Positions 1-64,000 of a stretch of DNA of 64,000 nucleotides are shown here, piece by piece (the stretch's first letter is position 1; every line of letters begins with the position of its first letter). Under the pieces are notes generated by a model that saw nothing but the letters and a program-made list of their open reading frames with translations, did no database searches and had not been told where the DNA came from. Source of the DNA: Bacteroidales bacterium. GTDB taxonomy: Bacteria; Bacteroidota; Bacteroidia; Bacteroidales; UBA12077. Where the stretch lies: assembly GCA_041686375.1 (NCBI GenBank), contig JAWLEB010000004.1:45672-109671 (forward strand), read 5' to 3'. Made by a program: the position numbers and the translations under genes.

Positions 1-68
1 AGCTCTCAGAAGATGAACAGGTCAGACGTGTGTACCTTGGAAAAAACTTCGAACTCAGAAATTTTTGA
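1..68 (+). CDS. lptB: 3' end of LPS-export ABC ATPase LptB (partial, start lies outside the window)
   Basis: Frame 3 reads LSEDEQVRRVYLGKNFELRNF then stop at 66-68. The VRRVYLG-x-x-F-x-L tail matches the conserved LptB C-terminus. Confidence 0.55.
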   Translation, partial: LSEDEQVRRVYLGKNFELRNF

Positions 69-290
69 CATTTTATACAGATAAAGCAGAATCGTCCTAT
101 CAATCCACATAATATCAGCATAACATTATTAAAGATTCAAAATAAGACTGTAAGACTTGTTGAACTTGAAAATAAGAATTAATCTTAGCTCTGTAAAATA
201 AAAATGGATTCTATTCCTATCCAACTGGATTTTTTAAATACAAAAAGTTTTTATTTTAAAAATTTACCTATATTTGCACCACAATTTTTT

Positions 291-372
291 GCGGATGTGG
301 CGAAATTGGTAGACGCGCTAGACTTAGGATCTAGTGCCTCCGGGCATGGGGGTTCGAGTCCCTCCATCCGCA
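291..372 (+). tRNA. tRNA-Leu (anticodon UAG), class II with long variable arm
   Basis: Cloverleaf read by eye: acceptor gcggatg/catccgc plus discriminator a; D stem gcg/cgc; anticodon stem ctaga/tctag with loop cttagga (anticodon tag); variable arm tgcc-tccg-ggca; T arm ggggg-ttcgagt-ccctc. Confidence 0.93.
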
Positions 373-383
373 CAAATGTCTGG

Positions 384-425
384 CCGCTATGTTAACCTTT
401 AGAAAGGTTATAGCGGTTTTTTTGA
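384..425 (+). terminator. Rho-independent terminator after tRNA-Leu
   Basis: Long hairpin (ccgcta...tagcgg enclosing taaccttt/aaaggtta) followed by a run of 7 T. Confidence 0.8.
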
Positions 426-458
426 ATTTTATAAAAATGAACATAAAAGAGAAGAATA

Positions 459-1844
459 ATGGATATTACAAGAGAAAACAAAGATGAACAGAATGCTGTA
501 TTAAAAGTACAGGTAAAACCAGAAGATTACCAGGAAAATGTAGATGCAGTAATAAAAGATTATAAGAAAAAAGCCAAAATGGATGGCTTCAGACAAGGAA
601 AAGTACCTGAAGGACTAATCCGCAAAATGTACGGAAGAGCTATCAAAATTGATGAAATAAATAAAGTCGTAAGCCAGAAATTAAACGAATATATAAAGTC
701 AGAAGAACTGAAAATTTTAGGGGAACCTTTGCCAAGTGAGGAAGATAAAGAAAAAGCAATCAACTGGGATTACGACAAGGAATTCGAATTTGCTTTTGAT
801 ATAGGACTAGCGCCCGAAGTTGAAGTTAAAATTTCAAAACATGACAAAGTTCCATATTACAAGATTACAATAACCGAAGACCTTATTGAAGAACAAAAGG
901 AAAATTATAAATCCCGTATGGGTGAATTCAAAGACGTTGAGCAAGTAACCGATAAAGAAGAGTTGCTTAAGGCAGATTTAACGGAATTGGACGAGAACGG
1001 AAATGTTAAGGAAGAAGGCATATTCAAAGAAAATGTATCATTATCTCTGTCAGTCATAAAAGAGGAAGAAATAAAGAAACAATTTGAAGATGCAAAACCA
1101 GAGGCAGAGATTGAAATTGACCTAAAGAAGGCTTATCCCAATGAAACGGAGCTTTCTTCATTACTTGAAGTAAATAAAGAAGAACTGTCCAATATTTCAG
1201 ACAAATTCAGAATCTTCATCAATGAAATAAAGAAATTTGAAAAAGCAGAAATCAATCAGGAATTCTTTGATAAATTATATGGTGAAGGTAATGTAACTTC
1301 TGAGGAAGAGTTTAATGAAAAAATCAAAGAAGATCTTCAGGAACAGTTTAAACCGGAAAGTGAAAGAAAATTACATATAGACATCAAAGAACACTTTGTA
1401 AGAAAAATCAATCCAAAACTACCCTCAAAGTTTCTGAAGAGATGGCTGAAGGCTACACAACAAAACGAAAATTTAACTGAAGATCAAATAGACAATGAAT
1501 TTCCTCACTTTGAAGAAGATGTAAAATGGGACTTGATTAAAAATCAAATTATCGAAAATAACGAAATCAAAGTAGAAGAACAGGAAGTGCTTGACCTTGC
1601 AAAAAGATTAACCCAGCAGCAATTTCAACAATACGGGATGATGAATTTCCCGGAAGAACAACTGGAACAGTATGCAAAACAATTGCTGAGCAATGAAGAG
1701 CAGAAAAGGAAAATACATGATCAAAAGTATGAAGAAAAAGTAATTGAACATATTAAAGAAAATATCAAACTCAACGAAAAGGAGGTAACCCTCGAAGAAT
1801 TCAAAAAGCAGGTAGAGGGAGACCAAAATAAACAATCCAGCTAA
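459..1844 (+). CDS. tig: Trigger factor
   Basis: 461 aa with the GFRQGKVP ribosome-binding signature near the N-terminus and acidic/lysine-rich composition. Lies in canonical tig-clpP-clpX synteny. Confidence 0.93.
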   Translation: MDITRENKDEQNAVLKVQVKPEDYQENVDAVIKDYKKKAKMDGFRQGKVPEGLIRKMYGRAIKIDEINKVVSQKLNEYIKSEELKILGEPLPSEEDKEKAINWDYDKEFEFAFDIGLAPEVEVKISKHDKVPYYKITITEDLIEEQKENYKSRMGEFKDVEQVTDKEELLKADLTELDENGNVKEEGIFKENVSLSLSVIKEEEIKKQFEDAKPEAEIEIDLKKAYPNETELSSLLEVNKEELSNISDKFRIFINEIKKFEKAEINQEFFDKLYGEGNVTSEEEFNEKIKEDLQEQFKPESERKLHIDIKEHFVRKINPKLPSKFLKRWLKATQQNENLTEDQIDNEFPHFEEDVKWDLIKNQIIENNEIKVEEQEVLDLAKRLTQQQFQQYGMMNFPEEQLEQYAKQLLSNEEQKRKIHDQKYEEKVIEHIKENIKLNEKEVTLEEFKKQVEGDQNKQSS

Positions 1845-1878
1845 TTCGTTGTCTTAACATTAATTAAAAAGGGAAAAA

Positions 1879-2577
1879 ATGGACTCAAGTAAAGAATTCA
1901 AAAAATATGCAACCAAACACTTAGGAATAAGTAGTATGGCTCTTGACCAGTACAGTTCGGTCTATAACAACTATATCTCTCCGACCATCATTGAAGAAAG
2001 GCAACTCAATGTTGCTCAAATGGATGTTTTCTCCCGGCTTATGATGGACAGGATTATTTTCCTGGGAGTTCCGATTAATGACCATGTTGCTAACATTATC
2101 CAGGCTCAGTTATTATTTTTAGAATCGGCCGATCCGGCGAAGGATATACAAATATATCTCAATAGCCCTGGTGGCGCCGTTCATTCAGGATTAGGAATTT
2201 ACGACACCATGCAATATATCACACCTGATGTTGCAACAATTTGTACAGGAATGGCTGCCTCTATGGGAGCAGTTCTGCTGGCAGCAGGTACACCAGGTAA
2301 ACGCTCTGCATTACCGCATTCGCGTGTCATGATTCACCAACCAATGGGAGGAGCCGAAGGTGCGGCAGCAGATATTGAAATTACGGCAAGAGAGATTTTG
2401 AAGTTAAAAAAAGAACTATACAATATCATTGCAAAACACAGCGGGAACACATACAAAAAAATTGAAAAAGATTCAGACAGAGACTACTGGATGACCGCGG
2501 AAGAAGCAAAAAAATACGGAATGGTCGACGAAGTATTGGAAAGGAAGACTGAATTAAAAGAACAAAAAGAAGAATAA
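1879..2577 (+). CDS. clpP: ATP-dependent Clp protease proteolytic subunit
   Basis: 232 aa with GMAASMGA (catalytic Ser) and MIHQP (His) motifs. Confidence 0.96.
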   Translation: MDSSKEFKKYATKHLGISSMALDQYSSVYNNYISPTIIEERQLNVAQMDVFSRLMMDRIIFLGVPINDHVANIIQAQLLFLESADPAKDIQIYLNSPGGAVHSGLGIYDTMQYITPDVATICTGMAASMGAVLLAAGTPGKRSALPHSRVMIHQPMGGAEGAAADIEITAREILKLKKELYNIIAKHSGNTYKKIEKDSDRDYWMTAEEAKKYGMVDEVLERKTELKEQKEE

Positions 2578-2604
2578 AACTTTTTAATAATAAACACATA
2601 AAAT

Positions 2605-2642
2605 AAAACCTGCATGGATATTGTAGCAGGTTTTATTTTTTA
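2605..2642 (+). terminator. Rho-independent terminator between clpP and clpX
   Basis: Hairpin aaaacctgc / gcaggtttt followed by a T-rich tail. Confidence 0.65.
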
Positions 2643-2680
2643 ATCAGAAAATTAATAAGTAACTTAGTACGTTCAATTTA

Positions 2681-3925
2681 GTGAAAAAGAATAGAAAAGA
2701 GATTATGGAAAAGTGTTCATTTTGTGGAAGAGATAAGAAAGACACAAATTTATTGATTGCAGGAATTTCAGGACATATTTGCGATCGATGTATCGAACAG
2801 GCTCATAACATAGTTCAGGAAGAGGTCAAGAAAAAAAGTGATTTCAACATAGATGATGTTGAATTACTCAAACCTATTGAAATAAATAAATTTCTTAATC
2901 AATATGTTATAGGACAGGAAGAAGCGAAAAAGACCCTGTCTGTTGCTGTGTACAATCATTACAAAAGGTTAATGTACAATGAAAATGGCAAACAGGACGA
3001 TATAGAAATTGAAAAATCCAATATTATTTTAGTTGGCGAAACAGGAACTGGGAAAACTCTACTTGCCCGAACGATAGCAAGAATGCTGCAAGTTCCTTTT
3101 ACAATTGTTGATGCCACTGTACTTACTGAAGCCGGCTATGTTGGTGAAGATATAGAGAGCATTCTGTCAAGACTGTTACAAGTTGCTGATTATAATGTAG
3201 AAGCGGCGGAACGAGGTATCGTTTTTATTGATGAAATCGATAAGATAGCACGTAAAGGAGACAACCCATCAATAACAAGAGATGTATCCGGAGAAGGTGT
3301 ACAACAGGGATTGCTAAAACTTCTGGAAGGTTCTGCAATAAATGTTCCTCCTCAAGGGGGACGTAAACATCCTGACCAAAAAATGATACAGGTAAATACA
3401 AACAATATCCTGTTTATTTGTGGCGGTGCTTTCGATGGTATTGAAAAAAAAATAGGACAAAGACTCAACACCCAAGTTGTGGGTTATTCTGCAAGCAAAC
3501 AAAAAGAAAAAATTGATCGTAATAATCTTCTGCAGTATATTGCCCCACAAGATTTGAAAGCTTACGGTTTAATACCGGAAATTATAGGAAGATTGCCGGT
3601 GCTTACTTATCTCAATCAGCTTGATAAAGAAGCATTAAGAGCAATTCTAACAGAGCCCAAAAACTCTATTGTTAAACAATATGAAAAGCTTTTTGAACTG
3701 GATGGTATTCAACTGAAATTTCAGGATGAAGTACTGGATTATATTGTTGATAAAGCCATAGAGTTTAAGCTGGGAGCACGTGGCCTAAGATCAATTTGCG
3801 AAGCAGTCATGAGAGACGTAATGTACGAAACGCCCTCAAAAAAGGAAAATGAAATAGAGGTAACGCTCAATTTTGCGAAAGATAAGCTGGGAAAAGTCAA
3901 TATGCACAGATTAAAAGTGGCATAA
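2681..3925 (+). CDS. clpX: ATP-dependent Clp protease ATP-binding subunit ClpX
   Basis: N-terminal zinc finger CSFCGR...CDRC, Walker A GETGTGKT, Walker B FIDEIDK. The ORF opens with GTG at 2681; an alternative ATG lies at 2705. Confidence 0.95.
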
Positions 3926-4154
3926 AAAGATAAAACTATACTAAAACCAAAGGAGATAAGACCGCTTCTGATAAAGTTTTCCAAAAGTACGTCAGCTATG
4001 GTATTATAGCAGCAATTATAATGTTTCTTCTATAATTAGGGTTTTTACATTTAGGCGTGTAGTTTTTTAAAAAAGGTAGTCATCAATGCTAAAAGTTAAG
4101 AGGTGTGCCACAATTCTTACTTCATTTACATAACCAATTCCAAAAATTAGCAGG

Positions 4155-4604
4155 TCAAAATTTTTCCACAAAGGATAGCATAACAACTGCTAGCCCTTCT
4201 TTGCCATCTTCAAATTCCACAAAAAGGTGGTAGGCTCCCGTTTTTTGACATTTAAAATCAAATGAATCATGAATTTCTCCCGTTGAAACAACATAATTCG
4301 AACCAATTAATTTATTGCTATCGTATACTTTTACAACAGCTTCACCGGCATAATCCTTTGAACTGCATATTGTGAAACGATAATGTGTGTTTTTTCTAAG
4401 TACAATCGAATTTTTTTGCTGAGGAGGATCTTCTCCTGCAGGGGCGGAACTTAGCTTAATATTAAAGTCTTTTAAATATTTAACATCATCATCCATCTGT
4501 TTGCAAATATCCACTAATTCCTCGCCCGTTTGTGCTTTGGATTCCGAAATAGTAAAAAAAGAAAATAGTGCCGTCAGTATGATCAAAATATAGAAATTCT
4601 TCAT
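4155..4604 (-). CDS. Hypothetical secreted protein (149 aa)
   Basis: N-terminal signal peptide ending SESKAQ. No recognisable motif. The start is 1 nt after the stop of the upstream lipoprotein gene. Confidence 0.6.
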   Translation of the reverse strand: MKNFYILIILTALFSFFTISESKAQTGEELVDICKQMDDDVKYLKDFNIKLSSAPAGEDPPQQKNSIVLRKNTHYRFTICSSKDYAGEAVVKVYDSNKLIGSNYVVSTGEIHDSFDFKCQKTGAYHLFVEFEDGKEGLAVVMLSFVEKF

Positions 4605-4605
4605 A

Positions 4606-5514
4606 TTATGGATTGATTAATGTATTTCTCACTTGTATGGTTTCATCAATGATGTCTTTCAATAATTCATCAGAGATATCCACTGTACTTTTAGTATTTT
4701 GGACAATAACCAGCTTCCCGTCGACAACTTCGCTTGTTGATTCACCCTGTTCTATATTGATTTTTACTTTTCTAAAGTGTTCATAAAGGTCATGATAGCC
4801 TTCTATCAATTTAGCAAAATCCGGATTATTCTCAAAATTTTCCAGTAGAATCATCAGGTCGCTTATCATAATCTTTTGTTCTCCAATAGACTCTCTAAGT
4901 TCCGGATCCGGTTCGGATTGATATACTTTACAACTTAGGTATAATCCTTCCAGCCAAACACCTGCAATCATTAAAGAGCTCAGATGGCTTCTGTTATTTT
5001 CCCTGAGATAGTCATCCATCTGGTTGAAATTGCGTTGTGAAAGATATATCAGGGAATCAATATTCTCATTGTTGGAGGCTAATCTCTTTAGGGTCTGGAA
5101 ATTAAAAAATTGTCCCACCCTTATTTTATTGGCTAATTTTCTAATTGAAGTAAGATAATCAATTGCAATGGATGTTTTGGAGTACATATTCAGGTAGCCA
5201 AGATCAGCTCCAAAAAATCCAAGAGCAATAGCTTGTTTCAGATTTGTATCGTATTTATCAATATTGTCTGTAGTCGCAAGATATTCTTTTGAAAAAGGAA
5301 CATTCAATTTTTTAATTAAGGCAGCAGTTTCTATGGGAGAAGAAATATTATCTGTAATATTTTTCATCGCTTCATCCGAGACTTCGCGTAAGCCCTTATT
5401 CATGACAGAATCCGGAACATCAAAATCGTCTCCGTACTCATTCTGGTTGGACTTTCTGCATGCCGAAAAGACAAGGGTAATGAACAACAGACTAAGAATA
5501 AATTTTCTATTCAT
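4606..5514 (-). CDS. Hypothetical lipoprotein (302 aa)
   Basis: Signal peptide with lipobox-like VFSAC. The rest looks helical and matches no family I recognise. Confidence 0.65.
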   Translation of the reverse strand: MNRKFILSLLFITLVFSACRKSNQNEYGDDFDVPDSVMNKGLREVSDEAMKNITDNISSPIETAALIKKLNVPFSKEYLATTDNIDKYDTNLKQAIALGFFGADLGYLNMYSKTSIAIDYLTSIRKLANKIRVGQFFNFQTLKRLASNNENIDSLIYLSQRNFNQMDDYLRENNRSHLSSLMIAGVWLEGLYLSCKVYQSEPDPELRESIGEQKIMISDLMILLENFENNPDFAKLIEGYHDLYEHFRKVKINIEQGESTSEVVDGKLVIVQNTKSTVDISDELLKDIIDETIQVRNTLINP

Positions 5515-5573
5515 ATTTACTCCGAAGTGATTTATACAAAAATAAAATTATAAATCGTAAATTTAAAAAATTA

Positions 5574-8500
5574 TTATTTATTAAGAAATTTTAATTTTCT
5601 AATATCTATTTTCTGTGGCAAATTAAGCAATCTGTAAAGCACCTGATAGTAAAGCGTTATATATAATATTATTGCCATAAGAATAATTATTCCAAGGTTA
5701 AACCCGAAAGTTCCGAAAAAATACCCCATAAAGTGTTTTCGGGGCGCATAAAAATGTGAGCGAAAATTAAAATAACCATCAACTGTTGGCTCCTTATATA
5801 TAGGGTCAACATGTTGAATCAGTCTATTCTTGTCCCTTATTATTTTATTTTTTTCGTAAACTTTTTTCACATTATCTTCTATGCTTTCATTGGAATAATC
5901 CTCCTTCAGTTTACGATATTTTTTCCTATTTTGCTTAAGCATATAACTTTTCATGTTGTTCAACTGGGTATTTGCCTTATTGAACTGATCAGAATAAAAA
6001 CTGTCGATAATACCAAGATAGTTTTGGGCTTCATTCATAACAGCCTCATTGATATCTTTAATATTAATTTGTTCCAAGTATTCAAAATTGTGTCCTGTAT
6101 TGTCTGCTTCAATTCTAATCTCATTTCGCACCAATGCAAGGTCTTGTTTTAGTTGTTCTCCTATCTCCGGGTCATCAGCTTGATTAATATTTGTTTTGAT
6201 ATCTTTCAGTATTTTCTCTAATTCAGGAATAAAATATACTTGTTTATAATTGGCCTCACTTTCCTTCTTTTCAAGGTTATAGAAGCGTTTCCTGTATTCA
6301 TTATTTTTAAATTGATTAACCATCAAAGCTTCATAAGACCATTTTGTAGGCATTATTTCTGCTATTAATGGTACCTTTTCCACACTGCTTATTGAACGGT
6401 TTAGTTTGTCAAAAGGAAACATAGCACCGCTCAAAATCATCATTGGAATCATAAGAAGCGGAATAATGATGTATATTGTAACAGCCGAGTTAAATGAGGC
6501 AGAAATGTTTAAGCCTAACAAATTAGCACATACTGCAGTAATAAATAAAGCAAGCCAGTATGGGAACATCATCCCCTTTATTTCCAAAATGTTGTTGGCA
6601 ACCATAATAAACAGAAATGACTGTATGCCTGAAATTCCAATTAAAATTAATATTTTGGAAACAAGATAGCTTGATTTACTTAAATTGAGAAACTGCTCAC
6701 GTTTTAAAATTTTCCGGTCTCTGAATATTTCTTCGGCACTTACAGTAAGGCCTAAAAACAAGGCAACAATCAATGCCATGAATATAAATATAGGAATGTT
6801 TTCATTGACCCTGAAAATATATTCATTTGAGGTGGGATCTGGTATATATCTAATGATATATGATAGAATAAATCCCAGAACCGGAGCCTCAAGCATTGTA
6901 AGAGCAACGTATTGTTTATTGCTGATTTTTGAAAGGAAGTCTCGTATTGTGTATATTTTTAGCTGGCTAAACCAGTTGGGTATTTTTGTTGTGGACGGTG
7001 GAGATTCGTTTACCTCTTTGACATTTTTCATTTCCTCCAGCGGAACATTTTCATGCAGTTTTTCTTCCCATTTTTTGGGTGGTACCTTCCTCTGCTCAGT
7101 GTATTGTCCATATTCGTCAACCACTTTGGCTTCCATAATGTTGAAAATAAGCTCCGGGTTTACGTTACCACATGTCGGGCATTCACCCACTTCGCTGTTT
7201 ATTTGAGCATCCAGCTTTTTAAAGTACATTACTCCTTCTACCGGGTTACCGTAATATACCATATATCCACCTTCGTCAAGGATAATCATGTTGTCAAACA
7301 TTTTGTATATTTCTGAGGAAGGCTGGTGGATAACAACAAAGATTAGCTTTCCTTTCAGGGTAAGTTCTCTCAGGAGGTCCATTACATTTTCAGAGTCTCG
7401 TGAAGAAAGCCCGGAAGTTGGTTCATCTACGAAGAGGATTGCTGGTTCTCGTATTAGCTCTAGTGCTATATTCAGGCGTTTTCTTTGTCCTCCGCTTATA
7501 AGTTTATTCAGGGGACTACCTACTTTCAGGTCTTTTATCTCTCCAAGGCCAAGGTTGTTCAACGTTTTGTTAACGAGAGCTGTTATTTCATCCTCTGATT
7601 TATCTTTGAAGCATAATTTAGCGTTGTAATAAAGATTTTGAAATACTGTTAGCTCTTCAATCAACAAATCATCCTGAGGAATATATCCTATGACTCCTTT
7701 AATTTTTTCGTTTTCTTCATGAATGTTTATGCCGTTGATTTTTACCTTCCCGTCGGTTGGTTTGCTGTTTCCTACCAGCACATTCATAAGGGTGGTTTTT
7801 CCTGCGCCACTTGCACCCATGATACCCACAAGCTTACCCTGAGATTCTGCAAAATTGATGTTTCGAAGTCCTATAGTTCCGTTTAGAAATTGGTAGCCTA
7901 TATCTTCAGCAACAAAAGATAATTTCAGGGAAGTACTATCAGCAAGGTAGTGGGCAACAACATCGCTGTAGTAAACGGGTTTGCCTTTGGGTAATTTTAT
8001 TGAGCCGCCTTGGGCAAAAAGATATATCCGTTTGTTGTTAAGCGGCAATCCGTTAAGATAAATTTCTTCATCACCTGTATACCTGAGGAAATAAAGGTCA
8101 ACACTTTTTACATGGAGTACGAAAATATTCCCGTCAAGCGCTTCAGATTTAATATGTTTACATTTCTCATATTGCTCCTCTTTATCATTGATTATTAGAA
8201 TATTGGAGTCATCAATTTCAGAAATTTCATTATTTATAACAAACTTTTCGATGCTGGAATATTCTTCGAGACTTATTTTAAACACTTCGGCGACTGTGTT
8301 AATAATCGCCATTCTTTGTTCCGTGAATTTACGATCGGCATTTACCAGTTCAAACAGCCTCACCAGCACAATAACCTTTTGTTTCTGTGTTAATGTCTTA
8401 TTAATTTTTTTACACAGGCCGAGAATTCTTACAGAATCTTTAACTGATGTAAGTTTTCTTTTTTGGGATTTATCTTCGAGGTTATTGGGGCCGGTATAAC

Positions 8501-8666
8501 CTGCCTTTTTATCAAACAAGGCAATGTATTCCTGAATAGCCTCATCATTCAACTGTTGTGTAAGAAAGTTCAGAACATATTCCCTTTCATTCGATTCTAC
8601 ACCATCATCTTGTTTTGCGATAATCGCAAAAAGTTGCATTAAGGCTTTTAAAATCTCTTCACTCAT
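5574..8666 (-). CDS. Fused ABC transporter ATPase/permease (ABCG/ABC-2 type) with an N-terminal TerB-like domain
   Basis: 1030 aa. Walker A GASGAGKTT, Q-loop YIPQDD, signature ISGGQRKR, Walker B ILFVDEPTSGLS, H-loop VIHQPS. C-terminal multi-TM ABC-2-like region with a long loop before the last TM. N-terminus has an AIIAKQDDGVESNEREYV pattern typical of TerB-like helical domains. Confidence 0.85.
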   Translation of the reverse strand: MSEEILKALMQLFAIIAKQDDGVESNEREYVLNFLTQQLNDEAIQEYIALFDKKAGYTGPNNLEDKSQKRKLTSVKDSVRILGLCKKINKTLTQKQKVIVLVRLFELVNADRKFTEQRMAIINTVAEVFKISLEEYSSIEKFVINNEISEIDDSNILIINDKEEQYEKCKHIKSEALDGNIFVLHVKSVDLYFLRYTGDEEIYLNGLPLNNKRIYLFAQGGSIKLPKGKPVYYSDVVAHYLADSTSLKLSFVAEDIGYQFLNGTIGLRNINFAESQGKLVGIMGASGAGKTTLMNVLVGNSKPTDGKVKINGINIHEENEKIKGVIGYIPQDDLLIEELTVFQNLYYNAKLCFKDKSEDEITALVNKTLNNLGLGEIKDLKVGSPLNKLISGGQRKRLNIALELIREPAILFVDEPTSGLSSRDSENVMDLLRELTLKGKLIFVVIHQPSSEIYKMFDNMIILDEGGYMVYYGNPVEGVMYFKKLDAQINSEVGECPTCGNVNPELIFNIMEAKVVDEYGQYTEQRKVPPKKWEEKLHENVPLEEMKNVKEVNESPPSTTKIPNWFSQLKIYTIRDFLSKISNKQYVALTMLEAPVLGFILSYIIRYIPDPTSNEYIFRVNENIPIFIFMALIVALFLGLTVSAEEIFRDRKILKREQFLNLSKSSYLVSKILILIGISGIQSFLFIMVANNILEIKGMMFPYWLALFITAVCANLLGLNISASFNSAVTIYIIIPLLMIPMMILSGAMFPFDKLNRSISSVEKVPLIAEIMPTKWSYEALMVNQFKNNEYRKRFYNLEKKESEANYKQVYFIPELEKILKDIKTNINQADDPEIGEQLKQDLALVRNEIRIEADNTGHNFEYLEQINIKDINEAVMNEAQNYLGIIDSFYSDQFNKANTQLNNMKSYMLKQNRKKYRKLKEDYSNESIEDNVKKVYEKNKIIRDKNRLIQHVDPIYKEPTVDGYFNFRSHFYAPRKHFMGYFFGTFGFNLGIIILMAIILYITLYYQVLYRLLNLPQKIDIRKLKFLNK

Positions 8667-8696
8667 AGGCTAACCGGACAACATCAATTTACACCA

Positions 8697-9077
8697 CTAT
8701 AAAACGTAACTAACTTGTTCAAACGGAATATCTACTATGTCTGCATACTCTTCTCCGGCTTCTTCCATGTCTTCATCATCTTCCGGAAAATACCATTTGA
8801 TAAGAACGTCGTTTCCATCTTCATATAATTCCTCCAACTTCATAAGTATATCCAGAAGGAGCTTAGAAGAAGCTGTATTGAAATATACAAGTTTGAATGA
8901 GAAAACAGTTTTTGAATTTGGGTTTTCTGCATATTCATCGAGCCAGTTAAGGATAGGTTCATAGAATGTTGTTACATCCTCCGGTAATGACCTTCCGGAA
9001 ATTTCAAATATTTCATTGTCTTTGTCTAAAATAACGCTGGGAGTATCGTCTGTTCCTTTTATTTTTATTACTTCCAT
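8697..9077 (-). CDS. DUF1987 / SiaC-family regulatory phosphoprotein
   Basis: 126 aa with GTDDTPSV...ISGRSLPED...FY.PIL.WL and YFNTASSK motifs characteristic of DUF1987. Adjacent to a SiaB-like kinase and a PP2C phosphatase. Confidence 0.8.
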   Translation of the reverse strand: MEVIKIKGTDDTPSVILDKDNEIFEISGRSLPEDVTTFYEPILNWLDEYAENPNSKTVFSFKLVYFNTASSKLLLDILMKLEELYEDGNDVLIKWYFPEDDEDMEEAGEEYADIVDIPFEQVSYVL

Positions 9078-9091
9078 AATTCAAATTTTTA

Positions 9092-9667
9092 TTAAATGTT
9101 TCTAGAAATAGATGAAGAAAGAAGAAAAAATGAGCTTGTTTCATCAATTGGCAAAAAATGGTATTCCAGTTTGTTGCCTGTTTTTCTTGCGATATCAATA
9201 AAGCCTAAGCCTGCACCACCTTTGGCAGACAGCCTGCCCTCTCTCATTTGTTTTTTGTACAAATCTTTTAAGCCGTCTTTGTCAAGGCTGTTTATTTCCT
9301 CAAGCATTTCGGTTAATTCTTCGATCTTTCGATTCTCTATTACATTACCCGTGGTTACATGATAGTCCAGTTTCCCTTTACTAACCATAAAAATTCCCCT
9401 GCCAGCAAAGAGATAATCGTCAGAACCAAATGTATCGGCATGTTTACTGATGTTTTGTAAACATTCGACCATGACATGGAAGACCTTCTTCTGAACAGTA
9501 TTGGATTCTTCTTCTTTGGCCATATTAGACTCTGTTAGAGAAGTAAACGCTTTTGTAATTTGGTGAGTTATTTCTCCTTCATAAACCAGAGTTATTTCAT
9601 GAGCCTTCATTGATCGGTAGAAGTCATATACGAATTCAAGAAAGCCTTTCACATTGTGTTTATCCAT
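9092..9667 (-). CDS. SiaB-family (anti-sigma-kinase-like, HATPase fold) protein kinase
   Basis: 191 aa with a C-terminal GGAGLGFIDIARK ATP-lid-like motif. Sits between the PP2C phosphatase and the DUF1987 gene, as in SiaABC. Confidence 0.7.
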   Translation of the reverse strand: MDKHNVKGFLEFVYDFYRSMKAHEITLVYEGEITHQITKAFTSLTESNMAKEEESNTVQKKVFHVMVECLQNISKHADTFGSDDYLFAGRGIFMVSKGKLDYHVTTGNVIENRKIEELTEMLEEINSLDKDGLKDLYKKQMREGRLSAKGGAGLGFIDIARKTGNKLEYHFLPIDETSSFFLLSSSISRNI

Positions 9668-9703
9668 AACATAAGTGTAGTTTAGTTAAACAAAGTAAAT
9701 ATA

Positions 9704-12304
9704 TTAAAATTCTATGCCAATTAGCAATACGTCGTCTATTTGTTTATTGTTTTTTTTCCATTTTTTGTATTCGGATGAAAACAGAGCCGAAAATTGTTGC
9801 ATAGAAAAACTTTTATTTTCTACGATATTTTCACGAATTCGTTTGGGTGTATACTTTCTTTTATGGGGTCCGCCTATCTGGTCTGGCAATCCATCCGTAA
9901 AAAAGAAAATTTTGTCTCCTTTCTTATATTTTATAACATGATTAACAAAGTCTTTTTCTGGTTTTTTCCGGTGGGGTATTCCTCCTATTGCTTTTCTGTT
10001 TCCTTTGTATTGTTCAAGGTTGCCATCACTTAAATAATATAAAGGCCTGTGTGCCCCAGCATAATGTAATTCCTTTTTCTTTTTATCGATCCGGCAGAGA
10101 GCAATATCCATACCATCTCTTGCTTCTGCATCAAAACGTTCTTGTTTGAGCGTAGCACGTACCCCGAAATGCAACTTGTCAAGTACCTCGGCGGGGGTAT
10201 AATTTTTATTATGATCGACAATATTGTTAAGCTGAAAGTAGCCAATGAATGAAAGTAGCGCTCCGGGTACTCCATGTCCTGTACAGTCTACAGCAGCTAT
10301 GAAAATGATGTCTTCTTTTTTGAGAAACCATGGGAAATCTCCGCTTACGACATCCCTGGGCTCATAGAAAATGAAAGATTTTGGCAAATATTCCTGTACA
10401 ATATTATTATTAGGCAGAATAGAAGATTGAATCCTTTGGGCATAATTGATACTTTCAGTGATTTTTTTGTTTTTATCCTGAATTTCCATTTCAATTCTTT
10501 TCGCCTCTGTGATATCATGGCCAACAAAAAGAATGGTTTCCAGCTCATTTTCATTGAATTCCGGGATTCCTTTGAAATCCATTATTCGTTCACCCAGTTT
10601 TGCCGTGGGAATATTTAATTCTTGGTTTATTTGTTCGCTGTTCTTTTTTATGACTTCAATTGATTCATTGAAAAAGTTGACTAACGTTTCTTCCAATTCA
10701 AGATCTCGAATTCTTCGGTTTAATAGTTCTTTGGGTTCCAATCCTAAATATGGATGAGATACAGGATTGGCATAGAAAAACTGGCCCCGGGTATTTAAAC
10801 GAATGATGAGGTCGGGGCTATTTTCAGAAAGGGACTGCATTTTACTTTTCATTCTTTCTTCTTTCTCAGCTCTCTTCCTTTCTGTTATGTCCCGTGAATT
10901 TAAAATGATTCCATTAATAGCAGGATCTCCAAGCATGTTTCTACCCGTTGTTTCTAGATATATTTTTTTACCGTCTTTCTTAATATATGTGTATTGAAGC
11001 GTTTGAGACTTATTAGGATTTTTCAGCAGTTCCTTAAACATGTCTCTCAGGGCAGTTTCACCTTTTGCAGTTAATCTGTCCATATCTTTTCCGCTCATCA
11101 TCTCTTCCTGGGTATAACCAAGAATGTTTTTCACATTTGGACTCTGATATTTTAGATTGAGATCTTTATCATATATAGAGATAACCTCTGATGCGTTTTC
11201 CAGCAGTGCTTGTAGCCGCTTTTGGGCATTTTCAACTTCTTTAATTTGGGTTTCAAGTTTTTTATTTGACTTTTCAAGCTCTTCCTGGGTTGCCCGCATT
11301 TCTTCAGCATTTTGCCTTAGCTCTTCCTCGTTTTCCTTCAGTTCTTCTGTCATCTGTTGCGATTCCTTTAGCAACTGTTCGGTCTTTTGGTTCATGCGCA
11401 GATTATAGATAGTCCGGGCAATGATTTCAGCCAATTCACGCACGAATTGTATGGTAAGCTGAGGGAATTCTTCTTTAACGTCAGCAAATTCTATTACGCC
11501 CTGAAGTTTTTCTTCAGCAATGAGAGGAACTATCAAAAGGCTCCGGGGTTTTTTATCGCCTAATATGCCGGAAGTTATGGTTGCATAATTCTCCGGAATT
11601 TCAGTTCTGTAAATATAATCCCTCTCATAGGCACACTCTCCGATAAGACCCTGACCAATTTTGAATTCCTGGTTTATATATCTTCTGCGATTATAAGCAT
11701 AGGTGGCGTAATTCACCAATTTATTCTCTTCTTCTTCGTACAAATATAAAGCTCCCTGGATGGTATCAATATATTCAATAAGCCTGACAATGACATCGTA
11801 GGCTAAAATGTCCAGGGAATTATGTTTTCTCAGAATATCAGCTATAAGATCCTTCCCTTCAGCAATCCAGTTTCGTTCCTTTTCCTTCCTGTTGTTTTCA
11901 ACAATATTATTGCGCATCTTGATTAACGACTTGCCTAAAACATCATTTTCATCTTTTATCTCAAGGTCTGCATCATAAAATCCTTCCCCTATTTTTTTTG
12001 CAAATGATGCGTTGCGGTCAATATCCAGGTCTCTTTGGTTTATTATATCTTCAAATATTTCCCTTTCTGCTTGCCTTTTGCGGTAATATATGTAAATAAT
12101 TATCCCTACAAGAATAGGTATTGCGTCTATGTACCAGTGTGCCGGATTATTCAAATGTATCTGGGCAATTGATGAAAAAGAAATTGGAATATTGGATATA
12201 AAAATATCAATAATCCACGCCGATAAGGGAGCAATAAGAGAAAGAGCTACTCCCAGAATGATGTCGTTTTTCGTTATGACTATGGCATTTTTTTCTTTGC
12301 TCAT
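9704..12304 (-). CDS. Membrane sensor PP2C (SpoIIE/RsbU-type) Ser/Thr phosphatase: 2TM, HAMP-like, GAF, coiled coil, PAS, PAS, PP2C (SiaA-like)
   Basis: 866 aa. Two N-terminal hydrophobic helices. GAF motif ENYATITSGILGD...GVIEF. EEL-rich coiled coil at aa 303-368. Two PAS-like segments. C-terminal PP2C motifs SGDF, VDCTGHGVPGA, DGMD, FTDG. Confidence 0.85.
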   Translation of the reverse strand: MSKEKNAIVITKNDIILGVALSLIAPLSAWIIDIFISNIPISFSSIAQIHLNNPAHWYIDAIPILVGIIIYIYYRKRQAEREIFEDIINQRDLDIDRNASFAKKIGEGFYDADLEIKDENDVLGKSLIKMRNNIVENNRKEKERNWIAEGKDLIADILRKHNSLDILAYDVIVRLIEYIDTIQGALYLYEEEENKLVNYATYAYNRRRYINQEFKIGQGLIGECAYERDYIYRTEIPENYATITSGILGDKKPRSLLIVPLIAEEKLQGVIEFADVKEEFPQLTIQFVRELAEIIARTIYNLRMNQKTEQLLKESQQMTEELKENEEELRQNAEEMRATQEELEKSNKKLETQIKEVENAQKRLQALLENASEVISIYDKDLNLKYQSPNVKNILGYTQEEMMSGKDMDRLTAKGETALRDMFKELLKNPNKSQTLQYTYIKKDGKKIYLETTGRNMLGDPAINGIILNSRDITERKRAEKEERMKSKMQSLSENSPDLIIRLNTRGQFFYANPVSHPYLGLEPKELLNRRIRDLELEETLVNFFNESIEVIKKNSEQINQELNIPTAKLGERIMDFKGIPEFNENELETILFVGHDITEAKRIEMEIQDKNKKITESINYAQRIQSSILPNNNIVQEYLPKSFIFYEPRDVVSGDFPWFLKKEDIIFIAAVDCTGHGVPGALLSFIGYFQLNNIVDHNKNYTPAEVLDKLHFGVRATLKQERFDAEARDGMDIALCRIDKKKKELHYAGAHRPLYYLSDGNLEQYKGNRKAIGGIPHRKKPEKDFVNHVIKYKKGDKIFFFTDGLPDQIGGPHKRKYTPKRIRENIVENKSFSMQQFSALFSSEYKKWKKNNKQIDDVLLIGIEF

Positions 12305-12314
12305 ATATAGATAT

Positions 12315-13103
12315 CTAAGTTATTATGGTTGCTAACTCATTACCAATTACGTTGGATAGTTCATTAAAAATATTTTCAGTTTTTTTGTCAAAATTCTTAA
12401 ACGATGCCAGTTCAATCAAAGCAATTGTTCTTTCCTGTTGAATAATAGGTATTAACAATAAACTTTCCGGGGAATCACTTCCCAGCCCTGATAATATTGT
12501 CGTATAATTTTCAGGAATTTTTGTAATGTTCATTACTCGTTGATTCTTAGCTGTCTGACCTGTAAGTGAAACTCCAAGCTCAAAGTCTTTGGGTTCTTCA
12601 GCGCCGTAGTATGCATATTTACCGCAAATTGTAAAGCTATCACTTTCATTTTTTCGAATATAAAAAAGACCTTGTACAATATCGTATTCATTTGCAATGT
12701 TTCTAAGTATTTGTTCACAAAAGTCTTCTGAATTTTCAGTTTCAGCAGGCAGAAGTTTTTGTTCTATTGCCTCCAGATTGTAGTCGTTGTCCTGGTCATC
12801 CCTTACCTTGTCTGCCACTGGTTGTTTTTCTTCAGTTTCATAGATTTCTTTTAGGTCGGATTTTTCCGTATAATCTTCTTTATAGGCTTTTTCAGTAGTG
12901 AGGTTAATAATCTGAACAAAATTGATTACAGCCAAGAGGATAATTAAAACAGATAACAGATATATTGTGCTCAGAGGTATATTAACGTTTTCATACTCAA
13001 CTGACAAGTTTCTTGCATTTGCCATTAAGATTACTGCACTTATTATGAGTAGGAAAAATGATATGACTCCTGTAATTTTATGTATTTTCCTTCTATAACT
13101 CAT
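12315..13103 (-). CDS. Membrane-anchored GAF-domain protein
   Basis: 262 aa with two N-terminal TM helices. The C-terminal GAF (ENYTTILSGLGSDSP...IALIELASF) looks paralogous to the GAF of the downstream sensor. Confidence 0.75.
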   Translation of the reverse strand: MSYRRKIHKITGVISFFLLIISAVILMANARNLSVEYENVNIPLSTIYLLSVLIILLAVINFVQIINLTTEKAYKEDYTEKSDLKEIYETEEKQPVADKVRDDQDNDYNLEAIEQKLLPAETENSEDFCEQILRNIANEYDIVQGLFYIRKNESDSFTICGKYAYYGAEEPKDFELGVSLTGQTAKNQRVMNITKIPENYTTILSGLGSDSPESLLLIPIIQQERTIALIELASFKNFDKKTENIFNELSNVIGNELATIIT

Positions 13104-13110
13104 TTACGGT

Positions 13111-13668
13111 TTATTTAATATTTAACAAGTAATCAATAATCTCACCTGATGAAAAAATATGGTCTGCTTCAGTAAGTTTAAGAGCAGCATCGGTCATTGT
13201 AGAAACTTCACATTCTTTGGGATTTTGAACTATTACTGTCCCTCCGTGATCTTTCAGCTTCTTTAGTCCATATGCCCCGTCCCTGTTTGCCCCTGATAAA
13301 ATTATTCCCAGGAGATTCTTGCTATATGTTTGTGCTGCCGTTTCAAAAGAGACATCTATTGAAGGACGTGAATGATTAACGGGTTCTTCGGTTGACAAAG
13401 CTATTTTCTTATTCAGTTCAATGTACATATGATAATTGGATGGGGCAAGGTAGGCTTTGCCAGGCTTTATAGAATCTTTATCAAAAGGTTCTATGACAGG
13501 TATATTAGACTTTATAGAAAGCGCTTCTACAAAACCTGAACGTACATGTTTCAACCTATGCAGGTTAAGCAAAACGGGTAAAGGGTAGTTTTTGGGTAAA
13601 GTTTGTAGGATTTTCGTAATTACTCTAAAACTACCAGCTGATCCGCCTATTATAACAGCCTTATACAT
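13111..13668 (-). CDS. cheB: Stand-alone CheB-type protein-glutamate methylesterase catalytic domain (no receiver domain)
   Basis: 185 aa. GGSAGS (Ser), NLHRLKH (His) and GANRDGA (Asp) align with the CheB catalytic triad regions. Confidence 0.85.
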   Translation of the reverse strand: MYKAVIIGGSAGSFRVITKILQTLPKNYPLPVLLNLHRLKHVRSGFVEALSIKSNIPVIEPFDKDSIKPGKAYLAPSNYHMYIELNKKIALSTEEPVNHSRPSIDVSFETAAQTYSKNLLGIILSGANRDGAYGLKKLKDHGGTVIVQNPKECEVSTMTDAALKLTEADHIFSSGEIIDYLLNIK

Positions 13669-14502
13669 CTATGAAACTTTTTTCTTATATATATTTTCGT
13701 TTTTATCGACTAAGATATAATCTTTATCGGAATTCCAATAATCGATTTTCTCATTCAAACCTACAACCAAATGACCGCCAGGAATTAAACAAGTATTGAA
13801 CGTCTTAAGTAACCGTTCCTCTAAAATTTGGTTATAGTAGAGCATTTGATTTCTACAAATAATTAATTTGATGCCCTTTGGGTATTCCTCAAATATCGTA
13901 TTTTGTTTTGTGTATTTTACGTTTTGCAGCAATGAAATATCAAAATAGGCCCGTTCATTTTTTACGGTATAATATGGTTTAAGTTCTTTTTCTCTAAAGA
14001 CCCGCTTAAAATTTGCTTCGTTAACTTCAAGTTTATTATAATCAAAATAACCTTCCTTTACTTTATTGATGTGTATCTGACTGAGACTGCTTACAAATAT
14101 TTGAACCTTATCCAAAAAATTGAGTTCATTTAATAAAATTAAAAGAGTGTATAGCTCTTCGCCTGAATTAACTTCCGGGAACCAAATTTTATAGTTTTGT
14201 ACATTACTTAATATTTTAGGGAAGAACTCATCTTTCAGGTACCTCCATAATGACGGATCTCTGAACATTTCTGTTGTTTCGATACATATCTCTTTCAAAA
14301 AGATTTCAAAAAAATCCTTGTCATTGGTTATCCGGAAAATGAAGTCATCGGCATTTTTAAGGTTGTACTTATTGATAATGAATTCTAACCTTCGTTTAAA
14401 AAAAGTCAAGGCATAATTCTTAAAATTATAATCATATTGTTCTTTAAGGGTATTGATGATGTTTCTGGTATCGACAATTCCGATTTCACTTCTGTTATTC
14501 AT
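13669..14502 (-). CDS. Divergent CheR-like protein-glutamate O-methyltransferase paralog
   Basis: 277 aa with CheR-like N-terminal helical region and ICRNQMLYY motif. The SAM-binding segment reads WFPEVNSGEELYT instead of the canonical W-x-AGCSTG-E/Q-E-x-YS. Confidence 0.75.
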   Translation of the reverse strand: MNNRSEIGIVDTRNIINTLKEQYDYNFKNYALTFFKRRLEFIINKYNLKNADDFIFRITNDKDFFEIFLKEICIETTEMFRDPSLWRYLKDEFFPKILSNVQNYKIWFPEVNSGEELYTLLILLNELNFLDKVQIFVSSLSQIHINKVKEGYFDYNKLEVNEANFKRVFREKELKPYYTVKNERAYFDISLLQNVKYTKQNTIFEEYPKGIKLIICRNQMLYYNQILEERLLKTFNTCLIPGGHLVVGLNEKIDYWNSDKDYILVDKNENIYKKKVS

Positions 14503-14524
14503 ACGCCTTATTTTACCTCAAGTG

Positions 14525-15367
14525 TTAATATTTTTTCCTGTAAAAATGCCCCCGTTTATCAAATTTATTGGCTATTTCACCCAGCATACTTTCATGAATG
14601 CCAAATAGTAAATAGCCATTGGTATACAAATGTTCATGAAAAAACTTAAAAATTTTAGATTGCAATTCATATTTAAAGTAGATAATGACATTTCTGCAGA
14701 TTATCAAATCAAATTTTGCAAAATATAAATTTTCTCCTTTAACAAGGTCATGCTTCCTGAAAATAGGTTTTTCCTTTAAAAAGTCATGGATTTCCAGAGT
14801 ATCTGTAAGTTTGTTGATTTTAAAGTATTTTGCATAAGGGACATCATTATATTCTTCATAGTTGAAAGGATTTTCTTTGACGACCTTATCAAAATTATCC
14901 AGGTATCCTATGTTAAATCTGTATTTATAAGTTCCTTTTTTTGCCTGTTCCAGGGCTTCTTCATTCAGGTCTGTAGCAAATATTTTTGCTTTATCATACA
15001 TATCCAATTCATGCAGGAGAATTAACATTGAATACACTTCCTGTCCTGTTGAGCAACCTGCATGCCATATATTGATATTTTTGTTGTTCTTAAATCGGGG
15101 GAGTATACGGAATCTTAAATCCTGCCATATCTGGGGATCTCGAAATAATTCTGTGGTATTCACAGTAATAGCTTTCACTGAATTTTCCAAAAAATTTCTG
15201 TTCTTTTTTAATTGAATAATAGCTGTTGCAATATCCATTCTATTATCATCAAGCACCTTCTGAATCCTCCTTTTTAGTGACTTTTCAGAGTATTCACTAA
15301 AGTCATACTCTGAATGATTTTTGATGGTAGAGACAAAAAAATAAACCTCCTTATCCGATAAAGCCAT
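14525..15367 (-). CDS. cheR: CheR protein-glutamate O-methyltransferase
   Basis: 280 aa with canonical IWHAGCSTGQEVYS and DLIICRNVIIYF motifs. Confidence 0.9.
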   Translation of the reverse strand: MALSDKEVYFFVSTIKNHSEYDFSEYSEKSLKRRIQKVLDDNRMDIATAIIQLKKNRNFLENSVKAITVNTTELFRDPQIWQDLRFRILPRFKNNKNINIWHAGCSTGQEVYSMLILLHELDMYDKAKIFATDLNEEALEQAKKGTYKYRFNIGYLDNFDKVVKENPFNYEEYNDVPYAKYFKINKLTDTLEIHDFLKEKPIFRKHDLVKGENLYFAKFDLIICRNVIIYFKYELQSKIFKFFHEHLYTNGYLLFGIHESMLGEIANKFDKRGHFYRKKY

Positions 15368-15570
15368 GCAACTCCGTTAAATTAGTAGATTTAATATATT
15401 AGTTTATTACGTTTTTTTTGCGCTTTGGTTTAGAAAAAAAATCGTTACAACTTTGTGAAGGATACAATAAAAAAGGCTTTAAAATTATAAAAAATCTTCC
15501 GATCAAGGATTGTTTTATCTAATTTACAAATTCTGGCAAAGATGGATTACTTGTGAAAAAATTGACATTT

Positions 15571-15604
15571 TTTCATTAAAAATCTTTTGTCATTTTTAAT
15601 GAAA
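15571..15604. promoter_or_regulatory. Perfect 13-bp inverted repeat in the divergent promoter region, upstream of the carbamoyltransferase gene
   Basis: tttcattaaaaat (15571-15583) and atttttaatgaaa (15592-15604) are exact reverse complements separated by 8 nt. The repeat ends 38 nt before the ATG at 15642. Confidence 0.4.
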
Positions 15605-15641
15605 TTTATTTTTAGAATATTCTCTTTATAAAACACATATC

Positions 15642-17294
15642 ATGCGCAAAGATAAACCTACGTTAGCAATATATGGAATTCAGGACATAGATGATAAACC
15701 TTATCCTTCATGGGTTCATGATCATAATATCACTTTAGCTGAAAATGAAGAAATAATAAAATTTTGTCAACTAGAACGGATTACCAGAAAAAAATATGAT
15801 CACCGAATGCCTGACTTTCTTTATGATCTTCTTAAGGACGAACGGTTGCTTTCTCATGACGACTATGATGTTGTTTTTGTGGATAATGTTATTGGTCGAT
15901 CATTTATCAACACAAGGGGCAATCTTCGTTTTGAAGCTCCTTTAACAGAAAAGCCCCTGCTTTATCCTGAAAGCGGGCGCCTCTTCTGGCTGGATAATCA
16001 TCGAAATGGATATGTAGTGAATCACGAGCTGGCGCATGTTTTCAGTAATATGCCATTTTATGGAGAGTTTAAAAATAACAGCCTGCATGTACATTTTGAC
16101 GGAGGGGCACGAAGCAGCAATTTTTCTGCATGGTTATTCAAGGATGGAAGTATGCATTTGATAGAATACAACTGGGACTTAAAGTTACTATCTTCTTTTT
16201 TTAACTCCAATGCATTGACTTTTTCTATAATCGGCGCCACAAAGAAAGACCAAAATGGTATGGCGGGGAAATTTATGGGTTTTTCAGCATATGGTTCTTA
16301 TGACGAAAGAATTGAAGAATGGTTACGGAGAAACAATTATTTTGAAAATATATGGGGCAATAAAACACATTTTTTTACAAAGGTGAAGAATGACTGGAGT
16401 ATTAATCTCAGTAACTTTGACTTGAACAATGAATTTATACGCAATGTTGCAGCTACTTTCCAGCATATTTTTGAGAAGGAATTGATAGCAAAGCTGAACA
16501 CATTAAAAACCCGAACAGGAGCTGATTCGTTATATTACACCGGCGGTTCAGCTCTTAACATTAAAGCAAATGGAAAAATATTATCCAGTGGACTGTTCGA
16601 TGAGCTGTATATTCCTCCTTGTACAAATGATTCTGGTCTATCCTTAGGTGCGGCTACATTTATAGAATGGTTAAAACATGGAAAAGTTAAAAAACACTCG
16701 CCCTATTTGAATAATTGGTCTCTGGGAAATAACATAACAGAATATACTGTAGAAAATTTGGAACAAATCATTGAGTTACTTGCCAGTGAAGAGATTATTG
16801 GTGTGTGTAATGGTTTTGGAGAAGCCGGTCCCAGAGCATTGGGCAACAGAAGTATTATAGCCAGGGCAGATTCGCATGAGCTGGCACAGTTTGTAAGTCA
16901 GAAACTAAAGAATAGAGAATGGTACAGGCCGGTGGCTCCTGTTATACTTGAAAAAAATCTGGAATATTTTGTAGGAAACCCTGTATATTCAGAACTCAGT
17001 AAATATATGCTTCTCGATTTTCCTGTCAGGCAAAGCAAAATTCAGGAAATGGCAGGATGTGTCCATGTTGATGGCACCTCGAGGATACAAACCATAAAGA
17101 ACCGGCATGATATCCCTTTTATGCATGACCTTTTGACTCTTTTAGAGGAAAGAAAAGGAATTAAAGCCCTACTAAATACTTCATTTAATACAAGAGGAAA
17201 ATCCATAGTACATAATGAAAAAGATGCTATTGAAGATGCTAAAATAATGGGACTGAATTATTTAATACTTAATGGGCGATTGATAACATTGTGA
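15642..17294 (+). CDS. Carbamoyltransferase (NodU/CmcH family)
   Basis: 550 aa with YTGGSALNIKANG, CTNDSGLSLGAA and GEAGPRALGNRSI motifs typical of the family. Confidence 0.85.
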   Translation: MRKDKPTLAIYGIQDIDDKPYPSWVHDHNITLAENEEIIKFCQLERITRKKYDHRMPDFLYDLLKDERLLSHDDYDVVFVDNVIGRSFINTRGNLRFEAPLTEKPLLYPESGRLFWLDNHRNGYVVNHELAHVFSNMPFYGEFKNNSLHVHFDGGARSSNFSAWLFKDGSMHLIEYNWDLKLLSSFFNSNALTFSIIGATKKDQNGMAGKFMGFSAYGSYDERIEEWLRRNNYFENIWGNKTHFFTKVKNDWSINLSNFDLNNEFIRNVAATFQHIFEKELIAKLNTLKTRTGADSLYYTGGSALNIKANGKILSSGLFDELYIPPCTNDSGLSLGAATFIEWLKHGKVKKHSPYLNNWSLGNNITEYTVENLEQIIELLASEEIIGVCNGFGEAGPRALGNRSIIARADSHELAQFVSQKLKNREWYRPVAPVILEKNLEYFVGNPVYSELSKYMLLDFPVRQSKIQEMAGCVHVDGTSRIQTIKNRHDIPFMHDLLTLLEERKGIKALLNTSFNTRGKSIVHNEKDAIEDAKIMGLNYLILNGRLITL

Positions 17295-17359
17295 CTTATC
17301 TATTTGAACAAAAGGCTTTGGTTACTGTTGAAAACATTAGAAATTAAAACAAGTTGATT

Positions 17360-17746
17360 ATGAATTATTATGCAAGTAAAACCGTAGAAGGAGACTTTGA
17401 CGAAGTTATTGATAGAGTGACCAATGAATTGAAAGAAGAAGGTTTTGGTGTATTATCCGATATTGATGTTCAGGCTACAATGAAGAAAAAACTGGATGTG
17501 GATTTTAGGAAATACCGTATTTTGGGCGCATGTAACCCTCCCAATGCTTTAAAAGCTTTGACAGCTGAATCTAATATAGGTTTGCTACTGCCCTGTAATA
17601 TGGTAGTACAAGAAACAGATGATGGAAAAATTGATGTATCGGCAATTAACGCTGAGGCTTCTCTTGATATAGTGGGCAATCCACAACTCGAAGAAGTCGC
17701 TTCATTTATTAGATCTAAACTGGAAAAAGTAATAAACAATCTATAG
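17360..17746 (+). CDS. DUF302 domain protein
   Basis: FGVLSDIDV...YRILGACNP...LLPCNMVV pattern typical of DUF302. ATG at 17360 is preferred over the TTG at 17354. Confidence 0.75.
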   Translation: MNYYASKTVEGDFDEVIDRVTNELKEEGFGVLSDIDVQATMKKKLDVDFRKYRILGACNPPNALKALTAESNIGLLLPCNMVVQETDDGKIDVSAINAEASLDIVGNPQLEEVASFIRSKLEKVINNL

Positions 17747-17748
17747 TT

Positions 17749-17958
17749 ATGGCTTTGTATTTAAAGCTTCTTTTAATGGCCATCGTTTTAGTGGCGATTG
17801 TCATGGGTGTTTATGGATTAAAGTTTCTATATGACAAAGGAGCTTCATTCAATGTAAATTCCGATCCTGAAAAATATAAAAAAATCAAGAATGAGGGAAT
17901 GTATAGTGTTTATAAAGAAGATGAAGAAGATGAATCACCCATGAGAAATAATAGTTAA
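17749..17958 (+). CDS. Small single-pass membrane protein with acidic tail (69 aa)
   Basis: One hydrophobic helix. The start is 2 nt after the DUF302 stop. No family recognised. Confidence 0.45.
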   Translation: MALYLKLLLMAIVLVAIVMGVYGLKFLYDKGASFNVNSDPEKYKKIKNEGMYSVYKEDEEDESPMRNNS

Positions 17959-17975
17959 TACCAAAAAAACGAGCT

Positions 17976-18551
17976 TTGAAAGAAGAGTATAAGTTACATA
18001 TTAAAAATATGGTCTGTCCAAGATGTATCATGGCGGTTAAAGATATTCTTGACAAAATGAACATTTCTTATATTGAGGTTCGATTGGGAGAGGTAATTCT
18101 TTCAGAACCTAAAATTAATTTCGATATAAAGGGACTCAAGCAGAATCTGGAATCTATAGGATTTGAGATTGTGGAGGACAAACAGGTACAGTACGTTGAA
18201 AGAATAAAAAACATCATTATTGAGTTAATCAGAAATCCTGAAAAAAATAAAAATCCGTATAATTACTCTCATGTCCTGGCTAATCAAATAGGAAGGGATT
18301 ATCATTACCTGAGTAAAATTTTTTCAGAAAAAGAAGGTATAACGATCGAAAAATTTCTCATTCATCAGCGGGTGGAATACGCTAAAGAGTTGCTCATCTA
18401 TGATGAATATAACATGAGTGAGATAGCACATAAATTGAATTATAGCAGTATTTCACATCTATCCAATCAGTTTAAACAGGTTACGGGTTTTTCTCCTACG
18501 CAGTTTAAAAGATTGCAGCATAAAGACCGAAAAACACTGGATGATATTTAA
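17976..18551 (+). CDS. AraC-family transcriptional regulator with an N-terminal heavy-metal-associated (HMA) domain
   Basis: 191 aa. HIKNMVCPRC matches the M-x-C-x-x-C HMA motif. The C-terminal AraC helix-turn-helix reads YSSISHLSNQFKQVTGFSPTQF. TTG start. Confidence 0.8.
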   Translation: MKEEYKLHIKNMVCPRCIMAVKDILDKMNISYIEVRLGEVILSEPKINFDIKGLKQNLESIGFEIVEDKQVQYVERIKNIIIELIRNPEKNKNPYNYSHVLANQIGRDYHYLSKIFSEKEGITIEKFLIHQRVEYAKELLIYDEYNMSEIAHKLNYSSISHLSNQFKQVTGFSPTQFKRLQHKDRKTLDDI

Positions 18552-18587
18552 ATTATAATACGTATAAATAACATCAAATTTATATTC

Positions 18588-20168
18588 ATGGGAAAAATAT
18601 CCATAATACATCTTTTTATTAAATGGTTTACCCTTTTCACTATCAGCCTTTTCTTTCTTCAATGCAATTCGCAGGGACATCCGGATAAGAGTCAGACTAA
18701 CAGTATTAATGCAGAATTTAAAGCTGATATTGATATTGAGCTTACAGCTACTACCCAGAATATGCAGCTTTTGCAGGGACAGAAAACCGAAGTATTCACT
18801 TATGAATCCAGGTTAATAAAAGGTGAAGATGATAACCTTGATGAGTTGGATGATACCTACCTCGGTCCCATAATATATGTTAAACCTGGGCAGAAAATAC
18901 GCGTCCGTTTTAAAAATCAGTTACCGAGGGAGAGCATTATCCACTGGCACGGTTTGCATATTTCCCCTGAGATGGATGGACATCCTATTTATGCTGTAGA
19001 TGAAGGAGGGGAATATATTTATGAATTTCAGGTTAATAACCGGCCCGGAACCTATTGGTTTCACCCTCATCCGCATCAAATAACCGGACCACAAGTGTAT
19101 TATGGCCTTGCCGGAATGTTTATCGTTGAAGGAGATGAGCCGGAATTACCTTCCGGTAAGTTTGATATACCATTGATTTTACAAGACAGAACATTTGATA
19201 CGGATAACCAACTGGTCTATCTTGAAAATAGTCGTATGAACCGAATGGAGGGATTCCTGGGGAACAGGATGCTTGTTAACGGCAAGGTAAACCGTCAATT
19301 GGATGTAAAAAGAAGACCCTATCGTTTTCGTGTCCTTAATGGCTCAAATTCAAGGATATATAAACTGGCATGGAGCGATGGGAATGAATTAGTGGCTATC
19401 GGAACGGATGGAGGGTTACTGGAACAACCTGTTGAAAAAGACTATATTATGCTTGCTCCCGGTGAACGAGTTGATATATGGAAAGATTTTTCCGGATATA
19501 ATAAAAACACGGAATTGCAGTTAAAAAGCCTTTCTTTTGATGCCGGTACTTCTATGAATATGGGAGGAATGATGGGTAACAGGATGCAGCGCAGTCAAAG
19601 TGTCGATAATGGCTCCGAAATGGATTTGTTTACTTTTAATGTAACTTCCGGGAGAGGTCCACAAAAAAAAATACCCTCCACTCTTTCTGACCTGGAAAGA
19701 ATTGATACCGATAATGCGGTTAATGTCTCTGCTCCCAGAGAGTTTTACTTTTCTTTCGAACGCATGAACTGGGTAATTAACGGGAAAACTTTTGATATGA
19801 CAGAGGTAGCTGATTGGGAGAAAGTAAAACTGAATACAACTGAAATATGGGAGTTTATTAATGGCAATGACGGAAGAGGTATGGGTATGATGAATAATAT
19901 GATGCAGATGCCTCACCCAGTGCATATACATGGATTGCAATTTCAGGTTATTGACCGGGACATTTCCGGGGTGAGCCCTTCTGCATGGGAAACTGTTAAA
20001 GATGGCTTTCTGGATAAAGGCTGGCAGGATACTTTTTTGCTTTTACCGGGAATGAAAGTTAAGGTCATTATGCGTTTTGAAGACTTTACAGGAACATACA
20101 TCTACCATTGCCACAACCTGGAACATGAAGACATGGGCATGATGAGAAATTATGAAGTTGTAGAGTAA
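18588..20168 (+). CDS. Multicopper oxidase (CueO/CopA-like), probable lipoprotein
   Basis: Copper-ligand motifs HWHGL, HPHPH, HPVHIHG and HCHNLEHEDMGMM. Met-rich inserts MNMGGMMGNRM and GMGMMNNMMQM. Signal peptide ending FFLQC. Confidence 0.92.
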   Translation: MGKISIIHLFIKWFTLFTISLFFLQCNSQGHPDKSQTNSINAEFKADIDIELTATTQNMQLLQGQKTEVFTYESRLIKGEDDNLDELDDTYLGPIIYVKPGQKIRVRFKNQLPRESIIHWHGLHISPEMDGHPIYAVDEGGEYIYEFQVNNRPGTYWFHPHPHQITGPQVYYGLAGMFIVEGDEPELPSGKFDIPLILQDRTFDTDNQLVYLENSRMNRMEGFLGNRMLVNGKVNRQLDVKRRPYRFRVLNGSNSRIYKLAWSDGNELVAIGTDGGLLEQPVEKDYIMLAPGERVDIWKDFSGYNKNTELQLKSLSFDAGTSMNMGGMMGNRMQRSQSVDNGSEMDLFTFNVTSGRGPQKKIPSTLSDLERIDTDNAVNVSAPREFYFSFERMNWVINGKTFDMTEVADWEKVKLNTTEIWEFINGNDGRGMGMMNNMMQMPHPVHIHGLQFQVIDRDISGVSPSAWETVKDGFLDKGWQDTFLLLPGMKVKVIMRFEDFTGTYIYHCHNLEHEDMGMMRNYEVVE

Positions 20169-20237
20169 TTAATTATTTATTTGGGTTTTCAGCTTAACAA
20201 ACTGGTAAAAAGGCGTTAACAATATGACAAAAATATA

Positions 20238-20393
20238 ATGTATGGATTTGGAGATATGGGCTTTGGAATGGGATGGAGCTGGATTATCGGCCTCATTGTG
20301 TTAGCTTTTATTATTTGGCTTATAGTCAGAACAACCAGACAAAACACAGCAGTTCCCAGAACCTATGACAAGTCACCGATGGATATCCTGTAG
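20238..20393 (+). CDS. Small Gly/Met-rich membrane protein (51 aa), below the ORF-track size cutoff
   Basis: Hand translation gives MYGFGDMGFGMGWSWIIGLIVLAFIIWLIVRTTRQNTAVPRTYDKSPMDIL with stop at 20391-20393. It has one clear TM helix and sits 70 nt after the oxidase gene. Confidence 0.45.
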   Translation: MYGFGDMGFGMGWSWIIGLIVLAFIIWLIVRTTRQNTAVPRTYDKSPMDIL

Positions 20394-20850
20394 ATAAAGC
20401 ATGAGAGTTTTATGGATTTTAGAATTAACAAAAGTTGAATACCGCAGAAATAAATATCAGAATGTCAGGCGAATAATCAAACGTAAACCAGATTACATAT
20501 ATTCGAATTGTAAAATACTTCTTCCCATCGCTATATATGAATTTCTATAATTTATCATCTGTTCATATTCATTGTAGTGAATCTCAAATTGATTATTTAT
20601 AATCCCCTGCGCTGTACACATCAAAATAAATTTATTTAACGGATTTCAGATGATTTTGGAGGCGCTTGTTTAGAGATTTTTCGGTTGCACCACGCAACGG
20701 GTTTTTCTGGGAGCAAGATGCTGTACATTTTACCTGACTTTACTTCGTTTAAGGGCAGAAATAATTAAAATTATGTAAAAACTTGTTACATATTTTGCAA
20801 ATCTTGTGGAAGTAAAATTTCGTTATAATGATTAATAAAAGTTAATTAGC

Positions 20851-21225
20851 ATGAAGTTTATGGTCCAACATACAATTATTGTTCTGATACTTTTTTTCGC
20901 AACTAATATTGAGGCTTTTTCCGAAGAGATGTATACCCATGTGAAACCATCAGAAAATGTTTGTGAATGCTGGACAAGAGTCATTTATACTGATATAGAG
21001 AGAGAAAGAAATGATTGTACTTCTTGTTTTTGTATTAGCCCATTGGGCAAAAAAATGGAATTTTCCCAGAAAACTACTTTGCCTGAGTTTAATGTTCCGG
21101 TAACCGAAATAGAAAAAAGTAATAGAGAACCTTCAGGAAAGGCTGCTTCCTTTCTAACATTTTCATTAATACCGGTTCATATTACCAAAATATCCTTCCC
21201 CTTCTTACAAGTTGTTCTGGCATGA
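20851..21225 (+). CDS. Hypothetical Cys-rich secreted protein (124 aa)
   Basis: Signal peptide followed by CECW and CTSCFC cysteine clusters. No family recognised. Confidence 0.4.
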   Translation: MKFMVQHTIIVLILFFATNIEAFSEEMYTHVKPSENVCECWTRVIYTDIERERNDCTSCFCISPLGKKMEFSQKTTLPEFNVPVTEIEKSNREPSGKAASFLTFSLIPVHITKISFPFLQVVLA

Positions 21226-21410
21226 AATGTTTACGATAAGATATCTTTTAACTCACAAAAAGGAGTGGCTATTGTTTTATCGTAACTCTTACTTCTTTTA
21301 CAGAAAGGGCTGCTTACAGCGGAAAAGTTTGTACTTATTTATACAAATAAAAATAGATGCATGAAAAATACTTCATGGTCAGTCTATTGCTTCACTTAAA
21401 AACTATACTC

Positions 21411-21716
21411 ATGCAAGAATTTGATCTTTTCTCATACATATTGGATCATAAACCATCTTCTGGCGAAAGGGCAAAAATCAGAAACCTGTTGGAAGATTTA
21501 CCCGGAATCGGGGAGGTCTATTTTTTGGAAGAAGAAATCAAAATAGAGTATTCATCTTTCAAAATTGCCAAAGAATATATTGAAGAAATTCTGGGAAACA
21601 ATGGTCTCCAAAAAAGCAGGCCCAAAAAGAAAGGTATCTTCCAACGATTTATTACTAAGTTGATCAAAACAAATGAAGATGAATTTGGTAATAAAAAGCT
21701 GAATTGCTGCGATTAA
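21411..21716 (+). CDS. Small protein ending in an LNCC(D) motif, possible metal-binding protein
   Basis: Probable start at the internal ATG 21411 (MQEFDLF...). The C-terminus reads KKLNCCD. Located in the copper locus. Confidence 0.45.
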   Translation: MQEFDLFSYILDHKPSSGERAKIRNLLEDLPGIGEVYFLEEEIKIEYSSFKIAKEYIEEILGNNGLQKSRPKKKGIFQRFITKLIKTNEDEFGNKKLNCCD

Positions 21717-21749
21717 ATTTAGACATGTAATAATCTATAAAACGGAAAT

Positions 21750-22088
21750 ATGATGAAATTAATTAAAGCATATATCAGAAAACGAAAATTGGAAGAAGTT
21801 TACAGAGCGCTTCAAGACAGAGGCTACAAAAGCATGACTATGATTGAAGCTGAAGGGACAGGGACTTTCTCTGATCATGAACGTGAGCATATAAGCGATA
21901 AATATACGTTTGTAGAAGCCTATATGGTGATCAAACTGGAGATTCTTATACCTGAGAACGATATTACACATATCGTTCAGATTATTCGAAAAAATGCCAG
22001 AACTGGTTATAATGGTGATGGGATGATCATAGTAACTGGAGTTGAAGAGGTTCATAAAATCCGTACGAATGAAACCCTCATCTACTAA
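21750..22088 (+). CDS. P-II (GlnB-like) family protein
   Basis: 112 aa. MKLIKAYIRKRKLEEVYRALQDRGYKSMTMIEAEGTG parallels the GlnB N-terminus and T-loop base. The C-terminal GDGMIIV parallels GDGKIFV. Confidence 0.7.
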   Translation: MMKLIKAYIRKRKLEEVYRALQDRGYKSMTMIEAEGTGTFSDHEREHISDKYTFVEAYMVIKLEILIPENDITHIVQIIRKNARTGYNGDGMIIVTGVEEVHKIRTNETLIY

Positions 22089-22287
22089 CGTAGACAATAT
22101 CCGATGTATAAAACATTAGGGTTCCATGGGAGGGAGAATCAAAAAATGTTGACTTTAATATCACTAAGTCTCAGAGCATAAAACTAATAATCTAACTTTA
22201 TCCAAATAAAACCAAGGTTGATGCTATTTAGGTTTTATTAAAGTCTGTTATGATGGGTTTCGTTTTTTACTCTAAATTCTGTAAATC

Positions 22288-22306
22288 TTTTCAAAAATTT
22301 TGAAAA
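22288..22306. promoter_or_regulatory. 19-bp palindrome upstream of copZ-copA
   Basis: ttttcaaaa-a-ttttgaaaa has 9-bp perfect arms around one central base. It ends 57 nt before the copZ ATG at 22363. Confidence 0.35.
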
Positions 22307-22362
22307 ACAGAAACTTTATTTTCCAGTTTTATTCTTTGAAATTAATAATATATATACAGATT

Positions 22363-22572
22363 ATGAGTACACTAAAATTCAAAACCAATTTAAAATGTGC
22401 AGGCTGCATGTATGCTATAAAACCTTTTATGGAAGAATTAAAAGGTGTTGAAAAATGGGATGTTGATCTTAATGATTCTGATAAAACCGTAAATGTAAAA
22501 ACATCCTCGACAAGTGCAGAAGAGATAATAGAAGCTATACAAAGAGCCGGCTATAAGGCTAAATTAAAATAA
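22363..22572 (+). CDS. copZ: Copper chaperone, single HMA domain (CopZ-like)
   Basis: 69 aa from the internal ATG. Has a KCAGC metal-binding motif and an HMA-like ferredoxin-fold pattern. Lies immediately upstream of copA. Confidence 0.8.
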
Positions 22573-22591
22573 TATTTGGAGGAATCCTTGT

Positions 22592-24799
22592 ATGAAGAAG
22601 CGATTTAAAGTAGATGGAATGCATTGTGCGTCCTGTGCAGTAAGTGTTGAAACAATGCTGGGAGCTATGGAAGGAGTGAATACAGCAAGTGTGAATTTTG
22701 CGGATGAATCTGTATATGTGGAGTATGATGAAGATACTATTGCTCCGGCCAACATGAAAGAGGCCGTAAGGAAGATTGGTTATGAATTGCTCTTGGAGAG
22801 GAAAACGGATTTAAAGGAAGAACAAGCAGAGGAAGAAACAAAGCTAAAAAAATCACGCAATAAGGCTTTCCTTGCCATAGCTTTGAGTTTACCTGTTTTG
22901 GTTATTTCTATGTTTGTATCGGAATTTCCCTTTCGTAACTGGATTTTATTAGGATTCACTCTTCCGGTGATATTGTGGTTTGGACGGGAGTTTTTTCAGA
23001 TTGCATGGAAGCAGGCAAAAAATTTTGCAGCCAATATGGATACTTTGGTAGCTCTGGGTACAGGAGCTGCTTTTCTTTTTAGTTTATTTAATACCCTTTT
23101 TCCTGAATATTTGTTGTCAAGAGGTATAACACCTCACGTGTATTACGAAGCCACGGCTGTAATTATATCTTTGGTATTACTGGGCAGATACTTTGAAACA
23201 CGGGCAAAAAGCCGAACATCTGATTCTATTAAAAAACTGATGGGTATGCAGGTAAAAACAGCCAAGGTGATACGAGAGGGAGAAGAGGTTGAATTGCCAG
23301 TGGGTGAAGTTGAGGTTGATGACATAATTCAGATTCGCCCTGGAGAAAAGATACCAGTGGATGGAGAAATTATTGAAGGCTATTCCTCTGTTGATGAAAG
23401 TATGATAACTGGCGAGTCTGTCCCTGTGGAGAAAACAAAGGGGAGTAAAGTCATTGGTGCAACTCTCAATAAAAGCGGAAGTTTTCAGATAAAAGCTGAG
23501 AAAGTGGGATCGGATACCATGCTTTCTCAAATTATTGAGATGGTTAGACAGGCCCAGGGAAGTAAAGCCCCTGTCCAAAAACTGGCAGATAAAATTGCAG
23601 GTATTTTTGTACCAACTGTTATGGTAATTGCACTGGCAAGCGCTGCTCTATGGTATCTTGTTGGCCCTTCGCCTCAATTTACCTATGCTTTTATCACTTT
23701 AGTTACCATACTGATTGTCGCTTGTCCGTGTGCACTTGGACTGGCCACTCCAACAGCCTTAATGGTTGGAATTGGTAAAGGGGCTGAAAATGGCATTCTG
23801 ATCAAAGATGCAAGTATACTGGAAAAAGTCAATAAAATAGATGCTATTGTTGTAGATAAAACCGGAACGATTACCACCGGTGAGCCTGCTGTAAAAAGCA
23901 TGGTGTGGATGGATGGAGAAAAAAGTTCAGAACTGCTTGATGTTGTGTATTCAGTGGAGTCTAAGTCTGAACATCCCCTGGCCGAAGCGATTACAGATTA
24001 TTTATCCGGGAAAGCACATAACGGATATAATATTGAAGAATTTCAATCGCTTACCGGGCAGGGCGTCAAGGCAGCTTACAAAGGTGAAGATCTTTTTATT
24101 GGAAACCGTTCATTGCTTGAGGAAAATGGCGTGAGTGTTCCCGAAATGCCACAAGATGAAAATATAAAGGAAGAAACCGCTGTTTTTACCCGTGTTTACG
24201 TTGTACAAAAAAAGCAGGTTAAGCTGGTGTTTAATATTGAAGATATGATAAAACCGACTTCTCTGAATGCCATTAAAGAGCTAAAAGAATCGGGGATTCA
24301 GGTGTATATGCTCACAGGTGACAATAAGAATGTTGCAGAGCACATTGCACGGAAAGCAAATATCGAGGAGTTTCGTGCAGAGGTGATGCCGCAGGATAAA
24401 CTTGATTTTGTGAAAAAACTGCAATCTGAGGGTCATAAAGTGGCTATGGTAGGAGATGGGATTAATGATTCTCCTGCTCTTGCTCAGGCTGATATAGGTA
24501 TAGCGATGGGAAAAGGTACTGATGTTGCTATGGAAAGTGCAGAAGTTACACTGGTCAAAGGCGATCTTGAAAAAATCAAATCAGCTATTGATCTCTCGAA
24601 AGATACATTGAAAACCATTAAACAAAACCTTTTCTGGGCCTTTATTTATAATATTATTGCGATACCAATTGCAGCAGGTGTCTTATACCCTGTGAATGGC
24701 TTCCTCCTGAATCCCATGATAGCAGGTGGTGCTATGTCGTTTAGCTCAGTATCGGTTGTAATGAATAGTTTGCGCCTGAAAAGAAAAACTTTGAAATAG
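22592..24799 (+). CDS. copA: Copper-translocating P1B-type ATPase
   Basis: 735 aa with N-terminal HMA GMHCASC, TM CPC motif (VACPCALG), DKTGT phosphorylation site, SEHPL and [10 protein letters not shown]. Confidence 0.95.
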
Positions 24800-24913
24800 A
24801 GGAAAGCTATAAAAAAAATGAATATCGAGAAGAACAGTTCAATATGACAAATGAACTGTTTGGATTAAATATAAGTGTTTAAATAATTATTAATCAATAA
24901 AAATCAATGTGTT

Positions 24914-25318
24914 ATGAAAAAAGTAATTTTAAGTACCGGATTATTGCTGACTTTTGTGCTGACTTTTTCTTTCCAGACAAATGCTCAGTGTGAATCTTCT
25001 GAAAATAAGAAGATTAGTGGCGAGAAAATAGCAGAAGTAGCCGACAAGGATTTAAAGAAAACATCTTTTGAAGTTGATGGAAAATGCGAAATGTGTGAGA
25101 ACAGAATAGAACAAGCTGCTAAAGATGTTAAAGGTGTAAAAAAGGCAGACTGGGATCAGGAATCCCATATGTTGACCATTCATCATAAGAAAGATAAGGT
25201 TGACTTAGATGACGTTCATGGAGCCATCGCCAAAGCTGGACATGATACCTCAGAGAAAAAAGCCGAGGACGAAACTTATGCCTCCTTACCAAGCTGTTGT
25301 AAGTATAGAGAAGATTAG
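24914..25318 (+). CDS. Secreted HMA-domain protein with a C-terminal CC motif
   Basis: Signal peptide, an HMA-like GKCEMCE motif and a C-terminal LPSCCKY. Confidence 0.7.
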   Translation: MKKVILSTGLLLTFVLTFSFQTNAQCESSENKKISGEKIAEVADKDLKKTSFEVDGKCEMCENRIEQAAKDVKGVKKADWDQESHMLTIHHKKDKVDLDDVHGAIAKAGHDTSEKKAEDETYASLPSCCKYRED

Positions 25319-25331
25319 TTTTAGATTAGTT

Positions 25332-25395
25332 CCAAAAGTACTTCACTTTTATGCAGATTATTCTCTTCTTTGTTTTTAACAAGAAGTACTTTTGG
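25332..25395. repeat. 13-bp perfect inverted repeat with a 38-nt spacer (terminator-like or regulatory)
   Basis: ccaaaagtacttc (25332-25344) and gaagtacttttgg (25383-25395) are exact reverse complements. T-rich sequence follows. Confidence 0.5.
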
Positions 25396-25506
25396 GACTT
25401 TTGTTTCTTAAATTAGGAAAAACATCAAATTCAAGGATAAATTTTTATTTTTATATAATAAAATCTATCTTTCGAGGGTTAAAGAGTAATATAAAGCTGC
25501 CAGTAT

Positions 25507-26211
25507 ATGAACAAGAATAATGTTTTAAGTGCCTCGGGTACAATCACTAAGAAGGAGCTTGTACATTCTGTAAAAGTTAAGTCATCTATTGACAGTTTGG
25601 TCCTTGAATCGGTAGATCCCTTCCCTGATGTAGATAGCCGATATAAAAAGAAATATAAGGTTCCAAAATATTATTACATTGGAATTACACCACACCACCT
25701 TGATCAGGATATACTGATTTCGGCCAGAAATGCTGAACGCCATATTGATGAAGAATTACATTCCGCTATTGGTGAAATCAAAGTCAATGGAGAAACCCAT
25801 CGGGTAATCCGTTTGAAAAATATTTCGGGTAAATTATTAGAAAAAGTCCTTACAGCATATAAGGATTACGGACTGGAGATTCAAACCTTTAATGAAAACA
25901 TAAATAATTCTGCCATTATTTGTACTAGAAAGTTTTTCTACCTTGAAGAGATTGAGCAAGGTTTTTTCCTTGATTTGGATGAGGAAGAAAAAGGATATTT
26001 GGAGGTTCCTCGTAAATTGAGCTGGGAGGAATTTGAAAGAATAACTGAAAAAGTTAAGTCAGAATGTAAACATCCAGCTTTTGACGGTGCTATTGGGGTA
26101 ATTTCAAAACACGGGGTAAATCAACATGTAATCCGAATATACCACCCTAATCTGGATAAGGAAAAAATTCTCGAGATAGGCAAAAATTATATCAAGAATT
26201 TATTTCTATGA
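25507..26211 (+). CDS. Hypothetical protein (234 aa)
   Basis: Long ORF with no motif I recognise. Its stop overlaps the start of the next gene (ATGATGA, 4-nt overlap). Confidence 0.6.
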   Translation: MNKNNVLSASGTITKKELVHSVKVKSSIDSLVLESVDPFPDVDSRYKKKYKVPKYYYIGITPHHLDQDILISARNAERHIDEELHSAIGEIKVNGETHRVIRLKNISGKLLEKVLTAYKDYGLEIQTFNENINNSAIICTRKFFYLEEIEQGFFLDLDEEEKGYLEVPRKLSWEEFERITEKVKSECKHPAFDGAIGVISKHGVNQHVIRIYHPNLDKEKILEIGKNYIKNLFL

Positions 26212-27227
26212 TGACCAATGATGTTGAGTTTGAACCTCACAAATGGGAAGAAGAGGTTTTTAACATCAGAAACAACAGGCATTTTGAAAGATTAGCCAGA
26301 AAAATATTTCTTTATCAATATCACTACAATTCTGTTTATCAGGATTACTGTAAATATTTAGATGTAAGACCTGTAAAAGATATTCGTCTTAATGATATTC
26401 CTTTCCTTCCAATTCATTTTTTCAAGACACATGAAGTTATCACAGGTAAAAAAACATATGAATTATATTTTGAAAGCAGTGGTACAACAGGCATGTACCG
26501 TAGCAGGCATTATGTTAAAAAGTCCAGCTTATATGAAATGAGCTATAGAAGAGGGTTCCATCAGTTTTATGGGAATCCCGTTGATTATTGTATTCTTGCT
26601 TTGTTGCCTTACTACTCAGAGAATGAACATTCTTCTTTAATTTCTATGGTCAACGGTTTAATTAATCAATCGGGGTGTTCTGAAAGTGGATTTTATCTTG
26701 ATGATTTAAGCAAGATGGCAGATAAGCTTCGCCGGCTTAAGCGTATGGGAAAACGGATTATGTTGTTTGGGGTTAGCTTTGCACTGCTGGATTTAGCTGA
26801 GAATTACCCAATGGATCTTGAAAATGCAATTGTCATGGAGACAGGAGGGATGAAAGGACAAAGGAAGGAGCTTGTCAGAGAAGAACTACATGAGCAGTTA
26901 AAGACTGGTTTGGGTGTTAACACAATTCACTCTGAATATGGCATGGCAGAGTTATTGTCACAGTCCTATTCAAAAGGGAATGGGAAATTTCAGGCACCTC
27001 CATGGCAGAAAGTCTTAATCCGTGATGCTTATGATCCTTTGGATGTGCAAAATTCTGGTTCTGGTATCATTAATGGGGGAATAAACATGATTGACCTGGC
27101 TAATATTTATTCTTGCTCTTTTATTGAAACAAAGGATATTGGAAGTCTCCATCCTGACGGGACATTTGAAGTATTAGGCAGATTTGATTACAGCGATGTC
27201 AGAGGCTGTAATTTAATGATAATGTAA
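26208..27227 (+). CDS. LuxE/PaaK-like acyl-adenylate-forming enzyme (acyl-protein synthetase family)
   Basis: 339 aa. FESSGTTG matches the adenylation P-loop-like motif, with YGMAE and a C-terminal GR...D..RGCN. The overall pattern fits Bacteroidota LuxE-like proteins. Confidence 0.65.
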   Translation: MMTNDVEFEPHKWEEEVFNIRNNRHFERLARKIFLYQYHYNSVYQDYCKYLDVRPVKDIRLNDIPFLPIHFFKTHEVITGKKTYELYFESSGTTGMYRSRHYVKKSSLYEMSYRRGFHQFYGNPVDYCILALLPYYSENEHSSLISMVNGLINQSGCSESGFYLDDLSKMADKLRRLKRMGKRIMLFGVSFALLDLAENYPMDLENAIVMETGGMKGQRKELVREELHEQLKTGLGVNTIHSEYGMAELLSQSYSKGNGKFQAPPWQKVLIRDAYDPLDVQNSGSGIINGGINMIDLANIYSCSFIETKDIGSLHPDGTFEVLGRFDYSDVRGCNLMIM

Positions 27228-27249
27228 GTGTTTTTCATATTAAATAAAA

Positions 27250-27276
27250 CCGGCTTGAACAAGAGGCTCAAGCCGG
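27250..27276. terminator. Bidirectional hairpin between convergent genes
   Basis: ccggcttga / tcaagccgg form a 9-bp perfect stem with a 9-nt loop, flanked by A-rich sequence on one side and T/A-rich on the other. Confidence 0.65.
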
Positions 27277-27324
27277 ACTATATCCGAATAATTTTATCTT
27301 TCCTGATTACACTTTAAATAACCT

Positions 27325-28461
27325 TTATTCTATATCCAGCTTATTGGCTATCTCGTCAGGTATCGCATCTTTGTGTACCATGATAGCGATGGTGTTTAAT
27401 TCAGCATATGGTTCTGACATATAAAGAAATCCATCATATTCATTGCTGTCTTCTCCCCAAGAATTTTTAGTGACAAAATAGGACTTCCCGTTTTTGTCTT
27501 TTCCTATACCCGTTAGATGCATAAGATGGTCATCTGTCGTTGTAAAATTGTTAAATAATTTTTGCCTGTATTCCTGGTCTATATCTTTTTCCTTAACAGG
27601 TTTATTTTTGAAATCAGCTTCTTCGTCTTCAGGTACAACAGCTATGCCATCGCCATGCGAAAAGCCTTCACTGCTTACATCGCCATCCCAAACCACTGAG
27701 TATCCATTTTCAATTGAATAATACATGACATCCATGAATTCATCAAGGGGAAGATTATAATACAGGTCATGTGACCAATTATCCGGAACTTCTAAAACGA
27801 AAGATTCATAAAAAGGCTGGTGGTTATAAGAAGTGATTTCAACATAATCATCCGGATTTATTTCCAGAAATTCGGCAAAAGACTTTGGCGTAAATGTTTT
27901 GCCCTGATATTCAAACTCCTCTGGTGTTTTACCCAGATAAGAGTCTAATACAGACTGGTATGCATCTTCCCATACCGGAGAGGGATTACTCCTTCTGTTT
28001 TCAACCAGCGGCTCCAGAAAACCTTTCAAAACTGAAACCAGTTCGGAATGCTGATGAGTATCTCCCCCATACTTAATTCCGGGATATACTTCTTCAGGTA
28101 CTATACCATGTTGTTTGAATTCATAAATAGCATCATGAGCCTGCCCCCCCTGACCAAAATTGTTTTTGCCGTGAAAACGGACGTAGTGGTCTGCTTTCTT
28201 TTGATAAGTATTATGAACCAGGAACATTTCGGAAAGGTCATATTCCTCTTTTCCCATACGTAGCAATTCTGCTTCAAGAAAAGATACTGTGGTGAAACAC
28301 CAACAAGTACCAGTTCTGTCTTGACTTTTTACTGACGAGGTCTCTAATCTGTATTCGTCCGTAAATTCATACTCATTTTCTGCTTCTTGCGCTTTTACAA
28401 TAAAAGCCGTTAATGTGATAAATAAAACACTAATTGACAGGATTCTGATTTGTTTCTTCAT
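27325..28461 (-). CDS. C1-family cysteine peptidase (aminopeptidase C / bleomycin hydrolase-like), secreted
   Basis: 378 aa with a signal peptide. The catalytic Cys context is QDRTGTCWCF and a His region is present. Overlaps the upstream gene end by 32 nt. Confidence 0.8.
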   Translation of the reverse strand: MKKQIRILSISVLFITLTAFIVKAQEAENEYEFTDEYRLETSSVKSQDRTGTCWCFTTVSFLEAELLRMGKEEYDLSEMFLVHNTYQKKADHYVRFHGKNNFGQGGQAHDAIYEFKQHGIVPEEVYPGIKYGGDTHQHSELVSVLKGFLEPLVENRRSNPSPVWEDAYQSVLDSYLGKTPEEFEYQGKTFTPKSFAEFLEINPDDYVEITSYNHQPFYESFVLEVPDNWSHDLYYNLPLDEFMDVMYYSIENGYSVVWDGDVSSEGFSHGDGIAVVPEDEEADFKNKPVKEKDIDQEYRQKLFNNFTTTDDHLMHLTGIGKDKNGKSYFVTKNSWGEDSNEYDGFLYMSEPYAELNTIAIMVHKDAIPDEIANKLDIE

Positions 28462-29047
28462 TTGTTTTGGATTTATAATTATACACTGTTATACCTCCTG
28501 ATACTATAAATTTCATAATCTCTGAAGGAGAACCTTCTATTTTCTTGATATGTTCGCATGGCACGATAAATAATTCACCGGAAAAATTATAAGAATGGGG
28601 GAAATAAACAGCAGCTTTCTCTCCTTCTATCCCGATATTAGTAACGTCTTCCTGTGTCAGAAAGCCTAATTTTTCAAGGTTAGATATGGTATTGACTTGA
28701 ACGAGTACAGGCTGTGTAAATTTCTTCTTTTCTCCAACGAAACCTGAAAAAAGATCTTTTAAAGATGAGTAAATTATCTTGAGGAATGGAGTCTTACTGA
28801 TAAGTTTGCCTATAGTGGCTTTTACAGGGCGTGCGATTATTGTTTGCCCCAGAAATCCCAGTAAAGTTACAATAATAAGGATTGCAACCAGCCCTACACC
28901 CGGAATATTCATATTAAAGATTTGTTTAAAATAGGGTTGTAAGAGCCCGTCAGTAAATTTAAGCAGATTATATAATATTATCAGGGTAAGCCCTAACGGT
29001 GCTAAATACAGCAAGCCCTGCAAAAAATATTTTACTAATCTCTTCAT
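28430..29047 (-). CDS. DUF502 family membrane protein
   Basis: 205 aa with two TM helices and a conserved DUF502-like N-terminus (LLYLAPLGLT...FTD). Confidence 0.7.
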   Translation of the reverse strand: MKRLVKYFLQGLLYLAPLGLTLIILYNLLKFTDGLLQPYFKQIFNMNIPGVGLVAILIIVTLLGFLGQTIIARPVKATIGKLISKTPFLKIIYSSLKDLFSGFVGEKKKFTQPVLVQVNTISNLEKLGFLTQEDVTNIGIEGEKAAVYFPHSYNFSGELFIVPCEHIKKIEGSPSEIMKFIVSGGITVYNYKSKTNEETNQNPVN

Positions 29048-29135
29048 GGGTATCTACGAATTTTTATTGGACAATTTGAATATTAAATGGATTAATGCTC
29101 CCTACATAGTAATATTTTGTGCTTTAGTAAACAAG

Positions 29136-29531
29136 TCAGGTTAAAAGATTTGGCTGAAATGCATCCTCAATATGATGGATTTCCTGTTCCTTTTTATTGT
29201 ATATAAGAACAACATCAAAGCGAACATCCATGTTGATCTTACTGCTCATAACATACGCATCTGCGGCTTCAATTAAGAAACGCTGTTTCCTTTTGGTTAT
29301 CATATCATTGGGCGATTCAAATTGCTCTGAATTACGGGTTTTTACTTCCACAATGACTAGTCTGTCTCTATCTTTCATTATAATATCAATCTCTTTTTTC
29401 TTGTAACGCCAGTTCCTTTCCAATAATTCATAATTTTTTTTCATTAAATAATTTACAGCCGTTTCTTCTCCTTTGTTTCCTATATTCTTTCTTTCCATAT
29501 CAGCATTGTTTAGATTTGATTTTTTATACAT
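29136..29531 (-). CDS. YraN family (UPF0102) endonuclease-like protein
   Basis: GEETAVNYL...LERNWR...EIDII...VIVEVKTR pattern. Confidence 0.8.
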   Translation of the reverse strand: MYKKSNLNNADMERKNIGNKGEETAVNYLMKKNYELLERNWRYKKKEIDIIMKDRDRLVIVEVKTRNSEQFESPNDMITKRKQRFLIEAADAYVMSSKINMDVRFDVVLIYNKKEQEIHHIEDAFQPNLLT

Positions 29532-29659
29532 GCTACTTTGTCTGTAAATGTTGGGGTTCGTAAATGCAATAATTCAGGTTAAAAAAGCTTTCTGAATTGA
29601 ACAGGAACTGTTTTTTACTGTTTACGAAGACAAGTTATATAATTTTATTGGTTAAAGAT

Positions 29660-30313
29660 ATGGATTTTTTCAGGAATATAATATTAATCTTTATACTGAT
29701 AGTTACAGCAGATTTTAGCAGTAATGCGGAGAAAGATAATTTTGAAGGGTATGTTTCTTTAGAAAAAAGAACATGTTTTGATACGTTGCATATCCATTAT
29801 TATATTAAGAACAATAAAGTCAGAATAAACCATTACAACAGTGGAAATTTGATTAAGTCATTACTTGCAGAACTGAAAGAAGACAGTGTAATTGCTATAG
29901 ATCCTGAAAGAAAAATGTATAAAAGATTAGATTTAGAAAAAGAACGAAGTTATTCGGATGATAAAGAAAATTTAATAATTATCAAAACAGGAAATCACAA
30001 AACCATAAAAGGAACTAAATGCTACCAGTGGCGGGTAAAAGACAGGGAACGAAATAGTGAAATAGCTTATTGGGTTGCCTCAGAGGATTTTGATTTTATG
30101 CACAAACTAATTGGTTTATTGAGTCAAACAGATAAAATATACCACTATTTTTCACTTATACCCAACCATAAGGAATTTTTTCCTTTTGTCTCTGTCGAAA
30201 GAACATTAGTAAGAAAGGAGAAACAGCGGATTATTTTAACACAGATAGAGAGAAAAGATATTGATGACGACTTGTTTGAAATACTTTCCTCATATATTGA
30301 ATTCAAGCATTAA
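29660..30313 (+). CDS. Hypothetical secreted protein
   Basis: The internal ATG at 29660 gives a plausible signal peptide (MDFFRNIILIFILIVTADF). No family recognised. Confidence 0.5.
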   Translation: MDFFRNIILIFILIVTADFSSNAEKDNFEGYVSLEKRTCFDTLHIHYYIKNNKVRINHYNSGNLIKSLLAELKEDSVIAIDPERKMYKRLDLEKERSYSDDKENLIIIKTGNHKTIKGTKCYQWRVKDRERNSEIAYWVASEDFDFMHKLIGLLSQTDKIYHYFSLIPNHKEFFPFVSVERTLVRKEKQRIILTQIERKDIDDDLFEILSSYIEFKH

Positions 30314-31217
30314 AACTCATGCGAATTTTATTCCTGCTTTCCGGTACTATAGAAACAGTATCCCCCATTATCAGTGGTGAGTTGTTTTTTGTATGACCTC
30401 CAGGAAAATTGAAGAGAACAGGATAGTTGTATGAAGCTGTGACATTCTGGATAATCTCATAAGCATTTTGCCCGAATGGTGTTTCGTTATCATGCATCTC
30501 AGTCATTCCCCCAACGAGCAAAGCCCGCAGATTTGATAATTTCCCCCCTTTCTTAAGATTCATCATCATCCTGTCAATATGATATAAATATTCATCTACA
30601 TCTTCAATAAAAAGAATAGAGTCACTGGTATCAATGTCGTATGATGTCCCTCTCAGACTGTAAAGCACAGAAAGATTGCCTCCTGTAAGCTTCCCCTGTA
30701 TCTCGTGTAAAACGGTTTTATATGGTTCAGTTTGCCATGTTATTCCCGGAGTTTTACCAAATAAAATATCTTTTAACATTTGGGTAGTTTGGCTTTTTCT
30801 CGTTTCCCTGTTAATGTTATATGGCATGGGAGCATGCAGTGTTTTTATTTCCAGTTTTTGAGTAATATAAGAATGCAGAACGGTAATGTCGCTGAAACCC
30901 ACAAGCCACTTTGGATTATCACAGAAATCATCAAAAGAAAGATATTCCATAACCCGAATGGTTCCATAACCTCCTCTAGCACAAAATATGGCTTTTATTT
31001 CAGGGTTGTCCATCATCTTTTGCAAGTCAGAAGCACGCTCCGTTTCTGTGCCTGCAAACTGGTTGTGTTTTTTGTATAGGTTATCACCTGGATGGACATT
31101 TAACCCCCATGATTTATACAGTTCAATAGCTTCTTTTAATTCGGCCGGGCTGAGGCTTCTTGCCGGAGCCACTATACCAACAGTATCATTCTCATTTAAA
31201 TGAGGAGGTGTAATCAT
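30303..31217 (-). CDS. ldcA: LD-carboxypeptidase (peptidase S66)
   Basis: 304 aa with ARGGYGTIR and the GFSDITVLH nucleophile motif. Confidence 0.85.
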   Translation of the reverse strand: MITPPHLNENDTVGIVAPARSLSPAELKEAIELYKSWGLNVHPGDNLYKKHNQFAGTETERASDLQKMMDNPEIKAIFCARGGYGTIRVMEYLSFDDFCDNPKWLVGFSDITVLHSYITQKLEIKTLHAPMPYNINRETRKSQTTQMLKDILFGKTPGITWQTEPYKTVLHEIQGKLTGGNLSVLYSLRGTSYDIDTSDSILFIEDVDEYLYHIDRMMMNLKKGGKLSNLRALLVGGMTEMHDNETPFGQNAYEIIQNVTASYNYPVLFNFPGGHTKNNSPLIMGDTVSIVPESRNKIRMSFNA

Positions 31218-31364
31218 ATCAGTATAGTTTTGTGAACTTGCCGAATGAAAAAATAAAAAATAATCATATTAAACATCTATAAAAACGAACTATTATAAAA
31301 TATTTTTCTTAACTATATTTGTCGGGTAAAGTTATATATTTCAAATTTCAGGAAAAATAATGTT

Positions 31365-33413
31365 ATGCAATATACAAAAAGATACTTGATTACAGCAGCG
31401 CTTCCATATGCTAATGGGCCTTTGCACATTGGCCATATTGCAGGCGCCTATCTTCCTGCGGATATATACGTTAGATATTTAAGATTAAAGGGTAAGGAAG
31501 TTGCTTTTATATGTGGTTCAGATGAACATGGTGTGCCTATCACATTACGCGCTCGTAAAGAAGGAATTTCACCACAGGAGATTGTTGACAGGTTTCATCA
31601 AATTAACAAGGAAGGATTTGAACGTTTGGGCATTGAGTTTGATATGTATCATCGTACTTCTGATCCTTTACATCATAAAACAGCCTCGGATTTTTTTCTG
31701 AAACTCCATGAGAAAAGGGAATTCATCGAAAAAGAAGAAGAACAATTTTACGATGCGAAGGAAGGTCAGTATCTGGCCGACCGATATATTACAGGAACCT
31801 GTCCGAAGTGTAATTATGAGAATGCCTATGGCGACCAATGTGAGCAATGTGGAGCCAGTTTGAGCCCAAAAGAATTAATTAATCCAAAGTCCATGCTTTC
31901 TGGTAATGAGCCCGTACGAAGGAAAACCAAACATTGGTATTTACCCTTGGATAAATACCAAAAAGAATGGCTGGAAGAATGGATTGACAGTCATAAAGAG
32001 GACTGGAAATCGAATGTTTATGGACAATGCAAGTCATGGCTAACACAAGGACTTCAACCACGTGCTGTTACCCGAGATTTAGAGTGGGGTATTCCGGTTC
32101 CTTTGAAAGACGGAGAGGGAAAAGTATTGTATGTATGGTTCGATGCCCCAATTGGATATATATCTGCAACGAAGGCATGGGCAGAAGAAAAAGGAAAAGA
32201 CTGGGAATTGTTTTGGAAGGACGAAGATACGCGTTTAATTCACTTCATCGGAAAAGACAATATTGTTTTCCATTGTTTAATATTCCCATCTATGTTGAAG
32301 GCACATGGTGAGTATATCTTGCCTGATAATGTTCCTGCCAACGAGTTTTTAAACCTTGAGGGGCAAAAGCTTTCTACCTCAAGAAACTGGGCCGTATGGG
32401 TGAATGAGTTTGTTGACGATTTCCCCGGTAAAGTGGATGTCCTCCGTTATACATTGAGTGCCAACTTTCCCGAGCAAAAGGACAATGATTTTACCTGGAA
32501 AGATTTTCAGGCGAAAAATAATAATGAGTTGGTGGCTGTCATGGGCAATTTTGTTAATCGTGCATTGGTACTTACCAAAAAATATTTTAATAAAAAAGTT
32601 CCTGAATGTGGCGATTTAACAGACTATGACAGGGAAATACTGGCTAAGGCGGTGCAGATTAAAAATGACCTGGAGAATCGAATTGAAAACTTTAAATTCC
32701 GGGAGGCAGTTAAAATTTCTATGGATATGGGGCGGTTAGGAAATAAATATCTGGCGGATACTGAGCCGTGGAGCTTGTATAATAAAGATCCGGAGCGTGT
32801 CAAAACTATTATGAATATATCTTTGCAGATTACGGCGAGTTTGTCCATTATCATAGAACCTTTTCTGCCATTCACTGCAGAAAAATTGCGTGATTTTTTG
32901 AATATAGAACGACTAAATTGGAATTTGGCTGGTAAATCTGAAATCTTAAAGCCCGGGCATGAAGTGAAGAAACCCAAACATCTTTTTCAAAAAATTGAAA
33001 ACAAGGAGGTTGAGAAACAAGTGGAAAAACTTAAAGAGGCAAGAAAGAAGAAGGAGCAGGAAGAAAAAGGACTGGAACCTGCCAAAGAAGATGTCAGTTT
33101 TGATGATTTTACTAAGCTGGATATCCGGGCAGGAAAAGTCATGGAAGCCGAAAAAGTACCCAAAACAAAAAAATTGTTGAAATTGAAGGTAGATACAGGC
33201 ATTGATCAACGTACTGTTGTTTCGGGAATAGCAGAATACTTTAAGCCTGAAGACATTACAGGTAAACAGGTTAGTATAGTGGTGAATCTTGCTCCAAAGA
33301 AAATAAAAGGGATAGAATCTCACGGTATGATATTGATGGCTGAAGATAAGGAAGGAAAATTTGTTTTTGTGGCTCCGGAGAAAGATATAGAGGCTGGATC
33401 AATAATAAAATAG
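31365..33413 (+). CDS. metG: Methionine--tRNA ligase with a C-terminal tRNA-binding domain
   Basis: 682 aa with the HIGH motif PLHIGH, a KLSTSR (KMSKS-like) motif, zinc knuckles CPKC...CEQC, and a C-terminal DIRAGKV...VVSGIA OB-fold. Confidence 0.96.
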
Positions 33414-33529
33414 GAAAACAAAAGGGGAGTTCAGGTGAAGAATGCTAAAACAATTCTTGATACCGGTTAGTGCTGGAGACATAAAATAATGAGTCAAGTC
33501 CAAAAGGGGCAAAGTCCCGAAATGTATAA

Positions 33530-33560
33530 ACACAGGGTACTGCGAAACCCTGTGTATTTA
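33530..33560 (+). terminator. Hairpin downstream of metG
   Basis: acacaggg / ccctgtgt form an 8-bp perfect stem with a 10-nt loop, followed by attta. Confidence 0.5.
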
Positions 33561-33855
33561 TCGTGGTGATCCGAAATATCTGCCATACTTCACCTCCGGC
33601 CCGTTCATGGGCTTCAAATCAATAACGGAGGTCAGGAATTTCTCTAAACACAAAAAAATAAGCAGGTATCATGTATCTTTTCAACATATTAATCTGTTGA
33701 AATAAAGCCTGTTAAAGCGTTTATGTATATAGGAGGTTAAAAGTACTTTGTTACATGGTGCAATTTTTAACATGTTATAAATCACATTATAAATTTTTGA
33801 TTTATATTATATTCGCATCAGGAAACTGGAATAAAAACTAATTAAAACATTCAAT

Positions 33856-34806
33856 ATGAAGAAAATACTTGTCATTGGAGCTGCAGGTCAAATTGGAACT
33901 GACCTTACTATTGAATTACGGAGCCTGTTTGGTTCAGAAAGTGTTATTGCTACAGATATTAAAATGGCATCTGAAGAAATAATGGAGGGGGGGGCTTTTG
34001 AGAATCTGGATGCAATGAACAAGAAGCGTATAGCAGAAATTATTGAAGAATATAATATTACCGAAATTTATCACCTCGCTGCTATTCTTTCCGGAAATGC
34101 TGAAAAAAATCCTAAATGGGCATGGGATTTAAATATGAATAGTCTTTTTAATGTGCTTGATGTTGCAAGAGAGAAGTCCATTGATAAGATTTTCTGGCCA
34201 AGTTCAATGGGAGCATTTGGTCCGAGCACACCAGAATGGGATACACCACAGGTTACTGTAATGGAGCCTAATACAGTTTATGGTATTAGCAAGTTAGCCG
34301 GTGAGCGCTGGGTGGAATATTATTATGACAAGTATGGCCTGGATATTCGTAGTCTTCGTTATCCTGGTTTAATCAGTTGGAAGACAGAAGCAGGAGGTGG
34401 TACTACGGATTATGCGGTGGAGATTTTTTATGAAGCAATCAAGTGTGGAAAATATGAATGCTTCCTCTCGGAAGACATCGCCCTGCCGATGATGTATATG
34501 GATGATGCTGTTAAAGCTACCATACAAATTATGGAAGCTCCTGCTGAAAATATAAAAGTACGCTCAAGTTATAACCTGGGCGGAATTAGCTTTACCCCAA
34601 AAGAATTGGTTGAAGAAATCAAAAAATATATTCCGGAGCTGGAAGTAGTATATAAACCGGATTTTCGGCAGAAAATAGCCGAATCATGGCCGCGAAGAAT
34701 CAGTGATAAAGCTGCTCAAAAAGACTGGGGTTGGAAAGATGAATTCGACCTGGAAAAAATGACGAAAGTTATGGTGGCAAACATCAGAAAGAAACTGGGT
34801 AAGTAA
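33856..34806 (+). CDS. NAD-dependent epimerase/dehydratase family protein (SDR-type L-threonine 3-dehydrogenase-like)
   Basis: 316 aa with an N-terminal Rossmann VIGAAGQIG and a YGISK catalytic Y-x-x-x-K. Confidence 0.75.
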   Translation: MKKILVIGAAGQIGTDLTIELRSLFGSESVIATDIKMASEEIMEGGAFENLDAMNKKRIAEIIEEYNITEIYHLAAILSGNAEKNPKWAWDLNMNSLFNVLDVAREKSIDKIFWPSSMGAFGPSTPEWDTPQVTVMEPNTVYGISKLAGERWVEYYYDKYGLDIRSLRYPGLISWKTEAGGGTTDYAVEIFYEAIKCGKYECFLSEDIALPMMYMDDAVKATIQIMEAPAENIKVRSSYNLGGISFTPKELVEEIKKYIPELEVVYKPDFRQKIAESWPRRISDKAAQKDWGWKDEFDLEKMTKVMVANIRKKLGK

Positions 34807-34947
34807 AGTTTATGAAAAATACAGGGTAGAGTTTTGACCTTTCTGCTGATTTTAGAAATGGAGTAATATGTTTTTATATTTTTTTGTGAGTTTATTTTTT
34901 GTGCGGGAATATATGCAGAATGTGAATACGCGATTGCTAATCAAAAA

Positions 34948-34976
34948 AGAACCACCGAATTCAGGGCGGTTCTTTT
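34948..34976. terminator. Hairpin between convergent genes (tdh-like and waaA)
   Basis: agaaccacc / ggcggttct pair at 8 of 9 positions, with an A-run before and a T-run after. Confidence 0.6.
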
Positions 34977-35184
34977 AGAGGCTATTATTTTTTAAAGATT
35001 TTTATTCCTGAGAGTAGGGTTTATTTAATGTATGGCCAACTTTTTATCCAGTTTTTCTTTGAGTTCTCTGTTGGATTTACAAGCGGCAAATATGTTATTT
35101 AATTTTATCTTATGATTAAGTTAAGCAATTATTTTTCTATGATTTTACCTATGCTCTATTGGTGATATATATCATTTCTCTATC

Positions 35185-36417
35185 TTAATTTCCAAAGACA
35201 TTCTGCATTATCTGCTCTGTTGCTCCCGCATTTTGCCCAATATATTTACCTGCCACTTTGCCTGCCTTGCTTAAAAATTCAGGATTATTCATAAACCGGT
35301 TAAATATTGATTCCAACGAGTGATAATCATGGATTGAAAAACCGCCTCCAACGTCAATTAAATCATTTGCTTCCTTAAATTTTTTATAGTTTGGCCCAAA
35401 TACCACGGGGATATTCCATGTTGCAGCTTCTGCCAGGTTATGTATACCTTTGCCAAATCCTCCGCCTATATAAGCAAAATCACCATATCGGTACAAAGAA
35501 GCCAACAGTCCTATACAATCAATAATTAAAACATCTGTACCGGAAACATTTTCTCCCTCAGCTTTTGAATACCTGATAACTTTATAGTCTTTAAGGTTGT
35601 AGATTATTCGTTCAATATTATTTTCTTCTACTTTATGAGGGGCTACAATCATTTTAAAAAAGGTTTCATGCTGCCGGTAATAATTTAAAAGCAAGTCTTC
35701 ATCTTTTTTCCATGTGCTCCCTGCTACAAGCAACGGATGTTGTCCTTTAAATTTTTTCACCACCGGAATCGATTTTGCTTCCTCTGCTAATTGCACAACC
35801 CTGTCAAGCCTTGTATCACCTGACAATAATACCCTCTTGAATCCATAGCTGGATAATAATTTGTACGATGCAGTTTCCTGTACAAAAATCCATTGAAACC
35901 AGCCAAGCATTTTTCGAAACGGTTTACCGTACCATTGGAAAAAATACTGGCTTTTGCGGAAAATTCCGGAAATAAGGTATGTTTCAATACCCTTTCTGTG
36001 TAACTCCCGCAAAAGAAAATACCAAAATTCATATTTTATAAAAAATACTTTATCCGGTTTAACAATTTCTAAAAATTTTCTTGCATTGTGGGGTGTATCA
36101 AGAGGTAAATACGTTACATAGTCTGCATATAAATAATTTTTCCGAATTTCATAACCCGACGGGGAAAAGAAGGTTAGTAAAATTTTATACTCAGGATATT
36201 GGGTTTTTATTTTTTCTATTAAAGGTCGTCCTTGTTCAAACTCTCCTAAAGAGGAACAGTGGATCCATATTAGCAGGGAGGAACGGTCAATACGATATAA
36301 AGATTCCCACAAAAATTCTCTGCCCTTTATAAATTTTGAAGCTTTCGGATTAAAAAACGATGCTACATTTGCAGCTATCTTAAACAGAAAAATGCCGAGT
36401 CTATATAAAAAAATCAT
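35185..36417 (-). CDS. waaA: 3-deoxy-D-manno-octulosonic acid (Kdo) transferase
   Basis: 410 aa with WIHCSSLGEFEQGRPLI and GGSF-like GGGFGKGIHN motifs of the Kdo transferase family. Confidence 0.88.
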   Translation of the reverse strand: MIFLYRLGIFLFKIAANVASFFNPKASKFIKGREFLWESLYRIDRSSLLIWIHCSSLGEFEQGRPLIEKIKTQYPEYKILLTFFSPSGYEIRKNYLYADYVTYLPLDTPHNARKFLEIVKPDKVFFIKYEFWYFLLRELHRKGIETYLISGIFRKSQYFFQWYGKPFRKMLGWFQWIFVQETASYKLLSSYGFKRVLLSGDTRLDRVVQLAEEAKSIPVVKKFKGQHPLLVAGSTWKKDEDLLLNYYRQHETFFKMIVAPHKVEENNIERIIYNLKDYKVIRYSKAEGENVSGTDVLIIDCIGLLASLYRYGDFAYIGGGFGKGIHNLAEAATWNIPVVFGPNYKKFKEANDLIDVGGGFSIHDYHSLESIFNRFMNNPEFLSKAGKVAGKYIGQNAGATEQIMQNVFGN

Positions 36418-36708
36418 TAGCGTTTTTCACAAAAATAAAATAAATCCACCGGTCAAAAAATTTATAAACAAACTTATTCACTGATATCCATAAATATTTA
36501 ATAAACAATCGTTTACTTACTCTAAACAATTGTTAATTTTTTTGGATCCTATAGAGAAAGCCTATAAAATCTCAATTTTTTCTTGGATTATTAAAATATT
36601 TTATACTTTTATGGTACCAAAGATGTATTTTCTTGGTACCCCTATAACCTTAAAGCTAGTTCTAAGGCCTTCAGTAAATGTCTGGAGGTCTTGATTTTTG
36701 GCACAATA

Positions 36709-37074
36709 TTAACCTGCAGTTTCTACGGGCAATTGGGAGAAACCATATAGCCAACATAAGGTGATAAGCAAAAAGCGGCTATATAAAAAACAATTTCCTG
36801 CACCCTTACGATACAGGAATTTTTCCTCACTGTCTTCATAACGATTTTGATTATACCAGGCTACTTCTGAAATAGTCTCAGCTCCACTGAAAATTTAATC
36901 CCATGGTGATGCGTTATTTTTTATATTGAAAAGACCGGATAATATTTCTTGCAAAAGCCTTATCCTGGTTTCTTAAAACTTAGCATTATCAAGCAATTTG
37001 TCTAATATCTCAATATTACCTAATTGAGTTTTTTTTTCATTTCCATACAATAGTTGGTTTTTAATATTTTTGAC
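36709..37074 (-). pseudogene. Decayed ORF fragment: a 122-codon frame with two internal stops; weak similarity to the central conserved region of type I R-M HsdS
   Basis: Hand translation of one minus-strand frame gives VKNIKNQLLYGNEKKTQLGNIEILDKLLDNAKF*ETRIRLLQEILSGLFNIKNNASPWD*IFSGAETISEVAWYNQNRYEDSEEKFLYRKGAGNCFLYSRFLLITLCWLYGFSQLPVETAG*. That is far fewer stops than expected in AT-rich noncoding DNA. Confidence 0.3.
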
Positions 37075-37299
37075 TTATTATAATCCTTGTAATAAGTAAA
37101 TTTTAAGTCTTAACCCTCACCTGTCATGAAAATAGAATATTAACGCATCACTGGTAATTGTTTGTTATTAAAATAAACTGTATTAGTAGTAAAGGTAGAA
37201 AGTTTCAGAATTATTCCTTAGGAATGCCATTCATCGCAATATTTATAATTTTTTGACGTAATTAATTATATGAATTCTATTTTGTAATTTTGCATAAAC

Positions 37300-37767
37300 A
37301 TGTATCTGGGAAATATGAAAAGAGAAGATTACGAAAAATCGCGCATATTTAAGGAATACTCAGCTAAGCCGCATAGAAAAAAAGAAGAACAGGTGAATTT
37401 TGCTGTCCGATTTGCCGACAACGCCAAGCATTCACTGGATGAGTTTTTAGAAGGCATGGGAGAAGAGTATGACGAAACAATTGAAATGGCAAAATTCTTC
37501 TATAAATATCTGGAAAACAAACTTCATCTCAAGGAAAGAAAAACCCCTCCAACTAAAGAGGAAGTGAAAGATGCCATAGAACAATTAAAAGACATGGGTA
37601 GAGTTGGTGTATTTGCTTCTGTTTCTATATTACCAGGAGGAGGTTTATCCTTGCTTGGACTGGAAATTTTAGCCCGGAAATTAGGGGTAAAAAATTTCTC
37701 GTTTATTCCCTCTGCCTTCCGTAAACGTTTGTATAAAAACTCCAATAATAATTCAGCAAAGAATTAA
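37300..37767 (+). CDS. Hypothetical protein (155 aa)
   Basis: ORF with a Gly-rich hydrophobic segment (VFASVSILPGGGLSLLGLEIL). An alternative ATG lies at 37315. No family recognised. Confidence 0.45.
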   Translation: MYLGNMKREDYEKSRIFKEYSAKPHRKKEEQVNFAVRFADNAKHSLDEFLEGMGEEYDETIEMAKFFYKYLENKLHLKERKTPPTKEEVKDAIEQLKDMGRVGVFASVSILPGGGLSLLGLEILARKLGVKNFSFIPSAFRKRLYKNSNNNSAKN

Positions 37768-37996
37768 TAAGTGTTTTCACAAACTTACCTACTGTTGACC
37801 CCAACCAATTAATTAAAGCGGCCTATATCCCGGATTAATCATAAGAATAACTGAGTCGTATCTGGTTTTTCTCTATAAATCAGCAATGAAGATTTTTAGA
37901 CTTTTAAACAATTCTGAATGTAATAAACTGCAATACAGTGTGTCTAATAGGGGTGTAAGAAACAGAATTGTTAAACAATTAAATAAATCAAATGAT

Positions 37997-40444
37997 ATGA
38001 CTAAAGTATTCAAACTGATTGTGCTAATCTCATTCTTCCTCTTATTTTTTAGTAGTTTACATGCCCAGCAAGGAAAAAAGCCGGAACGAGAAGGTAAAGG
38101 TAATATTGAAGGAAATGTAAAAGTTAAAGAAACCGAGGAACCATTGGAATATGCCAATATCGTTCTTTACAAACAGGCAGATTCTTCTATTGTAACTGGG
38201 ACAGTATCCAGTGCAGACGGGCAATTTAATCTCTCAGATGTACCTTTTGGAAAATATTACATGGAAGTTGATTTCATTGGTTTTTATTCCAATACTATTC
38301 CCGGATTAAACATTACCCCCAGGTTACAGAATGAAGAGGTGGGAACAGTCTACTTAGAAGAAGCTTCACAGGAAATTGAGGGAGTTCAGGTAAGTGCCGA
38401 CCGAATGAAAGTAGAATATAAAGTTGATAAAAAGGTAATAAATGTAGAAAAAGATTTTGGTTCTGAAGGAGGTTCAGCCGTTGATGTTTTAGAAAATGTT
38501 CCTTCTGTACAGGTTGATATTGAGGGTAACGTTGAATTGCGGGGAACGGGAAATTTCAGAGTTTTAATAAATGGTAAGCCTTCTGTGTTGGAAGGCAGCG
38601 AAGCGCTTCAGCAATTGCCGGCAAACCGCATCAGTAACATTGAAATTATTACTAACCCCTCAGCAAAATATGACCCTGAAGGAACAGGCGGAATTATCAA
38701 TATTATTATGAAAGAACAAAAAGAACGGGGACTAAACGGACAACTTAAGGCATCCGCTGGAATGGGAGACAAGTATGATGCAAGTGTAAACTTAAATTAT
38801 CGTACAGGCAAACTTAATTTTTTCACTTCTCTTGATTACCGGGATTTTAATTTTGATATGACAAGAAAATTTGAACAGGAAAACTATTATTCAGAAGATT
38901 CCATTTCCTATCTCGACCAAAATATGGACCGAACTATGAATAGAACCGGATATTCTGCAAAAGGCGGTATTGATTACTACGTAACCGATAACAGTACGTT
39001 GACATTTTCTGCCCAGACAGGAACATATGGATTTGGAATGGATGCATTTAGTAAAACAGCCCGATCACGCCCTGACTTTTTTCGGCATGAAATTTCAAAC
39101 AGCGGTTTTGATAGTGATCATAACTATTACAGACTCTCAATGGACTTCCAGAACAACTTTGATGACAACGGTCACCAGCTAAACTCTTCAGCTTTCTACT
39201 CTGGCTCTGACAATACAGATGATAACTACTGGGATAATTATTTAACAGATTCTGATTGGGAGACACTTAGCGAAATAGGTATGCGCCAACAAATCAACCA
39301 GGAAAGTGAAGAGGATGAACTACAGTTAAAAGTTGACTATACACGTCCGATTGACGAAAGTGAACTCGAAATAGGATATATGGGTACTTACGATATTAGC
39401 AATGAGAATTATGTCAGGAAAATTTACGAAAATGAAGAATGGGTAACCGATGAGAGCTCTTATAACTCATATGACTTCTACAGATTTGTACAAGCCATGT
39501 ACACCACTTACTCGGGAAATGCACTTGGAATAGATTATAAATTGGGTATAAGAGGTGAATACACAAAAAGAGAGTTGGAAAAGGCTAGTAATGAGCAATA
39601 TTTTATTGACCGTTTTGATGTGTTTCCATCAGCTCATTTTTCAAAGGAAATAGATAGGGGTGAGCAAGTATTCTTAAGCTACAGCCGCCGAATAAGAAGA
39701 CCACGCAGTTGGTTTCTTGATCCCTTTGAGAGACAAGCAAATGAATATACAATGAGAGTGGGAAATCCGGGACTTGAACCAGAATACACGGGTTCATATG
39801 AAATAGGATACAAAAAATCTTTTAATAGCTCTTTTGTATCAGTAGAAGGATATCACAGACGTACCAGCAATAAAATAGAACGTATTCAGAAACTTGGTGA
39901 GAATGATAAGGCAATTATGACATCCGAAAATGTTGATGAAGCAACATCCACAGGAGTTGAAGCAACAATCAATTCAAGAATATATAAGTGGTGGAATTTA
40001 AATGCCAGTGGAAGTCTTTACCGATATGAGCTTGAAGGTGATGTTTCAACTCAAAATGTATCAACAAACAGCAATAACTGGAACCTCAGATTTAATAATG
40101 ATTTTAGGTTGCCCTCAGGGACAAGGTTTCAACTTACCGCTATGTATGTAGGTCCTTCTGTGACATCACAGGGAGAAAGGGAAGGTTTTTTCATGACCAA
40201 TGCTGCTATTAAGCAGTCATTGCTGGATAATAACCTGACTTTAACACTTAGCGGAAGAGATTTGTTCCAATCCAGAAATCGTGAAATGACTTCTAGTGGT
40301 CCTGACTTCCAATCTTCTAATTATTTCGAAAGAGAATCACCTATCGTTACTTTCAGTGTGAGCTACTCATTTAATAATTATAAAGAAAAAAGACGGGAAC
40401 GAGACCAGTCAGGACAAGAATTTGAAGATATGGAAACTTTCTAA
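37997..40444 (+). CDS. TonB-dependent receptor / outer-membrane beta-barrel protein with an N-terminal CarboxypepD_reg domain
   Basis: The internal ATG at 37997 gives the signal peptide MTKVFKLIVLISFFLLFFSSLHAQ. It has a carboxypeptidase-regulatory-like domain (GNVKVKE...GKYYMEVDFIGF), a plug, a long beta-rich barrel and a C-terminal aromatic residue (ETF). Confidence 0.85.
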   Translation: MTKVFKLIVLISFFLLFFSSLHAQQGKKPEREGKGNIEGNVKVKETEEPLEYANIVLYKQADSSIVTGTVSSADGQFNLSDVPFGKYYMEVDFIGFYSNTIPGLNITPRLQNEEVGTVYLEEASQEIEGVQVSADRMKVEYKVDKKVINVEKDFGSEGGSAVDVLENVPSVQVDIEGNVELRGTGNFRVLINGKPSVLEGSEALQQLPANRISNIEIITNPSAKYDPEGTGGIINIIMKEQKERGLNGQLKASAGMGDKYDASVNLNYRTGKLNFFTSLDYRDFNFDMTRKFEQENYYSEDSISYLDQNMDRTMNRTGYSAKGGIDYYVTDNSTLTFSAQTGTYGFGMDAFSKTARSRPDFFRHEISNSGFDSDHNYYRLSMDFQNNFDDNGHQLNSSAFYSGSDNTDDNYWDNYLTDSDWETLSEIGMRQQINQESEEDELQLKVDYTRPIDESELEIGYMGTYDISNENYVRKIYENEEWVTDESSYNSYDFYRFVQAMYTTYSGNALGIDYKLGIRGEYTKRELEKASNEQYFIDRFDVFPSAHFSKEIDRGEQVFLSYSRRIRRPRSWFLDPFERQANEYTMRVGNPGLEPEYTGSYEIGYKKSFNSSFVSVEGYHRRTSNKIERIQKLGENDKAIMTSENVDEATSTGVEATINSRIYKWWNLNASGSLYRYELEGDVSTQNVSTNSNNWNLRFNNDFRLPSGTRFQLTAMYVGPSVTSQGEREGFFMTNAAIKQSLLDNNLTLTLSGRDLFQSRNREMTSSGPDFQSSNYFERESPIVTFSVSYSFNNYKEKRRERDQSGQEFEDMETF

Positions 40445-40544
40445 GAAAAAAACAGTATAGTTGACAACAGGGCTGTGTCAAAAGAGAAATTCAATAGATT
40501 TTCAGCAAGTTTTTGCCCCGATCCGGCAATTGCCAGATGAAGTT

Positions 40545-40610
40545 ACTGAAAATCAAGACTTTCGGCCACTGCCGGATAAGGAGCAAAATCTGATTTTCAG
40601 TTTATTTATT
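40545..40610 (+). terminator. Long hairpin plus T-rich tail within a structured intergenic region
   Basis: actgaaaatca (40545-40555) and tgattttcagt (40591-40601) are 11-bp perfect complements. They enclose an inner cggc-cact-gccg hairpin and are followed by ttatttatt. Confidence 0.45.
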
Positions 40611-40715
40611 ATGAGTGACTTTTTATACTGCCCCTGTTGTTATTAATATTAAAGGTTCTTCCTTTTTGAAAATTATTCTGCATATATTTGTATAAAATGA
40701 ACAACAAACAACTTT

Positions 40716-41213
40716 ATGGGATTAATTATAGAAGCTACTGATGATACACCATTAGTAAAACTTGATGAAACTGGGAGAATCCTAATTGAAGGCCGTTCTT
40801 TGCCAGAAAACGTTGCTTTGTTTTATAAACCTATCCTCAAATGGATAGAGGAATATGTCAAAATCCCTGCACAAAAAACAAATGTAAAAATTTTTTTTAC
40901 TTATTATAACAGCAGCTCATTCAAATGCATTAATGACATTTTATATAAGCTCATAGAAATTTATCCTAAGCATCCAATGAAAATAGAATGGCTTTATGAG
41001 GAAGATGATCAATCTATATATGAAACAGGGCTGGAATTTCAGAAGGAACTGGGCGTACCATTTGATATTGTTGAAAAACCCGTTATAGAAGAGAAAAAGG
41101 AAAAATTGACAATAAGAAGTAGAAAAAACAATAAAACATATGAAGTTACAAGAGAATATTGGAATCTGATAGTCCGCAACGGACGCGACAAAGATTTTGA
41201 TATTCTCAGATAA
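40716..41213 (+). CDS. Second DUF1987 / SiaC-like protein with a basic C-terminal extension (orphan)
   Basis: 165 aa. ATDDTPLV...IEGRSLPEN...FYKPILKWIEEY and YYNSSSFK motifs match the DUF1987 gene at 8697-9077. About 40 extra K/R-rich residues follow. Confidence 0.75.
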   Translation: MGLIIEATDDTPLVKLDETGRILIEGRSLPENVALFYKPILKWIEEYVKIPAQKTNVKIFFTYYNSSSFKCINDILYKLIEIYPKHPMKIEWLYEEDDQSIYETGLEFQKELGVPFDIVEKPVIEEKKEKLTIRSRKNNKTYEVTREYWNLIVRNGRDKDFDILR

Positions 41214-41412
41214 AACATCAACACTCCCATAAAAGAAAATGGAGTTTGCTTCTGCTAAGTTTTTTGCTTCAAGAATCTTACCTTTAAAGAGCAGACAAAT
41301 GATAGCTGGGTAAAGTTACATTTATATAAAAATTTGGAGATTAAAATATAAAATCAAAGTATTTTCATTATTTTTAATTGCCTTTTTTATTAATCCCTTA
41401 AAAATAAAATCA

Positions 41413-41844
41413 ATGACCAAAAACGATAATACATTACAGCTTATTGATCTGTTATCCAATGTATTATCTTATTTGCTTGAACTTAAAAAAAGAGGCAAGT
41501 ACCAACAAGGTATTGAATTAATTGACGAGACACTTCAAAATTACCTGGAATTTAATAAATCTAAGATCAACGTTCTTTCTGAACAATTTTTAGAAGAAGT
41601 GTATCAGAACTCTGATAAACTCACTTATGAAGTTGTAAACCTTATAGGCGATCTTCTGAATGAAAAAGGGGAGCTGTTATATAGTCAGAATAAGTTAAAC
41701 GAAAGCAAAGAAATATTGGAAAACGCCCTGAGTATTTATTTTTTCTTAAATGATCAACAGGATTTTTATTCCTTTGAACGCATGAATAAAATGGTTATGA
41801 TCAATAATACGCTTTCCCGAATTGACCTCCAAATCCAGAAATAA
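41413..41844 (+). CDS. Hypothetical helical protein (143 aa)
   Basis: ORF only; no family recognised. Confidence 0.45.
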   Translation: MTKNDNTLQLIDLLSNVLSYLLELKKRGKYQQGIELIDETLQNYLEFNKSKINVLSEQFLEEVYQNSDKLTYEVVNLIGDLLNEKGELLYSQNKLNESKEILENALSIYFFLNDQQDFYSFERMNKMVMINNTLSRIDLQIQK

Positions 41845-41896
41845 GACTTTACTAGAGAGTTAAAGATTATTGCTCCGGCAATTTATATGTTCCATA

Positions 41897-42709
41897 TCAG
41901 GCTAACAAGAGCAAGCTAATTGCCATAACACCCATTCCCCCTATCAAACCGTAAATTGAAAGATGGTGCTCACCATACTCTCTGGCAGCGGGCAACAACT
42001 CATCAAAAGATATAAAAACCATTATACCTGCCACCGAGGCAAAAAGAATTCCAAAAACAGTGGGATTTAAAAATGGCATGAGAAGCATGTATCCTATAAT
42101 GGCTCCTACTGGTTCTGCTAAGCCTGATAAAAACGAATACATAAAGGCTTTTTTCTTGTTGTCTGTAGCATAATAAATGGGTACGGAAACTGCAATCCCT
42201 TCGGGAATATTATGGATAGCAATAGCAACAGCTATGGCAATACCAATTTCCATATTGTTTAAAGCAGCAGTAAATGTAGCCAGGCCTTCAGGAAAATTAT
42301 GAATTGCTATAGCCAATGCTGTAAACAGCCCCGTTTTCATCATTTGCGAATCTTTTGCTTTTCCATTCTGCGAATCCAACTCCTCTACCAACCGAACTTC
42401 ATGAGGGTTTTTTCGCTCTGGGATTAAATAATCAATGATACCGATAAAAATTATCCCTCCAAAAAAGGCAGCTAAAGTTACCCAGTATCCCATGTTATCT
42501 CCCAGACCTTCAGAAAGCGATTCTTTTGCTTTAGGGAAAATTTCCATCATGGAAACATAAATCATTACTCCCGCTGAAAATCCCAGAGACAGTGAAAGAA
42601 ATCGTTTATTGGTGGTTTTGGTAAAAAAGGCAATTATACTCCCGATACCTGTGGATAAACCAGCAAAAAGCGTTAACAAAAATGCAAAGAGTACATTTTC
42701 TTCAATCAT
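41897..42709 (-). CDS. zupT: ZIP-family zinc transporter ZupT
   Basis: 270 aa with multiple TM helices and two IAIHNFPEG / IAIHNIPEG metal-binding motifs. Confidence 0.88.
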   Translation of the reverse strand: MIEENVLFAFLLTLFAGLSTGIGSIIAFFTKTTNKRFLSLSLGFSAGVMIYVSMMEIFPKAKESLSEGLGDNMGYWVTLAAFFGGIIFIGIIDYLIPERKNPHEVRLVEELDSQNGKAKDSQMMKTGLFTALAIAIHNFPEGLATFTAALNNMEIGIAIAVAIAIHNIPEGIAVSVPIYYATDNKKKAFMYSFLSGLAEPVGAIIGYMLLMPFLNPTVFGILFASVAGIMVFISFDELLPAAREYGEHHLSIYGLIGGMGVMAISLLLLA

Positions 42710-42751
42710 GTCTGAATGATTTAAAGCCTAAAATACAATTGTTTGATATTA

Positions 42752-43225
42752 TTATGTCTCATCTGATATACTATCTTCGTATCCTTTATCAACAAGCAAA
42801 TTGTTTTTTTTTGAGGCTTCTACAGCCAGCTTGTCGCAACGTTCATTTTCCTTTACATTCGAATGCCCTTCGACCCATATAATTTCAACATTATGCCTTT
42901 GGTAATGTTCAAGGAATTGTTTCCATAGATCGACATTTTTTTTCTTTTTAAATTGTTTCTTCTCCCAGTTAAACACCCAACCTTTATTAACTGCATCTGC
43001 TATATATTTTGAATCGGTATACAGTGTTATATTATTTCCGGTGCTTTTCAAGGTTTCAAATGCTTTTATTACTGCAAGCAGCTCCATTCTGTTGTTTGTA
43101 GTTTTTCTGAATCCCTCTGATAATTCCTTCCGATGCTTTCCGGACAGCAAGACCACCCCATATCCGCCCGGACCGGGATTTCCTCTTGCAGCTCCGTCAG
43201 TGTAAATTGTTATTTTATGCGCCAT
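42752..43225 (-). CDS. rnhA: Ribonuclease HI
   Basis: 157 aa with YTDGAARGNPGPGGYG, TNNRMEL, YTDSKY and WVEGHS...NERCDKLA motifs. Confidence 0.93.
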   Translation of the reverse strand: MAHKITIYTDGAARGNPGPGGYGVVLLSGKHRKELSEGFRKTTNNRMELLAVIKAFETLKSTGNNITLYTDSKYIADAVNKGWVFNWEKKQFKKKKNVDLWKQFLEHYQRHNVEIIWVEGHSNVKENERCDKLAVEASKKNNLLVDKGYEDSISDET

Positions 43226-43238
43226 GTATCAAATATAT

Positions 43239-43274
43239 AAAAAAGAGGCTGCCAGAATAGAACATGGCAACCTC
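43239..43274 (-). terminator. Rho-independent terminator after the S46 peptidase gene
   Basis: The minus strand reads gaggttgcca-loop-tggcagcctc followed by a run of 6 T (tttttt). Confidence 0.75.
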
Positions 43275-43295
43275 TCTGTCAAAAAATTATTTTTC

Positions 43296-45452
43296 TTATT
43301 CAACAATATCCATTTCTTCGATCAGGTGATCAGCTCCGGCAAATTTATCGATAACAAAAAGAATATATCTAACATCAACACTGATGGTTCGTTGTAATTC
43401 AGGCTCAAATTTTATATCGCCACTCATTGCTTCCCAGTTTCCGTCAAAAGCTATACCAGTTAATTCACCTTTATCATTTAACACAGGGCTACCGGAATTT
43501 CCACCCGTAATATCATTATTGGAAATGAAACAAATACGCATTTCACCATTTTCACCATAGCGTCCATAATCTTTCTTTTTATAGAGCTCTTTAAGTTTAG
43601 CGGGAACTATAAATTCCTCATCATCCGGATCTTCTTTTTCCATAACACCTTTTAGGGTCGTATAATAATCGTAATGTACGGCATCCCTTGGATAGTAATC
43701 GTCAATCTTTCCATAGGTCAGTCTCATTGTAAAGTTAGCATCCGGGTAAAAATCCTTGTTTTCTTCCATCTCCCTGAGACCAGCAAGGAAAAGACGTTGA
43801 CCTTTATTCAATTGCATTTCAAAACTACGGTATTTATTTCCAATTTGCTTTATTTTACCTTGTATGGATTGCATAGCCCCAAAAGCCGGGTCAGCCTCCA
43901 GTATCTCTGCCTCGGGATCCTCGAGAAAGTTCTTTACCCTGTCCAAAGAAGTGAACATGGAGTTATTATATATCTCATCTGCATATTTCTCAAAATCGCC
44001 ATCATATAATTCTTCTATTTTAGAGAAAAGTTCGGGTTGATGTTCTTCTTCAACATTTTTATAGAAAATTTTAAAGAGTGCAGCCATAATACGTTTATCC
44101 GTTGGAGCATGATAATCTTCATAAAAATCTTCTAAGCTGGTATTAATATTTTCTACTTCCGCTTCAATGGCCTCGGTACTATCCGGATTTTCACTTAAAG
44201 TTTGATACAATCCCATAAACCTTGAACTGAAATTAATAATTTCTGCTCCCTGAAACAATGCCTCAGCCATATAGTTATAAGTGCGGAAGAAAGTCTCCCT
44301 GTCTTCGTAAGCCTCTGAAATTAATGTCAATGCTTCTCCATATTTTTCCTCTCTTTTTGGATCTGCATCAACCCAATCTCTGAATTTATCTTCCAGTTTC
44401 TTTTTCTCTTGAATAACATTCAACCTTCTTAGCCCTTCATTTTGTCCAATACTGTATTTGTAATAATTTGAACTTCCGGAGAACTTTGAAGCATATTTAA
44501 TACGTAGCTCTTCGCTGGCATTCATAGCTTCTTTCATAATTTCCAGCTTTTTTTCTCTCACTTTAATCCGGGTAGGATTGACAATTTTCATGGTTTCCTC
44601 AACGCCATAGGAGGTCATATACCGGCTGGTTCCGCCAGGATATCCAAGAATCATTGAATAATCATCCTTTTCGACTCCTTTCAGGGAAATTGGAAAATGA
44701 TGCTTTGGCTCTAAAGGTACATTTTCTTCTGAATATTCGGCGGGTGTACCATCAGGAGCAGAATAAACCCTGAAGATAGCGAAATCGCCTGTATGTCTTG
44801 GCCACATCCAGTTATCTGTATCATGGCCGAATTTACCTATTGATTCACGGGGTGCTCCTACCATTCTTACATCCTCATATTTTTCATATATCATCAGGTA
44901 AAATTCATTTCCGTTATAAAAACTTTTCACATTTGCATTATAATCATTATCCTCGGTAGCTTTATTTTCTATTTGGACTGCAATCTCATCAATTTTTTGT
45001 GCACGTTCTTCTTCGGTCATATCTTCATCCAACTCAGAGGTTACACGCTCTGTAACATCCTCCATTTTGACAAGAAAAGACACGTATAAACCGTCGATTG
45101 GAATTTCTTCATCTTTATTCTGTGCCCAGAATCCTTTTTTCAGATAGTTGTTTTCCGTTGAGCTGTGTTCTTGAATAGCACCATAACCACAATGGTGATT
45201 TGTAAAAATCAAACCTTGATCTGAAACAATTTCGCCGGTACAGAAACCACCGAAATTAACCACTGCATCTTTTACGCTTGACTGGTTAATACTATAAATA
45301 TCTTCTGCTGATAATTTAAGACCCATCTCCTGCATCCGATCCATGTTCATTTTCTCTAACATGGTTAACAACCACATGCCTTCATCGGCACGTATTGTCA
45401 AAATACTTGATAGCCAAACAGCAATAAATAAGAGAGATACTTTTCTTTTCAT
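43296..45452 (-). CDS. S46-family dipeptidyl peptidase (DPP7/DPP11-like)
   Basis: 718 aa with a signal peptide followed by ADEGMWL, TNHHCG (His) and GGNSGSPV (Ser). Confidence 0.88.
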   Translation of the reverse strand: MKRKVSLLFIAVWLSSILTIRADEGMWLLTMLEKMNMDRMQEMGLKLSAEDIYSINQSSVKDAVVNFGGFCTGEIVSDQGLIFTNHHCGYGAIQEHSSTENNYLKKGFWAQNKDEEIPIDGLYVSFLVKMEDVTERVTSELDEDMTEEERAQKIDEIAVQIENKATEDNDYNANVKSFYNGNEFYLMIYEKYEDVRMVGAPRESIGKFGHDTDNWMWPRHTGDFAIFRVYSAPDGTPAEYSEENVPLEPKHHFPISLKGVEKDDYSMILGYPGGTSRYMTSYGVEETMKIVNPTRIKVREKKLEIMKEAMNASEELRIKYASKFSGSSNYYKYSIGQNEGLRRLNVIQEKKKLEDKFRDWVDADPKREEKYGEALTLISEAYEDRETFFRTYNYMAEALFQGAEIINFSSRFMGLYQTLSENPDSTEAIEAEVENINTSLEDFYEDYHAPTDKRIMAALFKIFYKNVEEEHQPELFSKIEELYDGDFEKYADEIYNNSMFTSLDRVKNFLEDPEAEILEADPAFGAMQSIQGKIKQIGNKYRSFEMQLNKGQRLFLAGLREMEENKDFYPDANFTMRLTYGKIDDYYPRDAVHYDYYTTLKGVMEKEDPDDEEFIVPAKLKELYKKKDYGRYGENGEMRICFISNNDITGGNSGSPVLNDKGELTGIAFDGNWEAMSGDIKFEPELQRTISVDVRYILFVIDKFAGADHLIEEMDIVE

Positions 45453-45589
45453 ATGTACTTTATTTGATTTTATTAAAAAAAATTAAACTTTTAACTTAAC
45501 GTTAGTTAGAAAGAATTACAGACGAAATTACGCAAATATAATAAAATAAAAAAGTTAGGTTTGCAGAATCATTTTAGCATTTTATCATT

Positions 45590-46636
45590 ATGGAAGGAAA
45601 AAAGGATATCAGAGCAGTTACCATGGAGGATTTAAGCGATTATTTTGTCCGGAAAAGGGAAAAAAAATTTCGTGCAAAACAAGTATATGAATGGATATGG
45701 AATAAAGGCATTACTTCATTTGATGAAATGACAAACCTTTCAGCTCAGGATAGGGCTGGTCTTGCCAATGATTTCTATTTCAAGGCAATACAGATTCATC
45801 AAGAACAAAGAAGTGCAGATGGAACCATTAAGATTTCTTTCCAAACAAATGATGGGCATTTCATTGAAGGGGTACTTATTCCCTCAGGAAACAGAACTAC
45901 AGCGTGCATATCATCACAAATTGGCTGTACATTAAAATGCACATTCTGCGCAACAGGAACAATTAAGTTTAAACGCAACTTAACTGCTGGTGAAATTTTC
46001 GATCAGGTTCAATATTTAAACAAAAGATCACTGCAAAACTATCAAACAAGTTTATCCAATATAGTGTATATGGGCATGGGTGAACCTCTGCTTAACTATA
46101 AGGAGGTTATGCAATCTGTATATCATATTACTGATACCAGTGGAATGAATTTTTCCCCCAGAAGAATAACACTTTCTACTGTAGGTTTACCTGATAAAAT
46201 AAGACAATTAGCGAATGATAATATTAAATTCAATGTTGCCGTTTCTCTGCACTCAGCCATAGAAAAAAAAAGGAGCCAGTTGGTTCCTACAAACAAAAAG
46301 CATAATCTGGAGGAACTGAAACAAGCGCTTCAGTATTTCTATGAGCATTCAGGAAAGAGAATTACTTTTGAATATCTTATGCTGGGAGGAGTTAACGATA
46401 AGTTAGAAGATGCCAAAGCCCTTGCGGAGTATTGTAAAAATTTTCCGGTAAAAATAAACCTGATAGAATATAATCCTTACACTGGTCTAAATTTTAGTAA
46501 ATCAAAACCTGAACATCTTAAGAAGTTTCAGGAATTTTTAGAAAAAAAGAATATGATCGTGAAAATACGAAGAAGCCGCGGACAAGATATTGATGCAGCT
46601 TGTGGGCAACTTGCCGGAAAAGAAAAGAACAATTAA
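45590..46636 (+). CDS. rlmN: 23S rRNA/tRNA (adenine-C2)-methyltransferase RlmN (radical SAM)
   Basis: 348 aa with the radical SAM motif CTLKCTFC, MGMGEPL and a C-terminal DIDAACGQL. Confidence 0.93.
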   Translation: MEGKKDIRAVTMEDLSDYFVRKREKKFRAKQVYEWIWNKGITSFDEMTNLSAQDRAGLANDFYFKAIQIHQEQRSADGTIKISFQTNDGHFIEGVLIPSGNRTTACISSQIGCTLKCTFCATGTIKFKRNLTAGEIFDQVQYLNKRSLQNYQTSLSNIVYMGMGEPLLNYKEVMQSVYHITDTSGMNFSPRRITLSTVGLPDKIRQLANDNIKFNVAVSLHSAIEKKRSQLVPTNKKHNLEELKQALQYFYEHSGKRITFEYLMLGGVNDKLEDAKALAEYCKNFPVKINLIEYNPYTGLNFSKSKPEHLKKFQEFLEKKNMIVKIRRSRGQDIDAACGQLAGKEKNN

Positions 46637-46690
46637 GAGACTAAAAAACTGTTTTGATTTTGTCCTACTTTGACAAATTAGTTTTATTTA

Positions 46691-46800
46691 TAGCCCCGTC
46701 TTTAGGGCGGGGTCTGTGGGAAAGCCTAATTATCTGTTCGATTTTTAGAAATCATAGACCAGGAGGCGCATTTGAATCCCCGCCCAAAAGCACAGGGCTA
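46691..46800. repeat. Roughly 110-bp element bounded by GC-rich imperfect terminal inverted repeats of about 22 nt
   Basis: Left arm tagccccgtctttagggcgggg (46691-46712). Right arm ccccgcccaaaagcacagggcta (46778-46800), whose reverse complement is tagccctgtgcttttgggcgggg. The left arm also folds on itself (ccccgtc/ggcgggg). Confidence 0.6.
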
Positions 46801-46853
46801 TGCAAAATATCATCTTCAAAATTTGGTAAAGCAAAATTTCTAAAATTATAGTC

Positions 46854-47441
46854 CTATTTATCTTCTTGTTGCTTTTTTTGTTCTTCTTTTTGTTCTTCCG
46901 TTGGTTCCGTGTAGCTGTATGCAATGCCTTCTATTTCATAAGTAGGTACTTCGCCAAACCCACCGGATGCTTCAGTATCTGTTACTAAAACAAATTCTGC
47001 ACCCATATTTGCTGCACGCCTTTTTATCCGGATCTTGGCATTTCGTTCTGCTGATTTAGGTGTTCGTGTATTAGTGCCTGAATTGCCGTGTACTTCTCCA
47101 ACTTCATGGAGATTTTTTACATCACTCTCATCTTCTGTCAGAATTACATTTCGCCAATCAATAGACTCCACATCCATTACAAGAGGATCATTAAAGTGCT
47201 CTTTTCGCCCCGATGCAAATATAATTTTATGAAGATTTTTCGTTTTAATATATTGCATCTCGTCATCTCCAGGCTCTTTATAAGCTACACTTGTATATCT
47301 GACGCCTTTTATATCCACAAGTATTTTTTCCTGCCCCAAAAGATACATGGTATCAAGTTCAGTTTTTTCCTGGGAATATACTGAAACAGCCGATAAAATA
47401 ATTATTAAGAAAAATACTCCCTTTTTCATTATACGAATCAT
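46854..47441 (-). CDS. Hypothetical secreted protein with an acidic/lysine-rich tail
   Basis: 195 aa with a signal peptide (VSVYSQ). No family recognised. Confidence 0.55.
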   Translation of the reverse strand: MIRIMKKGVFFLIIILSAVSVYSQEKTELDTMYLLGQEKILVDIKGVRYTSVAYKEPGDDEMQYIKTKNLHKIIFASGRKEHFNDPLVMDVESIDWRNVILTEDESDVKNLHEVGEVHGNSGTNTRTPKSAERNAKIRIKRRAANMGAEFVLVTDTEASGGFGEVPTYEIEGIAYSYTEPTEEQKEEQKKQQEDK

Positions 47442-47724
47442 ATTAATAGTTTAATAGGGATAAAAACAAAAAACATACCACAGTAAGACTTTTATGTTTG
47501 AGATAAACATCTATCTTTTTTACCAGATACAAAATTATTCAATTAAATTAAGTTACCCAAAAGTAAGTAACGAATCTTCTTAGTAAATAAGTACAAAAAA
47601 ATTAATAACTTATTCATTCGTATTCAATAAATAAAAAAATAATTAACAAATTCTGTTTTGCTTGTTGAAAAACAAATTCCACAGCAATTATTCTTTTCTT
47701 TATTTTTACAAAAAATTTAGACAT

Positions 47725-49563
47725 ATGGTGGACAATTATTCTGAAGAGACTATCAGGACATTAGAGTGGAAAGAACACATAAGAAAGCGTCCCGGTATGT
47801 ATATCGGAAAACTGGGCGACGGTTCCTCTCAGGATGATGGTATCTATGTATTGATGAAAGAGGTGATTGACAATTCCATTGATGAATATATGATGGGATT
47901 CGGTAAAAAAATAGAAGTAGAGGTAAAAGACAAAAAAGTCAGCGTAAGAGACTACGGAAGAGGAGTTCCATTGGGTAAAATTAAAGAAGTTGCTTCTAAG
48001 ATGAATACAGGGGCAAAATATGACTCTAAGGTATTTAAAAAGTCGGTTGGTTTAAACGGGGTTGGAATAAAAGCCGTAAATGCTTTGTCCCAATACTTCA
48101 GAATAGAAGCATTTAGAGAACAGCAAACTACAGGCGTGGAGTTTGAGAAAGGCGAAATGATTCAGGAGTATGACACCCATCCTACTGAAGAAAAAAACGG
48201 GACCCTGGTTACATTTTCTCCTGATAATGATCTTTTTGGTGACTACCATTTTATTGAGGAGTATATTGAAAATATGCTTAAAAACTATGCATCCCTCAAT
48301 GCAGGCCTAACTATAGTTTTCAATGGCAATCCGCTTCGTTCGAAAAATGGACTAAAAGACTTGCTGGAAGATAAAATGAGCTCGGAAGGATTATATCCCA
48401 TTATCCATCTTAAAGGTGAAGATATTGAAATTGCCATGACCCACGGAAATCAATATGGAGAAGAGTACTATAGTTTTGTGAATGGCCAGCATACTAATCA
48501 GGGAGGGACACACCTGACTACTTTCAAAGAGGCATTGGTGAAAACACTTCGGGATTTCTACAGAAAAGATTATGAAGCTTCTGACATTCGTACTTCTATA
48601 ATTGCTGCTATAAGTTTAAAAATTGAAGAACCGGTTTTTGAATCTCAGACAAAAACCAAGCTTGGCTCTAAAGAAATGGAACCTGGCGGACGTTCAATAA
48701 GGAATTTTATTGTCGAGTTTGTAAAAACCAAGCTGGACAACTTTCTGCACATGAATCAAGAGACAGCTGATATTTTGCTGAAGAAAATTGTTGCATCGGA
48801 AAAAGAACGCAAGGAAATTAATGGTATCAAAAAGATTGCTAAAAAAAGAGCCAAAAAAGCTAACCTACACAACAGAAAACTCAGAGACTCTAGAGTACAT
48901 TTAAACAGCAGTCATGAAAAAAGAATGGACTCAACCATTTTTATCACTGAAGGTGACTCTGCAAGTGGTTCAATTACCAAAGCGAGAGATGTAAATACTC
49001 AGGCAGTTTTCAGCCTTAAAGGTAAACCGCTTAATACTTATGGACTTACAAAAAAAATCGTATATGAAAACGAAGAGTTTAATCTACTTCAGGCCGCATT
49101 GAACATTGAGGAAGGCATTGAAAACCTTCGTTATAACAATATTGTAATTGCTACAGATGCTGATGTAGATGGCATGCATATACGGTTGTTACTGATTACG
49201 TTTTTTCTTCAGTTTTTCCCCGATTTGATAAAAAATGGTCATCTCTATATTTTACAGACACCATTATTCAGAGTCAGAAATAAAAAACAAACCTTCTATT
49301 GCTATAATGAAGGAGAAAAACAACAAGCAATCAAAAAAATAGGAAAAAATGCTGAAGTAACCCGTTTTAAAGGTCTGGGTGAAATATCGCCTGAAGAATT
49401 CAAGCGTTTTATTCGGGAAGATATTCGTCTTGAGCCGGTAAGACTGCATAAGGATGACATCATAAAACAGTTACTTTCCTTTTATATGGGGAAAAATTCG
49501 CCAGAAAGACAAGATTTTATTGTTGAAAACCTCAGAGTGGAGGAACAATTGGAAGAAGCATAA
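47725..49563 (+). CDS. parE: DNA topoisomerase IV subunit B
   Basis: Start at the internal ATG 47725 ([28 protein letters not shown]). Has a GHKL ATPase, a TOPRIM EGDSA motif and a PLKGK-like SLKGKPLN. Lies directly upstream of the ParC-like gene. Confidence 0.88.
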
Positions 49564-49566
49564 AAA

Positions 49567-52167
49567 TTGGATATGGAAATGGAAGAAAGAGAAAATAAAC
49601 AGCCAGAGGAACAAAAAGATAACCAGAACATAGAATATGACAGCAATGGGGAACCACTCCATCGAATAACCCATTTATCCGGAATGTACAAGGATTGGTT
49701 TTTGGATTATGCTTCATACGTAATCCTTGAAAGAGCGGTTCCTCACCTCAATGATGGTTTAAAACCCGTACAGCGCAGGATTCTTCATACAATGAGAAAG
49801 ATGGACGACGGCCGTTTTATTAAAGTCGCCAATATTATTGGGTACACCATGCAATTTCACCCGCATGGAGATGCCTCTATTGGTGAAGCGCTAATTCAAC
49901 TTGGTCAGAAAAACCTGTTGGTTGAAACACAGGGAAACTGGGGAAATACAATGACCGGTGATAGTTCGGCAGCACCGCGTTATATTGAGGCACGATTATC
50001 CAAATTTGCCCACGACGTTGTTTTTAATCCGAAAACTACAAAATGGAAAACATCATATGACGGCAGAAACCAGGAACCAATAACCCTGCCGGTTAAATTT
50101 CCTTTATTACTTGCTCAAGGTGTGGAGGGTATTGCGGTTGGACTGGCATCCAAAATTTTACCTCATAATTTTAATGAATTAATAGACAGCGCGATTGCTT
50201 ATCTCCAGGGAAAAGCGTTTAAGTTATATCCGGATTTTCCAACTGGCGGAATTGCTGATTTTTCTAGATACAACGATGGCAAACGCGGAGGACAGGTAAA
50301 AGTAAGGGCGAAAATCGAAAAATATGACAAAGGAACCCTGGCTATAACGGAAATACCCTACGGAAAAACAACAAATTCGCTCATCGATTCAATACTCAAG
50401 GCAAACGATAAAGGAAAAATTAAAGTCAAAAAGATTGATGATAACACGGCTGAAAATGTCGAAATTCTAATTCACCTAGCCAACGGAATTTCCCTGGATA
50501 AAACCATTGATGCACTCTATGCCTTCACCGACTGTGAAATTTCTATCTCACCAAATGCCTGTGTAATAGAAGAATACAGACCACGTTTTCTCGGTGTTGA
50601 TAAGATGCTGAAAATATCCACTGAAAAAACGCGTGATTTGCTAAAACAGGAACTGGAAATAAAGCTTGCCGAGTTGAAAGAAGCCTGGCATATGTCATCC
50701 CTTGAAAAAATCTTTATTGAAAATAAAATCTATAATCACATAGAAGATTGTGAAACATGGGAAGAGATAATTGAAACCATTGACAAAAAGTTAGATCCGT
50801 TTAAGAATTTGTTGATACAGGAAGTAACAAGAGAAGAGATCATTAAACTCACCGAAATTAAAATTAAAAGGATCTCCAAATACGATTCTAAAAAGGCTGA
50901 CGAGTATATCCGAAGCATCGAAGATGAAATAGAAGAGGTAAAGAGAAAACTGGATAACCTCACAAATTATACCATTGAATACTTTAAGAATATTAAGAAA
51001 AAATACGGAAAAGGCAGAGAACGAAAAACTGAAATCAGAAATCTGGAATCAATAGAAGCCACAAAGGTAGTTGTAGCTAATGAGAAGCTTTATGTGAACA
51101 GAAAAGAAGGCTTTATAGGGACAGGTTTAAAGAAAGATGAATATGTCTGTGACTGCTCTGATATTGATGAAATAATTGTTTTCAGGAAAAACGGAAAATA
51201 CATTATCACTAAAGCTGATGATAAAGTATTTGTCGGTAAAGATATTGAGCACTTGAGGGTATTCAAAAGGAATGATGAACGTACCATATACAATCTTTTA
51301 TACAGGGATGGACTCAATGGAAAAATTATGATGAAGCGATGTCCTATCTCAGGAATTACAAGAGACCGGGAATATGATCTCACCAAAGGAACACCCGGCT
51401 CGAAAATTCTGTATTTAAGCGCTAATCCCAATGGTGAGGCAGAAACTCTGAAGGTTTATCTGCATCCCAAACCACGTTTGAAAAAACGTATCTTAGAACT
51501 TGATTTTAGTGAGTTGGCAATAAAAGGCAGAAATGCACAAGGAAATATCTTTACACCACATGCCGTACACAAAGTAGTAGTGAAAGAGAAAGGAACATCA
51601 ACTCTGGGTGGCAAACACATATGGTTTGACCATGAAATACTGAGATTGACCACAGAAGAAAAAGGTCAATATCTGGGCGAATTTTTCAATGGTGATAAGA
51701 TATTAGTCGTAACAAATGACGGTACTTATAAATTCACCAGTTTCGATTTGATGAATCATTATGACGATAACATCAAGCTTATTGAGAAATTTGATGAAGA
51801 CAAAGTATATACAGCTATTTTTCGCGATGGTGAAACCGGATATTATTACACCAAACGATTCCGTTTTGAATATGGCATTAAAGAAATGAGTTTTATTGGC
51901 GAGCATAAGAATTCAAAACTCATTCATCTCTTAGCAGATAAATATCCTCGGATAAAACTGCAATTTGGAGGTAAAAACAAAAAGCGTGAGGATAAAGAAA
52001 TTACCCTTAGTGAATTTATTAAAGAAAAGAGTGTAAAGGCAAAAGGAAAAAGATTGACAGACGGAGAGCTCAAGAAAATTCATATACTGGAGCCTTTACC
52101 CGACCCGGAGGAGGAAAAGGAAGAAGATAAGGAAGATGAAAAATCCCAGATGAGCCTGAATTTTTAA
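49567..52167 (+). CDS. parC: DNA topoisomerase IV subunit A
   Basis: 866 aa. DGLKPVQRRIL is ParC-type, whereas GyrA usually has KPVHRR. HPHGD and AAPRYIE (active-site Tyr) are present. TTG at 49567 or ATG at 49573. Confidence 0.85.
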   Translation: MDMEMEERENKQPEEQKDNQNIEYDSNGEPLHRITHLSGMYKDWFLDYASYVILERAVPHLNDGLKPVQRRILHTMRKMDDGRFIKVANIIGYTMQFHPHGDASIGEALIQLGQKNLLVETQGNWGNTMTGDSSAAPRYIEARLSKFAHDVVFNPKTTKWKTSYDGRNQEPITLPVKFPLLLAQGVEGIAVGLASKILPHNFNELIDSAIAYLQGKAFKLYPDFPTGGIADFSRYNDGKRGGQVKVRAKIEKYDKGTLAITEIPYGKTTNSLIDSILKANDKGKIKVKKIDDNTAENVEILIHLANGISLDKTIDALYAFTDCEISISPNACVIEEYRPRFLGVDKMLKISTEKTRDLLKQELEIKLAELKEAWHMSSLEKIFIENKIYNHIEDCETWEEIIETIDKKLDPFKNLLIQEVTREEIIKLTEIKIKRISKYDSKKADEYIRSIEDEIEEVKRKLDNLTNYTIEYFKNIKKKYGKGRERKTEIRNLESIEATKVVVANEKLYVNRKEGFIGTGLKKDEYVCDCSDIDEIIVFRKNGKYIITKADDKVFVGKDIEHLRVFKRNDERTIYNLLYRDGLNGKIMMKRCPISGITRDREYDLTKGTPGSKILYLSANPNGEAETLKVYLHPKPRLKKRILELDFSELAIKGRNAQGNIFTPHAVHKVVVKEKGTSTLGGKHIWFDHEILRLTTEEKGQYLGEFFNGDKILVVTNDGTYKFTSFDLMNHYDDNIKLIEKFDEDKVYTAIFRDGETGYYYTKRFRFEYGIKEMSFIGEHKNSKLIHLLADKYPRIKLQFGGKNKKREDKEITLSEFIKEKSVKAKGKRLTDGELKKIHILEPLPDPEEEKEEDKEDEKSQMSLNF

Positions 52168-52194
52168 ATATAATTCACTGGAAAAGAGATTAAT

Positions 52195-52704
52195 ATGACA
52201 GTCTTTTTAATTGGTTTTATGGGCAGTGGCAAAACCACTGTGGGGAGAAAACTGGCATCAAAACTCAACATGCAATCCGTTGACCTTGATGATAAAATTG
52301 AAGAGGAAACCGGAATGACAATAGAACAGATATTCAATACCAAAGGAGAGGAATATTTCAGAGACATTGAAAACAAATGTTTAAAAAAGGTTATAAAACA
52401 AAAGAATCTTATTCTGTCAACAGGAGGTGGAACTCCTTGTTATATGGACAATATGCGATTTATGAACCAGCAGGGAGTTACCGTTTATATCAAAATGAAT
52501 TCATATGAATTATACTCAAGATTGATATATAGCAAGACAAACAGGCCGTTACTAAAAAATAAAGAGAAAGCAGAGATGAAGCAATTCATACAAAATAAGC
52601 TAACTGAGAGGAAACCTTACTATGAAAAGGCTCAGTTGATTGTAAAGGGGTTAAACATAAATGTAGGTGAATTAGCAGAGCAAATTAAAAAGAAAATGCA
52701 ATAA
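52195..52704 (+). CDS. aroK: Shikimate kinase
   Basis: 169 aa with Walker A GFMGSGKTTVG, plus DLD and STGGG motifs. Confidence 0.9.
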   Translation: MTVFLIGFMGSGKTTVGRKLASKLNMQSVDLDDKIEEETGMTIEQIFNTKGEEYFRDIENKCLKKVIKQKNLILSTGGGTPCYMDNMRFMNQQGVTVYIKMNSYELYSRLIYSKTNRPLLKNKEKAEMKQFIQNKLTERKPYYEKAQLIVKGLNINVGELAEQIKKKMQ

Positions 52705-52993
52705 ATTGACGTTTAATTAGTATGCAAAGTAGCAACACTGAATATTATTAAGACAATTAAGAAAAATTGTTGATAAAAAGAAAAAAGAAAAATCAAACAA
52801 GGCCAGTTGAAGCAATTTTCAACGTAATCAGCAAATTATCAGTATATAAAGAACAGGGTTGAAAACTTGAGTTAAATGTTAATAAAAGGAAATATTTTGT
52901 CTTTGATGAGATGTTTGCAATTCATAACTTGCATTAGCGTATCCCGACATCAATCATTTTCTAAAACATTAGCTATAAAAAAATAATATAAAT

Positions 52994-55570
52994 ATGTACG
53001 TAAAAGGAAAAGCAACAGACGAAGAAAAACAGGATGGTAAGGCAGAAAATCAGAAGGTTAAGACTTATACTTTCGATGAAGCCTTTAAAAGTTCACTGGA
53101 ATATTTTAAAGGTGATGAACTGGCTGCACGAGTATGGGCAAACAAATATGCGCTAAAGGATTCATACGGGAATCTGTTCGAAAAAAATCCGGATGATATG
53201 CACCGTCGACTGGCAAGAGAAATAGCCAGAATAGAAAACAAATATCCAAGTCCACTTAAAGAAGAAGAGGTCTATCAACTTTTAAAAGATTTTCGGTATA
53301 TTGTTCCACAAGGTGGTCCTATGGCAGGAATTGGCAACGAGTATCAGATCGCCTCTCTTTCCAACTGTTTTGTGATAGGTAACGAAGGTCCTTCTGACTC
53401 CTATGGTGGAATAATGAAAATTGATCAGGAACAGGTGCAATTAATGAAAAGAAGAGGTGGAGTAGGGCATGACCTGTCGCATATTAGACCATCAGGCAGC
53501 CCCGTATTGAATAGTGCATTGACTTCTACTGGCGTTGTTCCTTTTATGGAAAGATTTTCTAATTCAACAAGAGAAGTGGCACAAGATGGCCGACGGGGTG
53601 CACTTATGCTCACAATCTCAATAAAACACCCTGATGCAGAACATTTCATAGATGCAAAAATGGATTCTGGTAAAGTAACAGGGGCAAACGTCTCCGTAAA
53701 AATTGACCACGAATTTATGGATGCTGTAGTAAACAATAAGCCCTATCAGCAAGAATTTCCTGTATACTCCGATAATCCGACGTTTAAGCAAACCATAGAC
53801 GCAAGAAAGTTATGGGACAAAATTGTACATAATGCATGGAAATCTGCTGAACCTGGTGTTTTATTCTGGGATACTGTTATTAATGAATCTGTCGCTGATT
53901 GTTATGCTGATGAAGGATTCCGCACTATTGCAACCAATCCGTGTGGGGAGATTCCCCTTTGCCCGTATGATAGCTGCCGCCTACTGGCCATTAACCTCTA
54001 TAGCTATGTTGAAAATCCCTTTACGGAGAAAGCCCGCTTTAATTTCGATAAATTCAAAAAACACCTTGGTTATGCCCAACGTATCATGGATGATATAATT
54101 GATATAGAAGTTGAAAAGGTCGATGCCATAATTAAAAAAATAGAAAACGACCCGGAAGACTTTGAATTAAAAAGGGTAGAATATAGCCTCTGGCAAAATA
54201 TCAGGAAAAAAGCCATGCAAGGACGACGAACAGGTGTTGGAATTACTGCTGAAGGAGATATGCTCGCCGGATTGGGGCTAAGGTATGGTAGCGAAAATGC
54301 TATTGACTTTTCAGAAGAGATACATAAAACCATAGCTATTGAAGCTTATCGTTCATCCGTAGATATGGCAAAGGACAGAGGTCCTTTCGAAATATTTGAT
54401 GCAGAAAAAGAAAATGACAATCCTCTTATTAATCGGATTAAAAATGAAGACCCGGAAATTTATGAAAATATGAGGAAATACGGACGAAGAAATATTTCTT
54501 TGTTAACCATTGCTCCAACAGGAACAACGAGTCTGATGACACAGACAACATCAGGAATTGAACCTGTGTTTATGCCAGTATACAAAAGACGCAGAAAAGT
54601 AAATCCTAATGACTCCAATGCAAATATTACGTATGTTGATGAAATTGGCGATTCATGGGAAGAATATAATGTATTTCATCACAAATTCATGGATTGGCTT
54701 ACAATGAATGGTTATGAACCGGAAGAGGTAAAAAAATATGATGATGATACAATCGATGAAATCATAAAAAAGTCCCCCTACTATAAAGCTACTTCCAGTG
54801 ATGTAGATTGGGTCAGCAAAGTAAAAATGCAGGGAAGAATACAAAAATGGGTAGACCATTCTATAAGTGTTACCATTAATCTCCCGGAAAAGGCTACTGA
54901 AGAATTGGTAGGAGAATTGTATGTTACTGCATGGGAAAGTGGCTGTAAAGGAGTAACTGTTTACAGAGAAAATTCTCGTTCAGGGGTGCTAATCTCCAAT
55001 AATAAAAAGAAAGGCAGTGATGAGTCCATTAAACGACCCAAAGTACTGGATGCTGAAGTTATACGGTTTAAAAATGAGGAGGAAGATTGGATAGCCTTTG
55101 TAGGAATTAAAGATGGAAGGCCATACGAAATATTTACAGGACTGGCCGATGAAGAAGTGTTACCAATACCCAAATCGGTGAAAAAAGGAAAAATTATAAA
55201 AGTTAAGAAAGAACCCGGCACGAGCCGTTATGATTTTCAATATACTGATAAATTTGGATATGAAAATACATTAGGCGGTATATCCCATATGTTCAACACA
55301 GAATTCTGGAATTATGCCAAATTAATATCCGGTGTGCTTCGCCATGGTATGCCATTGCCTGATGTTGTGAATCTTGTCTCATCACTCAGCTTGAATACAG
55401 AAACCATCAATACATGGAAAAAAGGTGTAGAAAGAGCCCTTAAACGCTATATTCCCGATGGAACAAAGGCACGAAAAGGAACCAGATGTGATAGTTGTGG
55501 AGAAGAAAATCTGATTTACCAGGAAGGCTGCCTTATCTGTCAAAGCTGCGGCTATTCAAAATGTGGATGA
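52994..55570 (+). CDS. nrdJ: Class II (adenosylcobalamin-dependent) ribonucleoside-diphosphate/triphosphate reductase
   Basis: 858 aa with the TNPCGEIPL active-site loop and a C-terminal Cys cluster CDSCG...CLICQSCG. Confidence 0.88.
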   Translation: MYVKGKATDEEKQDGKAENQKVKTYTFDEAFKSSLEYFKGDELAARVWANKYALKDSYGNLFEKNPDDMHRRLAREIARIENKYPSPLKEEEVYQLLKDFRYIVPQGGPMAGIGNEYQIASLSNCFVIGNEGPSDSYGGIMKIDQEQVQLMKRRGGVGHDLSHIRPSGSPVLNSALTSTGVVPFMERFSNSTREVAQDGRRGALMLTISIKHPDAEHFIDAKMDSGKVTGANVSVKIDHEFMDAVVNNKPYQQEFPVYSDNPTFKQTIDARKLWDKIVHNAWKSAEPGVLFWDTVINESVADCYADEGFRTIATNPCGEIPLCPYDSCRLLAINLYSYVENPFTEKARFNFDKFKKHLGYAQRIMDDIIDIEVEKVDAIIKKIENDPEDFELKRVEYSLWQNIRKKAMQGRRTGVGITAEGDMLAGLGLRYGSENAIDFSEEIHKTIAIEAYRSSVDMAKDRGPFEIFDAEKENDNPLINRIKNEDPEIYENMRKYGRRNISLLTIAPTGTTSLMTQTTSGIEPVFMPVYKRRRKVNPNDSNANITYVDEIGDSWEEYNVFHHKFMDWLTMNGYEPEEVKKYDDDTIDEIIKKSPYYKATSSDVDWVSKVKMQGRIQKWVDHSISVTINLPEKATEELVGELYVTAWESGCKGVTVYRENSRSGVLISNNKKKGSDESIKRPKVLDAEVIRFKNEEEDWIAFVGIKDGRPYEIFTGLADEEVLPIPKSVKKGKIIKVKKEPGTSRYDFQYTDKFGYENTLGGISHMFNTEFWNYAKLISGVLRHGMPLPDVVNLVSSLSLNTETINTWKKGVERALKRYIPDGTKARKGTRCDSCGEENLIYQEGCLICQSCGYSKCG

Positions 55571-55597
55571 TGCGTAGATTATAAAAATGTATTAATT

Positions 55598-55635
55598 AAA
55601 GCGCCTGCAGATATTTATTGCAGGCGCTTTAATTT
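55598..55635 (+). terminator. Rho-independent terminator after nrdJ
   Basis: aaagcgcctgca / tgcaggcgcttt form a 12-bp perfect stem, followed by aatttgtt. Confidence 0.8.
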
Positions 55636-55823
55636 GTTATGACGCTTAAGCGTAATCCTAATTTCTGTTTTTAGGTGGAAGTACATATATTAAACTTATT
55701 ATTAACATAACTGGTTATTCCTGAAATTTTTGAATATTCTTTTCTTTTTCTAATTTTACTCCGAATTTGCTTTTGCATTTGTTATAAGTACCAATAGAGC
55801 ATTAATACTGAAAGTTTAATCTG

Positions 55824-57410
55824 ATGGATTTCCTGAGCCAAACACATGTCGTCTTTTTTATCATTATTGCCGCTGGTATTGCCCTTGGCAGGATAAAAGT
55901 AAAGGGTATATCGCTTGATATTTCAGCGGTGATATTTGTTGCTTTGATTTTTGGACACTATGGATTTCATGTACCGGCAATTTTTCAAAAGATTGGACTT
56001 ATTCTTTTTATGTTTTCCGTGGGTATTCAGGCAGGCCCCGGGTTTTTTGACTCGTTTAAAAAAACAGGGAAAATTTTGATTTCGCTTGCCTTTTTAATCA
56101 TTATAATTGCGAGCCTGCTAACTGTACTATTGTCATACATTTGGGATATTCATTCTCGCCTGGCTGTTGGACTATTTACCGGAGCCCTGACAAGTACTTC
56201 AGGTTTGGCGGCTGCGATTGAGAGCACACAGTCTTCGATGTCTTCCATAGGCTTTGGTATTGCATATCCTTTTGGTGTGATTGGGGTTATTCTTTTTGCC
56301 CGATTGTCTCCAAAGATTTTTAAAGTGAATATCAAAGAGGAAGAAGAGAAGTATCAGAGAGAAATTCAATCTGACCATCCTGACTTGATAACAAAGAATT
56401 ACCTTGTTGAAAACCCCAGAATTTTTGGTAACACTTTGAACGATCTGCATCTCCGATCCATGACAAATACGAATATTTCCCGGGTCATCAAGGATGGAGA
56501 AGTATTGCAGGCTGATGGTTCAACTGTTTTGCATAAAGGTGATATTTTAAGGGCTGTTGGTACTGCTGAAGATCTGAACCAGCTAAAATATATTATTGGT
56601 AAAGAAATAGAGGTAGAAATCCCGCTAAAAAGCAGGCTGGTAGTCAGAAAATTTCTGGTAACCAATAAATATGTTATTAATAAATCTTTAAAAGAATTGG
56701 GATTATTGGTACAGTATAATGCTACAGCAACAGGGATACGAAGAAGTGGAATTGATATTATACCAAGGGCTAATAGCAAATTGAGGTTTGGAGATAAAAT
56801 TGCTGTAACCCTGCCCGAAGATAATGTGAAGGAGCTTGGGAAGCTTTTTGGAGATAGCCGCAAAAAGATGGATGAATTGAACTTTTTGCCTATTGCCCTG
56901 GGAATACTGATAGGAATTATATTAGGTGAACTAACCATTCCTTTGGCTGGTGGAATTGAGTTTAAACTGGGATTGACTGGCGGTGTTTTGATTTCTGCTC
57001 TTGTATTAAGTAAGATCGGAAAAACAGGAAATATTGTCTGGAATGTTTCAGGGACCACCAATCAGTTTTTACGTAAACTGGGTTTGGTATTTTTCCTGGC
57101 AGCCGTTGGAACCAGCGCCGGAGAGCATTTGGTTGCAACAATCCAGGAAAGCGGTATTAAATTCTTAATTTCAGGCCTTATAATTACCTTGGTTCCTATG
57201 ATTCTTTCTATAAGCATCGGGTTTTATTTTTTTAAAATTAATTTTTTAACACTGATAGGGGCTTTAACAGGAAGTATGACCAGCACCCCTGCGCTTAGTG
57301 CTGTTGAACCAATGACAGACAGCAATGCTCCACAAGTAGCTTATGCTACGGTGTATCCTTTTGCTCTTGTACTTTTGATAATCGCCAGTCAATTGTTAGG
57401 GAAATTATAG
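55824..57410 (+). CDS. YidE/YbjL-type putative transporter (AAE family) with two central RCK_C/TrkA-C domains
   Basis: 528 aa. Two multi-TM halves flank a cytoplasmic region with two TrkA-C-like repeats (GNTLNDLHLR...ISRVIKDGE; NKSLKELGL...GIRRSG). Confidence 0.8.
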   Translation: MDFLSQTHVVFFIIIAAGIALGRIKVKGISLDISAVIFVALIFGHYGFHVPAIFQKIGLILFMFSVGIQAGPGFFDSFKKTGKILISLAFLIIIIASLLTVLLSYIWDIHSRLAVGLFTGALTSTSGLAAAIESTQSSMSSIGFGIAYPFGVIGVILFARLSPKIFKVNIKEEEEKYQREIQSDHPDLITKNYLVENPRIFGNTLNDLHLRSMTNTNISRVIKDGEVLQADGSTVLHKGDILRAVGTAEDLNQLKYIIGKEIEVEIPLKSRLVVRKFLVTNKYVINKSLKELGLLVQYNATATGIRRSGIDIIPRANSKLRFGDKIAVTLPEDNVKELGKLFGDSRKKMDELNFLPIALGILIGIILGELTIPLAGGIEFKLGLTGGVLISALVLSKIGKTGNIVWNVSGTTNQFLRKLGLVFFLAAVGTSAGEHLVATIQESGIKFLISGLIITLVPMILSISIGFYFFKINFLTLIGALTGSMTSTPALSAVEPMTDSNAPQVAYATVYPFALVLLIIASQLLGKL

Positions 57411-57439
57411 TAAGTAGCTTTTTAATTTGTCTGTAATAT

Positions 57440-57826
57440 ATGGAATGGCTTTTGAAAACTGCCGATATTTTTTTTCTGGTTTTTCATACCGTCCTTACCC
57501 TTTTTAATTTTTTAGGATGGATATGGAAGAAAACCAGGAAAATAAACCTGATTACTTTAAGTCTGACAGGGGCTTCCTGGTTTATTCTTGGTTTGTTCTA
57601 TGGTATTGGCTATTGTCCCTTAACGGACTGGCATTTTCAGGTTTTGCATGAGCTTGGGCATTATGATCTTCCTTCTTCGTATATTCAATACCTGGTGGAG
57701 CGGCTTATTGGATTGAAAGTACAGGCTGACATAGTTGATTTGGCAACAGCTGTGGGTTTTTTCATTGCACTCGTGCTTTCCATTGTTTTTAATCTTAGAG
57801 ACAGAAAAAGAAAAGGCATCCGTTGA
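57440..57826 (+). CDS. DUF2784 family membrane protein
   Basis: 128 aa with FHTVLTLFNFLGWIW and CPLTDWH motifs typical of DUF2784. Confidence 0.65.
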   Translation: MEWLLKTADIFFLVFHTVLTLFNFLGWIWKKTRKINLITLSLTGASWFILGLFYGIGYCPLTDWHFQVLHELGHYDLPSSYIQYLVERLIGLKVQADIVDLATAVGFFIALVLSIVFNLRDRKRKGIR

Positions 57827-57842
57827 AATATTGTTGGATGCC
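57815..57842. terminator. Hairpin overlapping the stop codon, between convergent genes
   Basis: ggcatcc / ggatgcc form a 7-bp stem with a 14-nt loop. Confidence 0.45.
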
Positions 57843-57883
57843 TCTTGCAGAATTGTTTTATGAGTTAGAGCCTCTTATGTAAA

Positions 57884-60067
57884 CTATAAATTTTCTTCGA
57901 TAAAGTTGGTCATTTTTGTAAATAGATGTACGGACGTATTTCCTCCATGTATTCCATGATTTTTATCCGGATAGAACTGCTGATCAAACTGTTTATTGGC
58001 CTGTACCAGTTTTTCTGAAAGTTCAATGGAATTCTGAAAATGAACATTATCATCACCGGTGCCATGGACTAACAGAAATGCTCCCTTCATTTTGTCCACA
58101 TGATTAATGGGAGAATTGTCATCATATCCTTCAGCATTGTCCTGTGGCAATCCCATGTATCGTTCAGTATAAATGGTGTCATAATACCTCCAGTTGGTAA
58201 CCGGGGCCACAGAAATTGCCATGGAAAACACATCATTGCCCTGGAAAAGGCAGTTGGCAGCCATAAATCCTCCATAACTCCAGCCGTAAATTCCTGTCCT
58301 GTCTTCATCAATATATGGCAAGTCACCTAGGTATTGAGCAGCTTCTATCTGGTCAACTGTTTCGTATTTCCCTAATTCACCGTAGGTCATTTTCTTGAAT
58401 TTTTCTCCTCTGGCTCCTGTTCCGCGGCCATCCACAACTGCTACCACATATCCTTTTTGGGTGAGCATTGTAAACCATGCATGGTATCTGTCCCATCGTT
58501 CAGTAACTTGTTGAGAACCCGGACCACTGTATTGAAACATGAACAACGGATACTCCTTATCCGGGTCAAAATCGTTTGGTTTCATTATATATCCATTCAA
58601 GTCCCACTTGCTGGAAGGGGTTTTTATTTTCATAAACTCCTTTTCTACAAATCCATATTCTTCTGCTTTTTCCTTGAGTTCATCATTATTTTCCAGCATT
58701 CTTATTTCTTCACCTTCTTCATTATGTAATGTTATTTCAGTAGGCGTATTGGCATCGGAGTGATAATTGATGAAATATTTAAATCCATTGCTAAAATCAA
58801 CACGATTCCATCCCTTTTTTTCTGTGATTTGTGTTTTATTTTTTCCATCTAATCCAATCGAATAGGTATGACGTTGCAGGGGAGACACTTCAGTAGAACT
58901 GTAGTATACTTGCTGTTCATCTTCGTCCACTCCCAGTATGTCTGTGACACTCCAGTCACCTCCTGTTATTTGATTTTGTAAATTGCCTTCTGTGTCATAA
59001 AGATAAAGATGGTTGTGCCCGCTTTTTTCACTGTATAGGATAAAATGTTCTCCGTCATCTAAAAAGACAGGATAGTTGTCATTGATTTCGGAAATGTAGT
59101 GTTCATTTTTTTCATCATAAATTACTTCTGTTTTTCCGTTGGTTGCGTCAGCAAATAGTATTTCAACATGATTTTGCAGCCTGTTCATTCGAATCATGCT
59201 AAGTGTGTTGTTGTCTTTTGTCCATTTGATGCGGGGAATATATTGGTCAGTTTCTTCGCCCGTATTCATTTCTTTTGTGGTTTCCTTTCCCAATTCGTAC
59301 ACAAAAATATCTACAATGGCGTTCTTTTCTCCTGCTTTGGGATATTTAAAAGTATAGTCCTCAGGATAAAGCTGATTTTTAAACATATTCATGTGAAATT
59401 CTTTAACCCTGCTTTCGTCAAATTTATAGAACGCGATTTTGTCGCTGTTAGGTGACCAGTGGAAACCCTGGGTAAAAGCAAATTCTTCTTCATATACCCA
59501 GTCTGTAGTTCCATTAATAATGTGGTTGTGTTTCCCGTCATCTGTTACTTGAATTTCTGCTCCGGATTCAAGATCTTTATAGAATAGATTATTTTTTCTT
59601 ACAAAGCCAATTTTTGATGCATCAGGAGAAAAGGTGGCCAGCCTTTGAGCTCCGTTTTCGCTGAGTTGCTCTAAGGTTTCTTGCTCTCTGTCATACACAT
59701 AGTATTGCGCTGTAAAGGAATGACGATATATTTGATTGCGATCGGTAGCTATCAGGAGCTTGCTTTCATCATCGCTGAAAACATAAGTGAAAAAACCGGA
59801 GATATCGTCATGGTTTTCAGCATTGAACAATGTATCTTTCACTTCACCTGTTTTGTAGTTAAATTTTACCAGGTGCTTTCCGTTTTCTATTGTTGTGTAA
59901 TGAACTCCATCTTTCATAGAGCGTAGTCCGTGAACTGATTTGGCATTGAAGATTCCATCTTTATAGATGTCTTCTAAGGTAATCTGCTTATCATTCTGGC
60001 TGAATCCTGTCAGTACCAGGGAAAATATAAGCATGAACAGCATGTAAACTTGATGTACCCTTTTCAT
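57884..60067 (-). CDS. Dipeptidyl peptidase IV (S9B prolyl oligopeptidase family)
   Basis: 727 aa with a signal peptide, an N-terminal beta-propeller region, the GWSYGG nucleophile motif and a C-terminal GTGDDNVH. Confidence 0.9.
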   Translation of the reverse strand: MKRVHQVYMLFMLIFSLVLTGFSQNDKQITLEDIYKDGIFNAKSVHGLRSMKDGVHYTTIENGKHLVKFNYKTGEVKDTLFNAENHDDISGFFTYVFSDDESKLLIATDRNQIYRHSFTAQYYVYDREQETLEQLSENGAQRLATFSPDASKIGFVRKNNLFYKDLESGAEIQVTDDGKHNHIINGTTDWVYEEEFAFTQGFHWSPNSDKIAFYKFDESRVKEFHMNMFKNQLYPEDYTFKYPKAGEKNAIVDIFVYELGKETTKEMNTGEETDQYIPRIKWTKDNNTLSMIRMNRLQNHVEILFADATNGKTEVIYDEKNEHYISEINDNYPVFLDDGEHFILYSEKSGHNHLYLYDTEGNLQNQITGGDWSVTDILGVDEDEQQVYYSSTEVSPLQRHTYSIGLDGKNKTQITEKKGWNRVDFSNGFKYFINYHSDANTPTEITLHNEEGEEIRMLENNDELKEKAEEYGFVEKEFMKIKTPSSKWDLNGYIMKPNDFDPDKEYPLFMFQYSGPGSQQVTERWDRYHAWFTMLTQKGYVVAVVDGRGTGARGEKFKKMTYGELGKYETVDQIEAAQYLGDLPYIDEDRTGIYGWSYGGFMAANCLFQGNDVFSMAISVAPVTNWRYYDTIYTERYMGLPQDNAEGYDDNSPINHVDKMKGAFLLVHGTGDDNVHFQNSIELSEKLVQANKQFDQQFYPDKNHGIHGGNTSVHLFTKMTNFIEENL

Positions 60068-60148
60068 AAGCGTTAGATTGATTTGATTATTTGAATTTAT
60101 GAATTAACTTTTGCTTTTGAGCTTTAAATTTAACAGATATTCCTAAAT

Positions 60149-61207
60149 TTGCGAAAAAACTACACTAAAAAATTGAGAGATAATATTATTAGAGCGTTAA
60201 AAAAACTATACTTTCATTACTTCGGCGAAAAACCGGATTATATTGATCTATTGCCTTATGGCGGCTCAAACAGGAATTATTATAGAGTTGTCAGTCAGCG
60301 GTTTAGCGCTATTGGGGTTTATAATTCTGACAAGGAGGAAAATGAGACTTTTCTGTATATGACAAATTTTTTTTTAGCTGAAAATATACCAGTTCCTGTT
60401 GTTTATTTGACAAACCTTGATGAGAATGTTATGCTGCTGAAAGATTTGGGTGATCAGACATTATTTTCGGTTATTACTGGGATGGATGATGTGCATGATA
60501 AAGAAGAGCTTTTAAAAAGCATGTTTAAGAAAGTAGTTAGCGAACTGGCACGTATCCAGGTTGTTGCTGGCAAGAAGTTTGATTTTTCCAAATGTTATGC
60601 GGGCAGTGAGTTTGATAAGTCTGCAGTATTTTTTGACTTGGAATATTTCAGAAGGGAATTTCTGGATCAGGTAAAGTTGAATTACCCGAAAATTGAACTG
60701 AAAAAAGATTTTCAAAAATTGGCTGATTTTGTGGATAGTGCAGACAAAATTTTTTTTATGTATCGAGATTTTCAGTCAAGAAATATCATGATCTATCAGG
60801 ATAAGTATTATTTTATTGACTACCAGGGAGGCAGAAAGGGACCAATGCAGTATGATCTGGCATCGCTATTATTTCAGGCACGGGCAGGGATTCCGGAAAA
60901 AGTAAGAGAAGAAATTCTCGAGTATTATGTTCAGATAATAAGAATGTTTACGCCAACATTGCGGGAGGAATTTTTGTGTCACTATTATACCATTGCTCTT
61001 GTCAGGGTACTACAGACTTTGGGAGCTTATGGTTTGAGGGGCCTGAAAGAACAGAAAAGTCATTTCATCCGGAGTATTCCTTTTGCTTTGAATAATTTGA
61101 ACACACTCTCAGAAAAGGTTGATATGCTTTCCGATCTCCCACACTTGGATAAGGTGATTAATATTTTGAAACATACTAAACTTAATAATTATGGAATCCA
61201 GCAATAA
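60149..61207 (+). CDS. amgK: Aminoglycoside-phosphotransferase-fold sugar kinase (AmgK-like N-acetylmuramate/GlcNAc anomeric kinase)
   Basis: 352 aa with YRDFQSRNIMI and DYQGGRKGPMQYDLASLL motifs. The ORF has no early ATG, so it starts at TTG 60149 or 60173. A MurU-like gene lies two genes downstream. Confidence 0.7.
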   Translation: MRKNYTKKLRDNIIRALKKLYFHYFGEKPDYIDLLPYGGSNRNYYRVVSQRFSAIGVYNSDKEENETFLYMTNFFLAENIPVPVVYLTNLDENVMLLKDLGDQTLFSVITGMDDVHDKEELLKSMFKKVVSELARIQVVAGKKFDFSKCYAGSEFDKSAVFFDLEYFRREFLDQVKLNYPKIELKKDFQKLADFVDSADKIFFMYRDFQSRNIMIYQDKYYFIDYQGGRKGPMQYDLASLLFQARAGIPEKVREEILEYYVQIIRMFTPTLREEFLCHYYTIALVRVLQTLGAYGLRGLKEQKSHFIRSIPFALNNLNTLSEKVDMLSDLPHLDKVINILKHTKLNNYGIQQ

Positions 61208-61604
61208 ACTTAAGGTGTTTGTGAATAGTTTCTCGTATAAAAGAGGGATGCCTTATGATCCTGAAGGCAATGGAGGTGGTTTTGTTTTTGATTGCAGAGG
61301 GCTGGAAAACCCGGGGAGATATGTAAGATATGCATTTCTAACCGGGAAAGACCAGGAAGTAATTGATTTTATGGAAAAAAATTCAAGGAGCCATGAGTTT
61401 CTGAAATATATACTTGCAATTGTTGAGGTTAATATTTCAAACTATATGACTAGAAACTTTAGTAATTTGATGATTAACTTTGGATGTACAGGCGGACAAC
61501 ATCGTTCAGTTTATTGTGCAGAACAGCTTGCAGCAGCCCTGAAGGAAAAATATGATGAAAAGATTATTGTGGAATGCAACCATCTGGATTTAACACAATT
61601 TTAG
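61191..61604 (+). CDS. RapZ C-terminal-domain-like protein (no N-terminal P-loop domain)
   Basis: 137 aa. FDCRGLENPGR and GCTGGQHRSV match the conserved motifs of the RapZ C-terminal domain. Overlaps the amgK-like gene by 17 nt. Confidence 0.65.
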   Translation: MESSNKLKVFVNSFSYKRGMPYDPEGNGGGFVFDCRGLENPGRYVRYAFLTGKDQEVIDFMEKNSRSHEFLKYILAIVEVNISNYMTRNFSNLMINFGCTGGQHRSVYCAEQLAAALKEKYDEKIIVECNHLDLTQF

Positions 61605-61625
61605 AAAGAAATAAAAGGTAAGCAG

Positions 61626-62345
61626 ATGAAGGCAATGATTTTTGCGGCGGGTATCGGAAGCAGGCTTAGACCTGTCACTTATGAGAAGCCAAAAGCAATG
61701 GTAAAGGTGGGCGGTAAAACTATGCTGGAACATGCACTTGAACATCTGAGTGGATATGGATGTAAAGATATCATTATTAATCTGCATCACTTTCCTGAAC
61801 AAATCAAAAACTTCGTGGAAGAGAATATCAATACGGATGTAAATATCATCTTCTCCGAAGAAAAAGATTTGCTGGATACAGGCGGTGGATTGAAAAAGGC
61901 TTCATGGTTTTTTGATGATGAACCCTTTCTTGTTTACAATGTCGATATCCTAAGTAATTTGAATCTTAATGCCCTGATAAATTTTCATAATATCCACTAT
62001 GGATTAGCCTCTGTTGTGGTTCGTCGCCGGAATTCTTCAAGATATCTGTTGATTGATAATGATGATAAACTAACAGGATGGGAAGACACCCGGAAAAAGT
62101 CTAAAAAAATGATATTGAAGGCAGACAGCTATGAGCGTTATGCATTCAGTGGAATACATGTCTTAAGTCCTGAGATTATACCTTTATTTCCTCATAAAGA
62201 TAAGTTTTCAATCATTGATTTTTACCTGGAAGTTATCAAAAGCCATTCTGTTTATGCCTTTCTCGATGATGATTCATATTGGTTTGATATTGGAGATTTG
62301 GAAAAGCTCAAAAAGGCCAATGAATTTATGGGTCGGAGAGAATAG
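61626..62345 (+). CDS. murU: Sugar-1-phosphate nucleotidyltransferase (MurU-like N-acetylmuramate-1-phosphate uridylyltransferase)
   Basis: 239 aa with MKAMIFAAGIGSRLRPVTYEKPKAMV, the N-terminal G-x-G-x-R-L nucleotidyltransferase motif. Confidence 0.75.
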   Translation: MKAMIFAAGIGSRLRPVTYEKPKAMVKVGGKTMLEHALEHLSGYGCKDIIINLHHFPEQIKNFVEENINTDVNIIFSEEKDLLDTGGGLKKASWFFDDEPFLVYNVDILSNLNLNALINFHNIHYGLASVVVRRRNSSRYLLIDNDDKLTGWEDTRKKSKKMILKADSYERYAFSGIHVLSPEIIPLFPHKDKFSIIDFYLEVIKSHSVYAFLDDDSYWFDIGDLEKLKKANEFMGRRE

Positions 62346-62469
62346 ATTAATCTGAAGTTAATTTATATTTATAACAAGTATATTTTTTCCAGATATTTCA
62401 GCCTTAACCAGCCTGGTATTAAGGCGCAGTATAAAAAGGAGTCTCCTAAGGCTCGCACTATTGGAGAAA

Positions 62470-62487
62470 GAGGCAGGACGTTGCCTC
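62470..62487 (-). terminator. Short hairpin after the yeeE-like gene
   Basis: gaggca / tgcctc form a 6-bp stem. The minus strand continues tttctcc. Confidence 0.35.
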
Positions 62488-62496
62488 AAAACAGCC

Positions 62497-63510
62497 CTAC
62501 TTTTTTTTGTAAAAAATTTTTCCTGTGAGCAGGAAACTGGCAAAAACAAAAGCAGCAAAAACCATGCTGCTGGCTGCAAGCTGCATGCCTCCGGAGATGA
62601 CATGTCCGCTGGTACAACCTTTTGCCAATTTTGCACCAAATAATAGCAAGAAACCTCCTGAAAATGACCAGATTAACCTTCTTATTAGGGAGCTGCCTTT
62701 AAATCTGGCCCAGTTTTCATAAACCACCTGAAATTTAAACTCTTTCCTTAGCAAGGAAATCACAAGTCCTGATATAAATGCTCCCAGTATAAAATTCATA
62801 TGCCAGTCTCCCTGGCTAATCGATTGTAAAGTAAAATGATTGTTTTGGGTATTGCCCGTCAATGTATTGCCAAATTTGGAATAAAATGATGAAACGCCTA
62901 TAACCCTGTCTGTTATGGAAGAAGCGAATACAAAGCACGCTAATATGGCGATTCCCAGACCGGTATAAAACCATTTCATATCTTTCTTCTTTTCAATCTT
63001 ATTGAGCCAGAAAGAGACTGCCACAAAAAAGGCACCGATTATAATTACCAGTGCATAAAATAAGACAGAATAGCTGCCAATAGCAGAAAACAGGGAAATC
63101 TTACCAAGGTTCGTTTTAAATATTTGATTAATACCCGGACTGATGATTGTATGGATGAAACCACCTAAAAATCCGCCTAAAATTCCAAATAACGCATCCA
63201 GTGAACCTTGACCAAATGATATGGGCAAGGTTCCGGGACAATATCCAAGGACAGCCATTCCTATACCGAAAATTATCCCTCCAAAGATAACATGTTCAAC
63301 CATAAACGGTTTGATATGGTAGGATGCAAGTCCTAAGCCTGTTTCAATGCTTATGAGAATTGCCCCTATACCTATGGCAGTGGCGATTGTTTTTGCTACA
63401 GTAAAATCTTCCAGAATTGCCATACCTGAGATGGTATTGTATTTATTCAGTTTGGCATATTGCAACAGGATACCAAATAAAAAGCCCATTATCAAAATTG
63501 TCCAGGTCAT
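62497..63510 (-). CDS. YeeE/YedE family sulfur-compound transporter
   Basis: 337 aa, multi-TM, with conserved Cys motifs GYCPG and KGCTSGH. Confidence 0.8.
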   Translation of the reverse strand: MTWTILIMGFLFGILLQYAKLNKYNTISGMAILEDFTVAKTIATAIGIGAILISIETGLGLASYHIKPFMVEHVIFGGIIFGIGMAVLGYCPGTLPISFGQGSLDALFGILGGFLGGFIHTIISPGINQIFKTNLGKISLFSAIGSYSVLFYALVIIIGAFFVAVSFWLNKIEKKKDMKWFYTGLGIAILACFVFASSITDRVIGVSSFYSKFGNTLTGNTQNNHFTLQSISQGDWHMNFILGAFISGLVISLLRKEFKFQVVYENWARFKGSSLIRRLIWSFSGGFLLLFGAKLAKGCTSGHVISGGMQLAASSMVFAAFVFASFLLTGKIFYKKK

Positions 63511-63744
63511 AGTTTTTGAATTTTAATTATTGTTTATTTGTCAAATGCTTCTCCGTCGGAGGAGCTATTGCTACCATAGGGATAGAAGTTACCATCATAA
63601 ATAATCCTCTTCTTTTATAATAGTAATGATTATTTTATCATGTACATTTCATTTTTGAACTTAGAGATAAAACGTTATCCCCGTATTTGTCAATACAGGG
63701 ATAGGCCATTGCTGCTATAACACAAGCATTCAGTTTCTTAAAAA

Positions 63745-64000
63745 CTAATTGGTCTTATATTTGAATTTCACCGTTGAAAGTTCCTCGTTTGCTCTGATTA
63801 TCTTCTGTGCTAGTCCGGCTTTAAAATTATCCATTGTGTTCATAACTTTTTCATCGCTGAGCGCCAGGATCTGTGTAGCCAGAATTCCTGCATTTCTTGC
63901 AGCGTCAAGACCAACGGTTGCTACGGGAATACCCGGAGGCATTTGTAGGATGGATAAAATAGAATCCCACCCGTCTATCGAAATAGATGCCTTGATGGGT
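63745..64000 (-). CDS. purE: 5-(carboxyamino)imidazole ribonucleotide mutase, C-terminal part (start lies outside the window)
   Basis: SILQMPPGIPVATVGLDAARNAGILATQIL matches the PurE C-terminal conserved region. The frame stays open to the window edge. Confidence 0.85.
   Translation of the reverse strand, partial: PIKASISIDGWDSILSILQMPPGIPVATVGLDAARNAGILATQILALSDEKVMNTMDNFKAGLAQKIIRANEELSTVKFKYKTN

What the first reader, a model, noticed from the sequence alone, without database searches (positions are those of the whole stretch)
11201..11398. Four heptad-spaced Glu-Glu pairs in the coiled coil of the PP2C sensor: candidate methyl-accepting sites
Seen: residues 303-368 of the 866-aa sensor read RMNQKTEQLLKESQQMTEELKENEEELRQNAEEMRATQEELEKSNKKLETQIKEVENAQKRLQALL. 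EE(L/M) triplets start at residues 320, 327, 334 and 341, an exact 7-residue periodicity. This would place the Glu pairs on one helical face. Established: MCP methylation sites are Glu/Gln-Glu pairs spaced by heptads on the adaptation-region helices (for example Tar Q295, E302, Q309). CheB-CheR fusion sensor kinases carry similar EEL-rich segments. Inference: with two CheR genes and a CheB gene immediately upstream and no MCP in the window, this segment is the most plausible substrate. Caveat: it does not fully match the MCP consensus A/S-x-x-E-E-x-A/S/T-A-A/S/T. NAEEMRAT matches only the downstream half. EEL-rich signalling helices also occur in sensors with no link to methylation.
Basis: partly seen in the sequence, partly recalled or inferred. 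Interest (0 to 1): 0.75.

Follow-up and report, generated by a model that had tools for sequence, protein, structure and literature searches.

The report
Likely methyl-accepting helix in phosphatase sensor
A glutamate-striped helix in a membrane sensor phosphatase of a Bacteroidales bacterium matches the helix that a chemotaxis-type methyltransferase is known to methylate in a Bacillus stress kinase, so the neighbouring methyltransferase and esterase genes probably tune this sensor by reversible methylation, although no methylation has been shown.

Summary
Residues 303-368 of the 866-aa ORF (9704-12304, minus strand) carry EE at 320/321, 327/328, 334/335 and 341/342.

The helix follows a GAF domain in a SiaA-like PP2C sensor. 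The operon reads cheR, cheR', cheB, TM-GAF, sensor, siaB-like, siaC-like, TerB-ABC.

- **Homology:** GAF plus helix align without gaps through the helix with RsbK-like hybrid kinases (BLASTP E=4e-29). All four EE pairs fall on their EEL heptads. B. cereus RsbK is methylated on this helix by the CheR-like RsbM.
- **Synteny:** 54 of 56 orthologous sensor loci have CheR and CheB just upstream. CheR1 resembles the kinase-associated CheRs more than chemotaxis-cluster CheRs.

Caveats:
- Only E321, E327, E334, E335, E341 and E342 are conserved. E320 and E328 vary, often to Q.
- The same motif occurs in many GAF-helix proteins with no CheR/CheB nearby, and in two orthologous loci without them.
- The second CheR has lost its SAM-binding motifs.
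- Methylation is untested.

Verdict: a plausible new variant of the known RsbK/RsbM type of sensor-helix methylation. Here it is fused to a PP2C partner switch and made reversible by CheB.

The parts
14525..15367 (-). CheR1, a canonical CheR-type glutamate O-methyltransferase (280 aa)
   Evidence: Pfam CheR 3.9e-39 plus CheR_N. The motifs WHAGCSTGQEVYS, ATDLN and CRNVIIYF align with B. subtilis CheR 5FTW and are conserved in 43 orthologues. It scores a median of 134 bits against CheRs next to RsbK-like kinases, versus 64-77 bits against Che-cluster CheRs of Bacteroidota.
13669..14502 (-). CheR2, a divergent CheR paralogue and probable pseudo-enzyme or adaptor (277 aa)
   Evidence: Pfam CheR 2.4e-23. 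PEVNSG replaces AGCSTG, and VSSLS replaces ATD(I/L)(D/N). The same losses occur in 47 orthologues.
13111..13668 (-). CheB methylesterase domain only, with no receiver domain (185 aa)
   Evidence: Pfam CheB_methylest 1.4e-48. In the alignment to T. maritima CheB 3SFT, S10, H37 and D130 align with the catalytic Ser/His/Asp motif positions as I recall them.
12315..13103 (-). Membrane-anchored GAF protein (262 aa) with no coiled coil; it is present or absent together with CheR/CheB
   Evidence: Pfam GAF_2. It is present between CheB and the sensor in the loci with CheR/CheB and absent from L055 and L056, which lack them. Its E/K-rich linker has no conserved motif.
9704..12304 (-). Sensor of 866 aa: 2 TM, helical linker, GAF, signalling helix, PAS, PAS, SiaA-like PP2C phosphatase
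   Evidence: Pfam GAF_2, PAS and SpoIIE. The NCBIfam SiaA model matches residues 603-864. AlphaFold2 secondary structure agrees.
11408..11812 (-). GAF domain (residues 165-299), homologous to the GAF of RsbK-like kinases
   Evidence: BLASTP against the L083 kinase gives 32% identity over 199 aa, E=4e-29. Against L082, E=4e-25.
11189..11407 (-). Signalling helix / coiled coil (residues 300-372) joining GAF to PAS1
   Evidence: Nearly invariant in 116 orthologues. There are 1051 representative hits at E<=1e-3 in the 1.84-billion-protein library, and 133 of the top 150 have the same kind of GAF. AF2 models a helix over 282-339.
11276..11365 (-). Glu-striped core (residues 314-343) holding the candidate methyl-accepting residues. 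E335 is invariant. E321, E327, E334, E341 and E342 are at least 93% conserved. E314 is E or D. E320, E326 and E328 are E/Q-variable.
   Evidence: Species-level census of 61 PP2C sensors. The region aligns in register with the EEL heptads of the RsbK-like kinase L083. E334-E335-M-R-A-T fits the classical MCP pattern E-E-x-x-A-S/T, which I recall from memory.
9710..10306 (-). PP2C (SpoIIE/SiaA-type) phosphatase output domain, residues 667-865
   Evidence: Pfam SpoIIE 3.4e-16. NCBIfam prot_phos_SiaA 1.5e-51, matching the domain only.
9092..9667 (-). SiaB-family protein kinase (DUF6272)
   Evidence: Pfam DUF6272 8.5e-45. NCBIfam SiaB_fam_kinase scores 176.7 bits against a cut-off of 85.
8697..9077 (-). 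SiaC-family phosphoprotein, the partner-switch substrate
   Evidence: Pfam SiaC 1.1e-42. NCBIfam SiaC 2.8e-24, below the equivalog cut-off.
5574..8666 (-). TerB-ABC-ABC2 fused transporter; a conserved downstream neighbour and possible output (inference)
   Evidence: Pfam TerB, ABC_tran and ABC2_membrane. It is present in nearly all orthologous loci that hold enough downstream sequence.

Best explanation
The segment is the signalling helix (a parallel coiled coil in the dimer) that carries the signal from the GAF domain to the PAS-PAS-PP2C output of a SiaA-like sensor phosphatase. It is the Bacteroidota counterpart of the methylatable S-helix of RsbK-type sensor kinases.

Proposed mechanism:
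- CheR1 uses SAM to methyl-esterify one or more Glu residues on the exposed b/c face. E335 is the best candidate. The 314/321/328/335/342 stripe and the neighbouring 327/334/341 residues are further candidates.
- The receiver-less CheB removes the methyl groups. It could also deamidate Q at 320, 326 or 328 in orthologues that encode Q there.
- Charge neutralisation changes helix packing or register. That resets PP2C activity toward SiaC-P, balanced by the SiaB-like kinase, and gives the partner switch adaptation or memory.
- CheR2 has lost its SAM motifs and probably acts as an adaptor or regulator.

Shown here: sequence, domain architecture, homology to the RsbK-like GAF-helix, synteny, and intact catalytic motifs. 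Inferred: methylation of this helix, the identity of the sites, the effect on PP2C, and the roles of CheR2 and the TM-GAF protein.
For: - Homology: GAF plus helix align colinearly with the L083 kinase (4HB_MCP-HAMP-GAF-HisKA-HATPase-REC). A CheR gene lies 33 nt downstream of it, followed by a REC-PP2C (RsbY-like) gene. Our four EE pairs fall on EELQTQS/EELQAQS/EELQTQT/EELRMIN.
- Experimental precedent: RsbM methylates RsbK on the S-helix that follows GAF and represses signalling (PMC4574943; PMC12848376).
- Synteny: 54 of 56 orthologous sensor loci with at least 4 kb of upstream sequence have CheR plus CheB within 7 kb, across Bacteroidales and Cytophagales. Thirty-five of these also carry an output-less HAMP-GAF-helix receptor among the che genes.
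- Independent set: 23 of 38 metagenomic GAF hybrid kinases in the RsbK-like set have CheR within 3 kb, and 16 of those 23 also have CheB. EE pairs in the 60 aa after GAF average 4.0 with CheR and 2.0 where none was found (Mann-Whitney p=8e-4).
- CheR1 is closer to these kinase-associated CheRs (median 134 bits) than to Che-cluster CheRs of the same phylum (64-77 bits).
- CheB's triad and CheR1's SAM motifs are intact.
- The window has no MCP, CheA, CheW or CheD, and no other conserved Glu-rich helix is encoded in the operon.
- E335 is invariant and lies in E-E-x-x-A-T. Positions 320, 326 and 328 are E/Q-polymorphic.
- Sensors in loci without the accessory receptor more often keep all four EE pairs: 7 of 19 versus 1 of 35, p=6e-4, not corrected for phylogeny.
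Against: - There is no direct evidence of methylation.
- The motif is just as conserved where CheR/CheB are not adjacent. L055 and L056 have a helix core identical to ours with no che genes in 9 kb upstream. Sixteen of 17 distant Cytophagales GAF-helix proteins have none within 10 kb.
- The Glu residues may therefore be kept for coiled-coil function. E334 and E335 almost never appear as Q, unlike many MCP sites.
- Marinilabiliales sensors with the most che genes nearby have a degenerate helix (AVEM/AREM), while the accessory receptor in the same locus keeps the canonical motif. The accessory receptor may be the primary substrate where it exists.
- Some related loci hold a full Che cluster with a true MCP (L076, L060), so MCPs may exist elsewhere in this genome.
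- The count comparisons are not corrected for phylogeny, and several contigs are truncated.
- The B. cereus RsbK sequence itself could not be retrieved. The link runs through RsbK-like metagenomic kinases.
Confidence: 0.6

Rival explanations
1. The helix is only a structural signalling coiled coil, a hallmark of this GAF module. Its Glu residues are kept for helix packing or salt bridges. The adjacent CheR/CheB act on something else: other HAMP-GAF-helix receptors encoded elsewhere, or a true MCP elsewhere in the genome.
For: - The motif is conserved without adjacent che genes.
- There are 1051 representative hits, many in proteins with up to 9 matched stretches by the library search (7 when realigned locally) and no fused CheR/CheB.
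- Accessory receptors keep the canonical motif where the sensor's own helix is degenerate.
- Che clusters with an MCP occur in some Bacteroidota loci.
Against: - This window has no accessory receptor, MCP, CheA or CheW.
- cheR-cheR'-cheB are packed in one co-directional gene string with the sensor, and the arrangement is conserved in 54 of 56 loci.
- The homologous helix in RsbK is a proven CheR-type substrate (PMC4574943).
- Non-adjacency is also the norm for bona fide MCPs, so it does not exclude methylation.
Confidence: 0.27
2. The substrate is the 262-aa membrane GAF protein encoded between cheB and the sensor, methylated in its E/K-rich linker. The sensor helix is not modified.
For: This gene is present or absent together with CheR/CheB. 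It is absent from L055 and L056. Its linker is Glu-rich.
Against: The linker is poorly conserved, has no recurring EE motif, and has no counterpart in RsbK-type systems. The protein ends right after GAF with no helix.
Confidence: 0.06
3. The heptad EE pattern is a compositional accident of a Glu-rich coiled coil and has no specific meaning.
For: In any coiled coil, E is favoured at the exposed b, c, e and g positions and L at the core, so EEL heptads arise easily.
Against: Shuffle p=1.5e-4. The core is nearly invariant across 116 orthologues and across a family of more than 1000 representatives. It aligns in register with RsbK-like helices.
Confidence: 0.02

Closest known systems
Bacillus cereus RsbK-RsbM-RsbY module (Chen et al. 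2012 Environ Microbiol; Chen et al. 2015, PMC4574943)
   Same: - A membrane sensor with a GAF domain followed by a signalling helix that a CheR-type methyltransferase, encoded next door, methylates.
- The output is a PP2C phosphatase driving a partner switch.
- Our GAF plus helix are homologous to RsbK-like kinases (E=4e-29), with the EE pairs in register.
- CheR1 is closest to the CheRs that sit beside such kinases.
   Different: - RsbK is a hybrid histidine kinase (HisKA-HATPase-REC) that phosphorylates a separate REC-PP2C protein (RsbY). Here the helix is fused through two PAS domains directly to the PP2C.
- In B. cereus, RsbM is an orphan methyltransferase and CheB has no role (PMC4574943). 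Here a receiver-less CheB, a degenerate second CheR and a TM-GAF protein belong to the operon.
- The partner switch is SiaB/SiaC-type, not RsbV/RsbW/sigma-B.
- The helix core motif (RQN-x-EE-M/L-x-AT-QEE) differs from the EELQxQx repeats of RsbK-like kinases.
Methyl-accepting chemotaxis proteins (Tar/Tsr adaptation region)
   Same: Glu or Glu/Gln residues at heptad spacing on an exposed helical face. CheR and CheB enzymes are involved. E334-E335-M-R-A-T fits E-E-x-x-A-S/T and resembles Tar/Tsr site 3 (MEQLTAT), both recalled from memory.
   Different: There is no MCPsignal domain and no hairpin four-helix bundle. The window has no CheA or CheW. The helix is a GAF-to-PAS linker and the output is a phosphatase.
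Pseudomonas aeruginosa SiaABCD (PMC7647112, PMC8457831)
   Same: A PP2C phosphatase (SiaA-like), a SiaB-family kinase and a SiaC phosphoprotein are encoded in that order.
   Different: No SiaD diguanylate cyclase follows. A TerB-ABC transporter does instead. The sensor part has GAF, helix and two PAS domains, and CheR/CheB are attached. None of the papers found for SiaABCD link CheR/CheB to it.
CheB/CheR fusion sensor proteins (KEGG K13924-type annotation)
   Same: Heptads of N-E-E-L-x-S/T-x lie next to CheB and CheR activities. Fragments with NEELQSTNEELETSKEELQS followed by PAS_10 are annotated as CheB/CheR fusion proteins.
   Different: Only short fragments were recovered, so the full architecture was not verified here. 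Their motif has N three residues before L, whereas ours has N-x-E-E-L. I know of no experimental evidence that those heptads are methylated.

Membership tests
RsbK-type sensors with a CheR-methylated signalling helix | GAF domain immediately followed by a long helix homologous to that of RsbK-like kinases | tested here: met
   BLASTP of residues 150-380 against the L083 kinase: 32% identity over 199 aa, E=4e-29, ungapped through the helix. Against L082: E=4e-25. L082 and L083 have RsbK architecture and a REC-SpoIIE neighbour.
RsbK-type sensors with a CheR-methylated signalling helix | CheR-type methyltransferase gene adjacent to the sensor gene | tested here: met
   CheR1 and CheR2 lie upstream in the same gene string. 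The arrangement is conserved in 54 of 56 orthologous loci.
RsbK-type sensors with a CheR-methylated signalling helix | Hybrid histidine kinase output (HisKA, HATPase_c, REC) | tested here: not met
   Pfam finds PAS, PAS and SpoIIE after the helix, and no HisKA, HATPase or REC.
RsbK-type sensors with a CheR-methylated signalling helix | Glu residues of the helix carry methyl esters added by the CheR homologue | not testable with these tools
   This needs mass spectrometry or in vitro methylation. The sites I recall for RsbK (E439/E446, from memory) would map to our E314/E321 if the helix-to-His spacing is conserved. The RsbK sequence could not be retrieved.
Methyl-accepting chemotaxis proteins | MCP signalling domain (PF00015) with the conserved hairpin that binds CheA/CheW | tested here: not met
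   No MCPsignal hit in the sensor. No hairpin motif in six frames. No window ORF matches an MCP, CheA, CheW or CheD query.
Methyl-accepting chemotaxis proteins | Methylation consensus around heptad-spaced Glu/Gln pairs | tested here: inconclusive
   E334-E335-M-R-A-T fits E-E-x-x-A-S/T. The other three pairs lack the small residues. The consensus itself is recalled from memory.
SiaABC(D) partner-switch system | SiaA-type PP2C, SiaB-family kinase and SiaC phosphoprotein encoded together | tested here: met
   NCBIfam SiaB_fam_kinase scores 176.7 bits (cut-off 85). Pfam SiaC scores 144.9 bits (cut-off 24.5). The SiaA model matches the PP2C part only, 175.7 bits against a full-length cut-off of 700.
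SiaABC(D) partner-switch system | SiaD diguanylate cyclase as the SiaC target | tested here: not met
   The gene after siaC is a TerB-ABC transporter with no GGDEF domain. The same is true in related loci.
CheR methyltransferases | Intact SAM-binding motifs | tested here: met
   Met for CheR1. Not met for CheR2, which has PEVNSG and VSSLS in their place, consistently across 47 orthologues.
CheB methylesterases | Ser-His-Asp catalytic triad | tested here: met
   S10, H37 and D130 align with the catalytic Ser/His/Asp motif positions of T. maritima CheB 3SFT as I recall them. There is no receiver domain.

The most novel reading that the evidence does not exclude
Bacteroidota have a large family of non-MCP methyl-accepting receptors built on a GAF plus Glu-striped helix module. 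These include output-less HAMP-GAF-helix receptors and SiaA-type PP2C sensors. An RsbM-like CheR, a receiver-less CheB and a catalytically dead CheR adaptor provide chemotaxis-style adaptation for them. The adaptation acts on a Ser/Thr partner switch (SiaB/SiaC) that controls a TerB-ABC transporter, with no CheA, CheW or motility involved.
Probability: 0.35. Interest if true: 0.75.

Novelty: new variant of a known kind. Interest (0 to 1): 0.55.

Why it matters
Reversible glutamate methylation is the textbook memory device of chemotaxis receptors. Outside MCPs, the only experimentally supported case I found is B. cereus RsbK/RsbM, and there no esterase takes part.

If this helix is methylated, adaptation by CheR/CheB also serves phosphatase-based partner switches in Bacteroidales and Cytophagales, in loci with no MCP, CheA or CheW nearby. 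It would also define a sequence module, GAF plus a Glu-striped helix, that marks methyl-accepting sensors in thousands of unannotated proteins.

The operon offers a compact test system: one active CheR, one dead CheR, one CheB, one sensor and one phosphoprotein readout.

Tried and rejected
- Looking up the exact sensor protein on contigs returned only a 2.6-kb contig, which gave no context.
- Literature searches for CheR/CheB with SpoIIE/GAF, with SiaABC, or in Bacteroidetes found nothing on this system. Only the RsbK/RsbM papers were relevant.
- The 2012 RsbM/RsbK paper is not held.
- I tried to fetch B. cereus RsbK with a query stitched from translated primer sequences. It returned only two short CA-REC fragments. 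One fragment then served to fetch RsbK-like kinases from metagenomes, so the comparison is with RsbK-like kinases and not with RsbK itself.
- A query made from the recalled CheB/CheR-fusion motif returned only fragments of 90 aa or less. The architecture of those fusions was therefore not verified.
- The AlphaFold2 monomer gave low confidence for residues 335-371. It cannot settle helicity or register at the fourth pair, and no multimer tool was available.
- I looked for Q enrichment at candidate sites across the family. There is none at 334/335 and only modest enrichment at 321/342. E/Q polymorphism is confined to 320, 326 and 328 in the PP2C sensors.
- With a strict requirement for flanks on both sides, only 3 no-CheR kinases remained, too few to test. 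The relaxed comparison has cut upstream flanks and no phylogenetic correction.
- I considered fusion of CheR/CheB to motif-bearing proteins. It occurred in 0 of the 150 top representatives.
Full report
**Observation.** Nucleotides 11201-11398 encode residues 303-368, RMNQKTEQLLKESQQMTEELKENEEELRQNAEEMRATQEELEKSNKKLETQIKEVENAQKRLQALL. EE pairs start at 320, 327, 334 and 341, each followed by L or M. Residue 326 is also Glu. No other place in the six frames of the window has three heptad-spaced EE pairs. Residue shuffles of the segment give four such pairs at a frequency of 1.5e-4. With L322, L329, M336 and L343 as core d positions, the pairs occupy the exposed b and c positions, and E314 extends the c stripe. 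An AlphaFold2 monomer model built on 34 orthologues gives one helix from the last GAF helix to residue 339. Confidence is below 50 for 335-371, as expected for a coiled coil modelled without its partner chain.

**Context.** The minus-strand gene string is as follows:
- CheR1 (14525-15367)
- CheR2 (13669-14502)
- a CheB methylesterase domain without receiver (13111-13668)
- a membrane GAF protein of 262 aa (12315-13103)
- the sensor
- a SiaB-family kinase (9092-9667)
- a SiaC-family phosphoprotein (8697-9077)
- a TerB-ABC transporter (5574-8666)

The sensor has two TM helices, a GAF domain (165-299), the helix (about 300-372), two PAS domains and a SiaA-like PP2C domain (667-865). It is therefore the phosphatase of a SiaABC-type partner switch. 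The window has no MCP hairpin motif, and no ORF matches MCP, CheA, CheW or CheD queries.

**Enzymes.** In CheB, S10, H37 and D130 align with the catalytic Ser/His/Asp motif positions of T. maritima CheB as I recall them. CheR1 keeps the canonical SAM-binding motifs. CheR2 has PEVNSG in place of AGCSTG and VSSLS in place of ATD(I/L)(D/N). The same losses occur in all 47 CheR2 orthologues examined, while 43 CheR1 orthologues and the single CheR of Cytophagales loci are canonical. The 'two CheR genes' are therefore one enzyme and one probable pseudo-enzyme.

**The helix is a family hallmark.** In 116 orthologues (64-91% identity, Bacteroidales MAGs) the core is nearly invariant. Variation is confined to 320 (E/Q/V/A/T), 326 (E/Q), 328 (E/Q) and 341 (E/D). 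A search of 1.84 billion representative proteins with the 77-aa helix found 1051 hits at E<=1e-3. Many proteins carry the motif repeatedly, up to nine matched stretches in that search and seven when realigned locally. Of the top 150, 133 have the same kind of GAF domain just upstream and none has a fused CheR or CheB. The family consensus is LLxESQxQ(A/T)EEL(K/R)AQEEELRQN(M/L)EELxATQEE(M/L)xR.

**Synteny in Bacteroidota.** A scan of one genome per species returned 80 loci.
- Of 56 orthologous PP2C-sensor loci with at least 4 kb of upstream sequence, 54 have CheR and CheB within 7 kb upstream. Forty-one of these have two or more CheR genes and 13 have one.
- Thirty-five of the 54 also carry an additional output-less receptor (sensor-TM-HAMP-GAF-helix, sometimes with PAS) among the che genes. 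This window lacks that accessory receptor.
- The two exceptions, L055 and L056, have unrelated genes upstream. Their helix core is nonetheless identical to ours.
- Seventeen more distant GAF-helix proteins of Cytophagales carry the canonical motif, and 16 of them have no CheR/CheB within 10 kb. Several are paired with a YfiR-like gene. Some of these genera also have the che-sensor operon elsewhere, for example Chryseolinea (L040 versus L068).
- At species level (61 sensors), E335 is invariant. E327, E341, E342, E334 and E321 are 93-98% Glu. E320 (E16/Q14/N9/V5/A4/T2) and E328 (E30/Q20/V6/I4) are not conserved. Cytophagales sensors with CheR/CheB read SNELKEKQEVLRQNAEEMQATQEEL and so keep only two pairs.
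- Marinilabiliales sensors have a degenerate helix (AVEM/AREM), while the accessory receptor in the same locus keeps the canonical motif.
- Sensors in loci without an accessory receptor more often have all four pairs: 7 of 19 versus 1 of 35, p=6e-4, not corrected for phylogeny.

**Link to a proven methyl-accepting helix.** B. cereus RsbK (CHASE3-HAMP-GAF-S-helix-HK-REC) is methylated on its S-helix by the CheR-like RsbM, which represses sigma-B signalling through the PP2C response regulator RsbY (PMC4574943; PMC12848376). The RsbK sequence could not be fetched, but an RsbK fragment retrieved RsbK-like kinases from metagenomes.
- L083 encodes 4HB_MCP-HAMP-GAF-HisKA-HATPase-REC, then a CheR 33 nt downstream, then a REC-SpoIIE protein. 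L082 encodes CHASE3-GAF-HK-REC plus REC-SpoIIE.
- Our residues 150-380 align with the L083 kinase at 32% identity over 199 residues (E=4e-29), with no gap in the helix. Our four EE pairs fall on EELQTQS, EELQAQS, EELQTQT and EELRMIN. L082 gives E=4e-25.
- Of 38 such GAF kinases, 23 have a CheR within 3 kb. Sixteen of those 23 also have a CheB or a CheB-CheR fusion.
- EE pairs in the 60 residues after GAF average 4.0 with CheR and 2.0 where none was found (n=23 and 11, p=8e-4). Upstream flanks are often cut and there is no phylogenetic correction.
- CheR1 scores a median of 134 bits against these kinase-associated CheRs, versus 64-77 bits against the CheRs of true Che clusters in Bacteroidota loci.
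- If the methylated residues I recall for RsbK (E439 and E446, from memory) keep the same distance to the phospho-His as in L082, they correspond to our E314 and E321.

**Other Che contexts.** In L076, a GAF-helix-PAS protein sits between CheA and CheR in a full cluster with an MCP, CheW, CheD and REC-CheB. In L060 and L032, a CheW-CheR-CheD-REC-CheB set lies just upstream of the accessory receptor. MCPs therefore exist in some Bacteroidota, and the absence of an MCP from this genome cannot be assumed.

**The CheB/CheR fusion claim.** A query built from the recalled motif returned short fragments. Many are named CheB/CheR fusion protein by JGI, with NEELQSTNEELETSKEELQS heptads followed by PAS_10.

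**Interpretation.** The best reading (0.6) is that this helix is the Bacteroidota version of the RsbK-type methylatable signalling helix. It is fused directly to a PP2C and made reversible by CheB. E335 and the Glu stripe are the likely sites, rather than four equivalent EE pairs.

The main rival (0.27) is that the helix is only a conserved signalling coiled coil and that CheR/CheB act on other GAF-helix receptors or on an MCP elsewhere. The two readings are not exclusive.

The 262-aa GAF protein is an unlikely substrate because its acidic linker is not conserved. Chance is excluded.

**Novelty.** Methylation of a sensor helix by a CheR homologue is known for RsbK/RsbM, and the authors noted RsbK-like kinases paired with CheR in many phyla (PMC4574943). 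What appears undescribed in the papers I could search is the variant seen here: a SiaABC-type phosphatase sensor, a receiver-less CheB, a dead CheR paralogue, a co-inherited TM-GAF protein and an ABC transporter as the likely output.

Noticed in passing
window 13669-14502 (-): The second CheR (CheR2) lacks the canonical SAM-binding motifs. It has PEVNSG for AGCSTG and VSSLS for ATD(I/L)(D/N). The loss is conserved in 47 orthologues, which suggests a pseudo-methyltransferase acting as an adaptor or regulator.
   Followed up: partly
window 5574-8666 (-): A 1030-aa fusion of a TerB domain, an ABC ATPase and an ABC-2 permease follows siaC here and in nearly all orthologous loci that hold enough downstream sequence. 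P. aeruginosa has the cyclase SiaD at this position, so the transporter may be the target of the SiaC-like protein.
   Followed up: partly
L007 4486-6864, L013 4702-6885, L040 3736-5763, L064 5613-7226: In 35 of 54 related loci, an output-less receptor (periplasmic helical sensor, TM, HAMP, GAF, canonical Glu-striped helix, sometimes PAS) lies among the che genes. L064's copy ends about 25 residues after the motif. This window lacks that gene.
   Followed up: partly
L076 931-12817; L060 163-6066: Some Bacteroidota loci place a GAF-helix-PAS protein inside a complete chemosensory cluster. L076 has ParA-like, MCP, CheW, CheD, REC-CheB, CheA and CheR. L060 and L032 have CheW, CheR, an HATPase protein, CheD and REC-CheB immediately upstream of the sensor operon.
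   Followed up: partly
L069 8016-10519 (and similar proteins of 596-776 aa in most of L065-L081): In L069 (Cytophagales), a YfiR/HmsC-like gene (DUF4154) sits next to a TM-HAMP-GAF-helix-PAS receptor that has no output domain and no che genes nearby. Whether the similar proteins in L065-L081 have the same neighbour was not checked.
   Followed up: no
P0121 (1989 aa), P0130 (2122 aa), P0154 (2405 aa) and others: Giant proteins repeat the helix motif up to nine times by the library search (seven when realigned locally) at about 165-170-residue intervals. This implies tandem modules of helix plus a roughly 120-aa domain. Their outputs were not determined.
   Followed up: no
L091, L096, L097 (kinases with an adjacent CheB-CheR fusion gene): These GAF kinases carry a different heptad pattern after GAF, EEANANM/EEQQQQL repeated several times. 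EE pairs are again spaced by seven residues, next to a fused CheB-CheR protein.
   Followed up: no
orthologues P0094-P0120: A precomputed Pfam family, PF28175, is listed for many orthologues of the sensor. It is absent from the local Pfam copy, so its name and position, possibly this helix, could not be checked.
   Followed up: no
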